From assembly GCA_026066175.1 (NCBI GenBank), contig GCA_026066175.1_4721.2: 64,000 nt of DNA. One strand, written 5' to 3'. The notes beneath the pieces were generated by a model. The model was not told the origin of the DNA. It saw nothing but the letters and a program-made list of their open reading frames with translations, and searched no databases. A program made the position numbers and the translations under genes. This document shows, piece by piece, positions 1 through 64,000 of this stretch (position 1 is the stretch's first letter; every line of letters begins with the position of its first letter). This stretch comes from a phage.

Positions 1-1773
1 TTCACGAATCACGTTCATGATCGCAGCGGATACTTCAGCACGACGTTCTGCAGTGGTGGTACCCTGAACGGATTTCTCCAGGTCCAGATCGATTTCTTCG
101 AACCACGGACGAATCAGGTAACGACCGAAACCTTCGATCTGAATGTCACCGAACTGACGGAAGCGAGAAGTTGCAACCGCTTTCAGGGCGTCTTTGTAGC
201 TGAACAGTTTCTCAACCATCAGGTTGTCGAAACGTGCGTTAGCTGCTTGGATCAGAACATCCAGGTCAGCAGCGTTTTCTTCCCAATCCAGCGGACGAGG
301 AATGGAGAACGGAGCCAGCAGGCCGATTGCGTAACGTTCTTGCTTCATGTTGAAGTCAAGATGTTTACCGCGTTCACGACGGTTGCTGTTGTTACGACGG
401 ATACGCAGTTCGTAACCCACCAGTTTGAAGCTCAGGTCTTCAGCCAGATCTTTGAATTCCTGGCTCTTACGCGGTTGTTCGATGTTGTCCTGGTCAACCA
501 GACGATACAGTTCAGCGGTAGCGCCATTAACACGCAGACCCGCTTTCTCTACGTTGGAAGAACCGTAAACTTCGATCGCCAGCTGAGCAGCAGATTTCGC
601 ATCGATGATGTCCTGCAGCGCTTCAGCTTTCGCACCTTTAACGTCAACGGTGTTCTCATCAACGAAGATGGAGTGGGTGTCGAACGCCAGGGTCATTTTG
701 CGGAAGTCGCCTTCCAGGGATTTCTGGAAACCGTTGGTGATCAGACCGGATACGTCGAACGGAACGTAAGAGGTTTTGCTGTGCTTGGTGGATTTAATTT
801 CCACCAGGATTTTGGTCAGCGTGATCTGAGCATCCAGCGCGTCAGTGTTGTCGCTGTAACCGTTAGCCAGAATGCTATCGTCTTCAGCGATACCGATCAT
901 GTCGATCAGTTTATCAACCGCCAGGTAAGACGTTTTGTAAGTAACGCCTTTGATTTCGATGTCGCGCGGAGCAACGATGGTTTTATCAACGAAGTACTGC
1001 GCGTTAGCATCGTCAGCACGGTAGATCGGATGCAGATCGGTCACGTCGTTGGACAGAACGTCGTTGTACATGAACGCATCCAGCAGCGGACGACGTACCC
1101 AATCAGCCGGAGTACCATCACCGTTACGACGCAGGTGGTTGAACACCAGCGGACGACGGAAGGAAACGTCATAACCGATCTGGTTCGGAGCCAGAACGAT
1201 GGTGTTGTACAGTTCGTTACCCATGCGGCTCAGACGAGACGCCTTCACGTTGAACACAACGGAGTACGGCATCATGTCACGCAGTTCTTTCTGGTCGTAG
1301 GACAGCTGAACCAGTTCTTCAGATTCACAACCGCAGGAATCCGCAGCCATCATGACGAAGTTAGCGCTGTCAACATCACGGCCGGACGGCGAGGTGCTGA
1401 TGTTCATGGAACGTGCTTGTTTAGCATATTCCACCGGGTTGCCATGTGCCAGCATGATCAGCGCTGCAGCGCGAGCCTGCTGTGCGTTCATGGTGAACAG
1501 CTGTTCTTCAATACGTTGCTTCTCTTCCGGAGTTGTGGTTTCGAAGCCCAGCATGGACAGAACCGGTTCTTCAGCTTTACGGATGTCGCTGCTGAAGCTC
1601 TTAACATCCATTTCGTTAACCAGTTTGTCCATGGATTTGAAATCAACCTTAGAAGCAGATTCCATAGACAGGAAGGTGTTTTCCAGACCTTTGTCTGCTG
1701 GTTTGCTACCATTAGCGGTCAGGAACTGGCGAGTGGCCGCGACCTGTTGGCTAAGAAGGGTTTTATCATTCAT
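1..1773 (-). CDS. abundant virion structural protein, partial (C-terminus beyond window start); major capsid protein is a size-compatible guess only
   Basis: Open minus-strand frame from ATG (rc of 1771-1773) to the window edge, 591 codons; AAGGA SD about 9 nt upstream; extreme E. coli-type optimal codon bias (CGT, CTG, AAC, GGT, GAA). The listed plus ORF 247-1776 is its antisense shadow. Confidence 0.8.
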   Translation of the reverse strand, partial: MNDKTLLSQQVAATRQFLTANGSKPADKGLENTFLSMESASKVDFKSMDKLVNEMDVKSFSSDIRKAEEPVLSMLGFETTTPEEKQRIEEQLFTMNAQQARAAALIMLAHGNPVEYAKQARSMNISTSPSGRDVDSANFVMMAADSCGCESEELVQLSYDQKELRDMMPYSVVFNVKASRLSRMGNELYNTIVLAPNQIGYDVSFRRPLVFNHLRRNGDGTPADWVRRPLLDAFMYNDVLSNDVTDLHPIYRADDANAQYFVDKTIVAPRDIEIKGVTYKTSYLAVDKLIDMIGIAEDDSILANGYSDNTDALDAQITLTKILVEIKSTKHSKTSYVPFDVSGLITNGFQKSLEGDFRKMTLAFDTHSIFVDENTVDVKGAKAEALQDIIDAKSAAQLAIEVYGSSNVEKAGLRVNGATAELYRLVDQDNIEQPRKSQEFKDLAEDLSFKLVGYELRIRRNNSNRRERGKHLDFNMKQERYAIGLLAPFSIPRPLDWEENAADLDVLIQAANARFDNLMVEKLFSYKDALKAVATSRFRQFGDIQIEGFGRYLIRPWFEEIDLDLEKSVQGTTTAERRAEVSAAIMNVIRE

Positions 1774-1922
1774 TGAAAGTATCCTTTACAGATTTAACTT
1801 ATATAAGTCGGTCGATAGACCATAGCGTACACGCGTGCATGCGCCACTATAGTATCAGTAAACACTTACCGTTATTGAGGTTGTGATACAACACTAAAAA
1901 TGCCGCATAACTTTTCCCTACG

Positions 1923-2543
1923 TCACAAACGACGCAGGCGATAATGGATGGAACGATTGGTGCAATATGAACGGAACAGCGGTAATTGCGCAACTTCCGC
2001 AAGACTCATATTAATTCGCAGATGTTCGATAACCGCGCTGTAGTTATCGGCGATACGATCGCTCAGTAACTCTTCTGCCAATAAAGGAAGACAATCGACA
2101 ACGATGGCGATCACATCCTCATTAACATAACGCACCCGAACATTGAGTGGACGTTTGTCTGGGCCGTAAGTTGGATCCGCCAAACGACGTTCAATATCGC
2201 GTGGATAGCTCGTCAGTAAATGGTAATAACCATTGTCATAACGATTGATGTACTCACACAGCACATCAACATTCTTCTCTGGCGGCAAACCTGTTTCGTC
2301 ATAGTGATACGCAAACATACCACCAAGCAGGTTGTTAAGATGAACCGCAGGGTTCGCTTGTTCGTGTTCTTTCGTGATGAAGAAAGGCACGTTCTGGGCT
2401 GCGAAATAAAAACCTACATCATTGGGCGATAGTATGCCGAAAAGACTTTTAGGGTCTAATAACACCTGTAAGTCATCACGCGCATTTCGAATAATCGCGT
2501 GTTCTACCCAATTCGGAACGACGAGATATCGGAGTTCCTTCAT
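1923..2543 (-). CDS. hypothetical protein (206 aa)
   Basis: ATG start with AGAGG SD; divergent from the plus-strand gene starting at 2583. Confidence 0.65.
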   Translation of the reverse strand: MKELRYLVVPNWVEHAIIRNARDDLQVLLDPKSLFGILSPNDVGFYFAAQNVPFFITKEHEQANPAVHLNNLLGGMFAYHYDETGLPPEKNVDVLCEYINRYDNGYYHLLTSYPRDIERRLADPTYGPDKRPLNVRVRYVNEDVIAIVVDCLPLLAEELLSDRIADNYSAVIEHLRINMSLAEVAQLPLFRSYCTNRSIHYRLRRL

Positions 2544-2582
2544 TATGATTACCTCTTTGCAAGTATCGAAAGGATTGAGTCG

Positions 2583-4193
2583 ATGGACCCAAAACAGATA
2601 GCCATTAAGATTATTACGTTACTGTTTCGTAATGCACAATTGAACCATCCCGATCCCAGTACGATCGAACATGTTAAATCCGTCTTAGATAAAATCGAAC
2701 CCCCGAAAAACCATCTCACCGTTGATGTGGATAGAGAGGTTTTCAACAACCTGATGAACACCATTCATTGGATGTTGGAACAACCGTTATCGGAACCTTT
2801 CGATAAACAACAGTTGCTACAAAGGATACGTTTAGATTGCCTGGAACAAAGCCACGTTTACGAAATTCTCGCCGACGGATTGTACGATATCGAAGACGAT
2901 GCTCATATCAGTAAGGTCTGTTCGCTTTACTACAATGAATTACGTAATCTGATTACCCGTCGTCGTGTATTTGAAACCTTTAAAAACACGTACATGGATA
3001 TCAGTAACGGCCGCCTTGGGGACAAAGAATTTTTCGACGCGATGGCGAATTTGAAACTATCGCTAGATACCATCGAAATGGATACTGAAAACCCCGAAGA
3101 AATGTCCTGTATGATTGACGGCTTCATCGCTGATAGTGAAGACGATATTGAAAAAGTCGAACGTATGTTCGTTAAGGCGATGGAGCGTAACAGTCCTGAA
3201 GGGGGATTTGTCACCGGCTGGCAGGGGTTTAATAAAATGTTGGGGTCGGTCGGCGTATTACGTCGTGGTACTCTAGGATTGATTGGCGCGATGCAACACC
3301 GTAATAAATCAGGGGTGTTATTAAAACTTTTCACCCACCTGGCGTTGTACAATAAACCCCATTTCTTTTTTCCGGAGCGCGCAAAGAAAGCCTTATTGAT
3401 TCATCTCTCAACAGAGAACGAAGTTGAAGAAAACACGCTTCAAATCTACAAGAACATGCGAGAACAGGAAACAGGTGAATATGTCGATATTCGTAAGATT
3501 GACCCACGTGAAGCTTCACGCTATGTACTGAACGTTTTCAATAATGCGGGGTTCTCTGTCTGCATGCGTCGTGTTGATGGAATGAGCTATAAACAACTTG
3601 CTAACCTTATCGACCATTTTGAACGTATGGGTTATGAAGTTATGGCTTTGTTCATCGACTATCTAAAAATGTTCTCGTCAGAAGGATTAGATAGGAATGG
3701 GCCTACGGGCGCTTGGCTGCAAGAACTCTTCAACAAAGTACGTAACCTCTGTAGCGTTAAACGTATTTTAGGTATGACCGTACACCAGTTGTCTTCTGAT
3801 GCGAAGATGCGGGCACGTGATGGTAACGATGAAGAATTTGTTGACCAAGTCGCCGGTTTAAGTTACTGGGATGGATGTAAAGGGATTGACCGTGAGATTG
3901 ACCTTGAGGTAATTGTTGATATCGTTAAGGAACCTGGCAAACGTCAAAGCTGGCAGGTCTTTGCGCTAGGGAAAGACCGTCAACCGGATAACGGCTCAAC
4001 AAAACCTGAAGATAAACATTTTGCGATGCCGTTCCAAACCATCGGGATGCTTCCTGACGATTACGGTAAGAAAGCGGTGTATTGCCGCAAGGTTGGCGGA
4101 CAACCGGTCTCTGAAGGAGGCAAAGGTCCGTGGAACAAGTTTGATGAACATGCCGCACCGAGTAATGAACTACAATTTGATTTAGAATTCTAA
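2583..4193 (+). CDS. putative DnaB-like (SF4, RecA-fold) helicase homolog with deviant Walker A
   Basis: ATG at 2583 with AAAGGA SD (the listed 2499 start is GTG and would overlap the divergent gene). Motif order as in DnaB C-terminal domain: LIGAMQHRNKSG (P-loop-like, Asn in place of the conserved Gly), MALFIDYLKMF (Walker B / H2), TVHQLSSDAKMR (H3-like), GIDREIDLEVIV (H4-like). Confidence 0.6.
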   Translation: MDPKQIAIKIITLLFRNAQLNHPDPSTIEHVKSVLDKIEPPKNHLTVDVDREVFNNLMNTIHWMLEQPLSEPFDKQQLLQRIRLDCLEQSHVYEILADGLYDIEDDAHISKVCSLYYNELRNLITRRRVFETFKNTYMDISNGRLGDKEFFDAMANLKLSLDTIEMDTENPEEMSCMIDGFIADSEDDIEKVERMFVKAMERNSPEGGFVTGWQGFNKMLGSVGVLRRGTLGLIGAMQHRNKSGVLLKLFTHLALYNKPHFFFPERAKKALLIHLSTENEVEENTLQIYKNMREQETGEYVDIRKIDPREASRYVLNVFNNAGFSVCMRRVDGMSYKQLANLIDHFERMGYEVMALFIDYLKMFSSEGLDRNGPTGAWLQELFNKVRNLCSVKRILGMTVHQLSSDAKMRARDGNDEEFVDQVAGLSYWDGCKGIDREIDLEVIVDIVKEPGKRQSWQVFALGKDRQPDNGSTKPEDKHFAMPFQTIGMLPDDYGKKAVYCRKVGGQPVSEGGKGPWNKFDEHAAPSNELQFDLEF

Positions 4194-4218
4194 AACGCAA
4201 AAAAAAAATCGTACGGTT

Positions 4219-4250
4219 CCCTCCTCCAACCCGGAAGGGAAGGAGGAGGG
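4219..4250. terminator. conserved palindromic hairpin CCCTCCTCC-AACCCGGAAGGGAA-GGAGGAGGG between convergent genes
   Basis: 9-bp GC stem, internal AA/AA, CCC/GGG, GGAA loop; an A10 run at 4199-4208 gives a U-tract for the minus-strand transcript. Confidence 0.6.
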
Positions 4251-4267
4251 TTATGACCGTTATGGTG

Positions 4268-4594
4268 TTAACTTATCGTCATGAATTCCGTAGGTGAGAA
4301 TTTCCAACCGTTTTCATTGAGAAGCGTGTTAAGTTTCGCTGCAACGATAAGCCATGCGTGCATGGCTGTCACATCGTATTGGCGATTAACACGGCGTTGG
4401 TTTTCGATATCGATTTGCTCCCGTTCGGTGATGTTTGGGTAGAGCGCGACGGCGCTGGGCTTCCCTAACGCATCACTCATTACCGCCTGACATTCACTGA
4501 TGATGTTATTGAGATGATAATTGTAAACCGTTCCACGCATAACACGATGACGGCATTCAATAATAGCGTCGTAAATAATTTCTCTTGTTGTCAT
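4268..4594 (-). CDS. hypothetical protein (108 aa)
   Basis: ORF in the minus-strand block, start 6 nt after the upstream stop. Confidence 0.55.
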   Translation of the reverse strand: MTTREIIYDAIIECRHRVMRGTVYNYHLNNIISECQAVMSDALGKPSAVALYPNITEREQIDIENQRRVNRQYDVTAMHAWLIVAAKLNTLLNENGWKFSPTEFMTIS

Positions 4595-4600
4595 GATCGA

Positions 4601-5002
4601 TTAAAACACACGTTCGTTTTTAGCACGGGCATCCATAACCAAATCGTAGATACCAGCTGTTCGTAAACATTCTTCGTAATAACGGTGCGTACCTTCCTCC
4701 GCCATCCACGATAACCCACGACTATCGGCAACAATAACCAGTTTGTTATTGTTGAATGCGCATACCACACGGTAAGTCGCATTGTTGTTTGGATCACGTG
4801 TAATCAGTTCGTAAACACCATTAACCGGTTTACTGAATTCACCGTTCAGCGGAATAAGTTCCGTTGTACCTTCAGCAAACGTTACATTGATTGATGCTGG
4901 CTCTTTAGCAATGACGGTGTATTCCACGTTGTGTTCTTTACTGGTCATGATACCGAAATAAGAACTTACTGGAGAACGTGGTACACTAAGAATATTAAAC
5001 AT
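4601..5002 (-). CDS. hypothetical protein (133 aa)
   Basis: ATG start; same operon block. Confidence 0.6.
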   Translation of the reverse strand: MFNILSVPRSPVSSYFGIMTSKEHNVEYTVIAKEPASINVTFAEGTTELIPLNGEFSKPVNGVYELITRDPNNNATYRVVCAFNNNKLVIVADSRGLSWMAEEGTHRYYEECLRTAGIYDLVMDARAKNERVF

Positions 5003-5065
5003 GAATGTTGTCCTCTTAATTGGATATAGATTGTTGGTATGTATTTGAATAAGGTTGGTTTACTT

Positions 5066-5635
5066 TTAGACGATGAGCGTCCAGGTGGTCAGTACACCGC
5101 TTGCGAATTCAAGCTTAAGACGTTTACCAATAAGCTGTTGTTGGATCATCTTTTCCGTGATCCGACGATCGTGTTGAACGGCTTTATCGAATGCCTCTTT
5201 TGCTTCGGCTTGATAAAAGTTCGTTTCTTCGTTCTCGTCGATATCTTCGAATGCATCATCGTCGATATCAGCAAGTTTTACACGGCCGTTTTCATCGGGT
5301 TGTTCGGCCGGTTCGTTGTCGTAAGGCGTGTCTTTTGTCGGTGCGACACGGTGCTGTAGTTCAACCTGGGTTAGCATCACTTCCATCTCACCGTCGATAG
5401 GGATGATGTCATCAGCACTACCGTTTTCGGTTAGCTCTCGACTTTCCAGTAACGTCGTAGTAACAGTGAACACCTCCTCGACAGGAACCTCATCATCGTC
5501 GATGGTGTTAACCGTACCGCTGGTCACTTCGGCAACAACCATCAAATCGAATGCGTGAGGGTCGCCGGGCATTTTGATCCCAGGAAGTTTGTTGAGATAC
5601 CAAGGATCAAGAATCATGATTTCGGGATTAAACAT
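5066..5635 (-). CDS. hypothetical acidic protein (189 aa)
   Basis: ATG start; D/E-rich product. Confidence 0.65.
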   Translation of the reverse strand: MFNPEIMILDPWYLNKLPGIKMPGDPHAFDLMVVAEVTSGTVNTIDDDEVPVEEVFTVTTTLLESRELTENGSADDIIPIDGEMEVMLTQVELQHRVAPTKDTPYDNEPAEQPDENGRVKLADIDDDAFEDIDENEETNFYQAEAKEAFDKAVQHDRRITEKMIQQQLIGKRLKLEFASGVLTTWTLIV

Positions 5636-5710
5636 CGTATTTACCTTTTTATGTTAGGTGGGTTGCGGATGGAAGAATCAATGCATAGTCTGATTTAAGT
5701 TTGTTAAGAC

Positions 5711-6544
5711 TTACTTAGCTTTCGGATTATACGGACTAACATGTTGTTGCATTCGTTGGATTGTTTCGTAGTACGGGTTATAATGAGTGAACATATTGTT
5801 GTATGGATGGTAGCCGTAAAGCGCATTTTGCCTTGCCGGTGAGAAACCTTTTTGAGAAGGACGATTTGAATTTACTGCGAGCACGTAGTAAACCAAATTT
5901 TGATGGTCGAATGTTCCTTCGTTTTTGAAGGTGTCAGCATAGGCGCTTACCGCAGGAGCAAGTCTATCACCATCGGTTGTAATGATCGTACCATCCGGGT
6001 AAACTTCTCGAACGATACACCATGTTCCGATGAGAACATCTTCGGGTGTCTTATTACTGTATCCGACTGTAACGGTAAGGTAAGTATCGAATCCTCCTGA
6101 GCGCTGCGGATGTCGATAAATTGGGCCAGTCGTTTCTGCTTTATCGGTTACGGTTTTTTCGTAAGGACACTTCTTGATTGCTTTGATGTAAATATCGGGA
6201 ATCTCTAATACCGCCTTATCAGGATGAATTCTAAAATGATTCTTGAGTAAGCCCAAAAGGTTGGTTGCTACCACGTCGTGAGGTAGTACCCAATAACTGG
6301 TAGGGGAGTCATCGCCGTCTCTCTTGGAGAAGATGACTGCCTTGTTATCGTCGTCTGGTAGACTGAAGAAAACGATTGACTCAATAGGCATAGCCAGCTC
6401 ACCACAACAGGGGTCAGCGGATAACACCCAATTGTATTTGTTGTCCGTTTCGTATAAATGTTCTGTTCTGTCGATACTACGATCCTTCAATTGGATGTAG
6501 CGTTCACGTTGTTTCTTGGTTAATTTACGGTAGATAGTGGTCAT
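5711..6544 (-). CDS. hypothetical protein, paralog family of 5711/6630/7431 genes (277 aa)
   Basis: N-terminus MTTIYRKL; shares VREVYPDGTIITT and PIYRHP...YLTVT segments with the 6630 gene product. Confidence 0.75.
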   Translation of the reverse strand: MTTIYRKLTKKQRERYIQLKDRSIDRTEHLYETDNKYNWVLSADPCCGELAMPIESIVFFSLPDDDNKAVIFSKRDGDDSPTSYWVLPHDVVATNLLGLLKNHFRIHPDKAVLEIPDIYIKAIKKCPYEKTVTDKAETTGPIYRHPQRSGGFDTYLTVTVGYSNKTPEDVLIGTWCIVREVYPDGTIITTDGDRLAPAVSAYADTFKNEGTFDHQNLVYYVLAVNSNRPSQKGFSPARQNALYGYHPYNNMFTHYNPYYETIQRMQQHVSPYNPKAK

Positions 6545-6588
6545 GTTAAGCTCCTTGATTACGGTAAGGATGATTTCGGTTTTGTGAT

Positions 6589-6617
6589 GATGGTAGGACC
6601 ACTTTGTTTAGGATCCT
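6589..6617 (-). terminator. imperfect hairpin GGTAGGACC...GGATCCTACC between paralog genes
   Basis: 7-9 bp stem in the intergenic gap. Confidence 0.3.
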
Positions 6618-6629
6618 ACCAGTACGGGA

Positions 6630-7403
6630 TTATTCATGATCAGTGTAGAAATGGTGAGGATAGCCGGAGTACGATCCTGCGTTACCGGCTATGGATTCTT
6701 TCTGGGAATCGACGACGAGCGCGTAGAACTGTCGGGAATTTGTTAACGTTGAGAAATAAGAGGAAAGGACTTTTTCGTTCAACGCATCGCACGGTAGACA
6801 GGTACGCCCACAGAACGTCGTAATACGGCCATCCGGATAGATCTCACGGATCATACGCCATTCACCGATATCAACCGGCGATGGCGCTGCTACACCACCT
6901 GTTATCGTTAAATAACGATCATACGTGGTATGACATTCTGGATGTACGTAAATTGGCTTATTGGCCTCAACTTCTTCAGGAGCATAGCGTCGACCGAGAA
7001 GTTCAATAACCTCCAGATAGATTGTAGGCAGATCGCAAAGAACCCCTTCCTCTTTACGTTTCTTCGTGATTCGAGGACGAACCTCATTGATAACGTAGGC
7101 GAGTTCATTCAGCGCTTCTTGCGCTGGTAGCACGAATAAACGGTCCGGTTTGTCGGACAAGTCTTCATTTACGTAAACGTAACAAACATCGTCTTTAGGC
7201 GCGTAGAAGAAGCGAGAGACCTTAAAGGTTTCCGTAGTACGATAACCGAGACGCGTTTGGTCCTGCACCAGAGAAAATATCCAGCGACGTCCTTCGTCCT
7301 GTTCAATGATATCATTGAACATCTTTGTTTGATCAGGAAGTTGATATTCTTCCTGTAATTTAGCAAGTGCTTCATTATCCAGTTTGGTGTAAACATCAGT
7401 CAT
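6630..7403 (-). CDS. hypothetical protein, paralog of 5711 gene product (257 aa)
   Basis: N-terminus MTDVYTKL; IREIYPDGRITT and PIYVHPECHTTYDRYLTITGG align to the paralog; Cys cluster CGRTCLPC. Confidence 0.75.
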   Translation of the reverse strand: MTDVYTKLDNEALAKLQEEYQLPDQTKMFNDIIEQDEGRRWIFSLVQDQTRLGYRTTETFKVSRFFYAPKDDVCYVYVNEDLSDKPDRLFVLPAQEALNELAYVINEVRPRITKKRKEEGVLCDLPTIYLEVIELLGRRYAPEEVEANKPIYVHPECHTTYDRYLTITGGVAAPSPVDIGEWRMIREIYPDGRITTFCGRTCLPCDALNEKVLSSYFSTLTNSRQFYALVVDSQKESIAGNAGSYSGYPHHFYTDHE

Positions 7404-7430
7404 GATAGTATCCTCGATTAGTAAGGTTGG

Positions 7431-7835
7431 CTAGTCTATCTTAAGCCAGATTGATGGTAAATGGAAATAGACACCGTCGTCTATTTGTTTTTGTGTTAAC
7501 GGGGTTGGAAGTTTAGTGATGATGTTGTCGATCGATTCCTCAATGTCACTTGTTAGAACGTCGATGTGGTAATAGCGAGCGATGCGTCCGTTACGTTCTA
7601 GCCAAAACAGACGAACGAAATCACTATTTTTATTAATCGCATTCATAAACACGATTTGATGAAGCAGGATCATTCTTGACGAGGGGTAATCGTCAGGACG
7701 CGGAGTCATCACCAGTTCCCAACGTTTCCGTCGCACGCCTTTTTTGAATTGACTCGTTACATTTGAACCACTTTTACCTAAGTTTATAACAAATTGCTTT
7801 AGACGATACGGTGTGTTTCTGTAAATATCGGTCAT
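7431..7835 (-). CDS. hypothetical protein, short member of the same family (134 aa)
   Basis: N-terminus MTDIYRNT; first gene after the TATATTAC repeat. Confidence 0.65.
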   Translation of the reverse strand: MTDIYRNTPYRLKQFVINLGKSGSNVTSQFKKGVRRKRWELVMTPRPDDYPSSRMILLHQIVFMNAINKNSDFVRLFWLERNGRIARYYHIDVLTSDIEESIDNIITKLPTPLTQKQIDDGVYFHLPSIWLKID

Positions 7836-7854
7836 TGATTATAGCTCCAGGTTA

Positions 7855-7886
7855 TTATCACTAAGGTAATATAGTCGTGAAATAAA
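7855..7886 (-). promoter_or_regulatory. 32-nt promoter-like repeat; minus strand reads TTTATTTCACGACTATATTACCTTAGTGATAA
   Basis: Identical 32-mer recurs at 48100-48131; contains TATATTAC; lies 20-50 nt upstream of the 7835 start. Confidence 0.45.
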
Positions 7887-7919
7887 CTGGAGTAATAGAA
7901 ATAATAAGACGGCATAAGA

Positions 7920-7950
7920 CCCTCTCCCAACCCGGAAGGGAAGGGAGAGG
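7920..7950 (-). terminator. conserved palindromic hairpin, variant CCCTCTCCC...GGGAGAGG
   Basis: Same architecture as 4219-4250 with compensatory stem changes; follows the stop of the 7956 gene. Confidence 0.55.
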
Positions 7951-7955
7951 AAGTA

Positions 7956-9323
7956 TTAAACGGTTGGACGAACGGTGTTGTCTTTTTCCGGTGCAAGCCA
8001 GAGTGTGACGGTACCGTGGCAGGTCCATTGGGGTTCACGTACAGAAGAACCCGCCATCGTAACAGCGCAATCGGTACGCATAACAACGCCGTAAGCTTCG
8101 CAAAGGTTATTGTCTTGCATCCAAACAACTTTAGCAGGCATGCCAGGATACAGTAAATCCATGTTGGCATGTTCCCATACCAACTGCATCGTTCGACCGC
8201 GTAACCCAGCAGTATTACTTAATTCCCGCCAACGGTTATCCGTTACCCGGCCCATCCCTTTTGCTACCTTCACGTTATCACTACGTTCTTCCGTCACATA
8301 CTCGCTTACGTTCACGGTACGACTGATGATCGTATCACCGCCCTTCGATAACGTCATTCCCTGGCTCATCTGACTCGCTGAAACAAAGCGTCCACCCGCA
8401 TTACCTAACAATGAAGCTGCGTTGCTGATATCGCTGACCGACGCACCTCGTGTACACGCGATCTCCACGTATTTGTCACGATTGATCCAGGTATTTTCCA
8501 TGCCGGGAAACATATCGGCCGGATAATTGTAAAAAATCGCCGTACGTCGACCGTCGGAGAAACGGGTTTCGTCATACAGAGGGTAGATATACAAATACGG
8601 TGATTGGTAATAGCAACCAACGTCCGCTGAATAAATACCGACCTGGTTCTGGATCTTATCAACAAGATCCATCGCGTTGGTACCATGAGGAAGAATCAAT
8701 AACTTGAACAAATCATTGTTATTCGGTGCGACAATATCAACACCCTGCATTTTGAAGCCGGTATCCGCTTCAACAGCAGAAAGGATTTTACTGAATTCGA
8801 GTCGCAGTACATCCAGAACTTTCGATCCAGTATAGTTCTCACCGGTTTCTGACTGCATGAAGCTTTCAAGAACAGGATCGAACAACTGGAATTGAAGATC
8901 GACCATCTGCTCGTAATCTTTCTTCGCAGAATCGGTTGCAGTACGTTCATCGGTTGCGGACATACGACTGTCTACGGTGGTTAAACAAACTGCCCGATAG
9001 ACATAAGCTTGTGCGGCATCGTCTACGGTTTGGCGTTGTCCACGCATCAGACTGTACGCCTGCACGATGACGCGCATTTTAAGTTGTTGCTGGTACGGTA
9101 AAATGTATTTTCCGTAACTGCCCGGAGGGAACTTTACAGAGATATAAAGTTCATCTCCTGCGTTACGTTCATAGTCTCGATACGTGTGGACTTGAGTCAC
9201 TAAAGGAACAGACACCGTCATTGACGGCGTGATTAATTCCGCGGTGACTTTATACGCAACAGCAACTGCTTCCTGCGCAAATGTACCGATATACCGTCCT
9301 AACGGCGTCTGTTTGTAATCCAT
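7956..9323 (-). CDS. hypothetical protein (455 aa), possibly virion-associated
   Basis: Long ORF, ATG start. Confidence 0.8.
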   Translation of the reverse strand: MDYKQTPLGRYIGTFAQEAVAVAYKVTAELITPSMTVSVPLVTQVHTYRDYERNAGDELYISVKFPPGSYGKYILPYQQQLKMRVIVQAYSLMRGQRQTVDDAAQAYVYRAVCLTTVDSRMSATDERTATDSAKKDYEQMVDLQFQLFDPVLESFMQSETGENYTGSKVLDVLRLEFSKILSAVEADTGFKMQGVDIVAPNNNDLFKLLILPHGTNAMDLVDKIQNQVGIYSADVGCYYQSPYLYIYPLYDETRFSDGRRTAIFYNYPADMFPGMENTWINRDKYVEIACTRGASVSDISNAASLLGNAGGRFVSASQMSQGMTLSKGGDTIISRTVNVSEYVTEERSDNVKVAKGMGRVTDNRWRELSNTAGLRGRTMQLVWEHANMDLLYPGMPAKVVWMQDNNLCEAYGVVMRTDCAVTMAGSSVREPQWTCHGTVTLWLAPEKDNTVRPTV

Positions 9324-9325
9324 GT

Positions 9326-9931
9326 TTAACGACCCCGTTGCTGTTGTTGAATGATGAATTCTTCGATCTTCGTACCACGGAATTCGCTGTGACGAACCGC
9401 TTGCAGTTGCTCTTCAACGGTTGGGCCTGCATTGAGACCACCACGACGTGCACGGTGGATACCGATTTTACGTCGCTGACCGATTTCACGTAAACGTGAG
9501 GTTAACCCGCTCATTTCCGTCGGATCTTTAATACGTCCACGTGCAACGTTCCATAGACCACCCATGAACTCTTCGAGGATACGACTTGCTTCAAGCGAAG
9601 GCGCACGTGCGTTAGGATCGTTTTCAAGATTGTACTTTACATACTCCGTGTGCTCCAGAAGAAGCGTGAACATTTTCATCGCGTTGACATCAGGATTAGC
9701 GATACGCATCGGAACACCACGAGAGTGCTTTTCAGCGGCTTGTGGGATGGTAAGCTGTGCCGGTACCTCTTCGTTCATCGTCATATCGTCGATTTCTGCA
9801 ACCCCTGACGAGTAGACACCACTGACTTCGTTGGTATAGTTATCCACCATGAATTTACGGGGGATCCAGAATTCGAATTTACGTTCGAAAAGACGTTTGG
9901 TTGGGGTATCTTTAACGTGTTGTAGACTCAT
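9326..9931 (-). CDS. hypothetical protein (201 aa)
   Basis: ATG start; tightly packed with neighbours. Confidence 0.7.
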   Translation of the reverse strand: MSLQHVKDTPTKRLFERKFEFWIPRKFMVDNYTNEVSGVYSSGVAEIDDMTMNEEVPAQLTIPQAAEKHSRGVPMRIANPDVNAMKMFTLLLEHTEYVKYNLENDPNARAPSLEASRILEEFMGGLWNVARGRIKDPTEMSGLTSRLREIGQRRKIGIHRARRGGLNAGPTVEEQLQAVRHSEFRGTKIEEFIIQQQQRGR

Positions 9932-11244
9932 GGTTCAATAGCTCCTGCTCGTAACAGCATAATAACGAACGGTGTGAAATAATAACGATCTAACGGAGAA
10001 AGCAGTGGTATAGCGTCAACCATCTGCTTCAGTGCCGGATGACTGATTGCCTTTTCATCAATCATGTCGCGCACCATACTTTCAATAATCGTCATTGGTG
10101 CTTGGTTGCGATAGAACGCCTCGGTGAAAACGTAGTACGGGTCATCGGCGACCGACGGGAATAACGGAATGCCGTCATACTCCATTGAGGTAAGGTTGGT
10201 CACCAATGGGTTCGTCGGTGGTGTGCTTTCAGGAACAGCCAACGTTTTACCTACATCCTCACCCAGCGACGTGGTCGCAGGCCATATACAGAACCGTGCG
10301 CCACTAAAACGAATTCCACCCGCCGCCGGATACTGATAGAAACGCTTTGTTGACAACAGCGTGAATTTCACCGTCAACCGCGCCTCGTCTTCCCGACGTC
10401 CGTCCATTACCCATTCAAAGACAGAAATCGCATTCGCTTCCTGGCTGTCGTCTACGTTAAGACGTCCGAAGTTCCATGAAGGTTTTCCTTCAAGCGACGA
10501 CCATAATTTCGTAAACGCGTTAACACACCAGGGATCGTAGGTTGCAGCATCTTGACCAGGAACAAGCAGTGTGTTGAGTTCACGGCTGTAGAATTCATGG
10601 TAATACGCGTGACAAAGTCCCAGTGCACGACGGAGATAATCGTACTTACGATTGTATTTCTCCGTTGCCATTACGGGATGTTTTCCGTGCTTTAACTGGT
10701 CTTGGTCGTATAGCGTATCCTCAACGATTTTTGCTTCCAGTTCGATAAGCTGTTTTTCGTCAAGAATACGTTGGAAGGAAATATCGCATTCGTAAGCCGG
10801 TGCTAAGCTGATGTTCTTCGGCGTGATTCGGGTGATCGTGTACACCGCGATACGATGATCGAGACCGGAGATTAACAGCATGTTACCTAAAAGAGGAACC
10901 GATACCGCCGGAAGTATACACGTACCCTCTGATTGAAAACGTGCGGTCCCGTTGTCGTACGACGGCGTCAATGATGACATTAACTTGATAGGGTAATGTC
11001 TGATGCGACGGTACTGCTGTTCAGCGATGTCTCGGTTAGCTTGAAAACTGCTTTGTTCATCATCGCGACCGAGAATCTGTTCGTAATAATCACATTCTAC
11101 GGAATAACCGGATGCGTAATTCACTAACCCGATTTGACTATTGTATTGCTCATCTACCACCGCAGAACGATAAACATCGTCGCGAGCCTTCGCGGGTTGT
11201 TGGGGGTTGATGATGGGTTTCGCGGGCTTCTTAGCGAGCGCCAT
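9928..11244 (-). CDS. hypothetical protein (438 aa)
   Basis: ATG start; 4-nt overlap with the downstream gene. Confidence 0.8.
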   Translation of the reverse strand: MALAKKPAKPIINPQQPAKARDDVYRSAVVDEQYNSQIGLVNYASGYSVECDYYEQILGRDDEQSSFQANRDIAEQQYRRIRHYPIKLMSSLTPSYDNGTARFQSEGTCILPAVSVPLLGNMLLISGLDHRIAVYTITRITPKNISLAPAYECDISFQRILDEKQLIELEAKIVEDTLYDQDQLKHGKHPVMATEKYNRKYDYLRRALGLCHAYYHEFYSRELNTLLVPGQDAATYDPWCVNAFTKLWSSLEGKPSWNFGRLNVDDSQEANAISVFEWVMDGRREDEARLTVKFTLLSTKRFYQYPAAGGIRFSGARFCIWPATTSLGEDVGKTLAVPESTPPTNPLVTNLTSMEYDGIPLFPSVADDPYYVFTEAFYRNQAPMTIIESMVRDMIDEKAISHPALKQMVDAIPLLSPLDRYYFTPFVIMLLRAGAIEP

Positions 11245-12796
11245 AGCGTTTCACTCCTACGATGGTACCGACAAGGATTCTCGGTACGAATAAACTACGA
11301 TGTTTGAACCACGAAGCGGTTGTTGGGATACGTTTGATGGCTTCGATAAGCCCGATTAGCGTATAGCACCCCCGACTGTTCTTCTTAGGCCAGTACTTTT
11401 TATCTAGACCTAATACTGCAAACAGTTCATCCACCAGATTGGGATAACAACACAACGCTTCAAGTGTTTCAACCTGTAACTGACTTAAATCTAACAGTAT
11501 CGCTAGACGAACGTGGTAATCACTCCGTAGGTCTAATGGATCTTTCGCTTCAAGATCACCAACGTCGGTTAATGTCCACGCGTCTCTTGCGTAGCGGTAT
11601 TTACCCTTCCAAACCTCAAGGAAAAAAGGAGACCGGTAATGACATTTTGACCATTCTGGGTACTCACGGAACCACCGAACAAGATCGGGATGGAATTCAC
11701 CTTCTTCGGCTAACGAGTCCAACGTCACCAACAGGTTAGGTTGTTCAGGATCGATGGCAAGCAGCGCGGTGAAAAGCGTGCTTGATGGAAGTTCGGTTTC
11801 CACACTTGATGGCGGTAGCCATTCATCCAGATCAGGATACCGATACGCTTGAATCGATGCACCCTGCTCGGGCAAGAACGAATCACGAAGAATGTCCTGA
11901 TACTGCACCACCATACCACCACGACGCGCACGGGATTTATCACGCACCGAAAGGCTCGGTTTGTAAAGGTACTCTTCGGGGAGTATCTGTTGGTGTACTT
12001 GAACAGGATACCGCGCTACGATGTGTGTTGGCGTGTCGTATGTGTAACGGTAAGAGAAGGTTGCGTTGTACGAAGAACTGTTCTCATTCTTCTCGGGTTT
12101 CGGAGCGTCGGTGAAATCAAATTGACCAGAGATCTCTTCTTGCATTTCCCTGATAACCAATTTAACGCTCTTACCGTCACCTGCAACCGTCGTCATGGTG
12201 GTTGCGCGGTTGTCGAACCCGTCTCTAAGGTATTCGCTGAACTTATCCCCGTAACCCGCTATTGCTTCCCGGTGTGTATGAATAACTTTTAACAACATGA
12301 GAAACTGTGTTGGGATCGCATAGCTGTATTCGGCGCTAAGGAAGGCAGCGACGTGCTGACTTGTCAGCAAACGTTTCATGTCGTACCACCAACGTTCGGC
12401 GGTGACCTGATCCTCGAAACGTTTGGTGATTTGCATGGTCGCAACCATCGTACTGTAAACAGGCACTAACGACACACCAAGGTTACGGTCTTCAAATACT
12501 GGAAGACTGTTTCGTTTGTAAACGGTATCGTACATGGACGCCTGTTCTTCAGGGACAACGTTAAGCTCGATTTGGATAAACCCGTCAGCAGGCCCCTTTA
12601 CATCCTGATCAACAACTTGCGGTGGTTGCTCGTTCGCGGCGCTCATTTTAGCGTGAAGCGCTTCCCCTCGAAAAAGAATGTTCTCCCGACTATAATCCCA
12701 CCCGCAAAGCTCGCTGATCTGCCGTAACACCGCGATTGCAACCGGACGTGTTACCGTCGCGTATACGTCATTGATTTTTCGATCAAGTTTAGGCAT
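11231..12796 (-). CDS. hypothetical protein (about 521 aa)
   Basis: Listed start 12823 is GTG; in-frame ATG at 12796 has a GAGGA SD and sits 4 nt after the upstream stop. Confidence 0.8.
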   Translation of the reverse strand: MPKLDRKINDVYATVTRPVAIAVLRQISELCGWDYSRENILFRGEALHAKMSAANEQPPQVVDQDVKGPADGFIQIELNVVPEEQASMYDTVYKRNSLPVFEDRNLGVSLVPVYSTMVATMQITKRFEDQVTAERWWYDMKRLLTSQHVAAFLSAEYSYAIPTQFLMLLKVIHTHREAIAGYGDKFSEYLRDGFDNRATTMTTVAGDGKSVKLVIREMQEEISGQFDFTDAPKPEKNENSSSYNATFSYRYTYDTPTHIVARYPVQVHQQILPEEYLYKPSLSVRDKSRARRGGMVVQYQDILRDSFLPEQGASIQAYRYPDLDEWLPPSSVETELPSSTLFTALLAIDPEQPNLLVTLDSLAEEGEFHPDLVRWFREYPEWSKCHYRSPFFLEVWKGKYRYARDAWTLTDVGDLEAKDPLDLRSDYHVRLAILLDLSQLQVETLEALCCYPNLVDELFAVLGLDKKYWPKKNSRGCYTLIGLIEAIKRIPTTASWFKHRSLFVPRILVGTIVGVKRYGAR

Positions 12797-13172
12797 CGAT
12801 GTCGTCCTCGCTAATTTCCTCACCTCCTTGTTGTCGATATCCGGTATAATGAATCAGACTGCTCTGTAGAAGCTCTTTAACGAGCCCTAGACGCGTTTTA
12901 TCTGTTTCATTGGACGTTTCCATTAATGTTTCTATTTCGTTGTTTAAAACAGCGTATAGCGCTTCTAACGGCAATCCTTGGATGATTGGTTTGATGGTAC
13001 CTTCCGGTAGTGCCGCAACAGGAATCTGCACGACGGTTTCGTGTGCGGTATGTGGGTTAATACGGCAAATATACATACCGGGTACTGAATGTCGCGGGCA
13101 CGCCGCTACCAAGCATGTCTGTTGCTGCGCACCGTTAAGTGCGAGTGAAAGAAATTTTGCTTCACGTGTCAT
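12789..13172 (-). CDS. hypothetical protein (127 aa)
   Basis: ATG start. Confidence 0.6.
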   Translation of the reverse strand: MTREAKFLSLALNGAQQQTCLVAACPRHSVPGMYICRINPHTAHETVVQIPVAALPEGTIKPIIQGLPLEALYAVLNNEIETLMETSNETDKTRLGLVKELLQSSLIHYTGYRQQGGEEISEDDIDA

Positions 13173-13224
13173 CGCAGATTCCTGTTTGAAAGATAAGATA
13201 TCACATGATGGTCGACAGCATAAA

Positions 13225-13244
13225 GCCCACCCCGAAGGGCGGGC
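13225..13244 (-). terminator. hairpin GCCCACCC-CGAA-GGGCGGGC
   Basis: 8-bp GC stem with one mismatch and tetraloop, downstream of the 1127-aa gene stop; followed on the minus strand by TTTATGCTG. Confidence 0.5.
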
Positions 13245-13260
13245 TGTTTATGCGTACGGA

Positions 13261-16200
13261 TTACTTGTAGGCACCGCAATGGGCTTTGATGAGGAAAAGC
13301 ACCGCTTGCATCGGTTTATTGAACTGTTGCCATAACGTTAATGCCGGATGGAACAGCCAATCTTCCAGGCCGAGAACAATACCGTAGTTAACGACATTAT
13401 TAACATCGTTCTCAACGTTGAGTTCGCTATCCAGGAATTTATCGATTGAACGCAGGGTCTGCATGGCGTTGTCAGCAATAAGCCAAGCTTCATGCGCTTC
13501 ACGAGCCGCACGCAGCACTGCCTCCAGTTCGCTGATAGTAGCTACCGGTAATTCCTCACTGGTGAGGTCGTCAGAAACCGTAAACTGGCGATTGATACCG
13601 GTGTAGATCCACTGCATCAGTTTCGCTGCTTCCTCGTTCGGGTTGTTACGCGTTGTCGCATAGGTCGCGCTCATCTTCACGATATGCGTTTCACCAAGAT
13701 ACGCTTTGGACCCAACGCCTTTACGATCGCTGTCTTTCCACGGTTGTACGGTAGCGACCATGAGCTTATCCCATTTCTGAATAGGAATACGCTTCAGACC
13801 AACAACCGATCCGGCCGATGTTTCGGACTGGTTGCTCTTCCGCACTTCGCTGAGCTCGCGATCGATAGCAACGATTAATTCACGCGTCATGTTACCAAGC
13901 ATTTTGATTTCACCCAACGCAGCGATGAGCTTCTTCACATCGGTAATAGGTTCACCACCGATGGTAAGATGACGGATGAAACGTTTCAGAATAATCCGTT
14001 CTGCTGCTGGGTTACCACGACGCGCTTTAGCCAACGCTTGCTGTGTTTCGGCGAACAGCTTATCCCATGGAGCCGTAGCGGCGGTATAGTAACGGTGGTT
14101 GGTTTCAATCCAGTTACCGATACGGTTGACCGCACTCTTAACGGTATCCATGAACCCTTCCATCGCAATTTCGGTGGCTTCGACGTTACCCTGGAAGTTA
14201 TCAGGACCGATCTCACGCGCCGCCACCAGAATACCTTCCACCGCACTCACCGCATGCCGACCGATAGCCAGATTTCGCTGCGCTTCTTCAGCACGCTCAA
14301 CGAATTCTACAACCGCAGGATCGTCAACGATTTCCGCCTCAGCAACAACACGAGTACCAGCATCGCCTTCCAGTGTCTCGATGGTGACAACCGGATCGTT
14401 TTCACCAGCAACATCCTGGTACTCTTCCTGTTTGAGATCGCCGTTATCAGCCGCTGCGACAGCGGTGAGTATACGGACGGTAACATCACCGAGTTCTTTC
14501 GCAGCGAATCCGTAGACGGTACATGCTGTTGTCGCAAAGTTCATCAGTGTGCGCGTGCGTTTAACGATGTAACCAACATCGTAATCGTTGCCGCTCTTAT
14601 CGATGTCGCGGATTAACCGTTCAGCTGTCTCCTGAAGCTGTGTAGCTGCTTTCAGAAGGTCTTCGTTAAACAGTTTCGTTGACGCATCGATCAGCATATC
14701 AACACTAACGTTAGACGGTACGGCATCATCCTGCTGTTTCATGGCGCTAAGTTCGTCACGGAACTTACGAATACCGTCTAAAGCGGCGTCGGCGCTATGT
14801 CCGAACGCGGCCACGCCAGACATTGTTGTTGCTGTCAGCATGTCCGTATCAGCGTTTGGACTTTCGCCTTCTTTAAGATCCTTCAGCTGGTCGAAGAACT
14901 TACGGGATGCTTCAGCGATACGTTTGCTGTCTTTGACTGCGTTTACGATTTTATCAACCGATTTAGCATCGTTCGCAAGCAGCGTATCGAGTTTGTTCCA
15001 TTCGACGTTGACTTTCTTTTCATCCGAAGTATTACTCGGCGGAGGAAGCAGTTTCATCACCGGTGCTGTGCGTTGTTCTTTGGTCAGCTTGTTGGCCTTC
15101 CCTTCGATTTTTTTCTTATTAACACCAAAGAGATTTTTCAAACGCGCCACGAGGGCTTTTAAGAACTTCGCGACCGCTTCGTAAACCGATTTCAGAATCT
15201 GTTTAAAGCGACCCGGCTGCTTTTCCCCGTCTTCCAGATTAAGATCGCTGTTCAGCGCGACATCAAGCTGTTTGTACGATTCCATGATGTATTCGTCTTT
15301 GATTTCAGGACGAATCTCGAAGCTTTCCATCGGACCTTCAGCCGGACGGAATTCCATTTTCAGTTCGCCTTGCAGAGTAGGGTCGACAATGGCGATCGCT
15401 TCACCCTGACCATCAGCGTTAAAGCGTTCAGCGTAACGAGTACGGCGAACAATAACACTCTTATCCCCATCAAGACGACGTACCACCATGGTGCCAGGAA
15501 TGTATGGTTGTTCTGTTTCAATGACGGTTACATCTGCCTCACCTTCGCCGAGAATAACCGATGCACGCTGTTCAACAACAGGAACATCTAATACGCCACG
15601 TGCTTCCAGCTCTTGATGAATTTCGAACGACTCTTGTTTCAGATCTTCATCTTCTTCGTTTTCGTCTTCATCACCGTCACCTTTGGTGTCTTCATTACCC
15701 TCGGTGGTTTTGGTGTCGGTAGCATCAGCGTCGGCGTCTGTGTTGGTAGGTTCTTCGGACGCGGGTTCGGTGGTGCTATCCTCGGTGGACGTTTCGTCGG
15801 CGTTATCGACGTCAACATCACCTTGCAGCTCCGTTTCTTGAGCAACGGCGTCGGCTTTCTGCTCACCAGTATTGCCGTCATTAGCGTCGACAACAGGTTG
15901 TTCGTCAGCGACGGTATCTTCAACCTTTTCTACTTTCTCCACAACACGTTTAATCACGGTGACTTTGATGGGTTCTTCCGTCGTTTTGGTTTCTGGCGTC
16001 GCCTCGGCTACCTCAGCTGCTGTTTCAGCAACAGGTTCTGCTTTTTCCGGTTCGACGACATTGCCTTTAACACCTTCGGTGGTTTCTGCAGGTTGCGTCG
16101 CCTGTTCGATTTGTGCCGGATTGGTTGGATCGATGGCGTTAGCCGCATCCTGAATCTTGTTCTTCAGGTTGTCACGGTCAGCGTTAACGGTCGGATCATT

Positions 16201-16644
16201 GGTCACTTTCGGTGCCGGTGTTTCGGTCGGTGCGTTTGCTGGATATGGGTTCTTCGGCTCTTCACCAGGTGCGGTCGGTACGGCGATCAGCACGAACGGC
16301 TGCACGTCGTTACCGTCTTCCATGGTAACGCCACCGTTGCTCGGTGTGAAACGAATTCGTAAACTACCATCGATAGGACGGGTCACAATAACAGCACGTA
16401 CGACATCCTCGCCGTTCTCATCCGTGCTACGAATTACGCGAACGGCATCATCAACAGTAGCCCCTTCCTCGAGCGTATCTGATTCGATCGTCGCTTCGAT
16501 GCTGTCTGGCCGTGCCGCTGTAGGTAATGCGATCACCTGCTCTTCTTTATCAGTAGAAAGCGTTGCTTTGACTTCGATCGGTGTATCGCCGCTTTCCAGG
16601 TTAAGATGCGACTTACGCATCAAATCAGCTAACGATTTTTTCAT
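13261..16644 (-). CDS. large protein (1127 aa) with about 200-aa acidic low-complexity linker
   Basis: ATG start; central E/D/T/A-rich segment (product residues about 140-340); globular flanks. Confidence 0.85.
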   Translation of the reverse strand: MKKSLADLMRKSHLNLESGDTPIEVKATLSTDKEEQVIALPTAARPDSIEATIESDTLEEGATVDDAVRVIRSTDENGEDVVRAVIVTRPIDGSLRIRFTPSNGGVTMEDGNDVQPFVLIAVPTAPGEEPKNPYPANAPTETPAPKVTNDPTVNADRDNLKNKIQDAANAIDPTNPAQIEQATQPAETTEGVKGNVVEPEKAEPVAETAAEVAEATPETKTTEEPIKVTVIKRVVEKVEKVEDTVADEQPVVDANDGNTGEQKADAVAQETELQGDVDVDNADETSTEDSTTEPASEEPTNTDADADATDTKTTEGNEDTKGDGDEDENEEDEDLKQESFEIHQELEARGVLDVPVVEQRASVILGEGEADVTVIETEQPYIPGTMVVRRLDGDKSVIVRRTRYAERFNADGQGEAIAIVDPTLQGELKMEFRPAEGPMESFEIRPEIKDEYIMESYKQLDVALNSDLNLEDGEKQPGRFKQILKSVYEAVAKFLKALVARLKNLFGVNKKKIEGKANKLTKEQRTAPVMKLLPPPSNTSDEKKVNVEWNKLDTLLANDAKSVDKIVNAVKDSKRIAEASRKFFDQLKDLKEGESPNADTDMLTATTMSGVAAFGHSADAALDGIRKFRDELSAMKQQDDAVPSNVSVDMLIDASTKLFNEDLLKAATQLQETAERLIRDIDKSGNDYDVGYIVKRTRTLMNFATTACTVYGFAAKELGDVTVRILTAVAAADNGDLKQEEYQDVAGENDPVVTIETLEGDAGTRVVAEAEIVDDPAVVEFVERAEEAQRNLAIGRHAVSAVEGILVAAREIGPDNFQGNVEATEIAMEGFMDTVKSAVNRIGNWIETNHRYYTAATAPWDKLFAETQQALAKARRGNPAAERIILKRFIRHLTIGGEPITDVKKLIAALGEIKMLGNMTRELIVAIDRELSEVRKSNQSETSAGSVVGLKRIPIQKWDKLMVATVQPWKDSDRKGVGSKAYLGETHIVKMSATYATTRNNPNEEAAKLMQWIYTGINRQFTVSDDLTSEELPVATISELEAVLRAAREAHEAWLIADNAMQTLRSIDKFLDSELNVENDVNNVVNYGIVLGLEDWLFHPALTLWQQFNKPMQAVLFLIKAHCGAYK

Positions 16645-16659
16645 AAAACGTTGTTCCTC

Positions 16660-17763
16660 TTAAAAGTAATATTTCAGCGCCTCGCGAGAGACGTCAAGCA
16701 TAGCCGCCGTTGAGTTCGTGAAGAACTCGGCATAGCCCACAAGCGGCACCTTGATCCACGCGGTATACGCTGTAAGGTATCGAGAAAGGGCTACCATAGC
16801 ATCATCAGAAGCTGTAATGGATAACTGACCTTGTTGACGATACACATCGTTCAGTTTTGCTTGCAGGTTCCCTGCGATCTCAAGTAATTCGTTGGCGTAC
16901 TTTTTACGATGGTACGTAATAAGCAGATCAACACCGGTATTTACCGATTCGAGTAAAACGCCAATCTGCTCCAACGACGGCATGGTTACAACCATATCAC
17001 GCTCAACAGACACGACGTCCTGAACTTCAAATCGTGCTGATTGAATCGCGAGAGATTGTTGGATTGCTCCAGAACCCGTTGCGGTAACCTGATCAAGTCG
17101 TAGCATCCGGTTACCTAACAACGTCGTGTTAACCAGCCGCGATTCATTCAACGCACTGTACACCTTGTTCAACAGCGTGTGTGCATCACGATTAATCACA
17201 TCGATTAATGCGGTATCCGTCTGTTTTAAGATGATGTCAAGCGCTCTGTCTAACGTGTTTGCGAACTGTTTGAAGTCATCACGGAACGACGTTGACAACA
17301 GGTATTCTGCGATCTTCAGGTTTTGTTTGTATAACGTGTTTCCGGTGGTGAAGTCGAACCCGAAACTGTTTCCATAACGCAAATGTGGTGCGAGCGTGGG
17401 TGAGGCTTCAAAACTTTGCGCGATGGGTTTATGTCCAACCGCTTTCGTGTATTGACGACGGATATTACTCAGCTCGATTTGCAACGCACGACTGCGGTCG
17501 ATATACCGTGCGATGAAAGCAGTGATATTCCGCAACGTTGTCCAAATCGCATCGATGATCGCTTTGATGATTTTCATCGCAAGCTGGTTGTATGATTCCA
17601 GGGTAAGGAGATCAGCGCTTTCTGTAGCATAACCGGTTGCCAGAGCGCCGCCCGCTTGCTGATAAATAAGCTGATGGATTTGTCGTTGTGTTGCCGTCTC
17701 AGGTAGAGGTAAGGTTTTTAACAAGCTTAAGGCTTGGATTTGTCCATCATTGGTCTGCAGCAT
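16660..17763 (-). CDS. hypothetical protein, member of 5-gene paralog family (about 368 aa)
   Basis: Listed start 17826 is GTG; ATG at 17763 has a GAGGAA SD. Family-like helical segment with conserved Trp (AIIDAIWTTLRNI). Confidence 0.7.
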   Translation of the reverse strand: MLQTNDGQIQALSLLKTLPLPETATQRQIHQLIYQQAGGALATGYATESADLLTLESYNQLAMKIIKAIIDAIWTTLRNITAFIARYIDRSRALQIELSNIRRQYTKAVGHKPIAQSFEASPTLAPHLRYGNSFGFDFTTGNTLYKQNLKIAEYLLSTSFRDDFKQFANTLDRALDIILKQTDTALIDVINRDAHTLLNKVYSALNESRLVNTTLLGNRMLRLDQVTATGSGAIQQSLAIQSARFEVQDVVSVERDMVVTMPSLEQIGVLLESVNTGVDLLITYHRKKYANELLEIAGNLQAKLNDVYRQQGQLSITASDDAMVALSRYLTAYTAWIKVPLVGYAEFFTNSTAAMLDVSREALKYYF

Positions 17764-19048
17764 TGCGGGTTTCCTCAAGTTCGAGATGTGCATCAAGGTA
17801 ATCGTTAAGACCATCGATGACGTCACAGACCGTTAACAGGAATCGAGCAAAAGCAACGGCCTGGAAGCCAACGACATTACGAGCAATGCTAACACGTTGC
17901 ACAATGGCGGTTGAAGCCGCTTGGTCATCGTAGATCTGATGCAACAAACGTTCGTAGGGCTGAATCCATTCATCTTGATCAGCGAGGCTTGCCTCAAGAC
18001 AACGTTTAAATTCCAATTGACGTAGCGTTGACCATAAGGTGCTTAATGCGCCGATGATGGCGTTGGTTCCATCAAGAACATCGTTCAAGGGCAGGAAACG
18101 GAATCCGTCCTTCGCTGACTGGAAAGGAATGGCTTCCCATACAACGCTAAACTGTGCGCCAGTATAATCATCGACGTTCAGTACTTTTAACTGCGAAGCG
18201 CCAACCGGTGCGTTTATGATGACGTCATTGGTTTCAGTGTTCTCCAACGGCTTTTCACACAACGCGTCGTTGATCGCCTTAAGGATGTTTTCCCAACATG
18301 CCTCATTTTCAGCCGCGATGTTATCTTTGTTCTCCAACACCGGTGCTTTTAATAACCGCATCAGTAACGGATCAAGCTGACGATGCCATGCCGCCAGTAT
18401 CCCGGTATTTGTCATGATGTTTTCTGCGGTCTGTTGTAAATCCGCAACGCTGCTTACCGCACCGCCTCTTGGATGGAGATATCGCCAGTTATACGGGAAG
18501 TTCTCCCAGAAGGCATTATCTTCGTTAACCGTATATGCAGGAAGATTTTTCAGTTTTACGGCTTTCTTCAGCAACGGTTTTACTTGACGCACAAAACGAC
18601 GATAACTGCGGTTGCAAATATCAATGGCGTAGCGATACAACTCGTTCATGTAAAGCCATAACGCTCGGGTTGCCTCTTTCGCGGTTTTGTCAAAACTTTC
18701 CATGTTAAGACTCATCCCACCTGAGGTTTCCTCTTCCATCCCATCGATGATCTGATTGGGATCCATTCCCATCCCAGCCGCTGCGGTTGAAGCGATATGT
18801 TTGATGGTATTAATATCACGTTCTTCAACTTCGGTCATGTTAGGGACAATATCTAACCGGAGTTTGTTTAATGTTTGAAGGTGTTGTTCACCTTCCTTCA
18901 TGACGGTGTTCGTTTCATCGAGTGAGCGAAGCTGATTTTCGATATTACCGACATCGAGGATGTTGCCAGCGACACCGAATGATTCTACAGGTTCATCATC
19001 TATCCCTTGAAACAACGCGGTCATGGGTTGTTGCAACACGTTTTCCAT
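17747..19048 (-). CDS. hypothetical protein, paralog family (433 aa)
   Basis: IKHIASTAAAGMGMDPNQ and ATRALWLYM segments align with the 19202 and 20504 gene products. Confidence 0.8.
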   Translation of the reverse strand: MENVLQQPMTALFQGIDDEPVESFGVAGNILDVGNIENQLRSLDETNTVMKEGEQHLQTLNKLRLDIVPNMTEVEERDINTIKHIASTAAAGMGMDPNQIIDGMEEETSGGMSLNMESFDKTAKEATRALWLYMNELYRYAIDICNRSYRRFVRQVKPLLKKAVKLKNLPAYTVNEDNAFWENFPYNWRYLHPRGGAVSSVADLQQTAENIMTNTGILAAWHRQLDPLLMRLLKAPVLENKDNIAAENEACWENILKAINDALCEKPLENTETNDVIINAPVGASQLKVLNVDDYTGAQFSVVWEAIPFQSAKDGFRFLPLNDVLDGTNAIIGALSTLWSTLRQLEFKRCLEASLADQDEWIQPYERLLHQIYDDQAASTAIVQRVSIARNVVGFQAVAFARFLLTVCDVIDGLNDYLDAHLELEETRNAADQ

Positions 19049-19105
19049 TTAGGACTCCTACGTAGGAAAGATCATGGTGGGTGATCATGTCCACCATTGT
19101 GCGCG

Positions 19106-19128
19106 GTATGGAGCGTGGCTCCATACCC
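19106..19128 (-). promoter_or_regulatory. perfect 10-bp hairpin GGTATGGAGC-GTG-GCTCCATACC in the 5-prime leader of the 17747-19048 gene
   Basis: Lies between the conserved palindromic hairpin and the start codon. Confidence 0.35.
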
Positions 19129-19162
19129 AAGTCAAAAGATAACCGGATATTAACGGCATATA

Positions 19163-19194
19163 CCCTCCTCCTTCCCTTCCGGGTTGGAGGAGGG
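19163..19194 (-). terminator. conserved palindromic hairpin (inverted orientation)
   Basis: CCCTCCTCCTTCCCTTCCGGGTTGGAGGAGGG, between the 19202 stop and the 19048 start. Confidence 0.55.
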
Positions 19195-19201
19195 ATTTAG
19201 C

Positions 19202-20494
19202 TTATTTTGCTTTCTCGGTTACCGCGTTGAAGTATTTCGCTGCAGCAAATACCGCCTCCGCATACTGACGGACAGAGGCACGGAGGATCTTGGTTCCTAA
19301 TACCGAGCTTAAACGAGCCATTTCTGTTACAGCCGCGATATAAGGACGTACGGTTTCACGATCGGCCTCAGGTAACTTGTCGAGCATTTCGCCCCACTTC
19401 GTTTTGATTTTCATTCCGTTGAGTTTAGCATCTCGTCCTACAGTGCTTGCCAAACTTTCAACTTTATGCAAATATGTCGGCTCCACCCTATGGAATGCCT
19501 TCAGATATGCCGTCAATGCGCTTTTCAGCTCATTCCCATCGTGGAAAATATTCACATTTTCGATATTATCTGTTACGGTGTCAACAACTTCGATATGAAC
19601 ATCCTTCACCAAAGCACATGCTTTAATGACATCTTTCTCTTTTTCTAACGCATCCAGCCCTTTAACGACATATTGTTTTCCGCCGCTTTCTGGAAGTCTG
19701 AACGCTCTCAGCGCAGCTTTAGTGGTCTGAAGATACTTATCTAGAACACTATCGAGCGTTGTTAAATCAGTTAGGACATTGATGTCGTAGTTGATGTCAC
19801 CGATCATAGTAAATAGGAAATCTGACGTCGCCGCACTTGCAGCTAATTGTTCGATATGTTTGCTAACGGATGTTGCATTAACCGATTTTGCGTTCGGGAA
19901 CATATTAACCATATTCCCGGTAGGCTTCTCTAGCTGCTTGATCTGACGTTCCCCTTTATTGACTTCGGATGCGATTTTGGTGATCTCAGCATAAGCCAGA
20001 ACGAGATTCTTGAAAAGCGTCTGGAGCAACTTAAACAATTGTTCAGCAATATTCGCGATGGTGACCCAGACCGCATACAGTGCTTGCGCTGCACGTTCCT
20101 TGAAGCCTTCCAGCACGATAGCTTGGCCTTCGACTAACTTATCATTAGCCTGGAACATGTCTTCATCAGACATACCCAGGTTAGCTGCCGATGTTGATGC
20201 GATTTGGCGGATAAGCGCAACGTCGCTGGCGCGGGCTTCTGTGATCGTTGATGCGATTACGTAGGCGGTATCTTCCAACGTTGCTGATGTCCGTACAGCG
20301 ATTTCAGCCAGTTCGCTGTTCTCGTCGATGCTGTCGTCGGTATGTCGAATCACCAACTCAACTTCATCTTCCTCAATTTCTGCGTTGGGGTCTTGTTGCT
20401 CGGGTGAAATCGATGCAAGAACATCTTCAGCGCTGAGTAGTGCGAGTTCAAAAGCGTTTTTATTGATGTTATCAAAAAGAGAAATACGGGCCAT
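19202..20494 (-). CDS. hypothetical protein, paralog family (430 aa)
   Basis: SDVALIRQIASTSAANLGM and VEGQAIVLEGFKERAAQALYAVW align with the 20504 gene product. Confidence 0.8.
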   Translation of the reverse strand: MARISLFDNINKNAFELALLSAEDVLASISPEQQDPNAEIEEDEVELVIRHTDDSIDENSELAEIAVRTSATLEDTAYVIASTITEARASDVALIRQIASTSAANLGMSDEDMFQANDKLVEGQAIVLEGFKERAAQALYAVWVTIANIAEQLFKLLQTLFKNLVLAYAEITKIASEVNKGERQIKQLEKPTGNMVNMFPNAKSVNATSVSKHIEQLAASAATSDFLFTMIGDINYDINVLTDLTTLDSVLDKYLQTTKAALRAFRLPESGGKQYVVKGLDALEKEKDVIKACALVKDVHIEVVDTVTDNIENVNIFHDGNELKSALTAYLKAFHRVEPTYLHKVESLASTVGRDAKLNGMKIKTKWGEMLDKLPEADRETVRPYIAAVTEMARLSSVLGTKILRASVRQYAEAVFAAAKYFNAVTEKAK

Positions 20495-20503
20495 GTGGGT
20501 TCC

Positions 20504-21823
20504 TTAACCTTTAGTATAGGCTTTAACGAGGGTGTTAATAAAAGAAGTTAATGCACGAAGGTACTGATAAGCGAATTGGTTTTCAATACGTTGCTCTTTA
20601 CTGCAGAGCATGATCGCCCGTTTCACCAGTTTGGGATATATTTCAACGTACGGTTTATAACTGTCGTCGTATTGCTGCGTATCGAATTTTTTCATGGCTT
20701 CATACTGCAGCTTTTCCATCTGACGAACACGAGCACGATCGAAGATCTTGGAGAACGCACGTCCGCGTTGGGTGATCGCAATCAGATCTTTCGCTAACGA
20801 AAGCGGTTTAACGCTACGGAAATCATCCGGTGTGGGTAGCGTGTAGTTTTCTGGATCGCTATCCCATTCGGTCGCTGCGTCTTCAACCACGACATCCAAT
20901 TTCAGATAATTTTCAATCGCGGCAAGAACGTTGTCTTTTGCCGCATTGAATTCTTTTAAGAACACAGCAGCATTAACATAACGAATACGTTTACCAGAAA
21001 CCGCCGGTGTAACCACATCACTCCCGTCAACGGAACCTCTGTTCTCCAATGCGGTTTTCAGTGTATCCAGAAACGACATGTAGTCCACAGGAAGTTGGTC
21101 AACACGATCTAAACGAAAATCGAATGTCTTCACACCAAGACCGGTGGTAAGGTCGTAACGTGCACCGCCTGCCATGATTCGGTTATAGTTCTCAAGGTTC
21201 TTCTTGATTTCGTCAACACCACCGACATGATTGCGATTGGAAAAGAGGATACGCCAACCGGCTTTGAACGGCACGGTAACCGTTTCTTCTTTACCTTTCG
21301 GAAGTTTTTCTAACGCTTTGATCGCATTCTGGAAATTGCGGGTTTCATCATAGATGATCCGCGTTAATCCTTCCAGGACAGCAGCCAGTTGCAGAACAAT
21401 ATCAACAATGATATCCCAGATCTTTTTCAACGCTCGAACGACGGTGTCTTTGAACCCTTCAACAACCAACGCTTCACCCACGGTGATGTTGTCAGTAGGA
21501 CGAAGCATTGCATCGGAAGGCAGACCTAAAGCGATTGAGGCGGATTCTTGAACGTTACGTACCAATGCAACGTCGCTGTAGTTAGCCGTCTCAATCGTTG
21601 GTGCAACATCAAAACTGATTTCTCGTAATGCTTCAACAGCAGGGAAAGCACGATCGAGCGCCTCTTCATGTTCATCGATGTTCGCTAAACGGAGTTCAAC
21701 CCCATCAGCGTCAATGACTTCGGTGGTAGGCTCTGCTGCAAGCGCCTCGGCAACGATGGGATCCTTCTCAAAAGCTTCAAGGCTAATATCGCCTTGTGTA
21801 GCAAATAGTGGTATACGTACCAT
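20504..21823 (-). CDS. hypothetical protein, paralog family (about 439 aa)
   Basis: Listed start 21847 is TTG; ATG at 21823 has a GGAGAC SD. Motifs SDVALVRNVQESASIALGL, VGEALVVEGFKDTVVRALKKIW. Confidence 0.8.
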   Translation of the reverse strand: MVRIPLFATQGDISLEAFEKDPIVAEALAAEPTTEVIDADGVELRLANIDEHEEALDRAFPAVEALREISFDVAPTIETANYSDVALVRNVQESASIALGLPSDAMLRPTDNITVGEALVVEGFKDTVVRALKKIWDIIVDIVLQLAAVLEGLTRIIYDETRNFQNAIKALEKLPKGKEETVTVPFKAGWRILFSNRNHVGGVDEIKKNLENYNRIMAGGARYDLTTGLGVKTFDFRLDRVDQLPVDYMSFLDTLKTALENRGSVDGSDVVTPAVSGKRIRYVNAAVFLKEFNAAKDNVLAAIENYLKLDVVVEDAATEWDSDPENYTLPTPDDFRSVKPLSLAKDLIAITQRGRAFSKIFDRARVRQMEKLQYEAMKKFDTQQYDDSYKPYVEIYPKLVKRAIMLCSKEQRIENQFAYQYLRALTSFINTLVKAYTKG

Positions 21824-21871
21824 GTGATGTCTCCAGTAATAATTCAAAAGATAAATCAGCGCAGCATAAGA

Positions 21872-21903
21872 CCCTCTCCCAACCCGGAAGGGAAGGGAGA
21901 GGG
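21872..21903 (-). terminator. conserved palindromic hairpin, variant CCCTCTCCC...GGGAGAGGG
   Basis: Between the 21926 stop and the 21823 start; preceded by GCATAAG as at 7913. Confidence 0.55.
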
Positions 21904-21925
21904 AATATGTCAGTTTACTAACTGA

Positions 21926-23257
21926 TTATTTCTGTGCTGCGTCAGCCGGTTTTTCAGCCGCCTGGCCGCTGTACTCTTTCAGCATTTTAGCAACGCCGTC
22001 CAGTACTGCGTTACCCGCCTGAACACCGTACTTCATCAGGCTAACCTGCGGGTTGATGTAGCAAGAACGTGCGTCTTTCAGTGCAGACAGCACAGTTTTA
22101 ACACGCTGTTTCTCTTGAGCAGAAACTTCGCCTTTCTTAGCCAGTTCAGCTTCCATATCGTCGCCGAATTTAACAGCGTCTTTGAAGCCCTGGGATTTCT
22201 TACCGATGTTACCTTTCGCAGCCAGCAGTTTATCGGCCAGCGCTTCAACGCTGTTGATCACCGCAGCCATCTGGTTCGGGGACAGTACATCGGCTTCCTG
22301 TTCCATCACGGTGATTGCGTTATTGCCGCGTTCCCAGGTCACTTTACCGTCGGTGGTTTTGAATCCCCAACCGTTCGGACCTTTCACATCAGCGATCGCA
22401 GGCGCGTTCAGTTTGTCGGTGTACTCAGTATGTGATTTAGACTTAACGAGTTCAACGAATTTATCCGCACGATCGTCAGCCGCCTTCATTGCTTTCTCGA
22501 AGGTATCTGCGATTTTGCTTGATGCACCAGCGATATCGATATCGCCAATATAACCGGTAACAGTGGTGCCCAGTTTAACTTTCGCGTTCTTCGGAGAGCC
22601 TTTACGTTTGGCGATCATTTCTTTCAGTTTAGCCGCACGTGCTTTCAGTTTGGTTGCACCGTCGAAGATACGATCGATGAACTTCACGAAGTTGTCCCAG
22701 GTGGATTTCAGGAAGTTCTTAATTGCAGTCCACAGTTTCTGCCACCATTTCTGTTCTTCCAGGAAGATCATGTTGGTTGCATCATAACGGGAAGCGGAAC
22801 CGCCGAAGCTTTCGAAGGAAGGCATGGTTTCCGGCAGTTTGAAGCCGATAGTACCACACAGACGTTTCAGATTACGCATGTGTTCTTGCGCGGTCTGTGC
22901 AGACATACCACCGTCTTTCAGATAGCTTTCGGTCGCAACAACGGTTTCCGTCATTTCGTCCATGGCTTCGTCCATGGCTTCAGCGGTTTCGTCGTCTTTT
23001 GCGATTTCGATAACAACAGCATCAACCTGCTCGATGTCACCACGGACTTCGATAGCCAGTTCGGTTTCAGCAGCGGTGTCTTCAGCGATTTCAGCACGTT
23101 CGGTCAGTTCAGCCACAACGGTTTCATCGCCTGCAGCAGCATCGGCTGCCGGTTCTGCTTCAACGGTTGCCGCAGCTTCCGGATCGATCTCAGCAGCCAG
23201 TTGAACCAGCTGTGCGTTAGATGGATTTGCGACAAGACGATCAAAAATAGAAGGCAT
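21926..23257 (-). CDS. hypothetical protein, distant member of the same paralog family (443 aa); probably abundant
   Basis: Strong optimal-codon bias; acidic N-terminal region; WQKLWTAIKNFL helix comparable to family members. Confidence 0.85.
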   Translation of the reverse strand: MPSIFDRLVANPSNAQLVQLAAEIDPEAAATVEAEPAADAAAGDETVVAELTERAEIAEDTAAETELAIEVRGDIEQVDAVVIEIAKDDETAEAMDEAMDEMTETVVATESYLKDGGMSAQTAQEHMRNLKRLCGTIGFKLPETMPSFESFGGSASRYDATNMIFLEEQKWWQKLWTAIKNFLKSTWDNFVKFIDRIFDGATKLKARAAKLKEMIAKRKGSPKNAKVKLGTTVTGYIGDIDIAGASSKIADTFEKAMKAADDRADKFVELVKSKSHTEYTDKLNAPAIADVKGPNGWGFKTTDGKVTWERGNNAITVMEQEADVLSPNQMAAVINSVEALADKLLAAKGNIGKKSQGFKDAVKFGDDMEAELAKKGEVSAQEKQRVKTVLSALKDARSCYINPQVSLMKYGVQAGNAVLDGVAKMLKEYSGQAAEKPADAAQK

Positions 23258-23300
23258 AATTTTGTTTCCTTTACAATAAATTGCACATTAGCTAATGCGG

Positions 23301-23326
23301 CTTAAGCAAGGCTAAAGCTTGCTTAA
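23301..23326 (-). terminator. hairpin CTTAAGCAAG-GCTAAAG-CTTGCTTAA
   Basis: 10-bp stem overlapping the stop of the 23323 gene. Confidence 0.35.
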
Positions 23327-23853
23327 AAGCCCTTAAAACCCGGTGCCATAGGTTGCCCAAACACCGCATTTAAAGTACATATGATGTCCTGGATGCCATT
23401 GTCCCAATGGAGCCAAGTACGCACCATCTCTTCGTCTGACAACGTGATATAACTCATAAGTTTACCGCTGCTTTCCAGACGTTGGTGTGAACTTAACGAC
23501 TGACGATCTGACCAGTTATCGATCAGCTGTCCTGCAATCTGAACGTTCGTGTCCCGTCGACCCGTGTGAATGAACCGTAATGTATCACGGATAAACTCCA
23601 GGCTCGCGAAGTTCAGGTTGGGGTTATGGCTGTTCATTTCCACCCAATCGGTGATGGGGTACATCAAACGATAAAGGGTAGAAAGTACCTGACGTTCATA
23701 TTTCCAGTCATCCAGAGGAGTACCATCGACCAGACGCTGATACAAACTTACCACGTCACGGTCGTAGTTCTCCTGCCGCTTTACACCGTTAACCGGGAAA
23801 CCAAAGAACCCAGTACCGTATAAAGTTAAAGGTACGTCACGGAGTGCACTCAT
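23323..23853 (-). CDS. hypothetical protein (176 aa)
   Basis: ATG start, ATGA overlap with the upstream gene. Confidence 0.7.
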   Translation of the reverse strand: MSALRDVPLTLYGTGFFGFPVNGVKRQENYDRDVVSLYQRLVDGTPLDDWKYERQVLSTLYRLMYPITDWVEMNSHNPNLNFASLEFIRDTLRFIHTGRRDTNVQIAGQLIDNWSDRQSLSSHQRLESSGKLMSYITLSDEEMVRTWLHWDNGIQDIICTLNAVFGQPMAPGFKGF

Positions 23854-24749
23854 ACAGCCGCCTCTTCTTTTCGTTTGATGTTGTAACGAAGTGTCTTCAG
23901 ACGGTCTTCATGATATTCGATCTGTTGTTGGATCTTCGGATCGTTACCCGCGTTCTGTTGCTGTTGCTTCAACGAAAGAATCCAGTATTCCAGCGCTTGC
24001 GCTTCTTCTTTAGCCACCTGTAATGCGGCTTCTTCTTTCTCGCTACGATAGATGCGGAAACGATAAATCCATGAGTTGGTCATCTGTGGGTTCCACATCC
24101 CCAGACGCATCGGGTCGGTATTACCTGCGTTGTATAATCCGTTACCCACACCGTCTTCATCAGAAACGATGACGTCAGGGATTTTATCCAGACCGGCAAG
24201 GATCTGTTGTTTCTGCCCACACAACACTTCGGTAGCGGTGGCGAAACCGTACATATTCGCTGTCAGGTAAGCGATGTCGTTTTTGGTGAAGAATTCACCA
24301 AGGGCTTTATCCCCACCAGGCATACTTTCACAGATGATTGTTGCGCGTAGCAGTGTACGAGCATAGCCGACGTAGAAACTCAAAGATTCAACAAGACGTA
24401 CCAACGCGGCTTCTTTGAAGCTCAACCCGTCAGCGGCAACATCGATCTCCAGGTTTTTATTCACACGTTTAACGATTTCTGGAATCAGATCAACCGCGTT
24501 ACGTAACGCGAGATGAACGTTTTCAACCCAGCTGCCAGAACGCACACGTGTTAAACGTTGATGGAGGTCTTTATCCGCCAGTTTCCATAAGGCGCTTTCC
24601 CCTTTCTGAAGAAGGGGTGCGGATGTTTCGTAGTAAGGGATGGCGGTGTTGCTGATTTCGTCGCGAATCGACTCCAGTGCGTCAGCAACGCCGTTGCGTT
24701 TAAACAGCGGTTTTAAACCGCGAATGAATTCTTTAAAATCGATCGCCAT
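23850..24749 (-). CDS. hypothetical protein (299 aa)
   Basis: ATG start. Confidence 0.75.
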   Translation of the reverse strand: MAIDFKEFIRGLKPLFKRNGVADALESIRDEISNTAIPYYETSAPLLQKGESALWKLADKDLHQRLTRVRSGSWVENVHLALRNAVDLIPEIVKRVNKNLEIDVAADGLSFKEAALVRLVESLSFYVGYARTLLRATIICESMPGGDKALGEFFTKNDIAYLTANMYGFATATEVLCGQKQQILAGLDKIPDVIVSDEDGVGNGLYNAGNTDPMRLGMWNPQMTNSWIYRFRIYRSEKEEAALQVAKEEAQALEYWILSLKQQQQNAGNDPKIQQQIEYHEDRLKTLRYNIKRKEEAAV

Positions 24750-24787
24750 GGATAAGCACCTATGCTATTTCAAAACGGTTTTGTATA

Positions 24788-25894
24788 TCAACGGATCTGT
24801 GGGATGTTTCCGGTGCGTAAAGCCTGAAGAATCGCCAACAAATCGGAACCTGAGGTTGAAGAACTGTTGGCTTTCTCCAGCTGTTTGAAGCTGACGGTGG
24901 TTCCCTGATCCATGCTGTGGAAATAGAAGGTCGCCATCTCTTCTGCTTCATCGATGATGATCAGCTGCATCGCAAGGGCTTCAGCCATGACTTTCTGACG
25001 CACGCTGTAATCCGATAAACGACGTCCGATCTTACGCTCGATGGCTTCTTGGTTAGCCTTAGAGATGATATAGGTGGAGGCGATGGCTCCAGAAGAAGGG
25101 ATCTTTGTGCTGGCTGCGGCTTTTGCTGCGTTGATACGCGCCGCGTTAACCGCTTTGCGAATACCTTCTTTATCCATACGCGAAATGCGTTTATGCTCAC
25201 GAACCAGATCACTCAACAGAATGATGTCACTCCAGAAGGACAGTTCACCCGCCATCATGCGATGCCAGCGTGCACGCCAGGTGTTCTGTGGGCCACCAAT
25301 CGCGAGAATAGAGGCGAGCACTTCTGCTGGGGAGCTTGCGATACGCATGCTGATGTTCAACGGCATTTTCATCGTGGCCTGACCATCGGTCAACGTAACC
25401 GTCAGGAACTTCCCGGTCACCGCGTTCGCATCTTTGTTCAGCATTTCAATGGCGGCATCGCTAGCACCGACATCAAGGCTATTTTTCTGTTTTCCTTGTA
25501 AGTTAAAGCCTTTCTCATCAAGGAAGACAAGACTTTTGCTATCCGCGCTTTCGAATGCGATTTTTGCGGCTTTACCGAACAGATCGGCGTTACGATTTGG
25601 GTTAACACGACCCAGGGTTTTATCCACGCTGATGTTACCGACCTGCATGATGGTATTCAACGCCAACAGATAAAAACCGGTATACATGTTTTCGGCGGTA
25701 CGCATGCAGTTGCCTAACGCATTGCGTGCGTCGCTGTAGTACAGTTCACGTTCGAAAATAAGCGGAGCAATGACACGTGACGGTTGCGAGAGTTCAACCA
25801 GCGAACCCGGCTGGATAAGTTTATTGACTTCGTAGACTTTAGCGATACCGGACGCAACAACGTTAACGGCGTCGGCAATTTCTGATGCTACCAT
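24788..25894 (-). CDS. hypothetical protein (368 aa)
   Basis: ATG start; first gene of the long minus block. Confidence 0.8.
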   Translation of the reverse strand: MVASEIADAVNVVASGIAKVYEVNKLIQPGSLVELSQPSRVIAPLIFERELYYSDARNALGNCMRTAENMYTGFYLLALNTIMQVGNISVDKTLGRVNPNRNADLFGKAAKIAFESADSKSLVFLDEKGFNLQGKQKNSLDVGASDAAIEMLNKDANAVTGKFLTVTLTDGQATMKMPLNISMRIASSPAEVLASILAIGGPQNTWRARWHRMMAGELSFWSDIILLSDLVREHKRISRMDKEGIRKAVNAARINAAKAAASTKIPSSGAIASTYIISKANQEAIERKIGRRLSDYSVRQKVMAEALAMQLIIIDEAEEMATFYFHSMDQGTTVSFKQLEKANSSSTSGSDLLAILQALRTGNIPQIR

Positions 25895-25929
25895 ATTGAA
25901 ATCCTTAGTTACAAATAAAGGAAAGAAGA

Positions 25930-27138
25930 ATGTCTAATTACTACGACCAAGCTATTCAAACCATTCAGGAGAATAATGCGTCGTTAACACCCGAAGCGGT
26001 GGAGGCGGCGGGCAACACAGCGTTATTCACTGATTCGGATTGGGCAATAGCGCGGAAGAATATTCGTACCAGTGTCGGTCAGGGGACATACGAGGACAGT
26101 ATCGCCAGACGGTATCGAAATGTCTCCCCGATTCCAGGGAACAGCCCGATTCCGATCAACCGCGATCATGCCGGTATCACCTTCTTTACACGACCCAATT
26201 TAAATCTTACCGACGCGAATTTAAAACGCGATCGTCGCTTATGGTCGTTACGTACGGATAACCCCAATAGTATCCAGGCGGTTGTCCGTGACTATTTAGA
26301 CCCTGTAGGAGCCAGAAAGCGTAACCATCGAGGACGTGCCATCGTCGACGAGCGCAATCCATTCATAAGTATACTGACGGATAACCTGACGGATATCAGT
26401 GGTTTTAACGACATGGAGATGCAGGTTTATCAAGGTAAACCCGGATTACGGCAAGAAACCGTGGTGATGGCCGACGGTTCGGTGGATATGTTTCAGCCTT
26501 ATAATCTTAACGCGACGTTCAAGAACATCATGGGTAACCCCATCATGTTCCTTCATTATATTTGGCTGATTTACATTGCAGGCGTGCATAACGGTGAATT
26601 GTCGCCAAGCCCGCAGGCCATCATCGATAACGAGATGGATTATTGGACACGGTGCTATCGCATCATTCTCGATCCTACTGGCATGTATGTTCGTTACATC
26701 TTTGCACCAACAGCGATGTTCCCTGTGGGGCTACCGATTGGTAACATGGCCAACTACAGCATTGATAAGCCATTCACGCAGGATAACGAACGTATCACCA
26801 TTCCGTATCAAGCGGTGGGGAACAACGCGTTCGATGAAATCCTGAAGGACGAATTCAACCGTTTGGTGTTGATGTTCTATTACGGTGATAATGATACCCG
26901 TACGTTCCTTGAGGACGAAGAGGTCGTCCCGATTTCACCCTACGAACGTCGGATTATGTCCTATCGTGTCGATATGTATCCCTTCATCCATCCATTAACC
27001 TCGGAGCTGCTCTGGTTTGTTCCGGCTGATGACTATAATGAATTCTATCTGGATCTTGAACCATCTGCATTACCGCCGGATACGTTCAGTCGCGATCTTG
27101 TCCGTACCACTATTCCGCAAAGTTACGAGGGAGAATAA
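25930..27138 (+). CDS. hypothetical protein (402 aa)
   Basis: ATG with AAGGA SD; stop overlaps the next start (TAAATG). Confidence 0.8.
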   Translation: MSNYYDQAIQTIQENNASLTPEAVEAAGNTALFTDSDWAIARKNIRTSVGQGTYEDSIARRYRNVSPIPGNSPIPINRDHAGITFFTRPNLNLTDANLKRDRRLWSLRTDNPNSIQAVVRDYLDPVGARKRNHRGRAIVDERNPFISILTDNLTDISGFNDMEMQVYQGKPGLRQETVVMADGSVDMFQPYNLNATFKNIMGNPIMFLHYIWLIYIAGVHNGELSPSPQAIIDNEMDYWTRCYRIILDPTGMYVRYIFAPTAMFPVGLPIGNMANYSIDKPFTQDNERITIPYQAVGNNAFDEILKDEFNRLVLMFYYGDNDTRTFLEDEEVVPISPYERRIMSYRVDMYPFIHPLTSELLWFVPADDYNEFYLDLEPSALPPDTFSRDLVRTTIPQSYEGE

Positions 27139-30132
27139 ATGAGCGTAACCAACAAAGATCTTGCCGAACAGCTCAATCGCTATATGCTCTCACCGATTGA
27201 GATGCAAGCTGTTGCAAGTGATATGATTCGCCTGGCCTCCGACGGAGAATTAACTTTGGTTGACCCAAGCTGTCCGTTTGTGTATCTGTTGGAAGTTGCC
27301 ACCGCCACAGCCGCCAACCAGAATGCGCGTGATGAGTCACGGGTGCGCGAACTGTATCCGAAGTTAGCAACGACCTGGAGCCAACTCTACCGTTGGATGT
27401 ACGATGAGTCTTACGTGGGCCGGTTCGCAACACCCGGCAAAACCGAAATCATCTATTCATTAGGTTACCAGGAAATCCTTGATCGCGCTGTTGAAATCCC
27501 AAGCACCGCCGCATCGAACGATTTAAGTCGTTCTTATAGCCGTAAGTTGGTGATTCCACGTACCACGGTGTTTACGGTTGCCGGTATGGATTTTGGGGTG
27601 CATTACCCGATTGAGATTCAGGTACAAGCGCACGATCAAATACGTGCTGTATATAACACGGATACCATCAGCCCGTTACAAACCCTGGAAAGCAACCAGG
27701 TTGAATACGGTGTTGTTCGTGTAAAAGCAGGTAAAGTGCTGGTGATGCGTATTCCGTTATACCAGTTTAAGACGTTAACGAAAGATGTGCCGTTTAACAG
27801 CGTTCACGGGATGAACAGCAGTATCACCTTTGAGGATCAATTCTATCATTGTCGTGCGTATATGTCATCGAACAACGATACCTGGACGGAAATCGCAACG
27901 ACACACAGCCAGCAGATTTACGATCCATTAACACCAACCATCGCATTACAGGTTGAAGGCAATACCCTGAACTGGCGCGTACCTGAAATCTACCTTTCTC
28001 AAGGGACGATGGATAAAAGCACGATACGGCTTGAAGTTCTCACCACGAAAGGTAAGATAAGTGTCGATCCGTCCGATTACGATGTAACGGATTGGAAAGA
28101 TAACTACATCGATCTGTCGCCAAAAGCAGAGCAGAAATACAGTGCGCCGTTAAGCGCATTCAACATTAAGGGTATTTACAGCGAAGGTGCGTTGTCAGGT
28201 GGGCGATCGGCGCTGACTTTTGAAGAACAGCGCGAACGCGTTATGGCGGGTGTGAACAAAACCAAGGTACCGATTACAGGAACGCAGGTGGAACTGGTGT
28301 TGCAAGACGCCGGTTACGGGATGGTCACCACGATCGATAACGTCACGAATCGTTCGTTCCTGGCAACGCGAGATCTTCCGCAGCTGAGCGACAGCGTACC
28401 GCAGGCAGGTTCGTTGATGGGATCTTTCTATACATCGGCTGCTGCGTTGGTGAAAAGCAAATTCGTTGCGGATAATGGCGATCGTATTACGATTAAACCG
28501 GATTGCCTGTACCGGGATAGTAACGGTAACATCACGTTAATGACAGATGACGAGATCGACCGTATTAATGCCGGGAACTCCGACGTCAAACTGAACGCGG
28601 TTAATAATGCGATGGTCATGTATAGCCCGTTCCATTACGTGTTGGACGCAACAAGTGATTTTGATATCCATGCTTATTACTTAGACGCACCGAAAATTGG
28701 TACGCAAGCGTTTCTTGATGCGAACGAAACCATCCCATTAACGGCGATGGTAACCGGTTATCGCCTCGATCGTAATGCTGAAGGATACCGTTTAAATCTT
28801 ATCGTTGAAGGTAACGACGCGTGGAAAGCGCTTGACGATAAGAACGTGCACGTGCAGCTTGCGTTCAACCCGCGCGGTGAAGGTGATTATGCAACGATGG
28901 TTGCATCGCCAACCACGGATGAACAGGGTCGTCGTTTGTTTACGTTTGATATCACGACGAACTACGACTTCACACGGGTGTTGGCTGATGACTCTACAGC
29001 GTACGAGCCGTATATCGCATTGACGTCTTTCTCGATGTATGAATCCACACCACGCGATTACTGGGCGTCATTACAACAGTACCTGGAAATCTTCCATGTG
29101 GTGACGGATTACGCGCCGGAGGACGTTGATGGTATTCTGCATAGTGCTTCCGACAATTACCTGGTTAAGAAACTGACGCTTCAGAATGGTTATTGCTTCT
29201 ATCGTGAACGCCTCACCGCAACCTTCGGTTACGATTTGGACGGTCTCTGGATGCGCTCAAGAACGGTGGCTTCGGAAATCACGTATAAGCGTTACACCGA
29301 GAACATTCCGTGGGTATACGAAGAAGATATTCCAGCTACGGATGAAACAGGTTCGGTGATCATCGAACAAGGTGATGGTGGTACGTTGTCAGTGAAATAC
29401 CTGCACCGTAAAGGGGATCCGAAATTAAACAGTGATGGTAGCCAAGCGTATCGTTATTTGAAAGGCGACATCATGAGAGATAATTACGGGAATCCTATTC
29501 CGGTCGATGAACGTGAGGTTCTGCGTAATCTGGATATGTTCTTTATTGACGCGTCGTATCTCCTGGCGAACGATACCGACGTTGCAGATTACCGTAACGC
29601 GATCCCCACACAACTGATTGAATGGATCCAAAACGATATCAGTACCTTCAGAACGTTCTGTTACGAAGAGACCGAGATCTCACTGTATCCGAAACAATCG
29701 TTGGGTTACGTCGATGTTATCGTTGAAAACGGGTTGGAAACCACACTGCCTGCTGCTTTGTCGTTCAACGTGACGTTGTATTTACCGGCGAAGCAATACG
29801 CTGACCTGGATTTACGTCAGGTACTACAATCGATGGTTTCTAAAGTCATCAATGAGTGCTTAACGTCGCGTACGGTAGCAAAAGCAGAGATGATTGCAAT
29901 GATCCGTGAAGAAGGTGGGGAAGATATCCTGAACGTTGAAATCGATGATTTCGGTCCAGGTAGGAACCTCAGTGTGTATACGGCGAAGAACGACGGTGTT
30001 CGTTGTGCGGTGAAGAAAGAGCTTTACGTGAAAGCAGATGGTATCTTATCTGTACGTGAAGCGATTGACGTGAGCTTTGTAAAACACGCACAAAGCAACA
30101 GTTCTGCATTAGCACAGGGTCTTCGTATCTAA
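27139..30132 (+). CDS. large hypothetical protein (997 aa), probably structural
   Basis: Long ORF coupled to the upstream gene; no enzymatic motif recognised. Confidence 0.85.
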   Translation: MSVTNKDLAEQLNRYMLSPIEMQAVASDMIRLASDGELTLVDPSCPFVYLLEVATATAANQNARDESRVRELYPKLATTWSQLYRWMYDESYVGRFATPGKTEIIYSLGYQEILDRAVEIPSTAASNDLSRSYSRKLVIPRTTVFTVAGMDFGVHYPIEIQVQAHDQIRAVYNTDTISPLQTLESNQVEYGVVRVKAGKVLVMRIPLYQFKTLTKDVPFNSVHGMNSSITFEDQFYHCRAYMSSNNDTWTEIATTHSQQIYDPLTPTIALQVEGNTLNWRVPEIYLSQGTMDKSTIRLEVLTTKGKISVDPSDYDVTDWKDNYIDLSPKAEQKYSAPLSAFNIKGIYSEGALSGGRSALTFEEQRERVMAGVNKTKVPITGTQVELVLQDAGYGMVTTIDNVTNRSFLATRDLPQLSDSVPQAGSLMGSFYTSAAALVKSKFVADNGDRITIKPDCLYRDSNGNITLMTDDEIDRINAGNSDVKLNAVNNAMVMYSPFHYVLDATSDFDIHAYYLDAPKIGTQAFLDANETIPLTAMVTGYRLDRNAEGYRLNLIVEGNDAWKALDDKNVHVQLAFNPRGEGDYATMVASPTTDEQGRRLFTFDITTNYDFTRVLADDSTAYEPYIALTSFSMYESTPRDYWASLQQYLEIFHVVTDYAPEDVDGILHSASDNYLVKKLTLQNGYCFYRERLTATFGYDLDGLWMRSRTVASEITYKRYTENIPWVYEEDIPATDETGSVIIEQGDGGTLSVKYLHRKGDPKLNSDGSQAYRYLKGDIMRDNYGNPIPVDEREVLRNLDMFFIDASYLLANDTDVADYRNAIPTQLIEWIQNDISTFRTFCYEETEISLYPKQSLGYVDVIVENGLETTLPAALSFNVTLYLPAKQYADLDLRQVLQSMVSKVINECLTSRTVAKAEMIAMIREEGGEDILNVEIDDFGPGRNLSVYTAKNDGVRCAVKKELYVKADGILSVREAIDVSFVKHAQSNSSALAQGLRI

Positions 30133-30152
30133 AACAAATAGCGCAAACATAA

Positions 30153-30184
30153 CCCTCCTCCAACCCGTAAGGGAAGGAGGAGGG
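30153..30184. terminator. conserved palindromic hairpin with GTAA loop between convergent genes
   Basis: CCCTCCTCCAACCCGTAAGGGAAGGAGGAGGG; flanked by ACATAA and AATATGCTGTTAT exactly as at 54842-54873. Confidence 0.6.
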
Positions 30185-30193
30185 AATATGCTG

Positions 30194-33100
30194 TTATCTT
30201 ACGTTATTGCTATTCTGCTGTTCACTGAACCAACCATAGACTTTGAGATCGGTACCGTATCTCAGTGCAAGGTATGCGTTCATCGCAGCACAGAACAACG
30301 TCGCGTAGTGCCATAAGAGCTCAACATCCATGTCATCGGGAGTCTTGGTAAAACCAGCACCTGGTACAAAGCGTGACGGTTCATGCATGAACGTGCGGTA
30401 CCAGTCGTGCTGTTGTTGTTTCGTCGTGAAATCACGGTGTGGTTCTAACGCTTCTCTTGCAAGACGACGATACTCGAGAAGATGGTGATTAGCCCGATTA
30501 TTGCGAGGGTAACTGACTTCGTAGTTAGGATCGACAGCTTGGCATAGCGCTGTTGAGTCTAATAACTCGATGGCTTTGACTAACTTATCGCTCGCGTTGG
30601 TGATGAGCGCCGATCTGTAATACTCGATCGAATTAGCAAGTTGCGAATAGAAGTCATCTAAGGCATCTGGATTTGATACCTGCAGATCAAGACCTAATGT
30701 CCACGGATAGCTGCTTTCATCATTGAGTTGCGGTACGACACCCAGGAGATGTTGGCAGATAGCTGCGTGATTATTGAACTGATCGTGGAAAATAGCTCGT
30801 GCAACTTCAATCGCATGATGATAACTCAAACGCCGTTCCTGACGTGTCGTCCTAAATGAGTTAACGGCGAGCAGTCCCGCGGTAGCCGCGCAAACATCAG
30901 TGTCGTTGACGTTGTTAAGCACATAGTTACTAAGCTGGAAAGATTCTTGCTTCAACGTTCCATTGGTCGCCGTTGCTTCGCTATTCGCTTTATCAACGAT
31001 GGTGCTTAGCGCGTTAATATAACGTTTAGCGCGAACTTCCAACCACTGTGCGATCCCAAGCACATCCACAGCCGCTTTAGCAAGGTCACGTGCGTTCACG
31101 ATTTCGTTCTTCAATGCACCCAGCCCTTTATTTTCAGGTGAGGAGGCTTGTTGTCGAATCATGCTGTTCAACATGGTAAGCAGGTTATCCAGCTCGTGTC
31201 CGCTGACCTTGTTACGTGCGTCAGTAATCGGCCCTTGCAGGAATTTACGACAACCGTCATTATACCGAATCAGTTTATCCACGTCGATGGATTCGTTCGC
31301 GGTTTCCTTGAACTGATTCTTTAATTCTTCACGGTAGTCGTGTATCTCGCTTGTAAGATTATCAACGGTGATACCATTGTGACCAAGAAGAACTTTACTG
31401 AAGTTGCCCTTCTCGAACGCCAGTGCGATGCCTTCACGAATCTTAGCCAGCTTATCCTGATCTAACTCACGACCGTTTGACAGTTCTTTCACTTCAGCGC
31501 TGATTATTGCTGCAACTGTTCCAAGGTTATCGGTAACCCCTTTGAACGTGCTTGACCAAACACTTCCCGCTTCAGCGTATTTTGCGATGGTCTGGATACC
31601 GACGCTATGTAGCGACGCTAAACGTTTCTTCGTACCTTCGGTAAGCAATGCATCTTTAGCTCGCGTAAGTTGACTGTTATTGGCTTCCGCTTGCTGGATG
31701 GCCGCTTTCGCATTCCCGTTACGCCAGCTCTTAACCAACCAATCGACTAAACGTTTCAGGATATTGATGGTATATTCCATCGTACGTCGTAACGTTTCCC
31801 ACGCGCTTTCAGCGGTATAGATCCCACCAACAGTGTACCCTTCCATCTTCAGCGCTTTGGTATCGGTTTGACGTGCCAACCATTCTACCGTCGCAGAACA
31901 AACGTTTACGAACGCCTCCAGGTAGTTGTAATAGGCCTCTGTTGCGGAGGTTTCGTTGAGCTTGGAATGCAGATAAAACTGTTCGTATAGCTCGTCGTCA
32001 TCACCGAAGGCGTCGTAGTTCCACAGTTCGGTATCGCAGCCGGTACCACAGAAGACATCCGCCGTTGTAAACTCCTTAAGTGCTTTCGTTGCGTCGTTGG
32101 TCAGGAATTTACCTGTCTCAAGTACGTCGTCAACATTAAGTCTCGGGAGTTCGTCAGTAATTGGGTTTTCCAGCATCAACGTATTGAAGAACACGCTGTA
32201 CTTGTATCCAAGCCATTTTGGATAACTGTTTTCAGATATCGTAGACGCCGGTTTGATTTTCTTGGCTTCAGCCAACGTGTCTTCTGCAACCTGATATTGG
32301 TTTTCCCCAGCTTTGATACGTCGTAATGCTTTTTCTTCCAACTGTTTGAGTTTGGTGTGCCGTGCTTGAGCTGGAGCCTCAACCAGTTTTTGTACCGACC
32401 GCATGGCGGAAATCGCTTCTTTCAATGTGGTGATCGGCATACGAACTTTACCGTCATCGAAACTCAGCGCGCGAGCAATACGTCGACTTACAACAGGTTC
32501 GGTATGGATGTTTCTTTCTACCCACGATTTGTTTGCGTAGGTTTGCGTGATTTGCTGCTGGATCTTTTCAAGATAGCCCCAGCTTTTGGATGCTTTGCCG
32601 TCCAAAAGCGGATTAGGTCCTTTCTTATCAAAAAGCTTTTTGATAGGATCAAAGAAACCTTCTTGCACGAGATCGATACGGGTGTAACCATCAGCTGCTT
32701 CGATTTCTTCTTGGGTTTTATCCCAGAAGTCGTCGCTCTTTGCAGCAACCGCTGTATCTTTAATGTCCAGGATGATCTGACCCACCGTTTGCGCAAACAG
32801 CAAGGCCGCACGTACCGATTGTGCGAACATCCGCTGATATTTGATTCGAACGCATTGCATCTGGGTTAGCAGATTCAGTTGCGCGATCCCATCCAAGGTG
32901 CTATCTTGAGCAAGTCCTTCAGCCTTAGCGATAACCTGTTTTACACGTTCAGCGACATCAACGTATTGCTGGCATACATCCCGCAGAATACGTGCTGCGA
33001 AGACCCCGGTACCGATATAGTTCAACAGGTCTTTTAATGACCATTCAGACGGACAATCGGCTGGTGCGGTAGGGAGTAAGCAACCATCACCGTCCATGAA

Positions 33101-33799
33101 TCGCTCTAATGCGCTAATATCCTGATTTTCTACGCTCATGGGGATATCGACATCAGCCGCTTGCAGATCCAGCATCTGTTGTAGGATGTTGGTGTCGGCT
33201 TGTACGAGCGTTGCAAGCGCTCGGCTGTGTGAGATTATTGGTAACGCTGGTGACCATACTGCAGCAAGCTTGTCGGCGTGACGTTGAATGGCATACCCCA
33301 TATCCTCGATCACATCGGGATGCTCGATAACCCCCTGAAGCGTTTGATGCAGCTCACCGAGTTGCTGAGACAGATCGACCATCATGGTGTTGAAGGTTTC
33401 GCCATCCTCTTTGTGGTTGTCCAGACGCTCGAGTTCATGTTGCAGCAATGCGACGAGCTGTCCGTTGCCTTCTTGCTTCAGCTTGCTTTCCATTAATGTA
33501 ATGGCTTTATCGACGATCTGACGCGCTTCACGAAAACCGGTTGTGGAAGGAAGCTCTGTCCATAACGCCAGCGGTTTACCGTCAAGGGCTTCCGGCATCG
33601 ATAACGAAAGCATAGTCAGTTGTTGGCGTGATACTTGCTGTTCACGGTGTAATGTTTCTTTTAACGCCAGGAGATCGTCAAGAAACGCGCCGTTAAGGGC
33701 GGTCGTACGCGGTGTTGAATTAATACCGTCAGTTAATGATTCAAGCACCAGGAGACCGTTATCAGCTGAAGAGAGTCCCGCGGCAAGATATTTGTTCAT
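30194..33799 (-). CDS. giant helical protein (about 1201 aa)
   Basis: Start moved to in-frame ATG at 33799 (GGAG SD) so the 33815-33845 hairpin is intergenic. Shares an LVQEGF...KLF motif with the 931-aa neighbour. Confidence 0.85.
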   Translation of the reverse strand: MNKYLAAGLSSADNGLLVLESLTDGINSTPRTTALNGAFLDDLLALKETLHREQQVSRQQLTMLSLSMPEALDGKPLALWTELPSTTGFREARQIVDKAITLMESKLKQEGNGQLVALLQHELERLDNHKEDGETFNTMMVDLSQQLGELHQTLQGVIEHPDVIEDMGYAIQRHADKLAAVWSPALPIISHSRALATLVQADTNILQQMLDLQAADVDIPMSVENQDISALERFMDGDGCLLPTAPADCPSEWSLKDLLNYIGTGVFAARILRDVCQQYVDVAERVKQVIAKAEGLAQDSTLDGIAQLNLLTQMQCVRIKYQRMFAQSVRAALLFAQTVGQIILDIKDTAVAAKSDDFWDKTQEEIEAADGYTRIDLVQEGFFDPIKKLFDKKGPNPLLDGKASKSWGYLEKIQQQITQTYANKSWVERNIHTEPVVSRRIARALSFDDGKVRMPITTLKEAISAMRSVQKLVEAPAQARHTKLKQLEEKALRRIKAGENQYQVAEDTLAEAKKIKPASTISENSYPKWLGYKYSVFFNTLMLENPITDELPRLNVDDVLETGKFLTNDATKALKEFTTADVFCGTGCDTELWNYDAFGDDDELYEQFYLHSKLNETSATEAYYNYLEAFVNVCSATVEWLARQTDTKALKMEGYTVGGIYTAESAWETLRRTMEYTINILKRLVDWLVKSWRNGNAKAAIQQAEANNSQLTRAKDALLTEGTKKRLASLHSVGIQTIAKYAEAGSVWSSTFKGVTDNLGTVAAIISAEVKELSNGRELDQDKLAKIREGIALAFEKGNFSKVLLGHNGITVDNLTSEIHDYREELKNQFKETANESIDVDKLIRYNDGCRKFLQGPITDARNKVSGHELDNLLTMLNSMIRQQASSPENKGLGALKNEIVNARDLAKAAVDVLGIAQWLEVRAKRYINALSTIVDKANSEATATNGTLKQESFQLSNYVLNNVNDTDVCAATAGLLAVNSFRTTRQERRLSYHHAIEVARAIFHDQFNNHAAICQHLLGVVPQLNDESSYPWTLGLDLQVSNPDALDDFYSQLANSIEYYRSALITNASDKLVKAIELLDSTALCQAVDPNYEVSYPRNNRANHHLLEYRRLAREALEPHRDFTTKQQQHDWYRTFMHEPSRFVPGAGFTKTPDDMDVELLWHYATLFCAAMNAYLALRYGTDLKVYGWFSEQQNSNNVR

Positions 33800-33814
33800 A
33801 AAACACTCCGTTGG

Positions 33815-33845
33815 CCTAGGGGAAGGCTGAAAACCTTCCCCTAGG
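33815..33845 (-). terminator. perfect 12-bp hairpin CCTAGGGGAAGG-CTGAAAA-CCTTCCCCTAGG
   Basis: Between the two giant genes. Confidence 0.5.
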
Positions 33846-33858
33846 GTTATAAACACAA

Positions 33859-36654
33859 TTAAGCTAATTTACCGAAACCGGCTTTCTGCAGTTTCTCGTT
33901 GATGATTTTCGCTTCAGCGAAGACGTAATCGCGGTAGGCGGTCACTAACGCATCCACGCGTGAACGCAAGGCTTCTTCGAAGCTATACCAGGCGGCGATT
34001 TCACGAATCTGCACGCTGATATAATCAACGGTTGAGCGAAGCTCGGTTGCGTTTTCTTGCGGGATGGCTTTCACTTGGCGAGCAACATCGCTTAAACGGC
34101 GGAACTGTGTTTCGATTTCTTTAAACTTACTGTCGGCAAGTTTGCTGAATTCGTCACCAGAACGGGTAAATAACAGATAGCTGTTGCCGTCAAGTGCGGT
34201 CGCTAACTGCTGAAGTACGTTGGTGTCCGGATACACAGGAGTACCGCTTTGCAGTACTTTCTCACCGAATTCCGCGAAGTCCTTCGGTGGTAAGTGTGCA
34301 GACGTTGTCAATTCGTTGAAACGGAAAGTCAGCGAATTATCATACAGCATCCGGTACGCTTCCATACCCTGTTTCATGGTACCGGCCAGGTTAGCCAGAC
34401 GCGGAGCAATCTCGCCTTCTTTAGCGCGTTTCTGGTCTTCTAACGCCCCTTCGAGTTCTTTACACTGGTCGTTCAGATACACGATACGATCAGGACGTAG
34501 ACGACGCATCTCACGAAGAATAGTATCCAGCTTACCTTCCTGGAAATAACCCAACGTTAAAGACGTACACGCTTGCTGAAGACGATCGAACACCGGTAAG
34601 GTTACCATCTCCTTACGGATACCATCAACAATCGCAGAAACAGCCGAAAGTTTCTGTTCTGTAGTCAATGGAACATCAGAGGCCGACTTGCTGGGTGCAC
34701 CAACAACGTTACGCATTGCGTCGGTATCCTCGGTTTTATCAACCTCTTTACGAACATGCTCATCAGGAACATAAACGTTCGCGTTACGTTTCGCCTGCTT
34801 GATGGCGTCGTTGGCCGCTTTTTCGGTGGCCGCTACGCTATCGGCACGTTTCTTCAAGAGTTCAATAATCCAGAGCAACAGACGACGAATCGCAGTGTAG
34901 GCTGTCGTGATGATGACACCGATAACAGCCATCTTCATGATACCGAACGATTCCATGGTCGGCTCTAACGCTTGGTCTGGCATATACCGTTCACGCAGCT
35001 CCAGATAGATCTGCTCATCTGGTTTGCTGACCTCACCACGATGCGAAGTCCGATAAATGGCTTCGTCAATCTCAACAAGATCTTTGCGTGCCTGACGGTC
35101 AGATTCTGTTAGGTAAGCACAACCGGATACGTCGTCTTCGAAGCTTAAGAATTTGAAAAAGTCACTGACGTCGATCTTGATCTTCTTCGCTTCATTATCG
35201 ACATCGATAACATCTTTTTTCTGTGCCTGATATTCCGCTTTGATGTCGTTCACCGGCTTCAACGCACGTTCTTTTAATACCTGCACGATCTGTTTCCAGT
35301 CGGCGTCACGCTCAAGAACAAGGAAGTAATTCTTGAGTTCAAAAGCACGGTAACGCGCAACGAGTTGTTCTACCTGAATATGAGCGAGTTGCACATCCAT
35401 CAGCCAACGCGACATTGCTGAGATCAAACGGCTATAAGCAAGCAATGTCTGATATGTTAGCTTCATGTGCTTTTCGTACAGCTCAATATCGCCGTCTTGA
35501 ATATCAGCCGTTGGGTTCATTTCCTTCGTTGCTTTGAAGATCTGTTCGGCCTCATTTAACGTTTGTTCGAATTTGACTTCATTAAACGTGTCAAACGGTT
35601 CAGCCAACTCCATCATTCGATCGTGAAGCTCACGAACCCAGGCTTCCTTATTGTTGCGAATAGCTGCGTCATCGTGAAGTTCAGTTTGATGTTTCTGTAC
35701 CCATTCTTCGACGATATCAGCGGCGGCAACAATTCCTGTACCATCGGAAACTAACGGAACAACTCCAGCAAGTACGCCTACACACGCCGGGGTTTTCCAA
35801 TAATCGTTCAAAGCGTTTCTGAATTCAACGATGGATTGTACGTTTGGTACCGTATCCAAAAACGTACTGCCGTTACGGCTCATTGTCGTTACGATATCAG
35901 CGAATTCCTTCTGCTTAGCGGTAACAAAAGGAACCAGGACCATAAGCCATTCAGCAACCGACTTCGCTTTCTCTTTCAGATTTTTGTCAGCGATTTCCTT
36001 AAGGTTTATCGCACCACCGTAACCTGCAAGCTCTTTATATACGTCGCTAAGGGTCATCTGTTTATCCAACATTTCTTTGAAACGTGGGTAATCAGCACCT
36101 AACGCATCGACAATATCGTTGATTACGTCATCAGTTGTTGCGATAAACTTCTTCGTATCAACGTTTGAATATTTCCAGACGTATCGTACTGCTTTCTTGA
36201 TTCCTGCAAAGATAAACGCCCAGATACGCTTGATGAGTTCCCAGACTTTCTTCGCGCCATCGACAAACAGTTTAGAGACCTTGGCAACGAATCCTTCCTG
36301 CACCAATTCAACGCCGTTACGTGATGGGATTTCCGTGAAGAAAGCATCCGGCAGTTGTTTCGGGAATGCGTCACCAAGACGCATACGCAGTTCCGGTACA
36401 TCAGCACGAGAAATACCGCGTGTTACTAATTGTTCGTGAAGACGAACGTTTTCTTCACCAGAGGTCACGAATTCGTCAACATCGAAGGAGACCATTGTTT
36501 CCTGATCTTCGGTGGTAACGACGCTTGAACCATCACTGGTTTGGATGTCTTCGTCAGGGAATGCCATGAGCATACCGTGACGCATTTCAACCACCCCGTA
36601 ATCGGTTGCTAAACCGAATTCGTTGTGGTCTGGGGTAATAACTGGGATACTCAT
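33859..36654 (-). CDS. giant helical protein (931 aa)
   Basis: ATG start overlapping the upstream stop (ATGA); motif GVELVQEGFVAKVSKLF. Confidence 0.85.
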   Translation of the reverse strand: MSIPVITPDHNEFGLATDYGVVEMRHGMLMAFPDEDIQTSDGSSVVTTEDQETMVSFDVDEFVTSGEENVRLHEQLVTRGISRADVPELRMRLGDAFPKQLPDAFFTEIPSRNGVELVQEGFVAKVSKLFVDGAKKVWELIKRIWAFIFAGIKKAVRYVWKYSNVDTKKFIATTDDVINDIVDALGADYPRFKEMLDKQMTLSDVYKELAGYGGAINLKEIADKNLKEKAKSVAEWLMVLVPFVTAKQKEFADIVTTMSRNGSTFLDTVPNVQSIVEFRNALNDYWKTPACVGVLAGVVPLVSDGTGIVAAADIVEEWVQKHQTELHDDAAIRNNKEAWVRELHDRMMELAEPFDTFNEVKFEQTLNEAEQIFKATKEMNPTADIQDGDIELYEKHMKLTYQTLLAYSRLISAMSRWLMDVQLAHIQVEQLVARYRAFELKNYFLVLERDADWKQIVQVLKERALKPVNDIKAEYQAQKKDVIDVDNEAKKIKIDVSDFFKFLSFEDDVSGCAYLTESDRQARKDLVEIDEAIYRTSHRGEVSKPDEQIYLELRERYMPDQALEPTMESFGIMKMAVIGVIITTAYTAIRRLLLWIIELLKKRADSVAATEKAANDAIKQAKRNANVYVPDEHVRKEVDKTEDTDAMRNVVGAPSKSASDVPLTTEQKLSAVSAIVDGIRKEMVTLPVFDRLQQACTSLTLGYFQEGKLDTILREMRRLRPDRIVYLNDQCKELEGALEDQKRAKEGEIAPRLANLAGTMKQGMEAYRMLYDNSLTFRFNELTTSAHLPPKDFAEFGEKVLQSGTPVYPDTNVLQQLATALDGNSYLLFTRSGDEFSKLADSKFKEIETQFRRLSDVARQVKAIPQENATELRSTVDYISVQIREIAAWYSFEEALRSRVDALVTAYRDYVFAEAKIINEKLQKAGFGKLA

Positions 36655-37091
36655 GCATTCTCTCCTTGCAGTGCGTTAGCGAAAGCCGTTGCGAGTTGCG
36701 CAACCAGCTTAGGATCAACACCTTCGATAACGTCGGGCAGCCCTGCGGTTTCTTGGTCACGAACGGCGGAGGCTAATAACAGCATGGTTTCAGGTGCGGT
36801 CGGCTCATGCACCATGCGGTAACGCAGGCACCAGAAGTAGCGGGCAACGTCTAACGCATCGGCCAGCCCAATAACCAGTACCTTGTTCAGCTTATCCAGC
36901 CCTTCACGGATTTTAGGGAGATGTTCGCGAACGAAAATGCTATCTGCGGTCAGATCTTCTTTTTCAGCGAATACGGGCATGCTGTAACCAGCGATATAAC
37001 CTGCGGCAATACTTAGCGCACGGGTCTGTTGTTCGGCTGGGAAATCACGTACCAGGTCTTTCAGTTGAACAGCGAAATCAGAAATATTCAT
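36651..37091 (-). CDS. hypothetical protein (146 aa)
   Basis: ATG start; coupled to the 931-aa gene. Confidence 0.7.
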   Translation of the reverse strand: MNISDFAVQLKDLVRDFPAEQQTRALSIAAGYIAGYSMPVFAEKEDLTADSIFVREHLPKIREGLDKLNKVLVIGLADALDVARYFWCLRYRMVHEPTAPETMLLLASAVRDQETAGLPDVIEGVDPKLVAQLATAFANALQGENA

Positions 37092-37124
37092 GTTAAATTC
37101 CTTTATAGTAGAAGGTGAATTAGG

Positions 37125-38435
37125 TTACGCGATGATGGAGTCGAGTTTCGCTGACGCTTTGAACAGATCGTTGTTCATTGTTGAAGAAAGGACTTGCTGA
37201 ATCTCTTCCTGTTTAACGGCTTTACGAACCCCAGGACGAAGGATAAGCGTAACCATCTGCGAGAAGGTACGATTATTGTTCATCACACTCAGTGTTTCAT
37301 CGATTGTTTTGATGGTATCCAACGTCATGGAACGAACATCGCTTGGGATATCACGATCTTTCAGGCGTATGATTAAATCTTGTTTGATTTTACGGAATCG
37401 TTCCATGTCGTTATCGTAAATGTTGTATGTTGGATCTAACCAAACCGAAAGCGCGGTTACCGCTACAACAACTAACACGCCGATAGCACCAACAGAAGCT
37501 AAACCTATCGCCATCATGGAGACGATAGTAGCATCCATGATGAAGGAGAGCCAGAACATCGTTTTGGACTTCATGGAGTTGGTACCATAAAGTCGAAACA
37601 TTTTAGCAAGCCCGCTAACGAGATACTCCCCACCACCATGACGCGTAGCGAACTGATCAGCCATGAATTCGGAAGAAACGTCGGTATAGCGTCCAGCGTT
37701 GTTGACATTTCTTAACTGCATCGCTTTGTTAGAAACATAAACCGTGTACCAGACATTACCATCGTCTGAATCGCTGATTTTGTTTACGTCGACGTTAGTA
37801 TCCAGCGTTTTGTTTAACGCCTTAGCCAGTTCAATACGTTTTACCTTATCGGTTGTCCCTAGCAGTTCACGCTGTACAGTCATGATTGAGGCTTCAACAC
37901 GAACCGTTTCCGATAATGTTTCAAGGAAAGTAAATGCGTGCCCGATTTCATGCAGCATTATGGCCGCTTTTTCTTCCGGAATAAATGGTTCTGTCGCTGT
38001 TAGCAATTCATACGTGATGGCGGAACGAATCTTCAATTCCTCAAAGATACCGTAAACACGACCTTTTTCTAAATCGACATAACCGACAGGCGTATCTTTA
38101 ATCTTCTTAAGGAGTGTGACACCATCGGCACCGCGCATCCATAATCGATGATAGTCTGCCATGATCGTGTTGTTTGTCGAAATATCCGGCGGGTACACGT
38201 AGGCGTTCATCTGGCCCATTTTCACATCAACCGAAAATTCGATGTTCAACCCCGTATAGCGTTTAACCATCTCGGTTAAATGACCGTCCTTGAAAACGTT
38301 TAAAACCTCTTTTTTATCCAGTCCTTGTTTGCTTCTGAAGAACTCGGTCATTTCCTTGAACAAAGAACCATCCTGGAATTTGATGGCCTCCATCGTTAAC
38401 TCGTCATGACCATACACACGTTGTAGTAATGACAT
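37125..38435 (-). CDS. putative HtpX/M48-like zinc metalloprotease with membrane hairpin (436 aa)
   Basis: HEXXH at product residues 162-166 (AAIMLHEIGHAF); about 90 aa downstream SSEFMADQFATRHGGGEYLVSGLAKMFRL resembles the M48 third-ligand region (E. coli HtpX [25 protein letters not shown]); about 40-residue hydrophobic stretch at residues 293-333. Confidence 0.75.
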   Translation of the reverse strand: MSLLQRVYGHDELTMEAIKFQDGSLFKEMTEFFRSKQGLDKKEVLNVFKDGHLTEMVKRYTGLNIEFSVDVKMGQMNAYVYPPDISTNNTIMADYHRLWMRGADGVTLLKKIKDTPVGYVDLEKGRVYGIFEELKIRSAITYELLTATEPFIPEEKAAIMLHEIGHAFTFLETLSETVRVEASIMTVQRELLGTTDKVKRIELAKALNKTLDTNVDVNKISDSDDGNVWYTVYVSNKAMQLRNVNNAGRYTDVSSEFMADQFATRHGGGEYLVSGLAKMFRLYGTNSMKSKTMFWLSFIMDATIVSMMAIGLASVGAIGVLVVVAVTALSVWLDPTYNIYDNDMERFRKIKQDLIIRLKDRDIPSDVRSMTLDTIKTIDETLSVMNNNRTFSQMVTLILRPGVRKAVKQEEIQQVLSSTMNNDLFKASAKLDSIIA

Positions 38436-38509
38436 TTTACACTCTCTAAATTTACGTAAATTTAAGGGTTGGTTAAAAGCAGGTTGGCTGGCCTCGCCAA
38501 TCTGTCACA

Positions 38510-38528
38510 GCCGTTGTGCTGCAACGGC
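38510..38528. other. hairpin GCCGTTG-TGCTG-CAACGGC in the divergent intergenic region
   Basis: 7-bp perfect stem in the 182-bp gap between divergent starts 38435 and 38618. Confidence 0.3.
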
Positions 38529-38617
38529 ATTCATAGAAATACCTTCGGTTAAAAACAACAGAACGTGAGGATGATATAGAAATTCACCTTCTAACCTTTA
38601 TTAGAGTCTATCACGTT

Positions 38618-40117
38618 ATGAGCGAACAAGAACAAAAACTCAAGAAGAAACTGCTCGGTATTCAATGTCGACACATCAGTTATAACGAAGCCAACGATGG
38701 CAGCAAGAACGATCTCATGATTGCAAAAGAGATCATGTTCTTCGATGACAACACACAAGCCACCAACCTGCGGTTCTTTGAAAACCACAAACGTCCGTTT
38801 TGGGTTACAGTTGAAAGCAAACGTAAGAACAAATATAAAAAGGAAAGCGAGAAGCTCTCAAACGTACGTCGTTATGAGGTACGCCAAAGCGAACTGGTTG
38901 AGAAAATCAGTTCGGTGCTTTATAAACGACGTGCTGACGATAACACCCGTTTACAACAGCTTGCGCGGAGTCCTTACCTCTATGGAACGGACGTTAGCGC
39001 CAGCTGCTATTTAAAAACCCAGTACAATACAAAATGGCCGGAATACGTTGATAAACTGCCTGCTTCTATCGCATGTTTCGATATCGAAACCGACGTTGTC
39101 CACGGGCACGGTAAGATCGTTTGTATGTCTATTACAATGGGCTACAACGCGATTCTTTGTTACACCCAGGACTTCGTTGGTCATATTCCGAATGCGATTG
39201 AGAAAACCCGTGAGAAGATTCGTTATTACCTGGCCGACCGTTTAAACACCAAAGAGGATCCTCACGCCTTTGAAAAATACCATTACGATATTCGCATTGT
39301 AGAAAGCCCTGCGCAAGCGGTGATTCAATGCATGCAGAAGGTGCACGAATGGCAGCCGGATTATCTCCTTGGCTGGAACATCGCGTTCGATATTCCGCGT
39401 ATGCTCCAGGCATTGCAGGACGAAGGTTATCGTCCCGAGGATGTTTTCTCCGATCCTCGCGTACCACCGAAATACCGTTTAGCACGCTGGGTACCACCTA
39501 AAACCGATAAGGTATCGGCATCAGGCCGTAAAACCAACCTTACCCTTGAGCAAACCTGGCCAATGTTTTATACGATGGCCACGTATCAGGTTATGGATGC
39601 GATGTGTGGTTATAAGTTCGTTCGTTTAGGAAGACCGGATGAAGGACGCTACTCACTCGATGCGGTGTTAGAGCGAAATAAATGCCATACGAAATTAAAA
39701 GCGATCCCAGGTACCGAAGGGTTCACGGAGCTCGCCTGGCACGAAGAGATGCAAACGAACCATCAAATCGACTACGGTGTATATAACCTTTGGGATAACC
39801 AAGGCATCGAGGCGTTGGACCAGAAAACAAAAGACTATTCGATGACCATCCCTATCCGTTTAGCAGCGTCGGATTTGAAAGATTTCAGTTCCAACCCTAA
39901 ACGTATCTGTGATAAACTTTTCTTCGTTTATCTCAACCGTGGGGAAGTCATGGGATGTACTGCTGATGACATGACGCAAGAGGAGGATAAATGGGTGATT
40001 TCACGTGCAGGGCATATCGTGACCTTGCCGTGCGATCTCATGGCGGATAACGGCATCCATCTCTTCTGGGATATGCCAAATCTAAGAAGCTATATTCGAT
40101 TATTTGTTGCGGATTAA
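38618..40117 (+). CDS. family-B DNA polymerase N-terminal/3-prime-5-prime exonuclease domain protein (499 aa)
   Basis: DEDDy motifs in PolB-like order and spacing: Exo I ACFDIETD (residues about 152-158), Exo II LLGWNIAFDIPRML (about 251-264), Exo III YSLDAV (about 345-350). No polymerase motifs A/B/C. Confidence 0.75.
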   Translation: MSEQEQKLKKKLLGIQCRHISYNEANDGSKNDLMIAKEIMFFDDNTQATNLRFFENHKRPFWVTVESKRKNKYKKESEKLSNVRRYEVRQSELVEKISSVLYKRRADDNTRLQQLARSPYLYGTDVSASCYLKTQYNTKWPEYVDKLPASIACFDIETDVVHGHGKIVCMSITMGYNAILCYTQDFVGHIPNAIEKTREKIRYYLADRLNTKEDPHAFEKYHYDIRIVESPAQAVIQCMQKVHEWQPDYLLGWNIAFDIPRMLQALQDEGYRPEDVFSDPRVPPKYRLARWVPPKTDKVSASGRKTNLTLEQTWPMFYTMATYQVMDAMCGYKFVRLGRPDEGRYSLDAVLERNKCHTKLKAIPGTEGFTELAWHEEMQTNHQIDYGVYNLWDNQGIEALDQKTKDYSMTIPIRLAASDLKDFSSNPKRICDKLFFVYLNRGEVMGCTADDMTQEEDKWVISRAGHIVTLPCDLMADNGIHLFWDMPNLRSYIRLFVAD

Positions 40118-40210
40118 CCTTCGTTCTGTAAAAGTTTACCGATGTATGGAAATTTCTGTGAGATACCAAAGGTACTCGATAAGTTTAGGAATTTCTGGAC
40201 GGAGGTAATT

Positions 40211-41347
40211 ATGTTGGAACATCTTGAGTGTTTGGACAATGAATACTTAAATTTCACCAATCGTCGTTATCGTATCTTCGAGGACGGTACCCTCTACGAT
40301 TATAAAGAGAATCGCAAAGTACCCGTCATCATCGAAGACAACAACTCTTACGTTATCATTGACTGGTATCGTGGAGTGGGTAAATACGAGCTGGGAATGA
40401 TCATACTTACGGCATTTGATCGAATCCATATCCCTAACTATCTCTACGACGAAATCGAATCTTTGTTTATTGACAACGATCCGACGAATTTCTCGTATAG
40501 TAACCACATCTATCGTTTCCGTAACGGTCCGTTAGCGGTGGAAGGGTATCCGGGGTACTACTACATCCCGTTTGCCACGTACTATGCGTTAAATGAACAA
40601 GGTGAATGTTTAAGTCTCTTGTCGGGGGAAGGTATAACGTGGACAATGACGCCACAGAACGGCACACGACGTCCAGGCTATCGATACAGAAAAGTAACAC
40701 CCGATAGTGGGTTCACAGCCCAACTGTATCGTCATCGTGCGTTGATGTTAACGTTCCGTCGTTATGATGCGAGCGTTGTAGAAATGACCGTTAATCACAA
40801 GAACGGGATTAAAGGCGATGATTGGCTGGATAACCTTGAATGGGCAACCTACAAGGAAAACAACAATCATGCGCGTATCAACGGCTTATGCGACGGTAAA
40901 GCAAAACCCGTTAAGATCTTTGATTACGTTCGTCACACCGAGCGTCAATTCAAAAGCATCGCTGAAGCAGAACGCGCTTATCCACACGTTGCAAAAGGAC
41001 GTTTCAAATGGTGGGTTGAGAATCCGCCGAAACGCATTCCAGAATGCAACCTGTACATTAAACATGCGTTCGATAACACCCCATGGCCAGAATGGAAACT
41101 GGGTGACGATCGTCGTATTGAGGATGTATCAGGTATTCCTATCATTGCACTGAACATGGTAACCGGCGAGAAACGAGTGTATCCGTCGGTTACTGCTGCA
41201 GGTAAAGATACGAAAACAAGTTGGATAACCGTAAGACGTCATTGCGATAGGCGTGTTGTTCCTGCGAAACAAGCCTGGTGCTTCCGTTATGTTGATGATG
41301 TCAAGAATATGCCGGAGTTAACCTCCCCACCAACAATCGAACAGTAA
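40211..41347 (+). mobile_element. HNH homing endonuclease ORF (379 aa from ATG 40211)
   Basis: GGAGGT SD 7 nt upstream; HNH core LYRHRALMLTF...VNHKNGIKGDDWLDNLEWATYKENNNHA (nt about 40763-40886). Confidence 0.8.
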
Positions 41348-41349
41348 CG

Positions 41350-41830
41350 ATAACAGGTCCCCCTACTTGTAATGAGTGGGTGAACTCTCTTTAATTGCTG
41401 GAAACCTTTAATGCCCCTCCACACCACAACGCAATCCGAAAGGGTAAACGTGACGGTTGTCGAAAGACAGAAAGAAGTTGGAGGGGATCACCTAAGCTGA
41501 AATAAAAGCCGTTACTTTCTGGATATGGGAAGAGTCTAACGGTGCTAAGGGTTCTGCTAGAAATAAGGTAACCGTAGCAGCGAAGACCCTACGGACTGTC
41601 GTGACCAACTCACTGAGTTGGCGTGGTGAAACACGGACAGACTACGGGTAACGTTCAACGACCATCCGGTTGCGCGGAGTAGGAGAAATAGGATGTTCTC
41701 TGAAAAGGGAGAAGTCGGTCGAGGTGTTGTAGAAACACCGTTGCTTTGCTTCGCAAACATAAGACAGGCTAAGATATGGTCTATATTAAATGTAATACTA
41801 TGATGTATAGAATTTAATGGCTCGATATTA
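41350..41830 (+). ncRNA. candidate group I intron catalytic core (or degenerate remnant)
   Basis: About 500 nt without ORF; R-like GTTCAACGACCATCC (41653-41667) and S-like AAGATATGGTCTA (41771-41783) can form P7 (GACCA/TGGTC) with a compensatory change relative to the canonical GACTA/TAGTC; Q/P-like GCAATCCGAAAGGG at 41431-41444; several local hairpins. Confidence 0.4.
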
Positions 41831-41859
41831 GCAGTTCATATCCAAATGGGCAGATCCTT

Positions 41860-42075
41860 TTGAATCTATCCAGAGCGTGCGTATTTCGTGAGCTTTCACG
41901 GATTGAGGGCGTCTCTGATTATCAATTCAGGAAGCTGGGTATTAACTTCATCACGGGCGGTAAAACGAATGCGGTTGACTTCTGCCGAATCGTTCATAAA
42001 GCCCCGTCGATGTTCGAACTGTTAGCGCATTTTGACGCGACACGTCCGAAGGAAGCGCCAAAGACCCTTGATTGA
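41860..42075 (+). CDS. small ORF (71 aa, TTG start); possibly the 3-prime exon of the upstream gene rather than an independent gene
   Basis: Open frame begins at 41818 right after the intron-like core; followed by an A11 run and a bidirectional terminator. Confidence 0.25.
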   Translation: MNLSRACVFRELSRIEGVSDYQFRKLGINFITGGKTNAVDFCRIVHKAPSMFELLAHFDATRPKEAPKTLD

Positions 42076-42100
42076 AAAAAAAAAAGAAACGCATGCGAAG

Positions 42101-42131
42101 CCCCTCCCCTGGCGGAAGCCGGAGGGAGGGG
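42101..42131. terminator. hairpin CCCCTCCCCTGGC-GGAA-GCCGGAGGGAGGGG with flanking A11/T-rich tracts
   Basis: Variant of the conserved hairpin; A-run 42076-42086 gives a U-tract for the minus-strand cluster, TTTTATGCG on the plus side. Confidence 0.6.
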
Positions 42132-42148
42132 TGGAGGTTTTATGCGTT

Positions 42149-42634
42149 TTATGCGCGTTCGCTGCTAACCATGACTTTATAATCAGCGTCGGTTAAGAAG
42201 ATAGACAGGAAGCCATGTTCTTTGCAAAGCTCACTAAGGACCTCGGTAATGATTTCATTGATCAATGGTTTATTTGCGAGAGCGTAGATATACCCATCAG
42301 TAAAAGAAAGGGCATGTTTAATCATCGGCTCATGAGACGCCAGGACAAGGATCACATGGTGTTGACCATCATCGGTAACGACCGCTTGCGTCGACACAAA
42401 GAAACCAGTGAAGCCGCATTGGTAACTGGCTTTAGGGATATATAAATCACCTAAAGCTTCGTCACGCGCTTTCATGTGGGTTTCAGGCGTGATGCTACTA
42501 AGCTGATCTTCGGCGATATCCAGAGTCTCTTCAACGGTTTTCAGAATGGCTTCTTTGAAATCCTTGCGGTAGACCTGGATAATTTCACGGTCGTTGATGT
42601 AATCGCCGGATTCGATGGTAAAGTTCAAGTTCAT
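42149..42634 (-). CDS. small hypothetical protein, tandem array member (161 aa)
   Basis: GGAG SD followed by an A-run before ATG; C-terminal EHGFLSIFLTDADYKV strand similar to the family motif. Confidence 0.7.
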   Translation of the reverse strand: MNLNFTIESGDYINDREIIQVYRKDFKEAILKTVEETLDIAEDQLSSITPETHMKARDEALGDLYIPKASYQCGFTGFFVSTQAVVTDDGQHHVILVLASHEPMIKHALSFTDGYIYALANKPLINEIITEVLSELCKEHGFLSIFLTDADYKVMVSSERA

Positions 42635-42687
42635 TTTTTTTTACTCCTGATTTATGTGTCGATTGATTGACGTATTAATTTATGTTT

Positions 42688-42706
42688 GAAGGTGCTGTTC
42701 ACCTTC
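42688..42706 (-). terminator. hairpin GAAGGTG-CTGTT-CACCTTC
   Basis: Directly after the stop of the 42708 gene; near-identical 24-mer also at 18872-18895. Confidence 0.4.
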
Positions 42707-42707
42707 G

Positions 42708-43139
42708 TTAGATATCATCCGGTGTATATTCGATGTTGTAAACGACGTAACGGTCTGACGCATGAACGACGAGCTCGACGGGGAAATCATAATGCTTGGT
42801 TTTGTCTCGAACATGCTGGGTAAAGAGATCCGTATAACGGATTAAGTCTTCCACGGTATACTCAGAAGGGAAGAAGACATCGATGGTTATTGACTTTTCA
42901 TAGAGGCGTATGACCAGCTTATCCAGAAGGTTGGCATATCGGTTACACGGGGCGACGTCCAGAAGACAGAAATCACCGTCTTCTGCGTCTCGTGGTATCC
43001 ACATCGTGGTATCTTGTAACGACGTTTCAAGGATCTCGAAAATGCAGTCTGCTGTAAGTCTTAGTTTATCTGTTATTTCACGGTTAGGTGAATAATGGTC
43101 ACGAATGCTTTTCACTGCTTCTTTGATGGAGAAAGTCAT
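42708..43139 (-). CDS. small hypothetical protein, tandem array member (143 aa)
   Basis: MTFSIK N-terminus, ILETSLQDTTMW, KSITIDVFFP, HYDFPVELVVH. Confidence 0.75.
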   Translation of the reverse strand: MTFSIKEAVKSIRDHYSPNREITDKLRLTADCIFEILETSLQDTTMWIPRDAEDGDFCLLDVAPCNRYANLLDKLVIRLYEKSITIDVFFPSEYTVEDLIRYTDLFTQHVRDKTKHYDFPVELVVHASDRYVVYNIEYTPDDI

Positions 43140-43153
43140 CGTTGATGCTCCTT

Positions 43154-43663
43154 TTAAAAGATATCAAGCCATGAGGATGGGGAAACCAGTTCGCTTGTGA
43201 AACATTGCGTACCGTCGGTATTTACCGCATGGGTAAGTTTATAAGCCTTAACGGCCGGTTTACTGCCGATGGTGAGGACGGTTGTCATGTCGAGCCATTC
43301 GGCACGATGGAGAAATGCCATATCAGCCACCTTCTGTAGACCATTTGCTTCAAAATCGATACGGTCGTTAAGCGGCATCAATCGGATTTCAATACGTTCT
43401 TTGAAGAGTTGAAACGTTACTGAAAACTCATGCGGTTTGGCATTAAGACATAAAGGCCCTCGATGGAAGTGTTGGTATGCTTCATTCTTGTTATGCTCGA
43501 AAACCCAGCAGTTGTGGACAAGAGAAGCGTCTTGTAACGAGGATTCCAGGTAGTCAAATACCTTGTTTATTGTTTGCTCGAGCAGAGACGCTAATGAATC
43601 TGGATATCCAGCAAATGCTGCTTCGGCGATCGATTTTACTGAAATGGTATTGTTCTGGTTCAT
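43154..43663 (-). CDS. small hypothetical protein, tandem array member (about 169 aa)
   Basis: Listed start 43690 is TTG; ATG at 43663 has an AAGGAA SD; YLESSLQDASLVHNCW matches the family. Confidence 0.7.
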   Translation of the reverse strand: MNQNNTISVKSIAEAAFAGYPDSLASLLEQTINKVFDYLESSLQDASLVHNCWVFEHNKNEAYQHFHRGPLCLNAKPHEFSVTFQLFKERIEIRLMPLNDRIDFEANGLQKVADMAFLHRAEWLDMTTVLTIGSKPAVKAYKLTHAVNTDGTQCFTSELVSPSSWLDIF

Positions 43664-43667
43664 CTCT

Positions 43668-44120
43668 TTATTCCTTGTCGGATTCGTCAATGTATTTGGT
43701 GTCGTAAGACATATGCTGGATTAATTTTCTAGGCTCGATGAAAATACGACACGAGATAAATACATCGGGATCATACTGCTCTACACAACGCCCGAAAACC
43801 AGCTTTGCAGTCTGGCGCATCAAGGCTATTTCCCGATCATTCATCTCATTATCGAATTCGATGTTTATCGTGATTTTATCAGGAAATAAATAGATAGAGT
43901 AATTGCCACTAATACCACCATCATCAAAACGATAATCGTTGTGGTAATGGTGAAGCTTACCGTCGTGTGTCGTCTGGTACCATCCGATGATACTATCAAG
44001 TCCCACACCCAAGCGGCGTTCGAATGCCCAATTAATAACATCCTCGACAACGGATGCGGGCGTGGGACCATTGAATAATCTATCCAGACGCTTTTTCATC
44101 GATTTGGTTTTCACGTTCAT
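43668..44120 (-). CDS. small hypothetical protein, tandem array member (150 aa)
   Basis: ATG start; C-terminal QYDPDVFISCRIF. Confidence 0.7.
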   Translation of the reverse strand: MNVKTKSMKKRLDRLFNGPTPASVVEDVINWAFERRLGVGLDSIIGWYQTTHDGKLHHYHNDYRFDDGGISGNYSIYLFPDKITINIEFDNEMNDREIALMRQTAKLVFGRCVEQYDPDVFISCRIFIEPRKLIQHMSYDTKYIDESDKE

Positions 44121-44150
44121 TGTTTCTTTTCCTGTTATAGTCGGTATACA

Positions 44151-44184
44151 GCCCTTCCCCGGCCTTGATGGCTAGGGAAGGGGC
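44151..44184 (-). terminator. imperfect GC hairpin GCCCTTCCCCGGCC-TTGAT-GGCTAGGGAAGGGGC
   Basis: Intergenic within the array. Confidence 0.4.
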
Positions 44185-44196
44185 TATGTTACGTTG

Positions 44197-44598
44197 TTAC
44201 GCTTCGCAATCAGCTGAAGATGTTGCACGCTTCTTGCCATCAAAATGCCAAAGTAGACACGCTGGGAAGAGGCAAACATCTAGAGTGCAAGGGATGTCGT
44301 ATTTTTCTTCCAGTTCGTAAAGACAATCCGCGAGCTGCTTTCGTGCATTCTCATCGTGTCGTAATGCGATATGACCTAATCGTTGTTGGTCGTTCTTTAC
44401 ATATACCTCGAAAAGTATGTGTTGTTGAAAAGCATTGATTCGTACCCCTTCAAGTATATCGGTGTCGAGCATGCGAGTAAAACTCATTGCTGTCGACGAT
44501 GTCGAGGTTTCTTGTTTAACCAGATCGATCATGGTGGGAATATACGAATGGTCGATGTTATCGACGACCGCTTTAGCGACGGAATCTGCAATGTTCAT
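44197..44598 (-). CDS. small hypothetical protein, tandem array member (133 aa)
   Basis: C-terminal KYDIPCTLDVCLF. Confidence 0.7.
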   Translation of the reverse strand: MNIADSVAKAVVDNIDHSYIPTMIDLVKQETSTSSTAMSFTRMLDTDILEGVRINAFQQHILFEVYVKNDQQRLGHIALRHDENARKQLADCLYELEEKYDIPCTLDVCLFPACLLWHFDGKKRATSSADCEA

Positions 44599-44628
44599 CT
44601 TTAATCCTTAATGTTATCGTTACCGTAT

Positions 44629-45048
44629 TTAGGTGGTTTTCGGGTTATGTTCGTATTTGACGATCGTTACTGGAATATTGCAACGGTCGAAACAGTTGAA
44701 TGAAATTGTTGTTGGGATATCGAACGCCACGACTCTGGCTTTAATATACCCGATTAAGTCGTCTTCGATAAATAAAACCTCAGGCTTATCGTTAGCATCG
44801 ACCCAAACACCAACACAGAGCTTGTCGTTATTGGTCAGTACGTTGATAGTGTATGTACTGTCGTCCATGTGAATATGCGATCTTCTACAAGAATTGAGTA
44901 GAGCAGTCGGACTATTCGCAGTCGCCCGCAACTGGTTGCTGGTCTGGATCGTGTTCAGGACATCACGTATGATGTTATCTACCAACGTAAATAGTTTCTC
45001 AGTAACGTTCTCTTTTAGAAGCTGCATCAAAGAAACAGTTGTGGTCAT
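44629..45048 (-). CDS. small hypothetical protein, tandem array member (139 aa)
   Basis: C-terminal AFDIPTTISF. Confidence 0.7.
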   Translation of the reverse strand: MTTTVSLMQLLKENVTEKLFTLVDNIIRDVLNTIQTSNQLRATANSPTALLNSCRRSHIHMDDSTYTINVLTNNDKLCVGVWVDANDKPEVLFIEDDLIGYIKARVVAFDIPTTISFNCFDRCNIPVTIVKYEHNPKTT

Positions 45049-45809
45049 TTACGATCCTCTTTAACAACAGATGTTACCCACGACGTGATGGCTGGATGAA
45101 AACAGAGGGTGAAGGTGACGGATGTTTTGTATCTCGATGCGCAGTTTCGCAGTCGTGTTTCGAAGATTCTTTTCGATTCAAGATCGTTGTTGTCGATAAC
45201 AGACAAACCGCTTACTATCCCAATAACGTTGATGCCTTTGTCTGTCTGAGTTGTGACGATGCGCCGTAACGGTTCATACTCGTAGCTGTATACGCACCCA
45301 TTCTTAGGACCGGGTGTCGAACTGGCTGCACGGGCGACGGCAACTAACATATCGACAATACGATCGATTCGAGTCCTTGCGTTGTCACTGCCGGTCTCGG
45401 TTGAGATTTCTTTCGTATCGAATATTATTACTCCGCTATCGTTAGATCCCGTGGGGAAACACATAGCTAAACGAATAGGATATTCGTACATTGAGGTTCT
45501 TTTTTGGAAAATTTCAGATAGATGTTGTTCATACGTCAACACATCAACATCATCTAGAGATGGGGGTAATACAGCCTGAATAATAACGCCGTCATCGGTT
45601 AAACCGATTCCCAGGAGACGTAGTTTATTGTCGCTTGGTACTGTTTTCTGGAGATATGCTTTACCGTTAACGATATCGGTATCCCACGTATCTTCACATA
45701 ACAAATTTTCAAACCGATCGAAAATATGGTCTACGGTATCGATGAGTTCTGTGACACGTCGTTGTTGGTTGGTTTCAATCAATTGTTGGATTCTTTCTTT
45801 GATAGACAT
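45045..45809 (-). CDS. hypothetical protein, tandem array member (254 aa)
   Basis: ATGA overlap with the downstream gene; MYEYPIRLAMCF. Confidence 0.75.
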   Translation of the reverse strand: MSIKERIQQLIETNQQRRVTELIDTVDHIFDRFENLLCEDTWDTDIVNGKAYLQKTVPSDNKLRLLGIGLTDDGVIIQAVLPPSLDDVDVLTYEQHLSEIFQKRTSMYEYPIRLAMCFPTGSNDSGVIIFDTKEISTETGSDNARTRIDRIVDMLVAVARAASSTPGPKNGCVYSYEYEPLRRIVTTQTDKGINVIGIVSGLSVIDNNDLESKRIFETRLRNCASRYKTSVTFTLCFHPAITSWVTSVVKEDRK

Positions 45810-45811
45810 GA

Positions 45812-46264
45812 TTACTCCTTAGTTCCTTCTTTGTCGGCTTTATACTCCACACAGTGGAATTCACATTCATCGATAAACCTGAGTGTTACTGTAATAGGGA
45901 AATCGCGCGGCGAAGCGGATTCCTTAAATGCGCTATCAGCAACATCAGATAACCGACGTATGGTATTTCCTCCTTTCGCCACGAACGGGAATTTAATGTT
46001 AATAAGGATACGGTGTTTGTAAATAGTAAAGACGACAGTGCTGTCGAAATGCACACCAGTTAAAGTCATTGTTGGGATGCGTTTTACGACGGAGAAATAT
46101 GTCCCGTCAATATCGCTACTTCCCACTGACCATTCATCGGAATTGCGCAGACTTCCCTTGAGGAGTTCAACGCTTTGCGTGACCACCTCAGCAACCTGTG
46201 CGACGTAGGTGTCTTTGTGCGTATCGAACAGTTCATTTACGCTGGATTTGAATGAAAAAGCCAT
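45812..46264 (-). CDS. small hypothetical protein, tandem array member (150 aa)
   Basis: MAFSFK N-terminus, ILINIKFPF, PRDFPITVTLRF. Confidence 0.75.
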   Translation of the reverse strand: MAFSFKSSVNELFDTHKDTYVAQVAEVVTQSVELLKGSLRNSDEWSVGSSDIDGTYFSVVKRIPTMTLTGVHFDSTVVFTIYKHRILINIKFPFVAKGGNTIRRLSDVADSAFKESASPRDFPITVTLRFIDECEFHCVEYKADKEGTKE

Positions 46265-46308
46265 TGCCGTGATCCTACCTTTTCTTTATCTGTGATAAAA
46301 TTGTTTAT

Positions 46309-46330
46309 GTGTTCCCTCTTACGGGAACAC
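46309..46330 (-). terminator. hairpin GTGTTCCC-TCTTAC-GGGAACAC
   Basis: Perfect 8-bp stem after the stop of the 46338 gene. Confidence 0.4.
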
Positions 46331-46337
46331 GTCATTT

Positions 46338-46847
46338 TTAACTATCGGTTTTGCTGTCCTCTGGATCGTAGCGGAATTCGAATAGTTCCGATCCGTCGTG
46401 TCCTGCTATTGTCAACATAATCGGCATGTCGAATCCTCGAGCGCGCGAATGGAGACATTGCGCTAATTTTATTTTCGCATACGCTGCTATTTCGTTGGTT
46501 GCTATACGAGACTCGCCTGAGATGCTGAGTATGATATCAATACTAACAAGGTCGTCGTGTAGCGCAAAACGCCAGCGATCGATACGGGGATTATCGGCAG
46601 CAAGCGATTCGTTTACAAGATAGACTTTTTCATCGAACGACACGGCAGGACTCCAGCATTGTTCGTTCAACAGACATGTCTGAAGTCTTGAAATCGTCAG
46701 ATCGATGATGTCCCAGCACGCAACCAGCGTCATATCGGATACGAGATTGAGAAGTTCGTGTACACGATCTTTTATTTTTAATGCCTCTCCTTGCGGACGT
46801 CCGCAAATACCGTGTGCGTCAACTTTCTTATTAACTTCGTTACTCAT
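46338..46847 (-). CDS. small hypothetical protein, tandem array member (about 169 aa)
   Basis: ATG at 46847 preferred over GTG at 46853; C-terminal GFDMPIMLTIAGHD. Confidence 0.7.
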   Translation of the reverse strand: MSNEVNKKVDAHGICGRPQGEALKIKDRVHELLNLVSDMTLVACWDIIDLTISRLQTCLLNEQCWSPAVSFDEKVYLVNESLAADNPRIDRWRFALHDDLVSIDIILSISGESRIATNEIAAYAKIKLAQCLHSRARGFDMPIMLTIAGHDGSELFEFRYDPEDSKTDS

Positions 46848-46912
46848 AATCACCTCTTTTTAATCTAAATGTTCGTTGGGATTGTTTACCATTTGGCGTC
46901 AGCTTAAAACGA

Positions 46913-47518
46913 TCACATGCTTCCCAGCACGTTCATAAGCATAGAACCCATACGGGAGCTCAAATTCGACGCGCCGGTGTATTCAGCCAGTTGGCGATAG
47001 ACCTCTTCTGGGCTGTCTTCTTCGCCGTCAGCGTTGATATAGACCGAAAAAGAGAGCAGGTCAGTATCCACGTTGACCAACAAACGTCGTTCATTACGAT
47101 CCTTCAGGTTTTCGGTAATCGCAGCTTTCAACAGATCCAATGCGTTAATTGCGCGCAGGATATCTGTATCCGGGCTCTCTAGGGTGATTTTACCTTTCAG
47201 ATCGATGTTGACTTTGGTGACTACCGGACTGAGATCGACTTTAACGTGTTTGTCGGGATTCATGCGAATAACCGCGCGGTCGATATCCGAACCGAAGAAC
47301 GCGATGGTTGGGCCCAACGCTTCGTTGTTCGGATCCATGTTTTCATCCATTCCCGCCTGCAAGAAACGTTCTACGTTATCCAATTCACGATAAACGGACT
47401 CTTCGATTTCCTTCAGGTAGTTTGCTGCGGTTTCATGTTCTTTACGTAGCTCGTCTTTAAGGAGCTGTACGGTGGTTTCACTGGAACGAATGCTGTTAGC
47501 GAATTGGGTGATAGACAT
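46913..47518 (-). CDS. hypothetical protein in array (201 aa)
   Basis: ATG start; family membership uncertain. Confidence 0.7.
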   Translation of the reverse strand: MSITQFANSIRSSETTVQLLKDELRKEHETAANYLKEIEESVYRELDNVERFLQAGMDENMDPNNEALGPTIAFFGSDIDRAVIRMNPDKHVKVDLSPVVTKVNIDLKGKITLESPDTDILRAINALDLLKAAITENLKDRNERRLLVNVDTDLLSFSVYINADGEEDSPEEVYRQLAEYTGASNLSSRMGSMLMNVLGSM

Positions 47519-47572
47519 CTCGAATTCCTTAAATTTCTTAGATTCAATTAATGATGGAAAGCAGAAAAAAAT

Positions 47573-47590
47573 GGTGGGGCGAACCCCACC
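47573..47590 (-). terminator. intrinsic terminator GGTGGGG-CGAA-CCCCACC followed by a U7 tract on the minus strand
   Basis: 7-bp GC stem, GNRA-type loop, A-run 47565-47571 on the plus strand. Confidence 0.65.
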
Positions 47591-47613
47591 AAAACGTCAG
47601 ACACACGCAAAAA

Positions 47614-48039
47614 TCAGTTCAATGACGTGTACAACGCATAACGGCTATAAATCTCGACCGTTGGTCCATTATGGGTTAACAGACCATCCCGGTTGTAGTA
47701 CTGGAAAAACGAATAACGTTTATCGAAGCGGTAGACAAAAGCAATGTCTTTACCAGCAAGACCGGTAATGTTTGGTTTGTTTTTGTCTAACAGCGCTTTG
47801 ACGTTTAACAACGTTGCCGCACGTTCTTTAACGTTAGGGATCAAGCCATCACAATCGATATAAACGGTGTAGCCTGTTTCAGATGTTGCGACTGTCGTAT
47901 TTTGATCGATGCGAAAGATTTTCGTGTTATGCGCACCATCTTCAAGAATCGGATTCTGCTTTTCATATTGACGAGAATCCAAATATGTTTCAACGTGATC
48001 GCGAATAATTCCGATATACCCGAATACTTCTCGTACCAT
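47614..48039 (-). CDS. small hypothetical protein, first gene downstream of the promoter-like repeat (141 aa)
   Basis: ATG start. Confidence 0.7.
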   Translation of the reverse strand: MVREVFGYIGIIRDHVETYLDSRQYEKQNPILEDGAHNTKIFRIDQNTTVATSETGYTVYIDCDGLIPNVKERAATLLNVKALLDKNKPNITGLAGKDIAFVYRFDKRYSFFQYYNRDGLLTHNGPTVEIYSRYALYTSLN

Positions 48040-48099
48040 CTTGACATCCTCTTATATTGGATTGATTACGGTTTGTTAAAAAGATAAGATACTTTACTC

Positions 48100-48131
48100 T
48101 TATCACTAAGGTAATATAGTCGTGAAATAAA
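48100..48131 (-). promoter_or_regulatory. second copy of the 32-nt TATATTAC-containing promoter-like repeat
   Basis: Identical to 7855-7886; 60-90 nt upstream of the 48039 start. Confidence 0.45.
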
Positions 48132-48160
48132 TTGTGTTATACGTGAATTAACAGCATAAG

Positions 48161-48219
48161 CCCTCCTCCCCATCCTCCCAACCCGTAAGGGAAGGGAGGA
48201 TGCAAGGGAAGGAGGAGGG
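48161..48219 (-). terminator. extended nested version of the conserved palindromic hairpin
   Basis: Outer CCCTCCTCCC/GGAGGAGGG around inner CATCCTCCCAACCCGTAAGGGAAGGGAGGATG. Confidence 0.5.
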
Positions 48220-48225
48220 TAGAGA

Positions 48226-48642
48226 TTAAATATCGTGGATGGCGGTGCCGTTTAACCAGCAGTACAGCTTAACGCGACAGGGATAACGATTCGCAGCTAA
48301 GAGTAATTCATCACGCAAACGTTGATAGACTCCATCTTGATGTTCTCGAACGATAGGGTAATCAGCCCAACATTCGATCATCACGTCACCATTAGCCAGG
48401 ATCGTCGTACGCATCCTGTCCTGGATACGACGGTCTTTCTCAGCATTAGGGAGATACATTCCTTCAGTACGAATAAGGTCACCACAAGGCATGGTTAACC
48501 ATTCATTCGTCTTACCGGTGTTCTTATAATCCATCACAGCTTGCATTGCAGTGTCAACGCTAAAAGAAACATAATTCCAAACAGGTGTCCAGTAGGCGGA
48601 CTGGGGAATAAAGGTTGCAGGTTGTTCAAGTGTTTCGTTCAT
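48226..48642 (-). CDS. small hypothetical protein (138 aa)
   Basis: ATG start; C-terminal RYPCRVKLYCW. Confidence 0.7.
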   Translation of the reverse strand: MNETLEQPATFIPQSAYWTPVWNYVSFSVDTAMQAVMDYKNTGKTNEWLTMPCGDLIRTEGMYLPNAEKDRRIQDRMRTTILANGDVMIECWADYPIVREHQDGVYQRLRDELLLAANRYPCRVKLYCWLNGTAIHDI

Positions 48643-48696
48643 GGAGTGCTTTTCCTATTTTTATTTTCTGCACAGGATAAATTCAACAGCATAATA

Positions 48697-48729
48697 CCCT
48701 TCCCTACCCTTATATGGGGCGGGGAAGGG
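48697..48729 (-). terminator. imperfect GC hairpin CCCTTCCCTACCC-TTATAT-GGGGCGGGGAAGGG
   Basis: Intergenic; degenerate relative of the conserved hairpin. Confidence 0.35.
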
Positions 48730-48838
48730 CTTATGACCGCAATGAGAATCTCTCACGACAAGCTCACAACGATTATCGCGTAACCCTGCGAGTAAGGGAG
48801 ATTCGGATCACCTCCTAACGGGAGCTACCCAAAATCTT

Positions 48839-49474
48839 TTACGCGAAGCGACGCATGTAACCTGCCAGGTAACCGCGGGTATCGAAGTAGGCGATTTCTG
48901 GAATGGCGATGTTAAGGTCGATAGCACGGATTTCAACCTGGCGACGGCTTTCATCATAGATCGCATCCATCAGACGCAGTACTGTCAGGAAAGCCATGCG
49001 GGTATGGTAATCCAGCGGCATGTTGTCGATACCGCGATACAGATAGCGGTTGGCATTAAACGCCCCTTCGCTGTTTTCTTTCCAAATCTTCAGCACGTCT
49101 GCAAAGGCGGTACGGAAGACTTCTGGATTATCAACATCCAGCAATGCGCGGAAAGCAGACATTAAAGAACGCTGGTGACGGATCAACGACTGCGGTGTTT
49201 GGGCCATGGTCGGACCCATTTCTTCCGCGTATTTCTCGAACGGCGCAACCAGAGTTGCAGCACGAGAAGCAACGATAGTTAACGCCGGTGATTCAACCGC
49301 AACCTTTTTCACAGGCTGTTCTTCAACCGTTGGTTTTGGTTGTTCAACGGTTTCAGCAACCGGTTCAACAACAGCAGGTTGTTCTTGTTGTTCCATCACC
49401 TCGTTTTCGACAACCGCTTCTTCAGCCGCATTGCCTTGTTTTGCCGCAAAACGTTGGTCTTTATTCTTGGCCAT
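48839..49474 (-). CDS. hypothetical protein with E/P/V-rich N-terminal region (211 aa)
   Basis: ATG start. Confidence 0.7.
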   Translation of the reverse strand: MAKNKDQRFAAKQGNAAEEAVVENEVMEQQEQPAVVEPVAETVEQPKPTVEEQPVKKVAVESPALTIVASRAATLVAPFEKYAEEMGPTMAQTPQSLIRHQRSLMSAFRALLDVDNPEVFRTAFADVLKIWKENSEGAFNANRYLYRGIDNMPLDYHTRMAFLTVLRLMDAIYDESRRQVEIRAIDLNIAIPEIAYFDTRGYLAGYMRRFA

Positions 49475-49499
49475 GTTTCTTTCCTTTCATTTAACAAGA

Positions 49500-50801
49500 T
49501 TAACTGATATAGAGTTCGGGATCATAAGGCGCAAGCGAAACGCTGGCGTTATGCATCGCTTTCATCATTGTGTTCATGAAGACGTTGTTCACGCCGGTAA
49601 TTTCCGCCCCGATCGCATCCGGGGTTGGAGCCATCGCATTACCGCAACAGGTAGCACAGTATTCCAACGGACCTGCTTTACAACGCTGTGGGTCACGTAA
49701 CTTGATGGTTTGTCCTTCCAGTGAAGCTAACAGCTCTGCATCGATGAGCTTAAGCGCAGCACCATCGATCATGTAACGACCTACCAACAACTTGTCTTTG
49801 ATGTGGTCGCGGTTTACCGTAAACAGAATATGTTCTTGAGTACCACAATCATCCATCGTGATTTTCAGGTTCTGTGTTGCACGTTGTGATTCTTTAGCGG
49901 TTTGTCCTGCTAAAGCGGTTAACGCACCACGTGAGAACGAACCCGCACGTGCGCTGTTGTTATACTCAGCCCAGTGGTCAACACGCATACCTTCAGCCAG
50001 GCTATGTGTAATTACGTTACGTTTACCTGGGTCAACGAAGTCAGCTTCAACCCCCATCATGATGTGCGTTTTCTTTCGAGTATTACCGAAACTCTTGCCA
50101 GGGTTAATATAGAACCCTTCTGATTCGTCACCCTTAAAGGATTCTTTATCCATTTTGGTTAACGTGGACTCGAGTTTGATCAGTTCTTCAGGGGTGAATT
50201 TACCTTCTTCCTGTAGACGTGCCAGCTCTTTATCACGATAGGCGATAATGTCGTCATCAACCGTTAATGCTTTATCGCTCATCGATGGAACAATCAAACG
50301 ATTAATCGCGGTTAACGCACTGATGTTGTTGGTGAATTTCTTCACTTCGCTTGCATACAGCGGACCGATTGGACGTTCGTTAGGATCAGGAATTCCCTCT
50401 TCAGGATCGTCAGCGACACGTGGCGCAATCAACGCTTCCAACGTACCGCTGGTTAACCGTCCTGCTTGATACTCGATCTGTATCCCAAAAGCGTCATAAA
50501 GAACGTACATATTAAACAACGCTTCACCGAATGTGGTGGTGGTTGTGTTCTTAACCGATGGAAGATCGCCAGGTGCTAATTCAAGAGGCTCCCAGAAGTT
50601 AAGCAGAGGTTTTGTCGGTTCGGTTTCCCATTGATGTTCTTCACCGTCGATGGTTACGGTAACGATGTTACCTTGACGACGAAGTTTTGGTTGATATTTC
50701 TCAGCACCGCCTTCAGTAAAAGCGAAAGCATCGTTTATCCATTCAAGATAACGGTAATGTCCCTCACGCAACGCGTAAAGGAAATAGTCGCGAGGTGTCA
50801 T
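49500..50801 (-). CDS. hypothetical protein (433 aa)
   Basis: ATG start; C-terminal Cys cluster CKAGPLEYCATCCG. Confidence 0.8.
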   Translation of the reverse strand: MTPRDYFLYALREGHYRYLEWINDAFAFTEGGAEKYQPKLRRQGNIVTVTIDGEEHQWETEPTKPLLNFWEPLELAPGDLPSVKNTTTTTFGEALFNMYVLYDAFGIQIEYQAGRLTSGTLEALIAPRVADDPEEGIPDPNERPIGPLYASEVKKFTNNISALTAINRLIVPSMSDKALTVDDDIIAYRDKELARLQEEGKFTPEELIKLESTLTKMDKESFKGDESEGFYINPGKSFGNTRKKTHIMMGVEADFVDPGKRNVITHSLAEGMRVDHWAEYNNSARAGSFSRGALTALAGQTAKESQRATQNLKITMDDCGTQEHILFTVNRDHIKDKLLVGRYMIDGAALKLIDAELLASLEGQTIKLRDPQRCKAGPLEYCATCCGNAMAPTPDAIGAEITGVNNVFMNTMMKAMHNASVSLAPYDPELYIS

Positions 50802-50812
50802 GTAACAGCTCC

Positions 50813-51685
50813 TTAACCCTGGGCAGGATCGCCGTGACGTGAGACGAATTCGGATAACGCACGTAGCGCTTCTTTTGATTCTTCAGCCATCGGGAAGTTT
50901 GTCGTAATAAGCTCACGCAAGATAGGAAGGACGGCAGTATCATCGAGATCCGACGCCAGTGCGAACGCGATCAGCTCTTGCGTGTATTCATACGGTTGTT
51001 GTCGTATCGCCGCAAGCTGGCCGCGGCATTGCGTCATCAGTAAGTCAAGGGTAACACCAACCGTACCACCTTCTTCAAGGTACTGCTTAAAGACAGGCGG
51101 ATACATACCATCCAAAACACGAATACGTCGACGGATGTTTTCAGGAATATGAACGTTTTCCTCATCGGCGATATTCTCGCTGTCTTTCTCCAGCTTCTTG
51201 GTTAATACTTGCTGAATGCATGGAAGCAAGCTGGAGTGCACGAAACCGATAAGCTGTATCACGTTTGTTGTGCCGGTGCCGTAAATATGACGTGCGCATT
51301 CGGCCAGCGCTTCAGATGCGGTGTAATCTTCATCTTCAACGATCGCCAACAGTAACGCGGTATCGTCATGGGTTTCAAGGTCCAGCAACGTGGATGCCAA
51401 CGCATGAAGATATTTCAAGCTGTCTAATGATAAATGCCCTTCGTTCACCCGAATACCAAAGGCCAGCAATTGCTGTTTGTAAAGTTCGATGCAACCGTTG
51501 GTTAAAATGATGTCTAACTCATTTAGGTCGTATTGTTCATCAGCACCGGATAACATCGTATTGCAGAATGTTTCCAGTTGTTCACATTTAAAATCTTGGT
51601 AAAGACGATGCATGCAGTGCTGTAACAGTGTGTGCCTTGTTTCAGGGATTTTACCTTCTAACAAGGCCAAGACGGAATCAATCAT
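50813..51685 (-). CDS. hypothetical protein (about 290 aa)
   Basis: ATG at 51685 preferred over GTG at 51691. Confidence 0.75.
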   Translation of the reverse strand: MIDSVLALLEGKIPETRHTLLQHCMHRLYQDFKCEQLETFCNTMLSGADEQYDLNELDIILTNGCIELYKQQLLAFGIRVNEGHLSLDSLKYLHALASTLLDLETHDDTALLLAIVEDEDYTASEALAECARHIYGTGTTNVIQLIGFVHSSLLPCIQQVLTKKLEKDSENIADEENVHIPENIRRRIRVLDGMYPPVFKQYLEEGGTVGVTLDLLMTQCRGQLAAIRQQPYEYTQELIAFALASDLDDTAVLPILRELITTNFPMAEESKEALRALSEFVSRHGDPAQG

Positions 51686-51781
51686 ATCCACTCCGGTGCG
51701 GTAAATGTCTACTAGCTCTCATAATCTATTGAAGAAACTACCGGCTGACGCCAACTGAGATTAATTAGGAGTAACCATCCC

Positions 51782-52255
51782 ATGCCAGTTTCATCCAAAC
51801 CAAGAAAGAAATCCACAGCAAAACCGAAAGCTCAAGAAACAACAGCAATTCGTTGGGACGAGTTACGCGAACCTATCGAGAATTGCGAATTGTTGCTGAG
51901 TACCTTAGGTGCAGCGATCTATCAAGCCACGCAACCTTGCCGCTTACGATTAACCCAAAACAAACGTGATGAGTTCGTTGCGTTATCAACCAGCACGAAT
52001 AAAGATCTAACGGAATTACAAACAGAACTGACGACAATCAAGAACTCGATCACGCCGATGTATGGCAAAGAAGTGGATGAACAAAGTATTCTGTTGCAAT
52101 ACAACTACGGGATGTCGTTAATGAACATTCTGGAACGCGCATCCGATATTTTGCGTCCTGATGTTGCACGTCTAAGTCAATTGCGTGTTGAAGGGATGGA
52201 AAACCAAATCAGATTCTCTAACAGTGTTAAATCCCAAGGAGCCGCTGAAGCATGA
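51782..52255 (+). CDS. hypothetical protein with basic N-terminus (157 aa)
   Basis: ATG with upstream GGAG; N-terminal KPRKKSTAKPK. Confidence 0.65.
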   Translation: MPVSSKPRKKSTAKPKAQETTAIRWDELREPIENCELLLSTLGAAIYQATQPCRLRLTQNKRDEFVALSTSTNKDLTELQTELTTIKNSITPMYGKEVDEQSILLQYNYGMSLMNILERASDILRPDVARLSQLRVEGMENQIRFSNSVKSQGAAEA

Positions 52256-53892
52256 GCGAACAAGAAAAAGAAGTCATTAAAGATCAGGCTGAAGACGTAG
52301 CGCGTTCAGAAAGCAATGCTTACGTTTCGCATTCTGAGTCTGTTGGTTCAGAAGAACCTCAAGCATCTGAAGCCATGTACGAGGAAGCCCCAGCGCATCC
52401 GCCACTGATTGATTTCTCAAAAGCAACCATACGGTTCCAGTGTGACGATATTCGTCCGAAGAATCCGAAGAAAACGAAACGTCAACCGTTGATGTTACCG
52501 CTCTATTCACCACGCGTACATACAGCGTTTTATCAGCAGTATATCGCGGATGCGTTGGATACCGTCCAGGACATCATTGCAAACCGTCAACAACCGACCG
52601 AAGAACAATTTGATCGATTCAATAAAGCCGCGATTCAATCGTTCTCTGACGGACAGTATCAGCCGAATGGCGATGCTCAGGATCGTGCATTAGAACGTAA
52701 GGGGAGTCAATGGACGAACGTACCGGTTGACGCTTCCGGCGTTGGACGTGTTATACCGGGTATCCCACAACCGAATCATATCCCCGATGATGTTGAAGCA
52801 CCGCTGACTGGATCGGATGCGATTTATTTCGCTATTCGTAATACGAAATCAGGTGCTCCGGCGGTGATGCCGTTATGGCATAGCGGAATCAAACTGCAAT
52901 TCAACCCACCATCGAATGAACGTGTTGCGATCATGCATGAGCGTATCGCACGCGATAAAATTCTGGGCGGTCGTGATAGTGCTGGATTCTTGTTTTCGGC
53001 AACGTCGATTATCACCATGAAACACGCGATCGAATTAGCTCTCGAATGCTGTTACATGGCCAACGTTCCGAATCTGGATATCCAGCGTTTAAAAGACATC
53101 ATCCCCGTTACAGATGTTCCAGCGCTCTTGTTGAACGTGTTGGTGACCATGTACCCCTACGGCTATCCGTACGTACAGACCTGTTACCAGAATCCAGATA
53201 CCTGTGATTACCGTGTTGAAGATATCGTCAGTTTTGCGAAGCTTTATCAAGTTGACAACAGTGCGATTACAAAACGTATGCGTCAGATCATGACCGAAGG
53301 TCCGGTCATGACGGATGAGCTTTTGCGCGAATACGCGAACGAGCTGGGTGAAACCAATTCCCGTACGTTGGATCTGTCTGATAACGGTTCGGTGATCATT
53401 GAACTTGAAGTCCCGAAAATCTCCCGTCATATCGCCATGGGTGAACGCTGGTTAAGCGATACCTTAGAAGATCTCCGTGATATTCTTTCTCGTCCATCGA
53501 TGACGGAAGAAGAACGTGATCGCGTTATCCGTGAACGTCAGTTCTACAGCTGGATGCGTCAGTACGATGCGTGGATCAAATCCATGCATGTGTCAGTAAA
53601 CGGTACCATGCGTCGTGTAAGCGAAGCAGACACACCGGTCGTATTAGCGCAGTTATCCCGCGACAGCGACTTACGCGAACGTTACATTGACGGGTTGATG
53701 CAATTCATCGGCGATTCAACCATCGCGCTTGCAGCGATGCCTGCCTGGAAGTGTCCGAAGTGTAACGAGGATATTGCGGAGAATCTTCGCGATCAGAAAT
53801 ACTACGACTTGATTGCATTGGATGTACCCCAGCTTTTTTTTACCCTAAACTCCGTCCAATCGCTGAGGGAGGGGATGGACGCGGTATTCTAA
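52252..53892 (+). CDS. hypothetical protein (546 aa)
   Basis: ATG with AAGGAG SD; ATGA overlap with the upstream gene. Confidence 0.8.
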   Translation: MSEQEKEVIKDQAEDVARSESNAYVSHSESVGSEEPQASEAMYEEAPAHPPLIDFSKATIRFQCDDIRPKNPKKTKRQPLMLPLYSPRVHTAFYQQYIADALDTVQDIIANRQQPTEEQFDRFNKAAIQSFSDGQYQPNGDAQDRALERKGSQWTNVPVDASGVGRVIPGIPQPNHIPDDVEAPLTGSDAIYFAIRNTKSGAPAVMPLWHSGIKLQFNPPSNERVAIMHERIARDKILGGRDSAGFLFSATSIITMKHAIELALECCYMANVPNLDIQRLKDIIPVTDVPALLLNVLVTMYPYGYPYVQTCYQNPDTCDYRVEDIVSFAKLYQVDNSAITKRMRQIMTEGPVMTDELLREYANELGETNSRTLDLSDNGSVIIELEVPKISRHIAMGERWLSDTLEDLRDILSRPSMTEEERDRVIRERQFYSWMRQYDAWIKSMHVSVNGTMRRVSEADTPVVLAQLSRDSDLRERYIDGLMQFIGDSTIALAAMPAWKCPKCNEDIAENLRDQKYYDLIALDVPQLFFTLNSVQSLREGMDAVF

Positions 53893-53909
53893 TCGATCCG
53901 CGATACGGG

Positions 53910-54314
53910 TTGCATGATGGACAGCTTCTTCGTCAGGACGAGAAGATCTGGCAATTGTTGTTAGCGCGTAAAGGCGATGGGAGCATGAAGCTGAACATCG
54001 AAATGGGTATTGCTTACGATACCATGTTCGGCATGTATGATCGCGTTAGTGATTGGACACCATTGAAATGGGTGGCTCAGCATCCTGCCGAAGACCCATG
54101 GGATCGATTAGGTATTAAACCCCTAATCGAAGACTATGCGCGATTCGGCATCAAGGAGTTCATGACGCTCGACGCGTTTTTAAAAGCCCCCTATCCCTAT
54201 GCGCAAACGGTGCTCAAAATCGCACAAGACGAATTACGGAAACGTAGTGCGGTATTGGACGATGATGAGGACAAATTACGACGGGAAGAAGAACGTCTAC
54301 GAAACGGAAGATAA
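53910..54314 (+). CDS. hypothetical protein (134 aa), start uncertain
   Basis: Listed start is TTG; first in-frame ATG is 25 codons in. Confidence 0.45.
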   Translation: MHDGQLLRQDEKIWQLLLARKGDGSMKLNIEMGIAYDTMFGMYDRVSDWTPLKWVAQHPAEDPWDRLGIKPLIEDYARFGIKEFMTLDAFLKAPYPYAQTVLKIAQDELRKRSAVLDDDEDKLRREEERLRNGR

Positions 54315-54315
54315 C

Positions 54316-54825
54316 ATGGCAAGATTTACCAGTTTGATTGGGTTGGATATTTGGGAAACGCCTGCTGATGTTCGGGTTATTCCTGTTAACACGGTTGGTG
54401 TGATGGGACGTGGTTTAGCTAAACAAGCCGCGGAACGTGTGCCCGGTCTTCTTGAAGCGTACCGTAATCAGTGTCGTGATGGATTTAAGGTGGGTGAAGT
54501 TGCAACGTATCAAGCTGGGGAAAATGACCATCTCACGTACGTCCTGTTTCCATCGAAAGCGGATTGGCGTGAAAGAACCCGTCGTGAGTATATCATCGAT
54601 GGTCTGTTGGCGTTGAAGACCTGGTTATTAGAGACCCAGTTTGAAAGAGACTGCTTCTCATACCGGAATCTTGCCGAACCCTTGATTGTTGCTATCCCAC
54701 CAGTTGGTTCAGGCTGCGGTAATATCGGTTCTGGACAAACCGAAACAATCCAACCACAATGGGTACGCGCACAAATCAAACAGTATCTTGCCACCGTGCC
54801 AAACGTTCATTTCTACTTGTTCTAA
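54316..54825 (+). CDS. putative macrodomain protein, TARG1/DarG-like (169 aa)
   Basis: ATG at 54316 (the listed 54199 start would overlap the upstream gene). Motifs in order: IPVNTVGVMGRGLAKQ, PSKADW, VAIPPVGSGCGNIGSG. Confidence 0.7.
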   Translation: MARFTSLIGLDIWETPADVRVIPVNTVGVMGRGLAKQAAERVPGLLEAYRNQCRDGFKVGEVATYQAGENDHLTYVLFPSKADWRERTRREYIIDGLLALKTWLLETQFERDCFSYRNLAEPLIVAIPPVGSGCGNIGSGQTETIQPQWVRAQIKQYLATVPNVHFYLF

Positions 54826-54841
54826 TGCAAAGGTAACATAA

Positions 54842-54873
54842 CCCTCCTCCAACCCGGAAGGGAAGGAGGAGGG
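54842..54873. terminator. conserved palindromic hairpin between convergent genes
   Basis: CCCTCCTCCAACCCGGAAGGGAAGGAGGAGGG with the same flanks as 30153-30184. Confidence 0.6.
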
Positions 54874-54890
54874 AATATGCTGTTATGCTA

Positions 54891-55265
54891 TTAATGTTCG
54901 TTCCAGATGGCATCTTCCGGTGGAACAATAGGATCTTTCTTTGGCATTGATGGCACTTCATGGCGATGCTTACGGAACTGCCTATCAATAACCTCACGAA
55001 GCCGGTACGCATCAACCCATGTTGACTTGTTGAAGAGTTCCAAGGTTACCGTCAATCGTGTTCTCGTCATCGAATAGCTTTTCTTTGCAATGAGATCGGG
55101 ATAATTCAGTTGAGCGAACCATGCACGGATTTGTTCTTCCGTAAACGCGATGCTGTAATAACTGAGTTTACCGTCATTGAAATCATGCGCATGGGTGTAG
55201 CGTCCAGCGTAACGCCAGACAAGATGCACATTCAGATCTATCCATGGTGGGGTGGTATCAGCCAT
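54891..55265 (-). CDS. hypothetical protein (124 aa)
   Basis: ATG start. Confidence 0.6.
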   Translation of the reverse strand: MADTTPPWIDLNVHLVWRYAGRYTHAHDFNDGKLSYYSIAFTEEQIRAWFAQLNYPDLIAKKSYSMTRTRLTVTLELFNKSTWVDAYRLREVIDRQFRKHRHEVPSMPKKDPIVPPEDAIWNEH

Positions 55266-55274
55266 GTGTTACCC

Positions 55275-55844
55275 TCAACGATTCTTCATCACTTTACCCA
55301 GGCTTTCGATATTATCCCAAAAGCGATTTTTACTTGGCGCATCGCCGACGATAACCGACATCAAATCGCGACGTTCACGACTGATGATGCCCTGTGATTT
55401 CCAGATCACCATCGTCCAGCAAGCTGCCAGAACGAACAGATGGTTGATGCTTGGTTTGGTTTGCGCAATGAACGCAAGCCATGCCCAGATACCGGTATAT
55501 ACTAATGTCACTAAAAAGAGAGATATTGTCGCAATGACCACAACGAAGTTTTGGACAGCGGGTTGATTAGCGTTATCCTGAATAGCGGTAAGATCGGGAA
55601 GATTACCTTCAACTGAACTCGTTTCATCAATTTCCAATTCTTCGATTTCTTTTCGTGTGTCAGGAGCTAATCCAGCATCATCGAGATGCTTTTTTAACCG
55701 CTGTATGCTTAATCGTTGACCGACAGGAATGTTGATGTTGTCGTAACTATTAAGCGCATCGACCAGGGAACGACCGTCCACCAACACCAAACTCGCGGTA
55801 CCCATCGTTTGCGGTTTTATTTTGTAAAGGTCTTTTACTTTCAT
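55275..55844 (-). CDS. predicted membrane protein, two C-terminal TM helices (189 aa)
   Basis: Hydrophobic segments VVVIATISLFLVTLVYTGIWAWLAFIA and LFVLAACWTMVIW. Confidence 0.7.
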   Translation of the reverse strand: MKVKDLYKIKPQTMGTASLVLVDGRSLVDALNSYDNINIPVGQRLSIQRLKKHLDDAGLAPDTRKEIEELEIDETSSVEGNLPDLTAIQDNANQPAVQNFVVVIATISLFLVTLVYTGIWAWLAFIAQTKPSINHLFVLAACWTMVIWKSQGIISRERRDLMSVIVGDAPSKNRFWDNIESLGKVMKNR

Positions 55845-55865
55845 GTAGCCACCACCTCCAACGTG

Positions 55866-58478
55866 TTATGCGTCTGGTGTAAAATCAAAAGGAATGTCCA
55901 TACGAATGATATCATAACGTTTTCCTAGGAAATAGAACTCTTCGGGAACCTGACCGGGAATGATGCTATCACCGATGAACTGCGGATACGCCCAGATGTA
56001 CTGAGTGAGTCCTTCGAACATATCCAGGTTATTTGCGTGGTTACCCATGATGCGTTTCCAGAGTTCGCGTTTATACGGTGTTTTAACATCGAACCCATAA
56101 AGCGGTGCAAGATCTTCACCAGGAACAAATCCCAGGTAATAGTGAATCTGGTTAACTGGGAAACCAAGCGTATCTCGCGGAATGGTGATCGCTTGCTCAG
56201 CCTTGGTGACATGTGTCTCAATAATCCAGTCATAGCACTCTGAATAGAACCGATCGAATTTCTCTGGATTATACCACGCTTTGGGAAGATTGAGTTTCTC
56301 CGTGAATGCATTCGACATGATCGTCGGCAAGAACGGAAGAACACCGGTTTTGATCTGCGTGTATTTCGATTTTACCCGGTTAACCAGATTCCAGCAACTG
56401 TATCCTAACTGTTCGTTACAAAACTCAACGTAGAGATCGTAGTCGCCACCGGATAACGGGTTGTTAATATCACCGATGTCTGCGGCATATTTGTCAGGAT
56501 ATTGGTTATTGAAAGCCAGTTTGGTTTGGTAGTCGTAGATACACGGTTTGTTGTTCGCCGTGTTGATCCACCACCAGGGTTCACCTACTTGTACACAAAT
56601 GTCCTGGACATGAGGATAGATGATATCAGCAAATGCTGTTAACACATCCCCTAACCACGCCATCGCATATTGGTTACACGGAGACAGCAACCAAGACGGC
56701 GGCGTGTATCCGGTTGCTGCGATATTCCCTTCCCAATCTTGCTGTGCCCACTCGAACGGACACGCTGTACTCATCAATTCGTAACTTAAACTGATGGTTA
56801 CAGAGAAATGGTGTTTTGCAGCGAGTGCGGCGAAAGCTTCATGCCATGCAATACAGGGCGGATTTAATACATCCGTGGTGTTCACCAGTAGCTTACCCGC
56901 ACTCGGCGTCCAGACGGTGTCGTAGAAATGCGACATTCCAACATAGTGTACTAATTCATCCTGATATCCCGCATACACCAGGTTCTCGAACACGCGTTCT
57001 GGCGTGATGTTATAATGGTCATCATAAGCGGTTATCGCACGAAGTTCGTGTGGTGCGCAGTGGTGACGATTAACGGTCATTTCCTGATACACCCCATCGA
57101 TAGGAAGAATCTCGATGGTTAAACCGAGGTCGATCGGTGTTTCCAGATAGGTCGTTTCAGTCGCATCTTCCTTATAATGTCGAGAACTCATGCTGAACAT
57201 CAACGACGTTACCGATTCAAGTTCGATGGGCTCGTCAGCATAGAACCCCGCCATTGCGTCATTAAAATCGATCGTCACGGTCGCGCTTGTACCGTCTTCA
57301 GAGACGTCTGTCGCATATCGGGTTAATGAGATATACTGACGGCTATCGTCTTTGTGTACGACGGTTAAAACCGGCGGGTTTTCGGTATCCGCAAAGTTAC
57401 GCTGATCGCCGGTAAACGTGACCTTTGCTTTAAAGATCAAACCGAGTAACGACGTCATGGGATCATACGCGATACAACCGTGATCCAGCGTATCCGTTGT
57501 CCGCCATTCTACCCCGACCAACCCGTTAGCGGTATGACATCGCATATACGCGTTAAGAACCATGTCTTCACTGACGACCGCGAAGTTCTCTGTTGATTGA
57601 CCGTTGATAATCCAATACATCGGTTGCCAAAGATTGCGAGTACCTTTTGCATAGCGGTAGGTTGGTGCACCTTTGGGGTTGCCATTATTAAGATGAAATA
57701 CGGCAGTACCTTGATAATGGTCGTTCGTATTAATCGGAACACTGTAAGCATCACCGAGATCCGTACGTTCCACCTTCGTAATGGCTGCGTTTTCAAACAA
57801 CCCACGTAGCGCTGGTAAACCGATATCTGCAGGTGCGTTTTCACGACGTATCGCATCGGCAATACGATGAGCTAAGGCTGGGTAAATGACTTCACCTTGT
57901 TGCAGGTTCGCAAGCCCCGCAAAGCGATCGGGATCGATACCGGCAATTAACAACTCGATATCACCTTTCGTTCTATCGTCGTGAAGATATTTCAGTCCGG
58001 TAAGGTCGAGATGTTGAATAAGCGACAATAGGTTGTATTTACGGTTTTCGACGGTTAGTTCGAGATCGCCTGCCCAGACCAGACTTTCGTCATCGGCTGT
58101 TAAAGTAACGGTTTGTCGACCTGTGATGGATGTCGTCGTTATCTTATTTAATTGCTCTTGCAGGAAGTCTGTTGCAAGGTCAAAGGCAACGCCGTAGCGA
58201 TCGGCGACAGTTTGCATGATTTCACGTAACTGGGTATCTTCTTCAATGATAACCTTGATGGGTATTCCCAAGAACGCTTTAGCGAGGTCCCGTTTAACCG
58301 TCGAGACAAACACGGATTTGTAATATCGGCTTCCATCTTTCCCTTTAAAAAGAATGGAGGTTGTTTCGGGTGACGATAGAACACGTGCAAATTCAACATC
58401 GTCGAAGGTAAGAGAAAGTCCGTTTTTCTCGTTGGTCAATCTTAGTATTTCATTCTGCGCGGTTTCATGTAACTTCAT
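55866..58478 (-). CDS. virion protein with fibre-adaptor-like N-terminal module (870 aa)
   Basis: N-terminal 150 aa paralogous to the 63370-63897 product (KRDLAKAFLGIPIKVIIEE vs RRDIAKAFLGIPIKIVLES; LVWAGDLELTVEN vs MVWRGQLDLTVTN). Confidence 0.85.
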   Translation of the reverse strand: MKLHETAQNEILRLTNEKNGLSLTFDDVEFARVLSSPETTSILFKGKDGSRYYKSVFVSTVKRDLAKAFLGIPIKVIIEEDTQLREIMQTVADRYGVAFDLATDFLQEQLNKITTTSITGRQTVTLTADDESLVWAGDLELTVENRKYNLLSLIQHLDLTGLKYLHDDRTKGDIELLIAGIDPDRFAGLANLQQGEVIYPALAHRIADAIRRENAPADIGLPALRGLFENAAITKVERTDLGDAYSVPINTNDHYQGTAVFHLNNGNPKGAPTYRYAKGTRNLWQPMYWIINGQSTENFAVVSEDMVLNAYMRCHTANGLVGVEWRTTDTLDHGCIAYDPMTSLLGLIFKAKVTFTGDQRNFADTENPPVLTVVHKDDSRQYISLTRYATDVSEDGTSATVTIDFNDAMAGFYADEPIELESVTSLMFSMSSRHYKEDATETTYLETPIDLGLTIEILPIDGVYQEMTVNRHHCAPHELRAITAYDDHYNITPERVFENLVYAGYQDELVHYVGMSHFYDTVWTPSAGKLLVNTTDVLNPPCIAWHEAFAALAAKHHFSVTISLSYELMSTACPFEWAQQDWEGNIAATGYTPPSWLLSPCNQYAMAWLGDVLTAFADIIYPHVQDICVQVGEPWWWINTANNKPCIYDYQTKLAFNNQYPDKYAADIGDINNPLSGGDYDLYVEFCNEQLGYSCWNLVNRVKSKYTQIKTGVLPFLPTIMSNAFTEKLNLPKAWYNPEKFDRFYSECYDWIIETHVTKAEQAITIPRDTLGFPVNQIHYYLGFVPGEDLAPLYGFDVKTPYKRELWKRIMGNHANNLDMFEGLTQYIWAYPQFIGDSIIPGQVPEEFYFLGKRYDIIRMDIPFDFTPDA

Positions 58479-58500
58479 TGAAAACCTCTGCCCTTTAGAA

Positions 58501-59142
58501 TTAGATGTACTGCTTACCGCCCACGAAGGACGTTAGCCAGTTCCCGCTGACGAGCTGTGACGCCCAACCTGGAACAGCTTTACCATTCTGGCTCATGATG
58601 TTACCACACCAACCAGGGAATCCGGGACGGATGTAATAGAAAGTTAAATTGTAGAGATGGCAATTCCATACCGCAACGTTATGTTTACCAGAAACCGCTT
58701 TAAAGACAAACGCGACAGGTAAAGGAGACGATAACAATTCGGTCACAGGGACAGCTGACCAGTTCGCATTCGCGTTCCATGGTTGCCATGTATGGCTACG
58801 CGAGTCGCAATATACGTTACCGTTGCTACCGCGTCCGCCCGCGTTCCACCAAAGCGATGGACTCATGTTCTTAAGTGATGTAAATTGCTGCGGTGGGATA
58901 TTCGGAATGATGACAGGGTTAGTACCTTGTCCATGTTTCTTTTCTTTTGCGTTCACATATCCGTTTATCGATTCAAGGTATTTAGTACCAGGATAATTGT
59001 TCTGGACTTGTGTTGCAATATCACGAACGTCGAACGTCCAGCAGATCATGGTGTTATAGTAAGCGTCGGTGTTGTCGTACCATGCGTTACCATCTTGTAA
59101 ACGTGCGCCGCTATTCGGTGTTTTATCTGTGCTTATAGCCAT
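58501..59142 (-). CDS. hypothetical protein, paralog of 59152 gene product (213 aa)
   Basis: C-terminal 40 aa nearly identical between paralogs (GFPGWCGNIMSQNGKAVPGWASQLVSGNWLTSFVGGKQY). Confidence 0.75.
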   Translation of the reverse strand: MAISTDKTPNSGARLQDGNAWYDNTDAYYNTMICWTFDVRDIATQVQNNYPGTKYLESINGYVNAKEKKHGQGTNPVIIPNIPPQQFTSLKNMSPSLWWNAGGRGSNGNVYCDSRSHTWQPWNANANWSAVPVTELLSSPLPVAFVFKAVSGKHNVAVWNCHLYNLTFYYIRPGFPGWCGNIMSQNGKAVPGWASQLVSGNWLTSFVGGKQYI

Positions 59143-59151
59143 GGTGTTGTC

Positions 59152-59919
59152 CTATACGTTGATGGTTGAGATGTCGGATGCCGGATGTGTGTTGTCATCC
59201 GGCGGTACGTACAGAAACACCCACAGATAAAACAGTAGCTTCTCTAACTTCAATTTAATTGAAGTTAGATATTGCTTACCTCCAACAAACGACGTTAGCC
59301 AGTTACCTGAAACAAGCTGCGATGCCCAGCCGGGTACAGCCTTACCGTTTTGACTCATCACGTTACCTGCCCAGCCTGGAAAACCCGGTCGGAAAATATA
59401 TACTTGAATATGCGTCAGTGCGTTATCATTACCACCGCCAACAGCAACGTTACGACTACCAGACGACGGGAAATATTCTTTTAAGAACAGGGGATCGGTT
59501 GCTAATAAAGAAGCAGGCCAAGGATTTGCAGATGCATCAACGTCGAATTCGGTCCAACTCCAATGACGGTTTGTGTCGAACCATGTTGACGTACCACCAC
59601 CTCTCACAGCAAGATTGCGCGCATCACGGACATTATAGATCGATTCGATGTTACGCCATCCGCCTTTCGCGGCGTTTGCTGCATAGCAAATCGCATTACC
59701 ACCATTCTTCTTCTCGAAAACGGTTCGTTTGATATGAACACGGTCGATAAACGCCTCACCGTATTTGTTGACGAGTGTTTGTGCGATATCACGAAGATCG
59801 TGCATATGGAAAGCGATGTCTTCGTTATGAAACCATGTTGTTGCATTCCAAACAGTACCGTTTGGTTCAGCACACATCGATCGGATATTGTTGCGTTGAT
59901 TAATCGCGATAAAACCCAT
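59152..59919 (-). CDS. hypothetical protein, paralog of 58501 gene product (about 256 aa)
   Basis: ATG at 59919 (GAGGT SD) preferred; alternative ATG at 59970 abuts the hairpin. Confidence 0.7.
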   Translation of the reverse strand: MGFIAINQRNNIRSMCAEPNGTVWNATTWFHNEDIAFHMHDLRDIAQTLVNKYGEAFIDRVHIKRTVFEKKNGGNAICYAANAAKGGWRNIESIYNVRDARNLAVRGGGTSTWFDTNRHWSWTEFDVDASANPWPASLLATDPLFLKEYFPSSGSRNVAVGGGNDNALTHIQVYIFRPGFPGWAGNVMSQNGKAVPGWASQLVSGNWLTSFVGGKQYLTSIKLKLEKLLFYLWVFLYVPPDDNTHPASDISTINV

Positions 59920-59974
59920 TGTATACCTCGTTCCTATTCTCAAAAAGGAAATTTCATACGATGACGCCATAGCG

Positions 59975-60006
59975 GCCCCTCCCGACCCGTAAGGGAAGGG
60001 AGGGGC
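59975..60006 (-). terminator. conserved palindromic hairpin, variant GCCCCTCCC-GACCCGTAAGGGAA-GGGAGGGGC
   Basis: Same architecture with GTAA loop. Confidence 0.5.
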
Positions 60007-60018
60007 GCACACTATGAA

Positions 60019-60525
60019 CTATTTACCGATAACTTCAACAGAATCAGGATCCGCGATTAACGCACGATCGGTTGAGCAGTTGAAGAAGACCATACCAACA
60101 CCATCACCATTCGAGTTCAGGGTTGAACTTACGTAAGACAATGTTGGTTTATTCATACGGTAGAAGCGTTCGCTGGTGGTGGTATTAAAGCCTAGATCAA
60201 CGTAGTCTTTTACCGTGGTGTACAACTGTGTGGATTCGAACACGGTTACCGGAGAGTCCACCGTAAACTGACTACCCTCGTCGACAACCAGAACTTTATC
60301 GTTCCAGATTTCAGTGGTTGAAAACTTCGGTTTCCAATGTTCGAACTCTTGGGTCGCACCCCAGCAAGAATAAACAGCAAGATTGCTGTTCTTCTCAACA
60401 GGTTTCAACCCCACCAGTTGCGTCAGGTCTTTATCCAGGTTCGGTAAGCCTTCCAGCGTAGCGCATCCACCCAGAGAAAGTACCATCAACATACCAAGAA
60501 TAATCGCGCAAAGTTTTTTCATCAT
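60019..60525 (-). CDS. putative outer-membrane lipoprotein (168 aa)
   Basis: Signal peptide MMKKLCAIILGMLMVLSLGG followed by Cys (lipobox-like LGGC, Ala at +2); AAGGAA SD. Confidence 0.7.
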   Translation of the reverse strand: MMKKLCAIILGMLMVLSLGGCATLEGLPNLDKDLTQLVGLKPVEKNSNLAVYSCWGATQEFEHWKPKFSTTEIWNDKVLVVDEGSQFTVDSPVTVFESTQLYTTVKDYVDLGFNTTTSERFYRMNKPTLSYVSSTLNSNGDGVGMVFFNCSTDRALIADPDSVEVIGK

Positions 60526-60531
60526 TAGATT

Positions 60532-60566
60532 TCCTTATGTGTTAACGGAAGTGACTTCCATAAGGA
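60532..60566 (-). promoter_or_regulatory. hairpin TCCTTATG...CATAAGGA overlapping the lipoprotein SD
   Basis: 8-bp outer stem; the 3-prime arm on the minus strand contains the AAGGA SD of the lipoprotein gene. Confidence 0.35.
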
Positions 60567-60573
60567 TTGATGA

Positions 60574-63363
60574 TTACTTTTTGAGCGCTTTAAGTTCTTC
60601 TTCCAACGCTTCCACTTTCGTCGTAAGCTTCTGTACTTGTTTGATTAATGGAACCACCAAACGTTCGTACATAACACCTTCAGCAACCAACCCATTAGAA
60701 GAAACGATGGCGGGGTCATCTTCTTCGGTTGCATCACGCCAGTGCACGTATTGTGGTGCTATCTCACCGACCTCTTCGGCAATCAACCCATACCAACCCC
60801 AATCCTTGTTGTCCGCTTCGCAGGTAGAACGATACCAAACAGGACGCATCTCCAATACTTTATCCGCTTGTTCATCCGTGATATTCTCGATATCTTTCTT
60901 ATAGCGACGTGACGACGTTGAACGGAACACATTGTTGATCCCAGCAACAGGACTGATATACATATTAGCCCCGCTGGTTGTAGTGCTAATGTCCCATACC
61001 GCAAATCCGCCGTTACTCCCATTTTTTACTACCAACGTATTGGCAATAATGTCCAGGTTATTGTCGTACCCGGTTAACTGGTTTTCCGTTACATAACTGG
61101 ATAGGTTAACCGAGTAGTTCTTACTGTTATAACAACGACGCCATCCTGGGCTGTTGGTGCTGCCGTTATAGTTGTCGTAGCTATAAATGAACTCGGAGTT
61201 GGTTTTCGCCCCACTGACGGAAGACGTGGTAGCGGTTGTAACACGGATGGTGTAGTTTGTCATCCCGAAGCTAACGACCTCGATAACAGCGCCAGCCAGA
61301 GGGATGATCCCGCATTTGGTTTCACTGTCTGGGATGTATGCGCTATCGGCAGCAGCGAAGGAGCAACGTGCGACCCAAGCACGAGTGTTGAAGGCTCCAT
61401 GGTTTTGCAGTAATGTGATAAACGAGGACGTTGTAATCGAGCTGTTATTATCACCGGTGATCAACCAGCCGGTTGGACATGCAGTTGCACCAACGTTTTT
61501 CGCTGTTAGCGTGATGTTCTGTGATCCGTCGAAGGCTACGCCGCTAATAGTACGCGCAGTCTGTAGCTTCGTCGCCGTTGCTGCGTTCCCTGACGTGTTC
61601 TGATTACCTGCTTTGTTCACGCCTGGTAAATCAATGTTGGCGGTTCCATCGAAGCTGACGCCGCCTATTGTTCTTGCTGTAGCGAGTTTCGTTGCTGTGG
61701 TTGCAGCATTACCAACCTTTAACCATTCGCCCCATGGACCATCGATGCCGTTCCATGATGCTGTTAAACTACGTACGTAAATATTTCCGGTACGTACAGT
61801 GTAACGTTGCGTTCCACCGAACTGTCCAGCTGGGAGCACTTCGATATAACCTACCGCGTTTGCTTCAGGGAAATTGTGGGCAACATCAGCATTCGTTGAT
61901 GTTTGTTTAGACCAAATACCTACGGACTCCTCTACCGGACCGTAGGTATCCAGATTTGCGTCGGTGGGGAGCTGTCCTCGAAAACGTCGGAATAATGATG
62001 CTGTTAACCCCAACGTTGTTTGCATTCCTTGAACGCTTGACTGCGATAAAAGCGCCCGCGCTGTCGACGTAATGGCAGCTAAAGCAACCTTGTCGGCTCC
62101 GGTGAAAAATGGGAATTTGTTCGCCGAGGTCGTTAAGCCTGAAAGGGCTGTTAGTAATGCGTTAAGGGGTTGTTTTCCGGCTAACGCGTTAGTTATCGTC
62201 GTTGCGAAATTAGGATCGTTGCCTAAAGCTTGAGCCAGCTCATTAAGCGTATTTAGCGCTTCTGGAGACGAGTCAATCAGCGACGCGATAGCACGCATTA
62301 CAAATTCCGTGTTGGCAATCTGTTGACTGCTATCATTCTCTGCAGCCGTTGGCGCTGCTGGGATACCGGTGAATACAGGGTTATTAAGATCTGCCTTGAG
62401 GGCGATGAGACGTCTAAGCGCTTCAACATCGACTCTCAGGTTTTCCCATCCGACGAGATAACCTTCATCGGTTGTGTGATAACGGTTGTACCAAAAATCG
62501 CCATTAACACCGAAAAAGAATATTCCCTTCTCTTCGTATTGTGGGCCAGAACTGTTCCGCGATGAGCTAATGTATTTTATTTCGATAAGGCCGTTGAATA
62601 CCACTCCTGGGATAATTTTGTCGTTTCCATGCAATTGTGATACCTGGTACGCCCCCGGCGTTGCGGTTCTAATCCACGTTAAGAATTCCGATGTTCCAGC
62701 GTTACCGCTAAAATGCTTGGCGTCGGTGAGTATCGCACCAAAACCGAACATACCGGGTAAAGCAACTCGTCCATCGGTACGGTCACGAATATCTGTCGCA
62801 ACAACGGGCAATTGTTTACGAACGTCATTAACCGCTTTAGGTGTTGCTGATTTTGTCTCGTCGTCGCTCTCAGTATCATTGCTCAGGATGGTCAGTCCTC
62901 GAGTATCTGTGGTCGCATCAGGAAGAAACGCGTTATCCAACACCTTAAGCTGTATTGCATCCGTGTTACTAACAGCAACATACACCTGGCAGTTAAGAAC
63001 GCTGGTTGCGCCTTCGGTGGGCACAGGCTTATATCTTTCTGGTGCGCTGCAGACGGCGACCAGAACACCTTGATCGTCATACAGACCGATCTCACGTACC
63101 CAGAACCCACCTTGACTGGTGGGAATAATGCCTTCAACAATAATCCGGGTTGTGTCGTCAACATCAATGCGGATGTTGGAAACTTCCCCACGATAAACTT
63201 CGTGTATAAGTGCCGTTTGGCTAGCATCGGGGGTTGGTGTAGAGCCGTTACTGTCACCAACGGCAAAATGCGTGATTTTTAGTTTCTCACCGTCAGGAAG
63301 TAATGCTGCGGTGATACGTTCTGCGCCTTTATCGGTAATAACCGTTTTATATGTTGTACTCAT
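60574..63363 (-). CDS. tail fibre protein with C-terminal S74-type intramolecular chaperone domain (929 aa)
   Basis: N-terminus MSTTYKTVITDKGAERITAAL...ITHFAVGDSNG...EVYRGEV...VEGIIPTSQGGFWVREIGLYD matches the phage tail-fibre N-terminal domain; C-terminus SSRRYKKDIENI...LEMRPVWYR...YGLIAEEVGEIAPQYV...MYERLVVPLIKQVQKL matches the self-cleaving chaperone domain. Confidence 0.9.
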   Translation of the reverse strand: MSTTYKTVITDKGAERITAALLPDGEKLKITHFAVGDSNGSTPTPDASQTALIHEVYRGEVSNIRIDVDDTTRIIVEGIIPTSQGGFWVREIGLYDDQGVLVAVCSAPERYKPVPTEGATSVLNCQVYVAVSNTDAIQLKVLDNAFLPDATTDTRGLTILSNDTESDDETKSATPKAVNDVRKQLPVVATDIRDRTDGRVALPGMFGFGAILTDAKHFSGNAGTSEFLTWIRTATPGAYQVSQLHGNDKIIPGVVFNGLIEIKYISSSRNSSGPQYEEKGIFFFGVNGDFWYNRYHTTDEGYLVGWENLRVDVEALRRLIALKADLNNPVFTGIPAAPTAAENDSSQQIANTEFVMRAIASLIDSSPEALNTLNELAQALGNDPNFATTITNALAGKQPLNALLTALSGLTTSANKFPFFTGADKVALAAITSTARALLSQSSVQGMQTTLGLTASLFRRFRGQLPTDANLDTYGPVEESVGIWSKQTSTNADVAHNFPEANAVGYIEVLPAGQFGGTQRYTVRTGNIYVRSLTASWNGIDGPWGEWLKVGNAATTATKLATARTIGGVSFDGTANIDLPGVNKAGNQNTSGNAATATKLQTARTISGVAFDGSQNITLTAKNVGATACPTGWLITGDNNSSITTSSFITLLQNHGAFNTRAWVARCSFAAADSAYIPDSETKCGIIPLAGAVIEVVSFGMTNYTIRVTTATTSSVSGAKTNSEFIYSYDNYNGSTNSPGWRRCYNSKNYSVNLSSYVTENQLTGYDNNLDIIANTLVVKNGSNGGFAVWDISTTTSGANMYISPVAGINNVFRSTSSRRYKKDIENITDEQADKVLEMRPVWYRSTCEADNKDWGWYGLIAEEVGEIAPQYVHWRDATEEDDPAIVSSNGLVAEGVMYERLVVPLIKQVQKLTTKVEALEEELKALKK

Positions 63364-63369
63364 GGCGTT

Positions 63370-63897
63370 TTATCCCGGGTAAATAGCGATGACATCACCA
63401 ATGACAGTTGCCGCACCAGCGTATAAATAAGCTGGAGATGCCTCACGTTGGTTTGTCACGGTAAGATCCAATTGTCCACGCCAAACCATGGAGGTATTCG
63501 CGATGGGAATCGAGATCTTCTTGGATGTGTCGTCACGAAAATCAATGACAGTAGCAAGGATAGCTGAATCAAAATCGACATCGGTTTCAAAGATGAATCC
63601 GTACTGATCTGAAATAGCTTGTATAACCGCTCTTATAGTTGTTGTTTCAACCGACTCCAAAACGATTTTTATCGGTATCCCTAGAAACGCTTTCGCGATA
63701 TCACGTCGTGCGTAAGTGATAAAACTTTCACCACACCACCTTGTTCCTTCATTTGCTGTGACGATCACTTTTGCCCTGTTAGCACCAGAACTCCCATCCA
63801 GGGTTAAAGTGAGATCGGAGTTACTGAACACGCTACCGTTACGTTGGTTTATCAACGTAATCAGTTCGTCTTTCCACGGCAGGTAAAGTGAACGCAT
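63370..63897 (-). CDS. fibre-adaptor-like N-terminal module protein (about 175 aa)
   Basis: ATG at 63897 with GGAGGAGGG SD (listed start is TTG); paralogous to the N-terminus of the 870-aa protein. Confidence 0.7.
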   Translation of the reverse strand: MRSLYLPWKDELITLINQRNGSVFSNSDLTLTLDGSSGANRAKVIVTANEGTRWCGESFITYARRDIAKAFLGIPIKIVLESVETTTIRAVIQAISDQYGFIFETDVDFDSAILATVIDFRDDTSKKISIPIANTSMVWRGQLDLTVTNQREASPAYLYAGAATVIGDVIAIYPG

Positions 63898-63937
63898 AAG
63901 CGCACCCTCCTCCAACAATCAAATTAAGATGCAAAAC

Positions 63938-63965
63938 GCCTCGAAACCGGAGTGCGATTCGAGGC
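63938..63965 (-). terminator. hairpin GCCTCGAA-ACCGGAGTGCGA-TTCGAGGC
   Basis: Perfect 8-bp stem upstream of the 63897 start; likely terminates the gene beyond the window end. Confidence 0.4.
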
Positions 63966-64000
63966 AAACGTAAACAGTCTTAACGACCGCATAAAATTCC

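Follow-up and report, generated by a model that had tools for sequence, protein, structure and literature searches.

Two proteins of 870 and 175 amino acids (hereafter A and F), encoded near a tail-fibre gene, share an N-terminal domain of the DUF7941 family. We consider it probable that this domain is a plug that docks accessory proteins at the baseplate, that A is a receptor-binding protein and F a minor partner, and that the N-terminal module recombines. The finding itself adds little, as the DUF7941 family and the Goslar orthologues of both proteins are already known. The swapped fibre tip and the hybrid N-module gene described below are additions of the present analysis.

The window, meaning the whole 64-kb stretch of DNA that was analysed, comes from a Goslar-like phage, with 89-90% identity to Goslar across 25 kb and across the fibre locus. 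Since Goslar is a nucleus-forming E. coli jumbo phage, we class the window phage as a chimallivirus. The open reading frames of A, F and the 929-aa fibre (E) were confirmed at the coordinates in Table 1, and the gene order is the same as in Goslar. At the protein level A is 96% identical to gp86 and F 87% identical to gp91, which are among the 10 Goslar DUF7941 proteins (Basu et al., bioRxiv 10.64898/2026.04.21.720040, April 2026).

Table 1. Genes and domains of the locus, with positions counted from the first nucleotide of the window
Feature	Position	Strand	Basis or remark
A, 870-aa protein	55866-58478	(-)	orthologue of Goslar gp86
A residues 285-870, receptor-binding-type region, N4-sheath-related	55866..57626	(-)	PF23844, PF23845, PDB 9lc0
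A residues 151-277, DUF7941 linker plus C-terminal globular domain	57648..58028	(-)	Pfam, AF2; no F counterpart
A residues 1-150, DUF7941 N-terminal domain	58029..58478	(-)	BLASTP vs F, PF25613, AF2, Foldseek
B, 213 aa	58501-59142	(-)	paralogue of C; between fibre cassette and A
C, up to 286 aa	59152-60012	(-)	paralogue of B
D, 168-aa predicted lipoprotein, Goslar gp88 orthologue	60019..60525	(-)	signal peptide ending LSLGGC; phrog_9559
E, 929-aa tail fibre, P2 gpH / P1 S type	60574-63363	(-)	
E distal module, about residues 633-929	60574..61467	(-)	exchanged relative to Goslar
F, 175-aa protein	63370-63897	(-)	orthologue of Goslar gp91
F residues 151-175 plus stop, conserved tail (…SPAYLYAGAATVIGDVIAIYPG)	63370..63447	(-)	AF2, orthologues, phrog_2935
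F residues 1-150, DUF7941 N-terminal domain	63448..63897	(-)	PF25613 model positions 3-155, AF2, Foldseek

The two N-terminal modules align significantly. Residues 8-147 of A and 9-151 of F are 31% identical (55% positives, BLASTP E=2e-23), and phmmer gives an E-value of about 1e-22. Judged by sequence, this likeness is far beyond chance. Both proteins also exceed the gathering cutoff of 27 bits for PF25613 (DUF7941), A with 137.3 bits (E=9e-40) and F with 61.4 bits (E=1.3e-16). The original prediction took the whole 175-aa product to be paralogous to the N-terminus of A. This holds for the N-terminal domain of F (~145 aa) but not for the whole product, as paralogy stops there and the last ~25 residues (151-175) do not align to A. 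All three parts of DUF7941 are present in A, namely the N-terminal domain, a flexible linker and, C-terminally, a globular domain, and the match spans residues 2-277 (model positions 2-275 of 276). F consists only of the N-terminal domain and the 25-aa tail, lacking the DUF7941 C-terminal domain.

The module had been described as present on two different genes. Both genes do carry it, but A and F are two of about 10 paralogues genome-wide. Within the 64-kb window, an HMM built from ten paralogues finds only A and F. Counterparts of Goslar gp22, gp23, gp31, gp33 and gp34 lie before the window start and those of gp92 and gp93 just past its end, while gp161 was not located. A homologue search with A residues 1-280 returned only three truncated relatives. 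More useful was an exhaustive profile search of 1.84 billion representative proteins, which yielded 167 relatives of the module. Among the 150 of these that were listed, nearly all have the module at residues ~1-150, and lengths range from 54 to 1703 aa. C-terminal domains in the family include DUF285/LRR, an N4-type TIM barrel, the Gp38 adhesin and beta-propeller/Kelch domains. DUF7941 has been reported only from chimalliviruses (Basu et al.).

AF2 models of F and of A residues 1-285 have overall pLDDT values of 89 and 90, respectively, rising above 95 in the N-terminal domain of F and at residues 1-150 of A. Their secondary-structure elements occur in the same order. For each model the sole PDB match with E<=0.001 was 9xqd_0 (Foldseek; F: E=1.2e-6, TM 0.56/0.64, probability 1.00; A: E=1.1e-6, TM 0.62 normalised to the target, probability 1.00), which we identified as PHIKZ127 (phiKZ gp127). 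Searching the PDB by sequence with F alone or with a profile returned nothing, and gp127 was found by fold comparison only. According to the phiKZ atlas (PMC13250141), every star lobe of the outer peripheral baseplate carries gp127 where the gp139 band ends. The gp127 chain is a backbone model, built with the help of AlphaFold3 and fitted to a map of medium resolution. The predicted shared attachment module is supported and corresponds to the DUF7941 N-terminal domain, with a baseplate position known only for gp127, a homologue of 13-17% sequence identity.

Basu et al. resolved no DUF7941 density in the Goslar peripheral baseplate. They obtained head-to-tail DUF7941 oligomers with AF3, proposed assembly at the peripheral baseplate, saw gp22 filaments by negative stain and fitted a gp126-gp127 heterodimer into the phiKZ density. 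This head-to-tail filament model rests on predictions and one recombinant protein, and the preprint has not been peer reviewed. Copies per Goslar virion were ~4.5 for gp86, ~4.9 for gp92 and ~4.8 for gp93, consistent with six sites; these values come from a single label-free (LFQ) mass-spectrometry sample and describe orthologues rather than the window phage.

We propose that the ~150-aa N-terminal domain would act as a plug by which accessory proteins dock at the outer (peripheral) baseplate. Alternatively, the plug may dock head-to-tail onto a second DUF7941 protein, at its linker and C-terminal domain. A would then be a plug, linker and DUF7941 C-terminal domain bearing an N4 gp64/gp65-related domain, anchored at the baseplate, and F would be a plug with a conserved, flexible 25-aa tail, tightly coupled to a P2/P1-type fibre gene. 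The conserved N-module may also serve as a substrate for homologous recombination, through which C-terminal host-range cassettes would be exchanged or deleted. Our own analysis provides the homology and fold, the position of the module at the N-terminus, the cassette variation and the hybrid gene. From the literature come the baseplate location (phiKZ gp127), the head-to-tail assembly (AlphaFold3 and gp22 filaments) and the copy numbers (Goslar).

In the model of A, pLDDT dips to 75-85 at residues 150-170, followed by a confidently modelled domain at 171-265. Beyond it, the C-terminal region matches PF23844 (N-domain, E=1.2e-10) and PF23845 (TIM barrel, E=9e-85), as well as N4 Gp64 (PDB 9lc0, E=9e-31) and N4 gp65 (E=1e-7). 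One copy of the module is indeed fused to a distal domain, which comprises the N4 gp64/gp65 sheath N-domain and TIM barrel. A is an N4-sheath-like protein and not a tail fibre. Residues 285-837 are the part of A that resembles phage N4 gp65/gp64 (PDB 9lc0, 9yf4), with matches to the NCTSP N-domain and TIM-barrel families; the receptor-binding protein of N4 is gp65 (PMC13434306). The N4 proteins enclose a non-contractile podovirus tail in a six-fold sheath and bind NfrA. In A, by contrast, the domains are carried by a DUF7941 anchor and the jumbo phage has a contractile tail; the remainder of the ten gp65 domains is missing from A, as is a separate partner of the gp64 kind. The C-terminus of Goslar gp86 has been described as carbohydrate-binding or hydrolase-type (Basu et al.). 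Considering its architecture of plug, linker, DUF7941 C-terminal domain and N4-type domain, we take A most likely to be a receptor- or glycan-binding protein that is anchored at the baseplate, with roughly six copies per virion.

Since F contains only the N-terminal domain and the tail, it is a short-type member of the family, like Goslar gp23 and phiKZ gp126. All three match the short-type phrog_2935, and the F match includes most of the tail. Neither gp23 nor gp126 adjoins a fibre gene. As in the window, phiKZ pairs a full-length DUF7941 protein (gp127) with a short one (gp126, 147 aa). The phiKZ pair differs in adjoining wedge and portal genes rather than a fibre gene, and in lacking a receptor-binding C-terminal domain. 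F starts at an ATG preceded by GGAGGAGGG, a good ribosome-binding site. Its tail is disordered when F is modelled alone (AF2 pLDDT 44-58). Orthologues as distant as 42% identity retain the tail and have a reading frame that is intact at 173-176 aa. The dN/dS of the F gene is 0.16 between the window and Goslar and 0.10 between Goslar and related locus L003, indicating purifying selection.

The neighbouring fibre E carries PF12571 at residues 1-141 (E=2.5e-42), Phage_fiber_2 and, at residues 817-873, Peptidase_S74 (Pfam). A PF12571 N-terminus, fibre repeats and an in-cis C-terminal chaperone identify it as a fibre of the P2 gpH / P1 S type. As originally described, the short DUF7941 copy lies immediately upstream: only 6 nt separate the F stop codon from the fibre ATG, in the same frame. 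With 6-8 nt in between, an F-type gene directly precedes a PF12571 fibre gene in Goslar, L003-5, L006 and L010 as well as in the window; L009 has this order too, with an F orthologue of 42% identity and a gap of 68 nt. The adjacency is kept in six lineages, the exception being L012, which has F without a fibre gene. An IMG/VR scan for more F-type loci gave three loci only. The best F matches in Erwinia and Serratia chimalliviruses are baseplate-cluster DUF7941 paralogues rather than fibre-linked genes, and therefore provide no independent test of the pairing.

The same-frame 6-nt arrangement recurs in Goslar, L006 and L010. Stop-codon read-through from F into the fibre was nevertheless rejected as a conserved mechanism, given a TAA stop and the gaps in L003 (8 nt) and L009 (68 nt).

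The original prediction also made F a separate adaptor for the fibre. This is not supported as stated, conserved adjacency being the only support. Goslar virions contain about 1.2 gp91 (0.8-1.9; 2 peptides) against about 43 gp90 (29-68; Goslar Table S4, the same single LFQ sample), and F belongs to the short class with gp23 and gp126, neither of which is beside fibre genes. A comparison of fused and split arrangements in relatives found no DUF7941-PF12571 fusion among 53 family members of at least 380 aa. These same observations make it doubtful, if possible, that F is a dedicated adaptor whose DUF7941 domain plugs into the baseplate or DUF7941 network and whose 25-aa tail holds the PF12571 domain of the fibre. 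Such an adaptor would serve a fibre type borrowed from P2/P1-like phages, for which the baseplate of a chimallivirus would offer no docking site of its own. In its favour, the F-fibre pair persists where gp92/gp93 are absent (e.g. L006), the F tail is conserved and F is under purifying selection. F and fibre residues 1-145 also diverge alike (87%/87% identity to Goslar, 63%/74% to L003), with the fibre shaft showing the opposite pattern, but linkage alone can yield both the adjacency and the shared divergence. L012 keeps F without a fibre gene; as this loss is probably a recent deletion, it is weak evidence against an adaptor. More broadly, it is conceivable but rather unlikely that short F-type proteins are couplers, with an N-domain inserted into the DUF7941/peripheral-baseplate network, a 25-aa tail capturing the PF12571 N-terminus of a fibre acquired horizontally from P2/P1-like phages, and paralogous N-modules doubling as recombination hot spots for host-range cassette exchange. 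If true, this would reveal the means by which a jumbo phage mounts a foreign fibre on an unrelated baseplate.

T4 gp63 offers a functional comparison for another reading, in which F, as a non-structural or sub-stoichiometric assembly factor, would assist in fixing the fibre to the peripheral baseplate and would then for the most part be released. Such a role would fit the tight translational coupling of the F and fibre genes, the very low copy number in Goslar virions and purifying selection on F. We regard it as improbable, since the N-terminal domain of F folds like a structural component of the baseplate, Goslar already has a classical Tfa chaperone (gp89) and the window fibre has an intramolecular S74 chaperone. 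It is very improbable indeed that F is a functionless stump of a former DUF7941 fusion gene cut by insertion of the fibre cassette. Recombination within N-modules does make truncated or hybrid genes, and the DUF7941 C-terminal domain is missing from F. However, we rejected a decaying remnant on the dN/dS of 0.10-0.16, and this purifying selection brings the stump reading close to refutation. The intact reading frame and conserved tail of the orthologues, the good ribosome-binding site and the gp91 peptides detected in Goslar virions also speak against it. Rather than a stoichiometric adaptor of the fibre, F is most likely a cap or minor partner within the network of docked DUF7941 proteins. 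A generic chain-member role leaves the F-fibre adjacency unexplained, which counts against this preferred reading. Unlike the homology, fold and module position, the exact partner of F is something we infer.

Module shuffling at host-range loci, also anticipated from the sequence, is borne out by the swapped tip of the fibre and by an F-type gene that is a natural hybrid. Residues 1-623 of E are 78% identical to Goslar gp90, while the tip has no counterpart in the gp90 tip and is 87% identical to the L003 fibre tip. The Goslar fibre ends in a P1 S-like tip followed by the Tfa gene gp89, whereas the window phage has an S74-chaperone tip. In L006 and L012, the F-type gene is a hybrid of two N-modules. 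Over the 5' ~200 nt it shares about 90% identity with the neighbouring 584-aa DUF7941-DUF285 gene, and the remainder is over 95% identical to the window F, with the crossover at the RRDIAKAF motif. This pattern indicates that the gene formed by recombination between two N-modules. Neither the gp91-gp90 adjacency nor N-module recombination is discussed by Basu et al.

Nucleus-forming jumbo phages appear to use the DUF7941 plug to carry varied host-recognition domains on their very large baseplate. Plug carriers would thus be receptor-binding candidates, here the N4-sheath-like protein A, and knowing them helps host-range prediction and the engineering of Goslar-like phages. Phages of the CBA120/G7C type, with branched tailspikes, and the Klebsiella jumbo phage phiKp24 follow the same logic, with several receptor-binding proteins per virion that combine a conserved N-terminal docking module with variable distal domains; their anchor folds are unrelated to DUF7941.

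A promoter and terminator scan of positions 55500-64000 gave no enrichment; as such phages transcribe with RNA polymerases of their own, this result is uninformative. Pfam and PHROG searches returned no match for either B or C, which are 38% identical to each other (BLASTP E=5e-36), with nearly identical last ~45 aa. C is an extra gp87 paralogue relative to Goslar. The putative lipoprotein D is conserved in every related locus examined, including L003-L006, L010 and L012.

The 870-aa protein A and the 175-aa protein F share a homologous N-terminal domain of about 150 residues. A residues 8-147 align with F residues 9-151 at 31% identity, a similarity far beyond chance (BLASTP E=2e-23; phmmer E about 1e-22). 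The original prediction had placed the whole of F in this paralogy, which holds for the N-terminal domains but not for F's final 25 residues, which fall outside the alignment. By Pfam, A residues 2-277 cover the full DUF7941 model (PF25613), while F matches only its first 155 positions. No third copy of the module was found in the 64-kb window with an HMM built from ten paralogues. Among Goslar-like phages, a separate subcluster is made up of the N-domains of A, of F and of a 584-aa DUF7941-DUF285 protein, which score 74-114 bits against each other, 40-60 bits against gp22 and below 36 bits against the remainder.

At 89-90% identity, the tail-fibre locus and the window's first 25 kb match the chimallivirus Escherichia phage vB_EcoM_Goslar, a jumbo phage that forms a nucleus and whose gene numbers we use unless phiKZ or N4 is named. 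A and F are orthologous to gp86 (96% amino-acid identity) and gp91 (87%), respectively, and gp90 is the counterpart of the fibre E. Between E and A lie D (gp88 orthologue), an additional paralogue C, and B (gp87 orthologue). All predicted ORF positions and sizes were reproduced exactly, as was the location of F directly upstream of the fibre gene.

Features of the tail-fibre locus
Feature	Position	Strand	Description
A	55866-58478	-	870 aa
B	58501-59142	-	213 aa
C	59152-60012	-	ORF up to 286 aa
D	60019-60525	-	168-aa predicted lipoprotein, signal peptide ending LSLGGC, between fibre gene and B/C
E	60574-63363	-	929-aa fibre; start 6 nt past the TAA stop of F
F	63370-63897	-	175 aa; ATG start preceded by GGAGGAGGG

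F and the fibre gene share a reading frame, separated at 63364-63372 (minus strand) by TAA plus two codons. This in-frame spacing recurs in Goslar and the related loci L006 and L010 but is absent from L003 (8-nt gap) and L009 (68-nt gap), which rules out a read-through fusion as a conserved feature.

AlphaFold2 models from family alignments were confident for both F (pLDDT 89; above 95 for residues 1-150, below 60 for the tail 151-175) and A residues 1-285 (pLDDT 90; its N-domain is followed by a softer linker, residues 150-170, and a C-terminal domain, residues 171-265), and the order of secondary structures is the same in the two N-domains. Each model had one significant fold match in the PDB, chain 0 of 9xqd (E about 1e-6, probability 1.00), which is PHIKZ127 by sequence. 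That chain was built as an AlphaFold3-assisted backbone model and is therefore evidence of location rather than of atomic detail. Each star lobe of the outer peripheral baseplate has gp127 capping its gp139 band in the phiKZ atlas (PMC13250141). The predicted shared attachment module is identified as a DUF7941 N-domain with a fold match to an outer-peripheral-baseplate protein.

In A, as predicted, the module is fused to a distal part, comprising the N-domain (285-442) and TIM barrel (476-837) of the non-contractile tail sheath family (Pfam). Against PDB 9lc0, the C-terminus of A matched phage N4 Gp64 (E=9e-31) and gp65 (E=1e-7). N4 gp65 is the receptor-binding sheath protein and N4 gp64 its minor partner (PMC13434306).

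A profile search of 1.84 billion representative proteins returned 167 relatives of the module. The module spans residues ~1-150 in almost every one of the 150 listed. By length, most belong to one of three classes: N-domain plus short tail (about 160-190 aa), full DUF7941 (about 270-300 aa) or fusions (380-1703 aa). Fusion partners include DUF285/BspA-type LRR, the N4-type TIM barrel, the T-even Gp38 adhesin and beta-propeller/Kelch domains. In one metagenomic representative (P0138, 1537 aa), DUF7941 N-modules occur together with a T-even-type Gp38 tail-fibre adhesin domain (residues 306-528), which independently supports the view that the module carries receptor-binding domains.

The family has been described as chimallivirus-specific, with Goslar members gp22, 23, 31, 33, 34, 86, 91, 92, 93 and 161; head-to-tail oligomers are predicted in which one protomer's linker and C-terminal domain sit on the next N-domain, gp22 forms filaments by negative stain, and a phiKZ gp126-gp127 heterodimer was fitted into phiKZ density (Basu et al., bioRxiv 10.64898/2026.04.21.720040). 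For the 87-96% identical orthologues, published work already covers the paralogy, the family, where it is likely located and the fact that the gp86 C-terminus is of a carbohydrate-binding type, so the finding is already known. The remaining interest lies in the unexplained F-fibre coupling and the evidence for recombination.

A second pair of a DUF7941 gene and a large tail protein gene lies just past position 64000, where the window ends (L001 17133-21573, in Goslar); there gp93 (276 aa, full DUF7941) is directly upstream of gp92 (1198 aa). Pfam itself gave no DUF7941 match in gp92, whose assignment rests on HMM searches and AlphaFold (Basu et al., bioRxiv 10.64898/2026.04.21.720040). The estimates for gp86, gp92 and gp93, each about 5 copies per virion, are consistent with six sites (Basu et al. 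Table S4), and the numbers for gp93 and gp92 fit a 1:1 pair there.

We propose, as the probable mechanism, that the shared module is a plug docking proteins to the peripheral baseplate and into the DUF7941 network. In this reading A is anchored in the baseplate, in roughly six copies per virion, and binds a receptor or glycan, and F is a functional short-type member, a minor partner or cap, with another DUF7941 N-domain or the fibre as candidate partners of its tail.

The original prediction instead made F a separate adaptor that attaches the fibre. This role is not established, and we regard it as a live minority hypothesis, possible but rather unlikely. In six lineages the gene next upstream of a PF12571 fibre gene is of F type, a pairing kept in L009 (with a 42%-identical orthologue) and in L006, from which gp92/gp93 are absent. 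Purifying selection acts on F (dN/dS 0.10-0.16), whose tail is conserved and which shares a divergence pattern with the fibre's first 145 residues but not with the fibre shaft. However, adjacency and common divergence can both stem from linkage alone, hence the minority standing. Goslar virion mass spectrometry gave estimates of ~1.2 gp91 (2 peptides) versus ~43 gp90 (Basu et al. Table S4). The PF12571 fibre N-terminus occurred in none of the 53 long relatives scanned, so the comparison of fused and split arrangements yielded no fused DUF7941-fibre protein. F shares its short-type class with gp23 and phiKZ gp126, which have no fibre-gene linkage. L012 keeps F and a Tfa-like gene without a fibre gene; this is weak evidence, as the fibre gene was probably lost recently or through an artefact of assembly. 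That F is a released assembly factor seems improbable, and a functionless stump, contradicted by the selection on F, is very improbable. We favour F as a functional short-type DUF7941 member.

The predicted module shuffling was borne out, through a fibre-tip swap, variable DUF7941 gene content and a hybrid F-type gene. E residues 1-623 are 78% identical to gp90, but the tips differ: that of Goslar is P1 S-like and accompanied by Tfa, whereas the window phage, like L003 and L006, has an S74 intramolecular-chaperone tip. L003-L005 carry an additional DUF7941-DUF285 gene just upstream of F, and gp92/gp93 are missing from L006. The hybrid gene is found in L006 (5426-5956) and L012 (3871-4419; compare L003 8147-8700). 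Over its first ~200 nt (5' third) it matches the 5' end of the adjacent 584-aa DUF7941-DUF285 gene at about 90% identity, and over the remaining 3' two thirds it is more than 95% identical to the window F, with the crossover within the conserved RRDIAKAF motif. This resembles a deletion via recombination between paralogous N-modules, which therefore occurs in nature. The N-module probably also promotes cassette exchange via homologous recombination.

The Goslar-like contig L012 (IMGVR_UViG_3300045988_173921, 3871-4900) contains no fibre ORF at all: a Tfa-like ORF (MSTSYAVIENG…) begins 7 nt past the F stop, followed by the lipoprotein, 213-aa and 870-aa genes. Either this variant without a fibre exists in nature or it is an artefact of assembly.

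B and C are paralogues (38% identity, E=5e-36) with no match in Pfam or PHROG, and their last ~45 aa are almost identical (RPGFPGW.GN.MSQNGKAVPGWASQLVSGNWLTSFVGGKQY). C extends ~37 aa beyond the point where B stops, across a 12-bp perfect palindrome at 59243-59269. Goslar has one gene of this type (gp87) whereas the window phage has two, as do L003-L005 (255 and 213 aa). The orthologue of D, gp88, was estimated at about 740 copies per virion preparation (Basu et al. Table S4), and the same preprint (bioRxiv 10.64898/2026.04.21.720040) includes it in its list of abundant proteins whose function is unknown. A lipoprotein so abundant in purified virions is odd; gp88 could be a real virion component or carry-over from co-purifying membrane vesicles.

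Follow-up and report, generated by a model that had tools for sequence, protein, structure and literature searches.

The A and B genes and their surroundings

The window, i.e., the whole stretch of 64,000 nucleotides analysed here (NCBI GenBank assembly GCA_026066175.1, contig GCA_026066175.1_4721.2), comes from a Goslar-like nucleus-forming jumbo phage. It encodes two adjacent genes, A (58501-59142, 213 aa) and B (59152-59919, 255 aa), both on the minus strand like all the other features described below. Gene A is the orthologue of Goslar gp087 (QBO63880.1 / HOV27_gp087), and its product consists of a predicted jelly-roll (residues 1-173) followed by a conserved C-terminal module. Gene B, of a type that we call B1, is a diverged paralogue of A (38% identity, E = 3e-36, BLASTP). 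Its start is the ATG at 59919, which is preceded by a GAGG ribosome-binding site, and the homology with the intergenic DNA of Goslar ends at 59916; this ATG is the true start of B.

The resemblance between the two proteins is unevenly distributed. When computed per 20 residues, identity is 5-40% in the N-terminal part (~160 aligned residues) but reaches 90-100% in the ~40 residues at the end. The conserved module comprises residues 173-212 of A (58507-58626, PGFPGWCGNIMSQNGKAVPGWASQLVSGNWLTSFVGGKQY) and residues 178-217 of B (59269-59388, PGFPGWAGNVMSQNGKAVPGWASQLVSGNWLTSFVGGKQY). A first, sequence-only reading of the window had described the genes as paralogues with a near-identical C-terminus encoded by diverged DNA, which agrees with our alignments (37 of 39 residues are the same and the DNA is ~74% identical). 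It had also placed the motif at the end of both proteins. This is true of A, which terminates with GGKQYI-stop, but in B the sequence GGKQY is followed by LTSI, by 34 further residues (KLKLEK...STINV), and by a TAG at 59152-59154.

These 34 codons (59155-59256) run through the former spacer between B and A, as delimited by the spacer alignment, and form a stop-loss tail. The extension starts at an AAA codon (59254-59256) where two relatives (L027 and L028) have TAA, and the usual end of the other family members is YL(T/N)x(I/L)-stop. The 255-aa form of B was also found in P0004, L003 and L033, and L031 has a partial copy. The peptide LLFYLWVFLYVPPDDNTHPASDISTINV can serve as a marker of whether the tail is made.

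Upstream of B lies a lipoprotein-like gene (60019-60525, 168 aa, lipobox LGGC, phrog_9559), the orthologue of Goslar gp088, and then a gene encoding a tail fibre of 929 aa (60574-63363), in which Pfam identifies a Phage_tail_fib N-terminus and a C-terminal Peptidase_S74 intramolecular chaperone. On the other side of the pair is a gene for an 870-aa protein (55866-58478), the orthologue of Goslar gp086, with the Pfam domains DUF7941, NCTSP_N and TIM-barrel_NCTSP. The pair had been said to lie between two fibre-like genes: a tail fibre proper is indeed encoded on one side, but on the other is this DUF7941/TIM-barrel protein, which the paper on the Goslar structure assigns to the 'fibre cloud' (bioRxiv 10.64898/2026.04.21.720040). 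In the window, DUF7941 (PF25613) matches the neighbours at 55866-58478 and 63370-63918; in Pfam it matches neither A nor B, which places the pair outside the 'fibre cloud' family. The gene order indicates that A and B are part of a tail-fibre / peripheral-baseplate module.

Purifying selection on a saturated motif

The 40-codon motif PGFPGW...GGKQY differs at 31 of 120 nucleotides between A and B. Over the 39 codons from GFPGW to GGKQY, the proteins differ by C/A and I/V, and 22 codons differ synonymously. The Nei-Gojobori estimates are pS = 0.92 and pN = 0.06 for the motif (dN ~0.065), against pS = 0.78 and pN = 0.55 for the N-terminal part. A recent tandem duplication or homogenisation of the DNA would have left near-identical nucleotide sequences, which these values contradict. 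Omega between orthologues is 0.06 for B (dN 0.026 and dS 0.44 against the orthologue in L003) and 0.03-0.12 for A. The alignments indicate that both genes are under purifying selection and that selection at the protein level holds the motif while its synonymous sites are saturated. This saturation implies that the copies are ancient and under strong purifying selection, with no recent duplication. The codon-level comparison, proposed as a check of the sequence-only reading, thus bears out its claim of long-term purifying selection on the C-terminus. In an alignment of 13 family members, 16 columns besides the start Met are invariant or almost so; the motif accounts for 11 of them, and it is retained as a family signature in members with just 22-30% overall identity. 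The module is rich in Trp, Gly and Asn, with three conserved Trp.

Selection against recombination between the copies had further been raised as a possibility; it would drive the synonymous divergence of the motif or keep it in place. The pS of the motif is nominally above that of the N-terminal part, and recombination across direct repeats of 120 nt would presumably remove one of the genes. However, 24 of the 34 degenerate codons of the motif differ between A and B, when two sets of codons picked at random according to the codon usage of this phage would differ at 21.9 +/- 2.7 (P = 0.27). Saturation by itself accounts for this number, so that an excess of synonymous divergence is ruled out, and selection against recombination has nothing left to explain. 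Furthermore, both gene conversion and cassette exchange have left their traces at the motif in relatives, and the sole observed deletion of the B slot bypassed the motif repeats. We thus consider this explanation very improbable.

Loss, exchange and conversion of the copies

Nine loci were counted as having two copies, among them the window, L003, L027, L028, L031 and L033 with B1, and L002 and L029 with a different type, B2. The loci with A only (n=16) all have the identical deletion junction, and the B slot of Goslar is an 84-nt remnant. This pattern shows that the B slot was lost a single time in the Goslar clade, by a deletion of ~675 bp. One locus has an intact B2 next to an A gene in decay, in which W98 has become TGA, the invariant G200 has become R and the ATG has become GTG, and another has a B1-like copy only.

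The two types of B differ by the exchange of an N-domain cassette (59389-59919). On one side, the cassette is delimited by the start codon and the conserved spacer before it; on the other, by the motif, which is the 3' breakpoint of the swap. Between B1 and the B2 of L002, the N-domains have pS 0.77 and pN 0.58, whereas pS in the motif is 0.39 and 10 of its codons differ instead of the 22.8 expected (z = -4.7). These comparisons show that the content of the B slot can be swapped as a cassette, with unrelated N-domains in B1 and B2 between common flanks and common motif DNA. The architecture is the one expected of a virion-borne receptor-binding accessory protein, with a conserved, putative attachment part joined to an exchangeable part: the motif is invariant, the N-domains are saturated, and the B1/B2 breakpoint falls at the motif.

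The motif also provides the patch of homology at which the copies undergo gene conversion. In the A gene of Goslar, a 55-nt tract in the motif is 3 sites away from a B-type copy and 16 from other A copies, as expected of a conversion tract derived from B2. The A copy of L014 has B-like states (GCA...GTG) in a tract that is not distinctly nearer to any of the sampled B copies (7-10 differences versus 10-11), and we count it just as a possible conversion.

The type of B correlates with the type of fibre. B1 was found solely alongside S74-type fibres (4/4 loci with a known fibre) and the lipoprotein genes in between have different histories, although this association comes from a small number of related genomes, and in L030 the S74 fibre is not accompanied by a B gene. 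Gene A is constant over three different fibre types.

The predicted fold

Structure prediction, the second check that had been proposed, succeeded for one part of the protein and not for the other. AlphaFold2 modelled residues 1-173 with confidence, as a jelly-roll, while in both models confidence is lowest in the conserved module; in A its pLDDT is 48-65, except for the final strand, where the chain returns to the sheet. As modelled, the module is an excursion of ~35 residues between two strands of the sandwich and there is no free tail. The N-terminal ~170 residues are thus predicted to form a beta-jelly-roll resembling carbohydrate-binding modules (CBMs), the model having the jelly-roll / sandwich topology of such modules. 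Among predicted viral structures, the matches include CBM96, pectate-lyase and tail-fibre proteins, with poor Foldseek E-values (3e-3); picornavirus capsid proteins were also matched, and the jelly-roll is a generic fold. The CBMs of known structure that bind alginate (PDB 7vbo) or chondroitin sulfate (8wab, DNRLRE-type) have 6-11% sequence identity with no profile match, and they lack a counterpart of the invariant 40-residue module.

A small family of enterobacterial jumbo phages

Among 5.8 billion proteins, the family is limited to 4 clusters, and a profile search retrieved 11 representatives among 1.84 billion proteins. A scan of 185,579 genomes of bacteria and archaea yielded no relatives. 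Comparing A, B and the distant members with Pfam, PHROG and NCBIfam gave no match, curated CBM profiles included, and searches of PDB sequences with the family profile or with the 45-residue motif alone returned nothing meaningful. All the members found are in phages of enterobacteria or in contigs resembling such phages, and they occur in the tail-fibre modules of jumbo phages of E. coli, Serratia and Salmonella. On the basis of these searches, A and B belong to a small family known so far only from enterobacterial jumbo phages and lacking a curated model.

The member carried by Serratia phage PCH45, by Salmonella phage SPLA10 and by contigs related to them starts ~35-45 nt after a Peptidase_S74 fibre of ~575 aa and is the final gene of the structural operon. 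These hypothetical proteins (QFP93093.1, 370 aa, in PCH45; WNT47125.1, 218 aa, in SPLA10) have the jelly-roll and the motif, at 22-30% identity to A and B. Unlike A and B, they are present in single copy, have no adjacent lipoprotein gene and directly follow the fibre. The long forms differ further by a beta-rich C-terminal domain of ~140 residues added after the motif (modelled in P0013 with a pLDDT of 62.6, too low to identify the domain), and the C-terminus therefore tolerates additions. In P0006, the neighbours are small, non-structural-looking genes. A comparison of the fibre of the window with the S74 fibre of PCH45 gave a weak match in the chaperone domain and no other shared region, and thus pointed to no common fibre partner.

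Evidence from virions and the proposed function

The closest known protein is Goslar gp087 (Goslar_00087, YP_009820772.1), which has 213 aa, is ~96-97% identical to A and is found at the same place upstream of the 870-aa DUF7941 gene. It differs from the window in being the only copy, and it is a hypothetical protein that appears just in a supplementary table. In that table, gp087 is detected in purified virions with 4 peptides, 28.6% coverage and ~19 copies (13-30) (Table S4, bioRxiv 10.64898/2026.04.21.720040). The mass given there, 23,641.5 Da, is the one that we calculated. The copy estimates for its neighbours are ~43 for the fibre gp090, ~52 for the assembly protein gp089 and ~737 for gp088. 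The detection of gp087 is a weak one: thymidylate synthase has about the same estimate, and the authors state that the preparation also caught non-virion assemblies (bioRxiv 10.64898/2026.04.21.720040). In the 2026 cryo-EM structure of Goslar, the peripheral baseplate and the tail fibres are unresolved (bioRxiv 10.64898/2026.04.21.720040).

The sequence-only reading had suggested a receptor-binding or fibre-assembly role. The flanking fibre, the position of distant members after a fibre gene, the CBM-like fold and the presence of gp087 in the virion preparation make a receptor-binding or fibre-associated role plausible but unproven. Our main reading, to which we give a probability of about 0.45, is that A and B are anciently diverged, exchangeable glycan-binding accessory proteins of the virion that dock by their conserved tail. 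They would be present in few copies per virion, the variable jelly-roll head would bind a glycan of the host surface, and the invariant C-terminal module would dock this head on a conserved partner in the virion, which would be a fibre or the peripheral baseplate. With variable heads and an invariant docking module, a genome carrying A and B would have two binding specificities and one docking chemistry. Two contexts fit this poorly: L019 keeps a B1-like gene though the adjacent fibre and 870-aa genes are missing, and P0006 has the non-structural-looking neighbours mentioned above.

The roles of the two parts of a virion adhesin could also be reversed, with the invariant module binding the ligand, an envelope structure common to Enterobacterales (e.g., LPS inner core or enterobacterial common antigen), and the jelly-roll acting as scaffold or contact with the virion. 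The motif is kept in phages that infect E. coli, Serratia and Salmonella even though their fibres resemble each other in the S74 domain only, members were found just in enterobacterial phages or similar contigs, and the modelled module is an excursion between sandwich strands instead of a free tail. It combines three conserved Trp with Gly, Asn and Gln, as loops that bind sugars typically do. Yet an invariant receptor site would be unusual in genomes that freely swap fibres and B heads, the retention of two copies with one binding site is left unexplained, and the low confidence of the module in the models makes a pocket impossible to assess. We regard this reversal as unlikely.

The place of the genes downstream of a fibre recalls that of tail fibre assembly proteins, and A and B could be chaperone-like factors that fold or attach the neighbouring fibres and are at most minor passengers of the virion. 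The correlation between the types of B and of fibre is in line with this, and the detection of gp087 cannot separate a structural from a chaperone role because the assembly protein gp089 is in virions as well. Such a function is nonetheless quite unlikely. Profile scans gave no match to Caudo_TAP (PF02413) or to any chaperone family, the fibre of the window has its own S74 chaperone, and Goslar has a Tfa besides gp087 (the true Tfa genes of Goslar and L002 are separate from A and B). Gene A is unchanged across the three fibre types, the member in L019 has no adjacent fibre, and a CBM-like jelly-roll is not typical of fibre chaperones.

All Goslar-like loci have the gp088-type lipoprotein gene immediately before the paralogue slot, and this gene has stayed with the B1-like gene in L019, where its copy is 91% identical. 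This, together with the surroundings of the P0006 member, could suggest a function outside the virion, e.g., one directed at the envelope such as receptor masking, superinfection exclusion or an accessory role in lysis, with the module contacting the lipoprotein. But the sequences of A and B lack both a signal peptide and membrane segments, so that the proteins would remain in the cytoplasm while the lipoprotein is exported, the members of PCH45 and SPLA10 are preceded by a fibre gene instead of a lipoprotein gene, and peptides of gp087 are found in virion preparations. We find a partnership of this kind improbable.

The glycan-binding, docking accessory proteins that we favour have partial analogues. 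The T2-type gp38 adhesins and the Tfa proteins of Mu, P1 and P2 (Caudo_TAP) are small, are encoded beside fibre genes and have a conserved and a variable part, and the exchange of cassettes alters their specificity. A and B resemble them in size, in having conserved and variable parts and in their cassette-like exchange, but there is no relationship of sequence or fold. In gp38, the conserved N-terminus attaches and the variable C-terminus binds. The polarity of A and B is the opposite. A conserved C-terminus with a variable N-terminus is the reverse of what is found in most phage receptor-binding proteins. The family was undescribed and is a modest new lead on host recognition, not a new kind of system. 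One may go further and imagine the 40-residue module as a universal 'plug' by which nucleus-forming jumbo phages of enterobacteria fit different, exchangeable lectin heads into a single conserved socket of their peripheral baseplate, with virions of mixed specificity when A and B are both present and with the motif as the recombination handle for head swaps from phage to phage, i.e., a host-range cassette system of reversed polarity; this extension we hold to be doubtful.

In practice, the family provides small, testable candidates for host recognition: A, which stays constant, and B, which can be exchanged. The conserved module could be used as bait for the docking partner, and the motif and the upstream spacer are natural junctions for swapping heads in phage engineering. 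For annotation, a family without an existing model is defined, and the start of B at 59919 and its stop-loss tail are corrected.

Hairpins in the former spacer

The region 59140-59290 has a fold z-score of -4.4. A perfect hairpin (59243-59269) has a stem of 11-12 bp and a loop of 3 nt, and the polymorphic stop/Lys codon of B is inside this loop. Programmed frameshift or readthrough at this hairpin was discarded, as there is no slippery sequence. In L031, the stem has a compensatory change from A:T to G:C. A second spacer hairpin (59180-59203, GCCGGATG-N8-CATCCGGC) persists by its 3' half in the deletion remnant of Goslar.

Two neighbouring genes encode diverged proteins with a common C-terminal motif

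The DNA of the window is about 90% identical to that of Escherichia phage vB_EcoM_Goslar, a nucleus-forming jumbo phage. The genes follow one another on the minus strand in the order tail fibre (60574-63363, 929 aa, with a Phage_tail_fib N-terminus and a Peptidase_S74 C-terminal chaperone), lipoprotein-like gene (60019-60525, 168 aa, with a clear lipoprotein signal, …LSLGGC), gene B (59152-59919), gene A (58501-59142, 213 aa) and the gene of an 870-aa DUF7941/TIM-barrel protein. Goslar, in contrast, encodes A only (gp087) and has a gap of 178 nt where the window has B. In all Goslar-like loci the lipoprotein-like gene immediately precedes the paralogue slot. One of these loci (L019) is missing the 870-aa gene, the fibre and A; there the mature part of the lipoprotein-like product is 91% identical and the signal peptide is different. 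Downstream of the 870-aa gene, a 189-aa minus-strand homologue of Goslar gp085 (55275-55844; about 4.6 estimated copies per virion) has no family match and carries long hydrophobic stretches resembling two membrane segments.

The ORF finder places the upstream limit of B at 60012, beyond the ATG at 59919. We take this ATG as the real start, because it is preceded by a GAGG ribosome-binding site and the similarity to intergenic DNA in the closest relative extends only to 59916. The in-frame stretch 'MASSYEISFLRI' upstream of B is conserved spacer, at times absorbed by gene callers. The whole conserved minus-strand spacer from the lipoprotein-like gene to B (59920-60018) has a G+C-rich stem-loop (CCCCTCCC...GGGAGGGG) and, at 59970, an in-frame ATG that misleads ORF callers into an over-long B (e.g., the family protein P0003, called as 235 aa).

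A and B are homologous (38% identity, E = 3e-36), and in windows of 20 residues their identity rises from 5-40% across the first ~160 aligned residues to 90-100% over the last ~40. Within GFPGW...GGKQY, 37 of 39 residues are the same and 22 codons differ synonymously; the 40-codon motif differs at 31 of 120 nucleotides. The sequence-only reading had seen a near-identical C-terminus on diverged DNA and attributed it to purifying selection rather than recent duplication. Both the observation and its explanation hold: Nei-Gojobori estimates are pS 0.92 and pN 0.06 in the motif, against 0.78 and 0.55 in the N-terminal part. The near-identity at the DNA level that would have spoken for a recent duplication is thus absent. 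Within types, omega is 0.06 for B1 (the head type of B in the window) and 0.03-0.12 for A, so each type is constrained. The further statement that both proteins end with the motif applies to A (GGKQYI-stop), whereas B in the window continues through LTSI and 34 more residues.

Different codons are used at 24 of the 34 identical residues where there is codon choice. Two independent draws from the codon usage of the window would give 21.9 ± 2.7 (P = 0.27), so the synonymous sites are simply saturated and carry no signal of selection for divergence. A and B are old paralogues, or one of them is a homologue brought in by recombination.

A small family with a predicted jelly-roll head

Neither protein matched Pfam, PHROGs or NCBIfam. 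Four clusters emerged from a word-indexed search of 5.8 billion proteins and eleven hits from a full profile search against 1.84 billion representatives; no member turned up when 185,579 bacterial and archaeal genomes were scanned. Serratia phage PCH45 and Salmonella phage SPLA10 encode distant members (22-30% identity), and some proteins of the family reach 316-368 aa, with another domain past the motif. When 13 members are compared, the 40-residue motif contains 11 of the 16 columns that are invariant or nearly so (start Met excluded); it therefore marks the family as a whole and is not peculiar to the A/B pair. The family is small, previously undescribed and of a familiar kind.

The AlphaFold2 model of A, built from a 13-sequence alignment, has a confident beta-sandwich at residues 1-173 (pLDDT about 85-94). 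The conserved module is predicted with low confidence (48-65) as a helix and a long loop, after which GGKQYI, the last strand, returns to the sheet. A long-form member was modelled poorly (pLDDT 62.6), again with low confidence in the motif. Foldseek retrieved, weakly (E = 3e-3), the alginate-binding carbohydrate-binding module 7vbo, together with generic viral jelly-rolls; among predicted viral structures the matches include Goslar gp087, a 370-aa family member, phage pectate-lyase, CBM96 and tail proteins. The lectin-like reading of this model is one of resemblance at the level of the fold rather than of demonstrated membership.

The motif is a site of recombination in relatives

We compared 25 related loci for the state of the two slots. 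A accompanies B1 in the window, L003, L027, L028, L031 and L033, and a B with an unrelated head (B2) in L002 and L029; sixteen loci, including Goslar, have A only, with an identical deletion junction (TTCACGTCCAGCACGCATCCG), and L019 has only a B1-like copy. The N-domains of B1 and B2 are saturated (pS 0.77, pN 0.58). In motif DNA the two are far more alike (pS 0.39; 10 differing codons vs 22.8 expected, z = -4.7), which implies that the head was replaced as a cassette, with the motif at one boundary and the conserved spacer upstream at the other. In Goslar A, a 55-nt tract of the motif has 3 differences from B2 and 15-16 from other A copies; outside it, the sequence matches the closest A copies at every site and departs from B copies at 33-34. 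Judging from this pattern of differences, the tract is a gene conversion from a B2-type donor. Since other A-only genomes have the same deletion but not the tract, the neighbouring gene need not have been the source; a co-infecting relative could have supplied it. No recent exchange between A and B was seen in the window itself. The cassette replacement and the conversion in relatives run contrary to the proposed selection against recombination between the copies, for which the codon count, explained by saturation, gives no support either.

The A-only junction links the first 11 codons of a B2 gene with the final part of the B-A spacer; a single deletion of ~675 bp therefore removed B. The remnant (9704-9880 in L001, i.e., Goslar; also in L004-L015, L030 and L032) is a 24-codon ORF, MAIARTIGFTSSTHPISATSTTNI, preceded by a ribosome-binding site, with the B2 start in frame with the spacer end in all A-only genomes. 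This points to one ancestral deletion, with fibre types exchanged afterwards. The A copy of L002, a metagenomic relative (2441-3082), has GTG for the ATG start, TGA for W98 and a changed invariant glycine (G200R), next to an intact B2. It looks like a pseudogene, although a sequencing error is possible in this single assembly. The decayed A of L002, the absent A of L019 and the A-only loci together indicate that each copy is singly dispensable; no genome without both was found among the sampled loci.

Association with tail fibres and presence in virions

The fibres of the collinear loci (L001-L032) have three C-terminal types: the Peptidase_S74 self-chaperone, a Tfa-dependent type resembling P1 gpS, and one ending in ...GATNQGY without a chaperone gene. 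These versions form a host-range mosaic across otherwise collinear genomes. B1 occurs only alongside S74 fibres (4/4 loci with a known fibre) and B2 alongside the two non-S74 types (2/2 loci), while A-only genomes include all three. The intervening lipoprotein-like gene is not partitioned in this way, so the association of B1 with S74 survived recombination between fibre and B. It is suggestive of functional coupling, in few and related genomes and with L030 (S74 fibre, no B) as an exception. The family member of PCH45, SPLA10 and related metagenomic contigs is encoded 35-45 nt past a ~575-aa Peptidase_S74 fibre; it closes the fibre operon, and a phiKZ gp164-like baseplate gene adjoins on the opposite strand. 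At the equivalent position, Serratia phage Moabite encodes a 175-aa homologue of the extra domain of the long forms.

A preprint on the Goslar virion, in which the peripheral baseplate and fibres were not resolved, lists gp087 with 4 peptides, 28.6% coverage and an estimate of about 19 copies per virion (13-30), next to estimates of about 43 for the fibre gp090, about 52 for the assembly protein gp089, about 4.5 for gp086 and about 737 for the lipoprotein-like gp088 (Table S4, bioRxiv 10.64898/2026.04.21.720040). The listed mass of gp087 (23,641.5 Da) equals the one we computed. Thymidylate synthase is present at a level similar to gp087 (Table S4), and the authors report that non-virion assemblies co-purified (bioRxiv 10.64898/2026.04.21.720040), so the detection of gp087 is supportive but weak. 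A role outside the virion, linked to the lipoprotein-like gene, is conceivable, if improbable. The estimated abundance of gp088, the Goslar orthologue of the lipoprotein-like protein in the window, is odd for an exported lipoprotein and could reflect a genuine virion component or carry-over of outer-membrane vesicles.

The motif is constrained at the protein level, the head of B behaves as a cassette and the genes reside in the fibre module. A fibre-associated role of A and B, which the sequence-only reading had placed in receptor binding or fibre assembly, is plausible. We propose that A and B would be low-copy accessory proteins of the virion, in which a variable jelly-roll head may bind a glycan of the host, with the invariant module at the C-terminus perhaps docking it onto a conserved partner, two copies providing two specificities. 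We give this model as a whole a probability of a little under one half. Ligand binding by the motif itself seems rather unlikely, and action in fibre assembly more doubtful still. The family is of moderate interest, chiefly as a way into how Goslar-like jumbo phages recognise their hosts.

A structured spacer between B and A

The 34-codon extension of B coincides with the B-A spacer (59155-59256, minus strand), read in frame past LTSI. The codon following YLTSI is TAA in L027 and L028, and AAA (Lys) in the window, L003, L031, L033 and the family protein P0004, which lengthens B by 34 residues. This polymorphic codon (59254-59256) lies in the loop of a perfect hairpin of 11-12 bp at the end of B (59243-59269, minus; CTAACTTCAAT-TAA-ATTGAAGTTAG). 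A compensatory A:T-to-G:C change in the stem of L031 makes it probable that selection acts on the hairpin as a nucleic-acid structure. B2-type loci lack the 9 nt that make up its second arm. The spacer has a second hairpin (59180-59203, minus; GCCGGATG-N8-CATCCGGC) and folds far better than shuffled controls (z = -4.4). Its frame with B is open in every locus, with 6 synonymous vs 2 non-synonymous changes among close B1 loci, so translation of this stretch may matter. The spacer may act as an RNA structure, a translated tail or a small separate ORF. In L027, a TTG after the stop is a possible start of such a small ORF.
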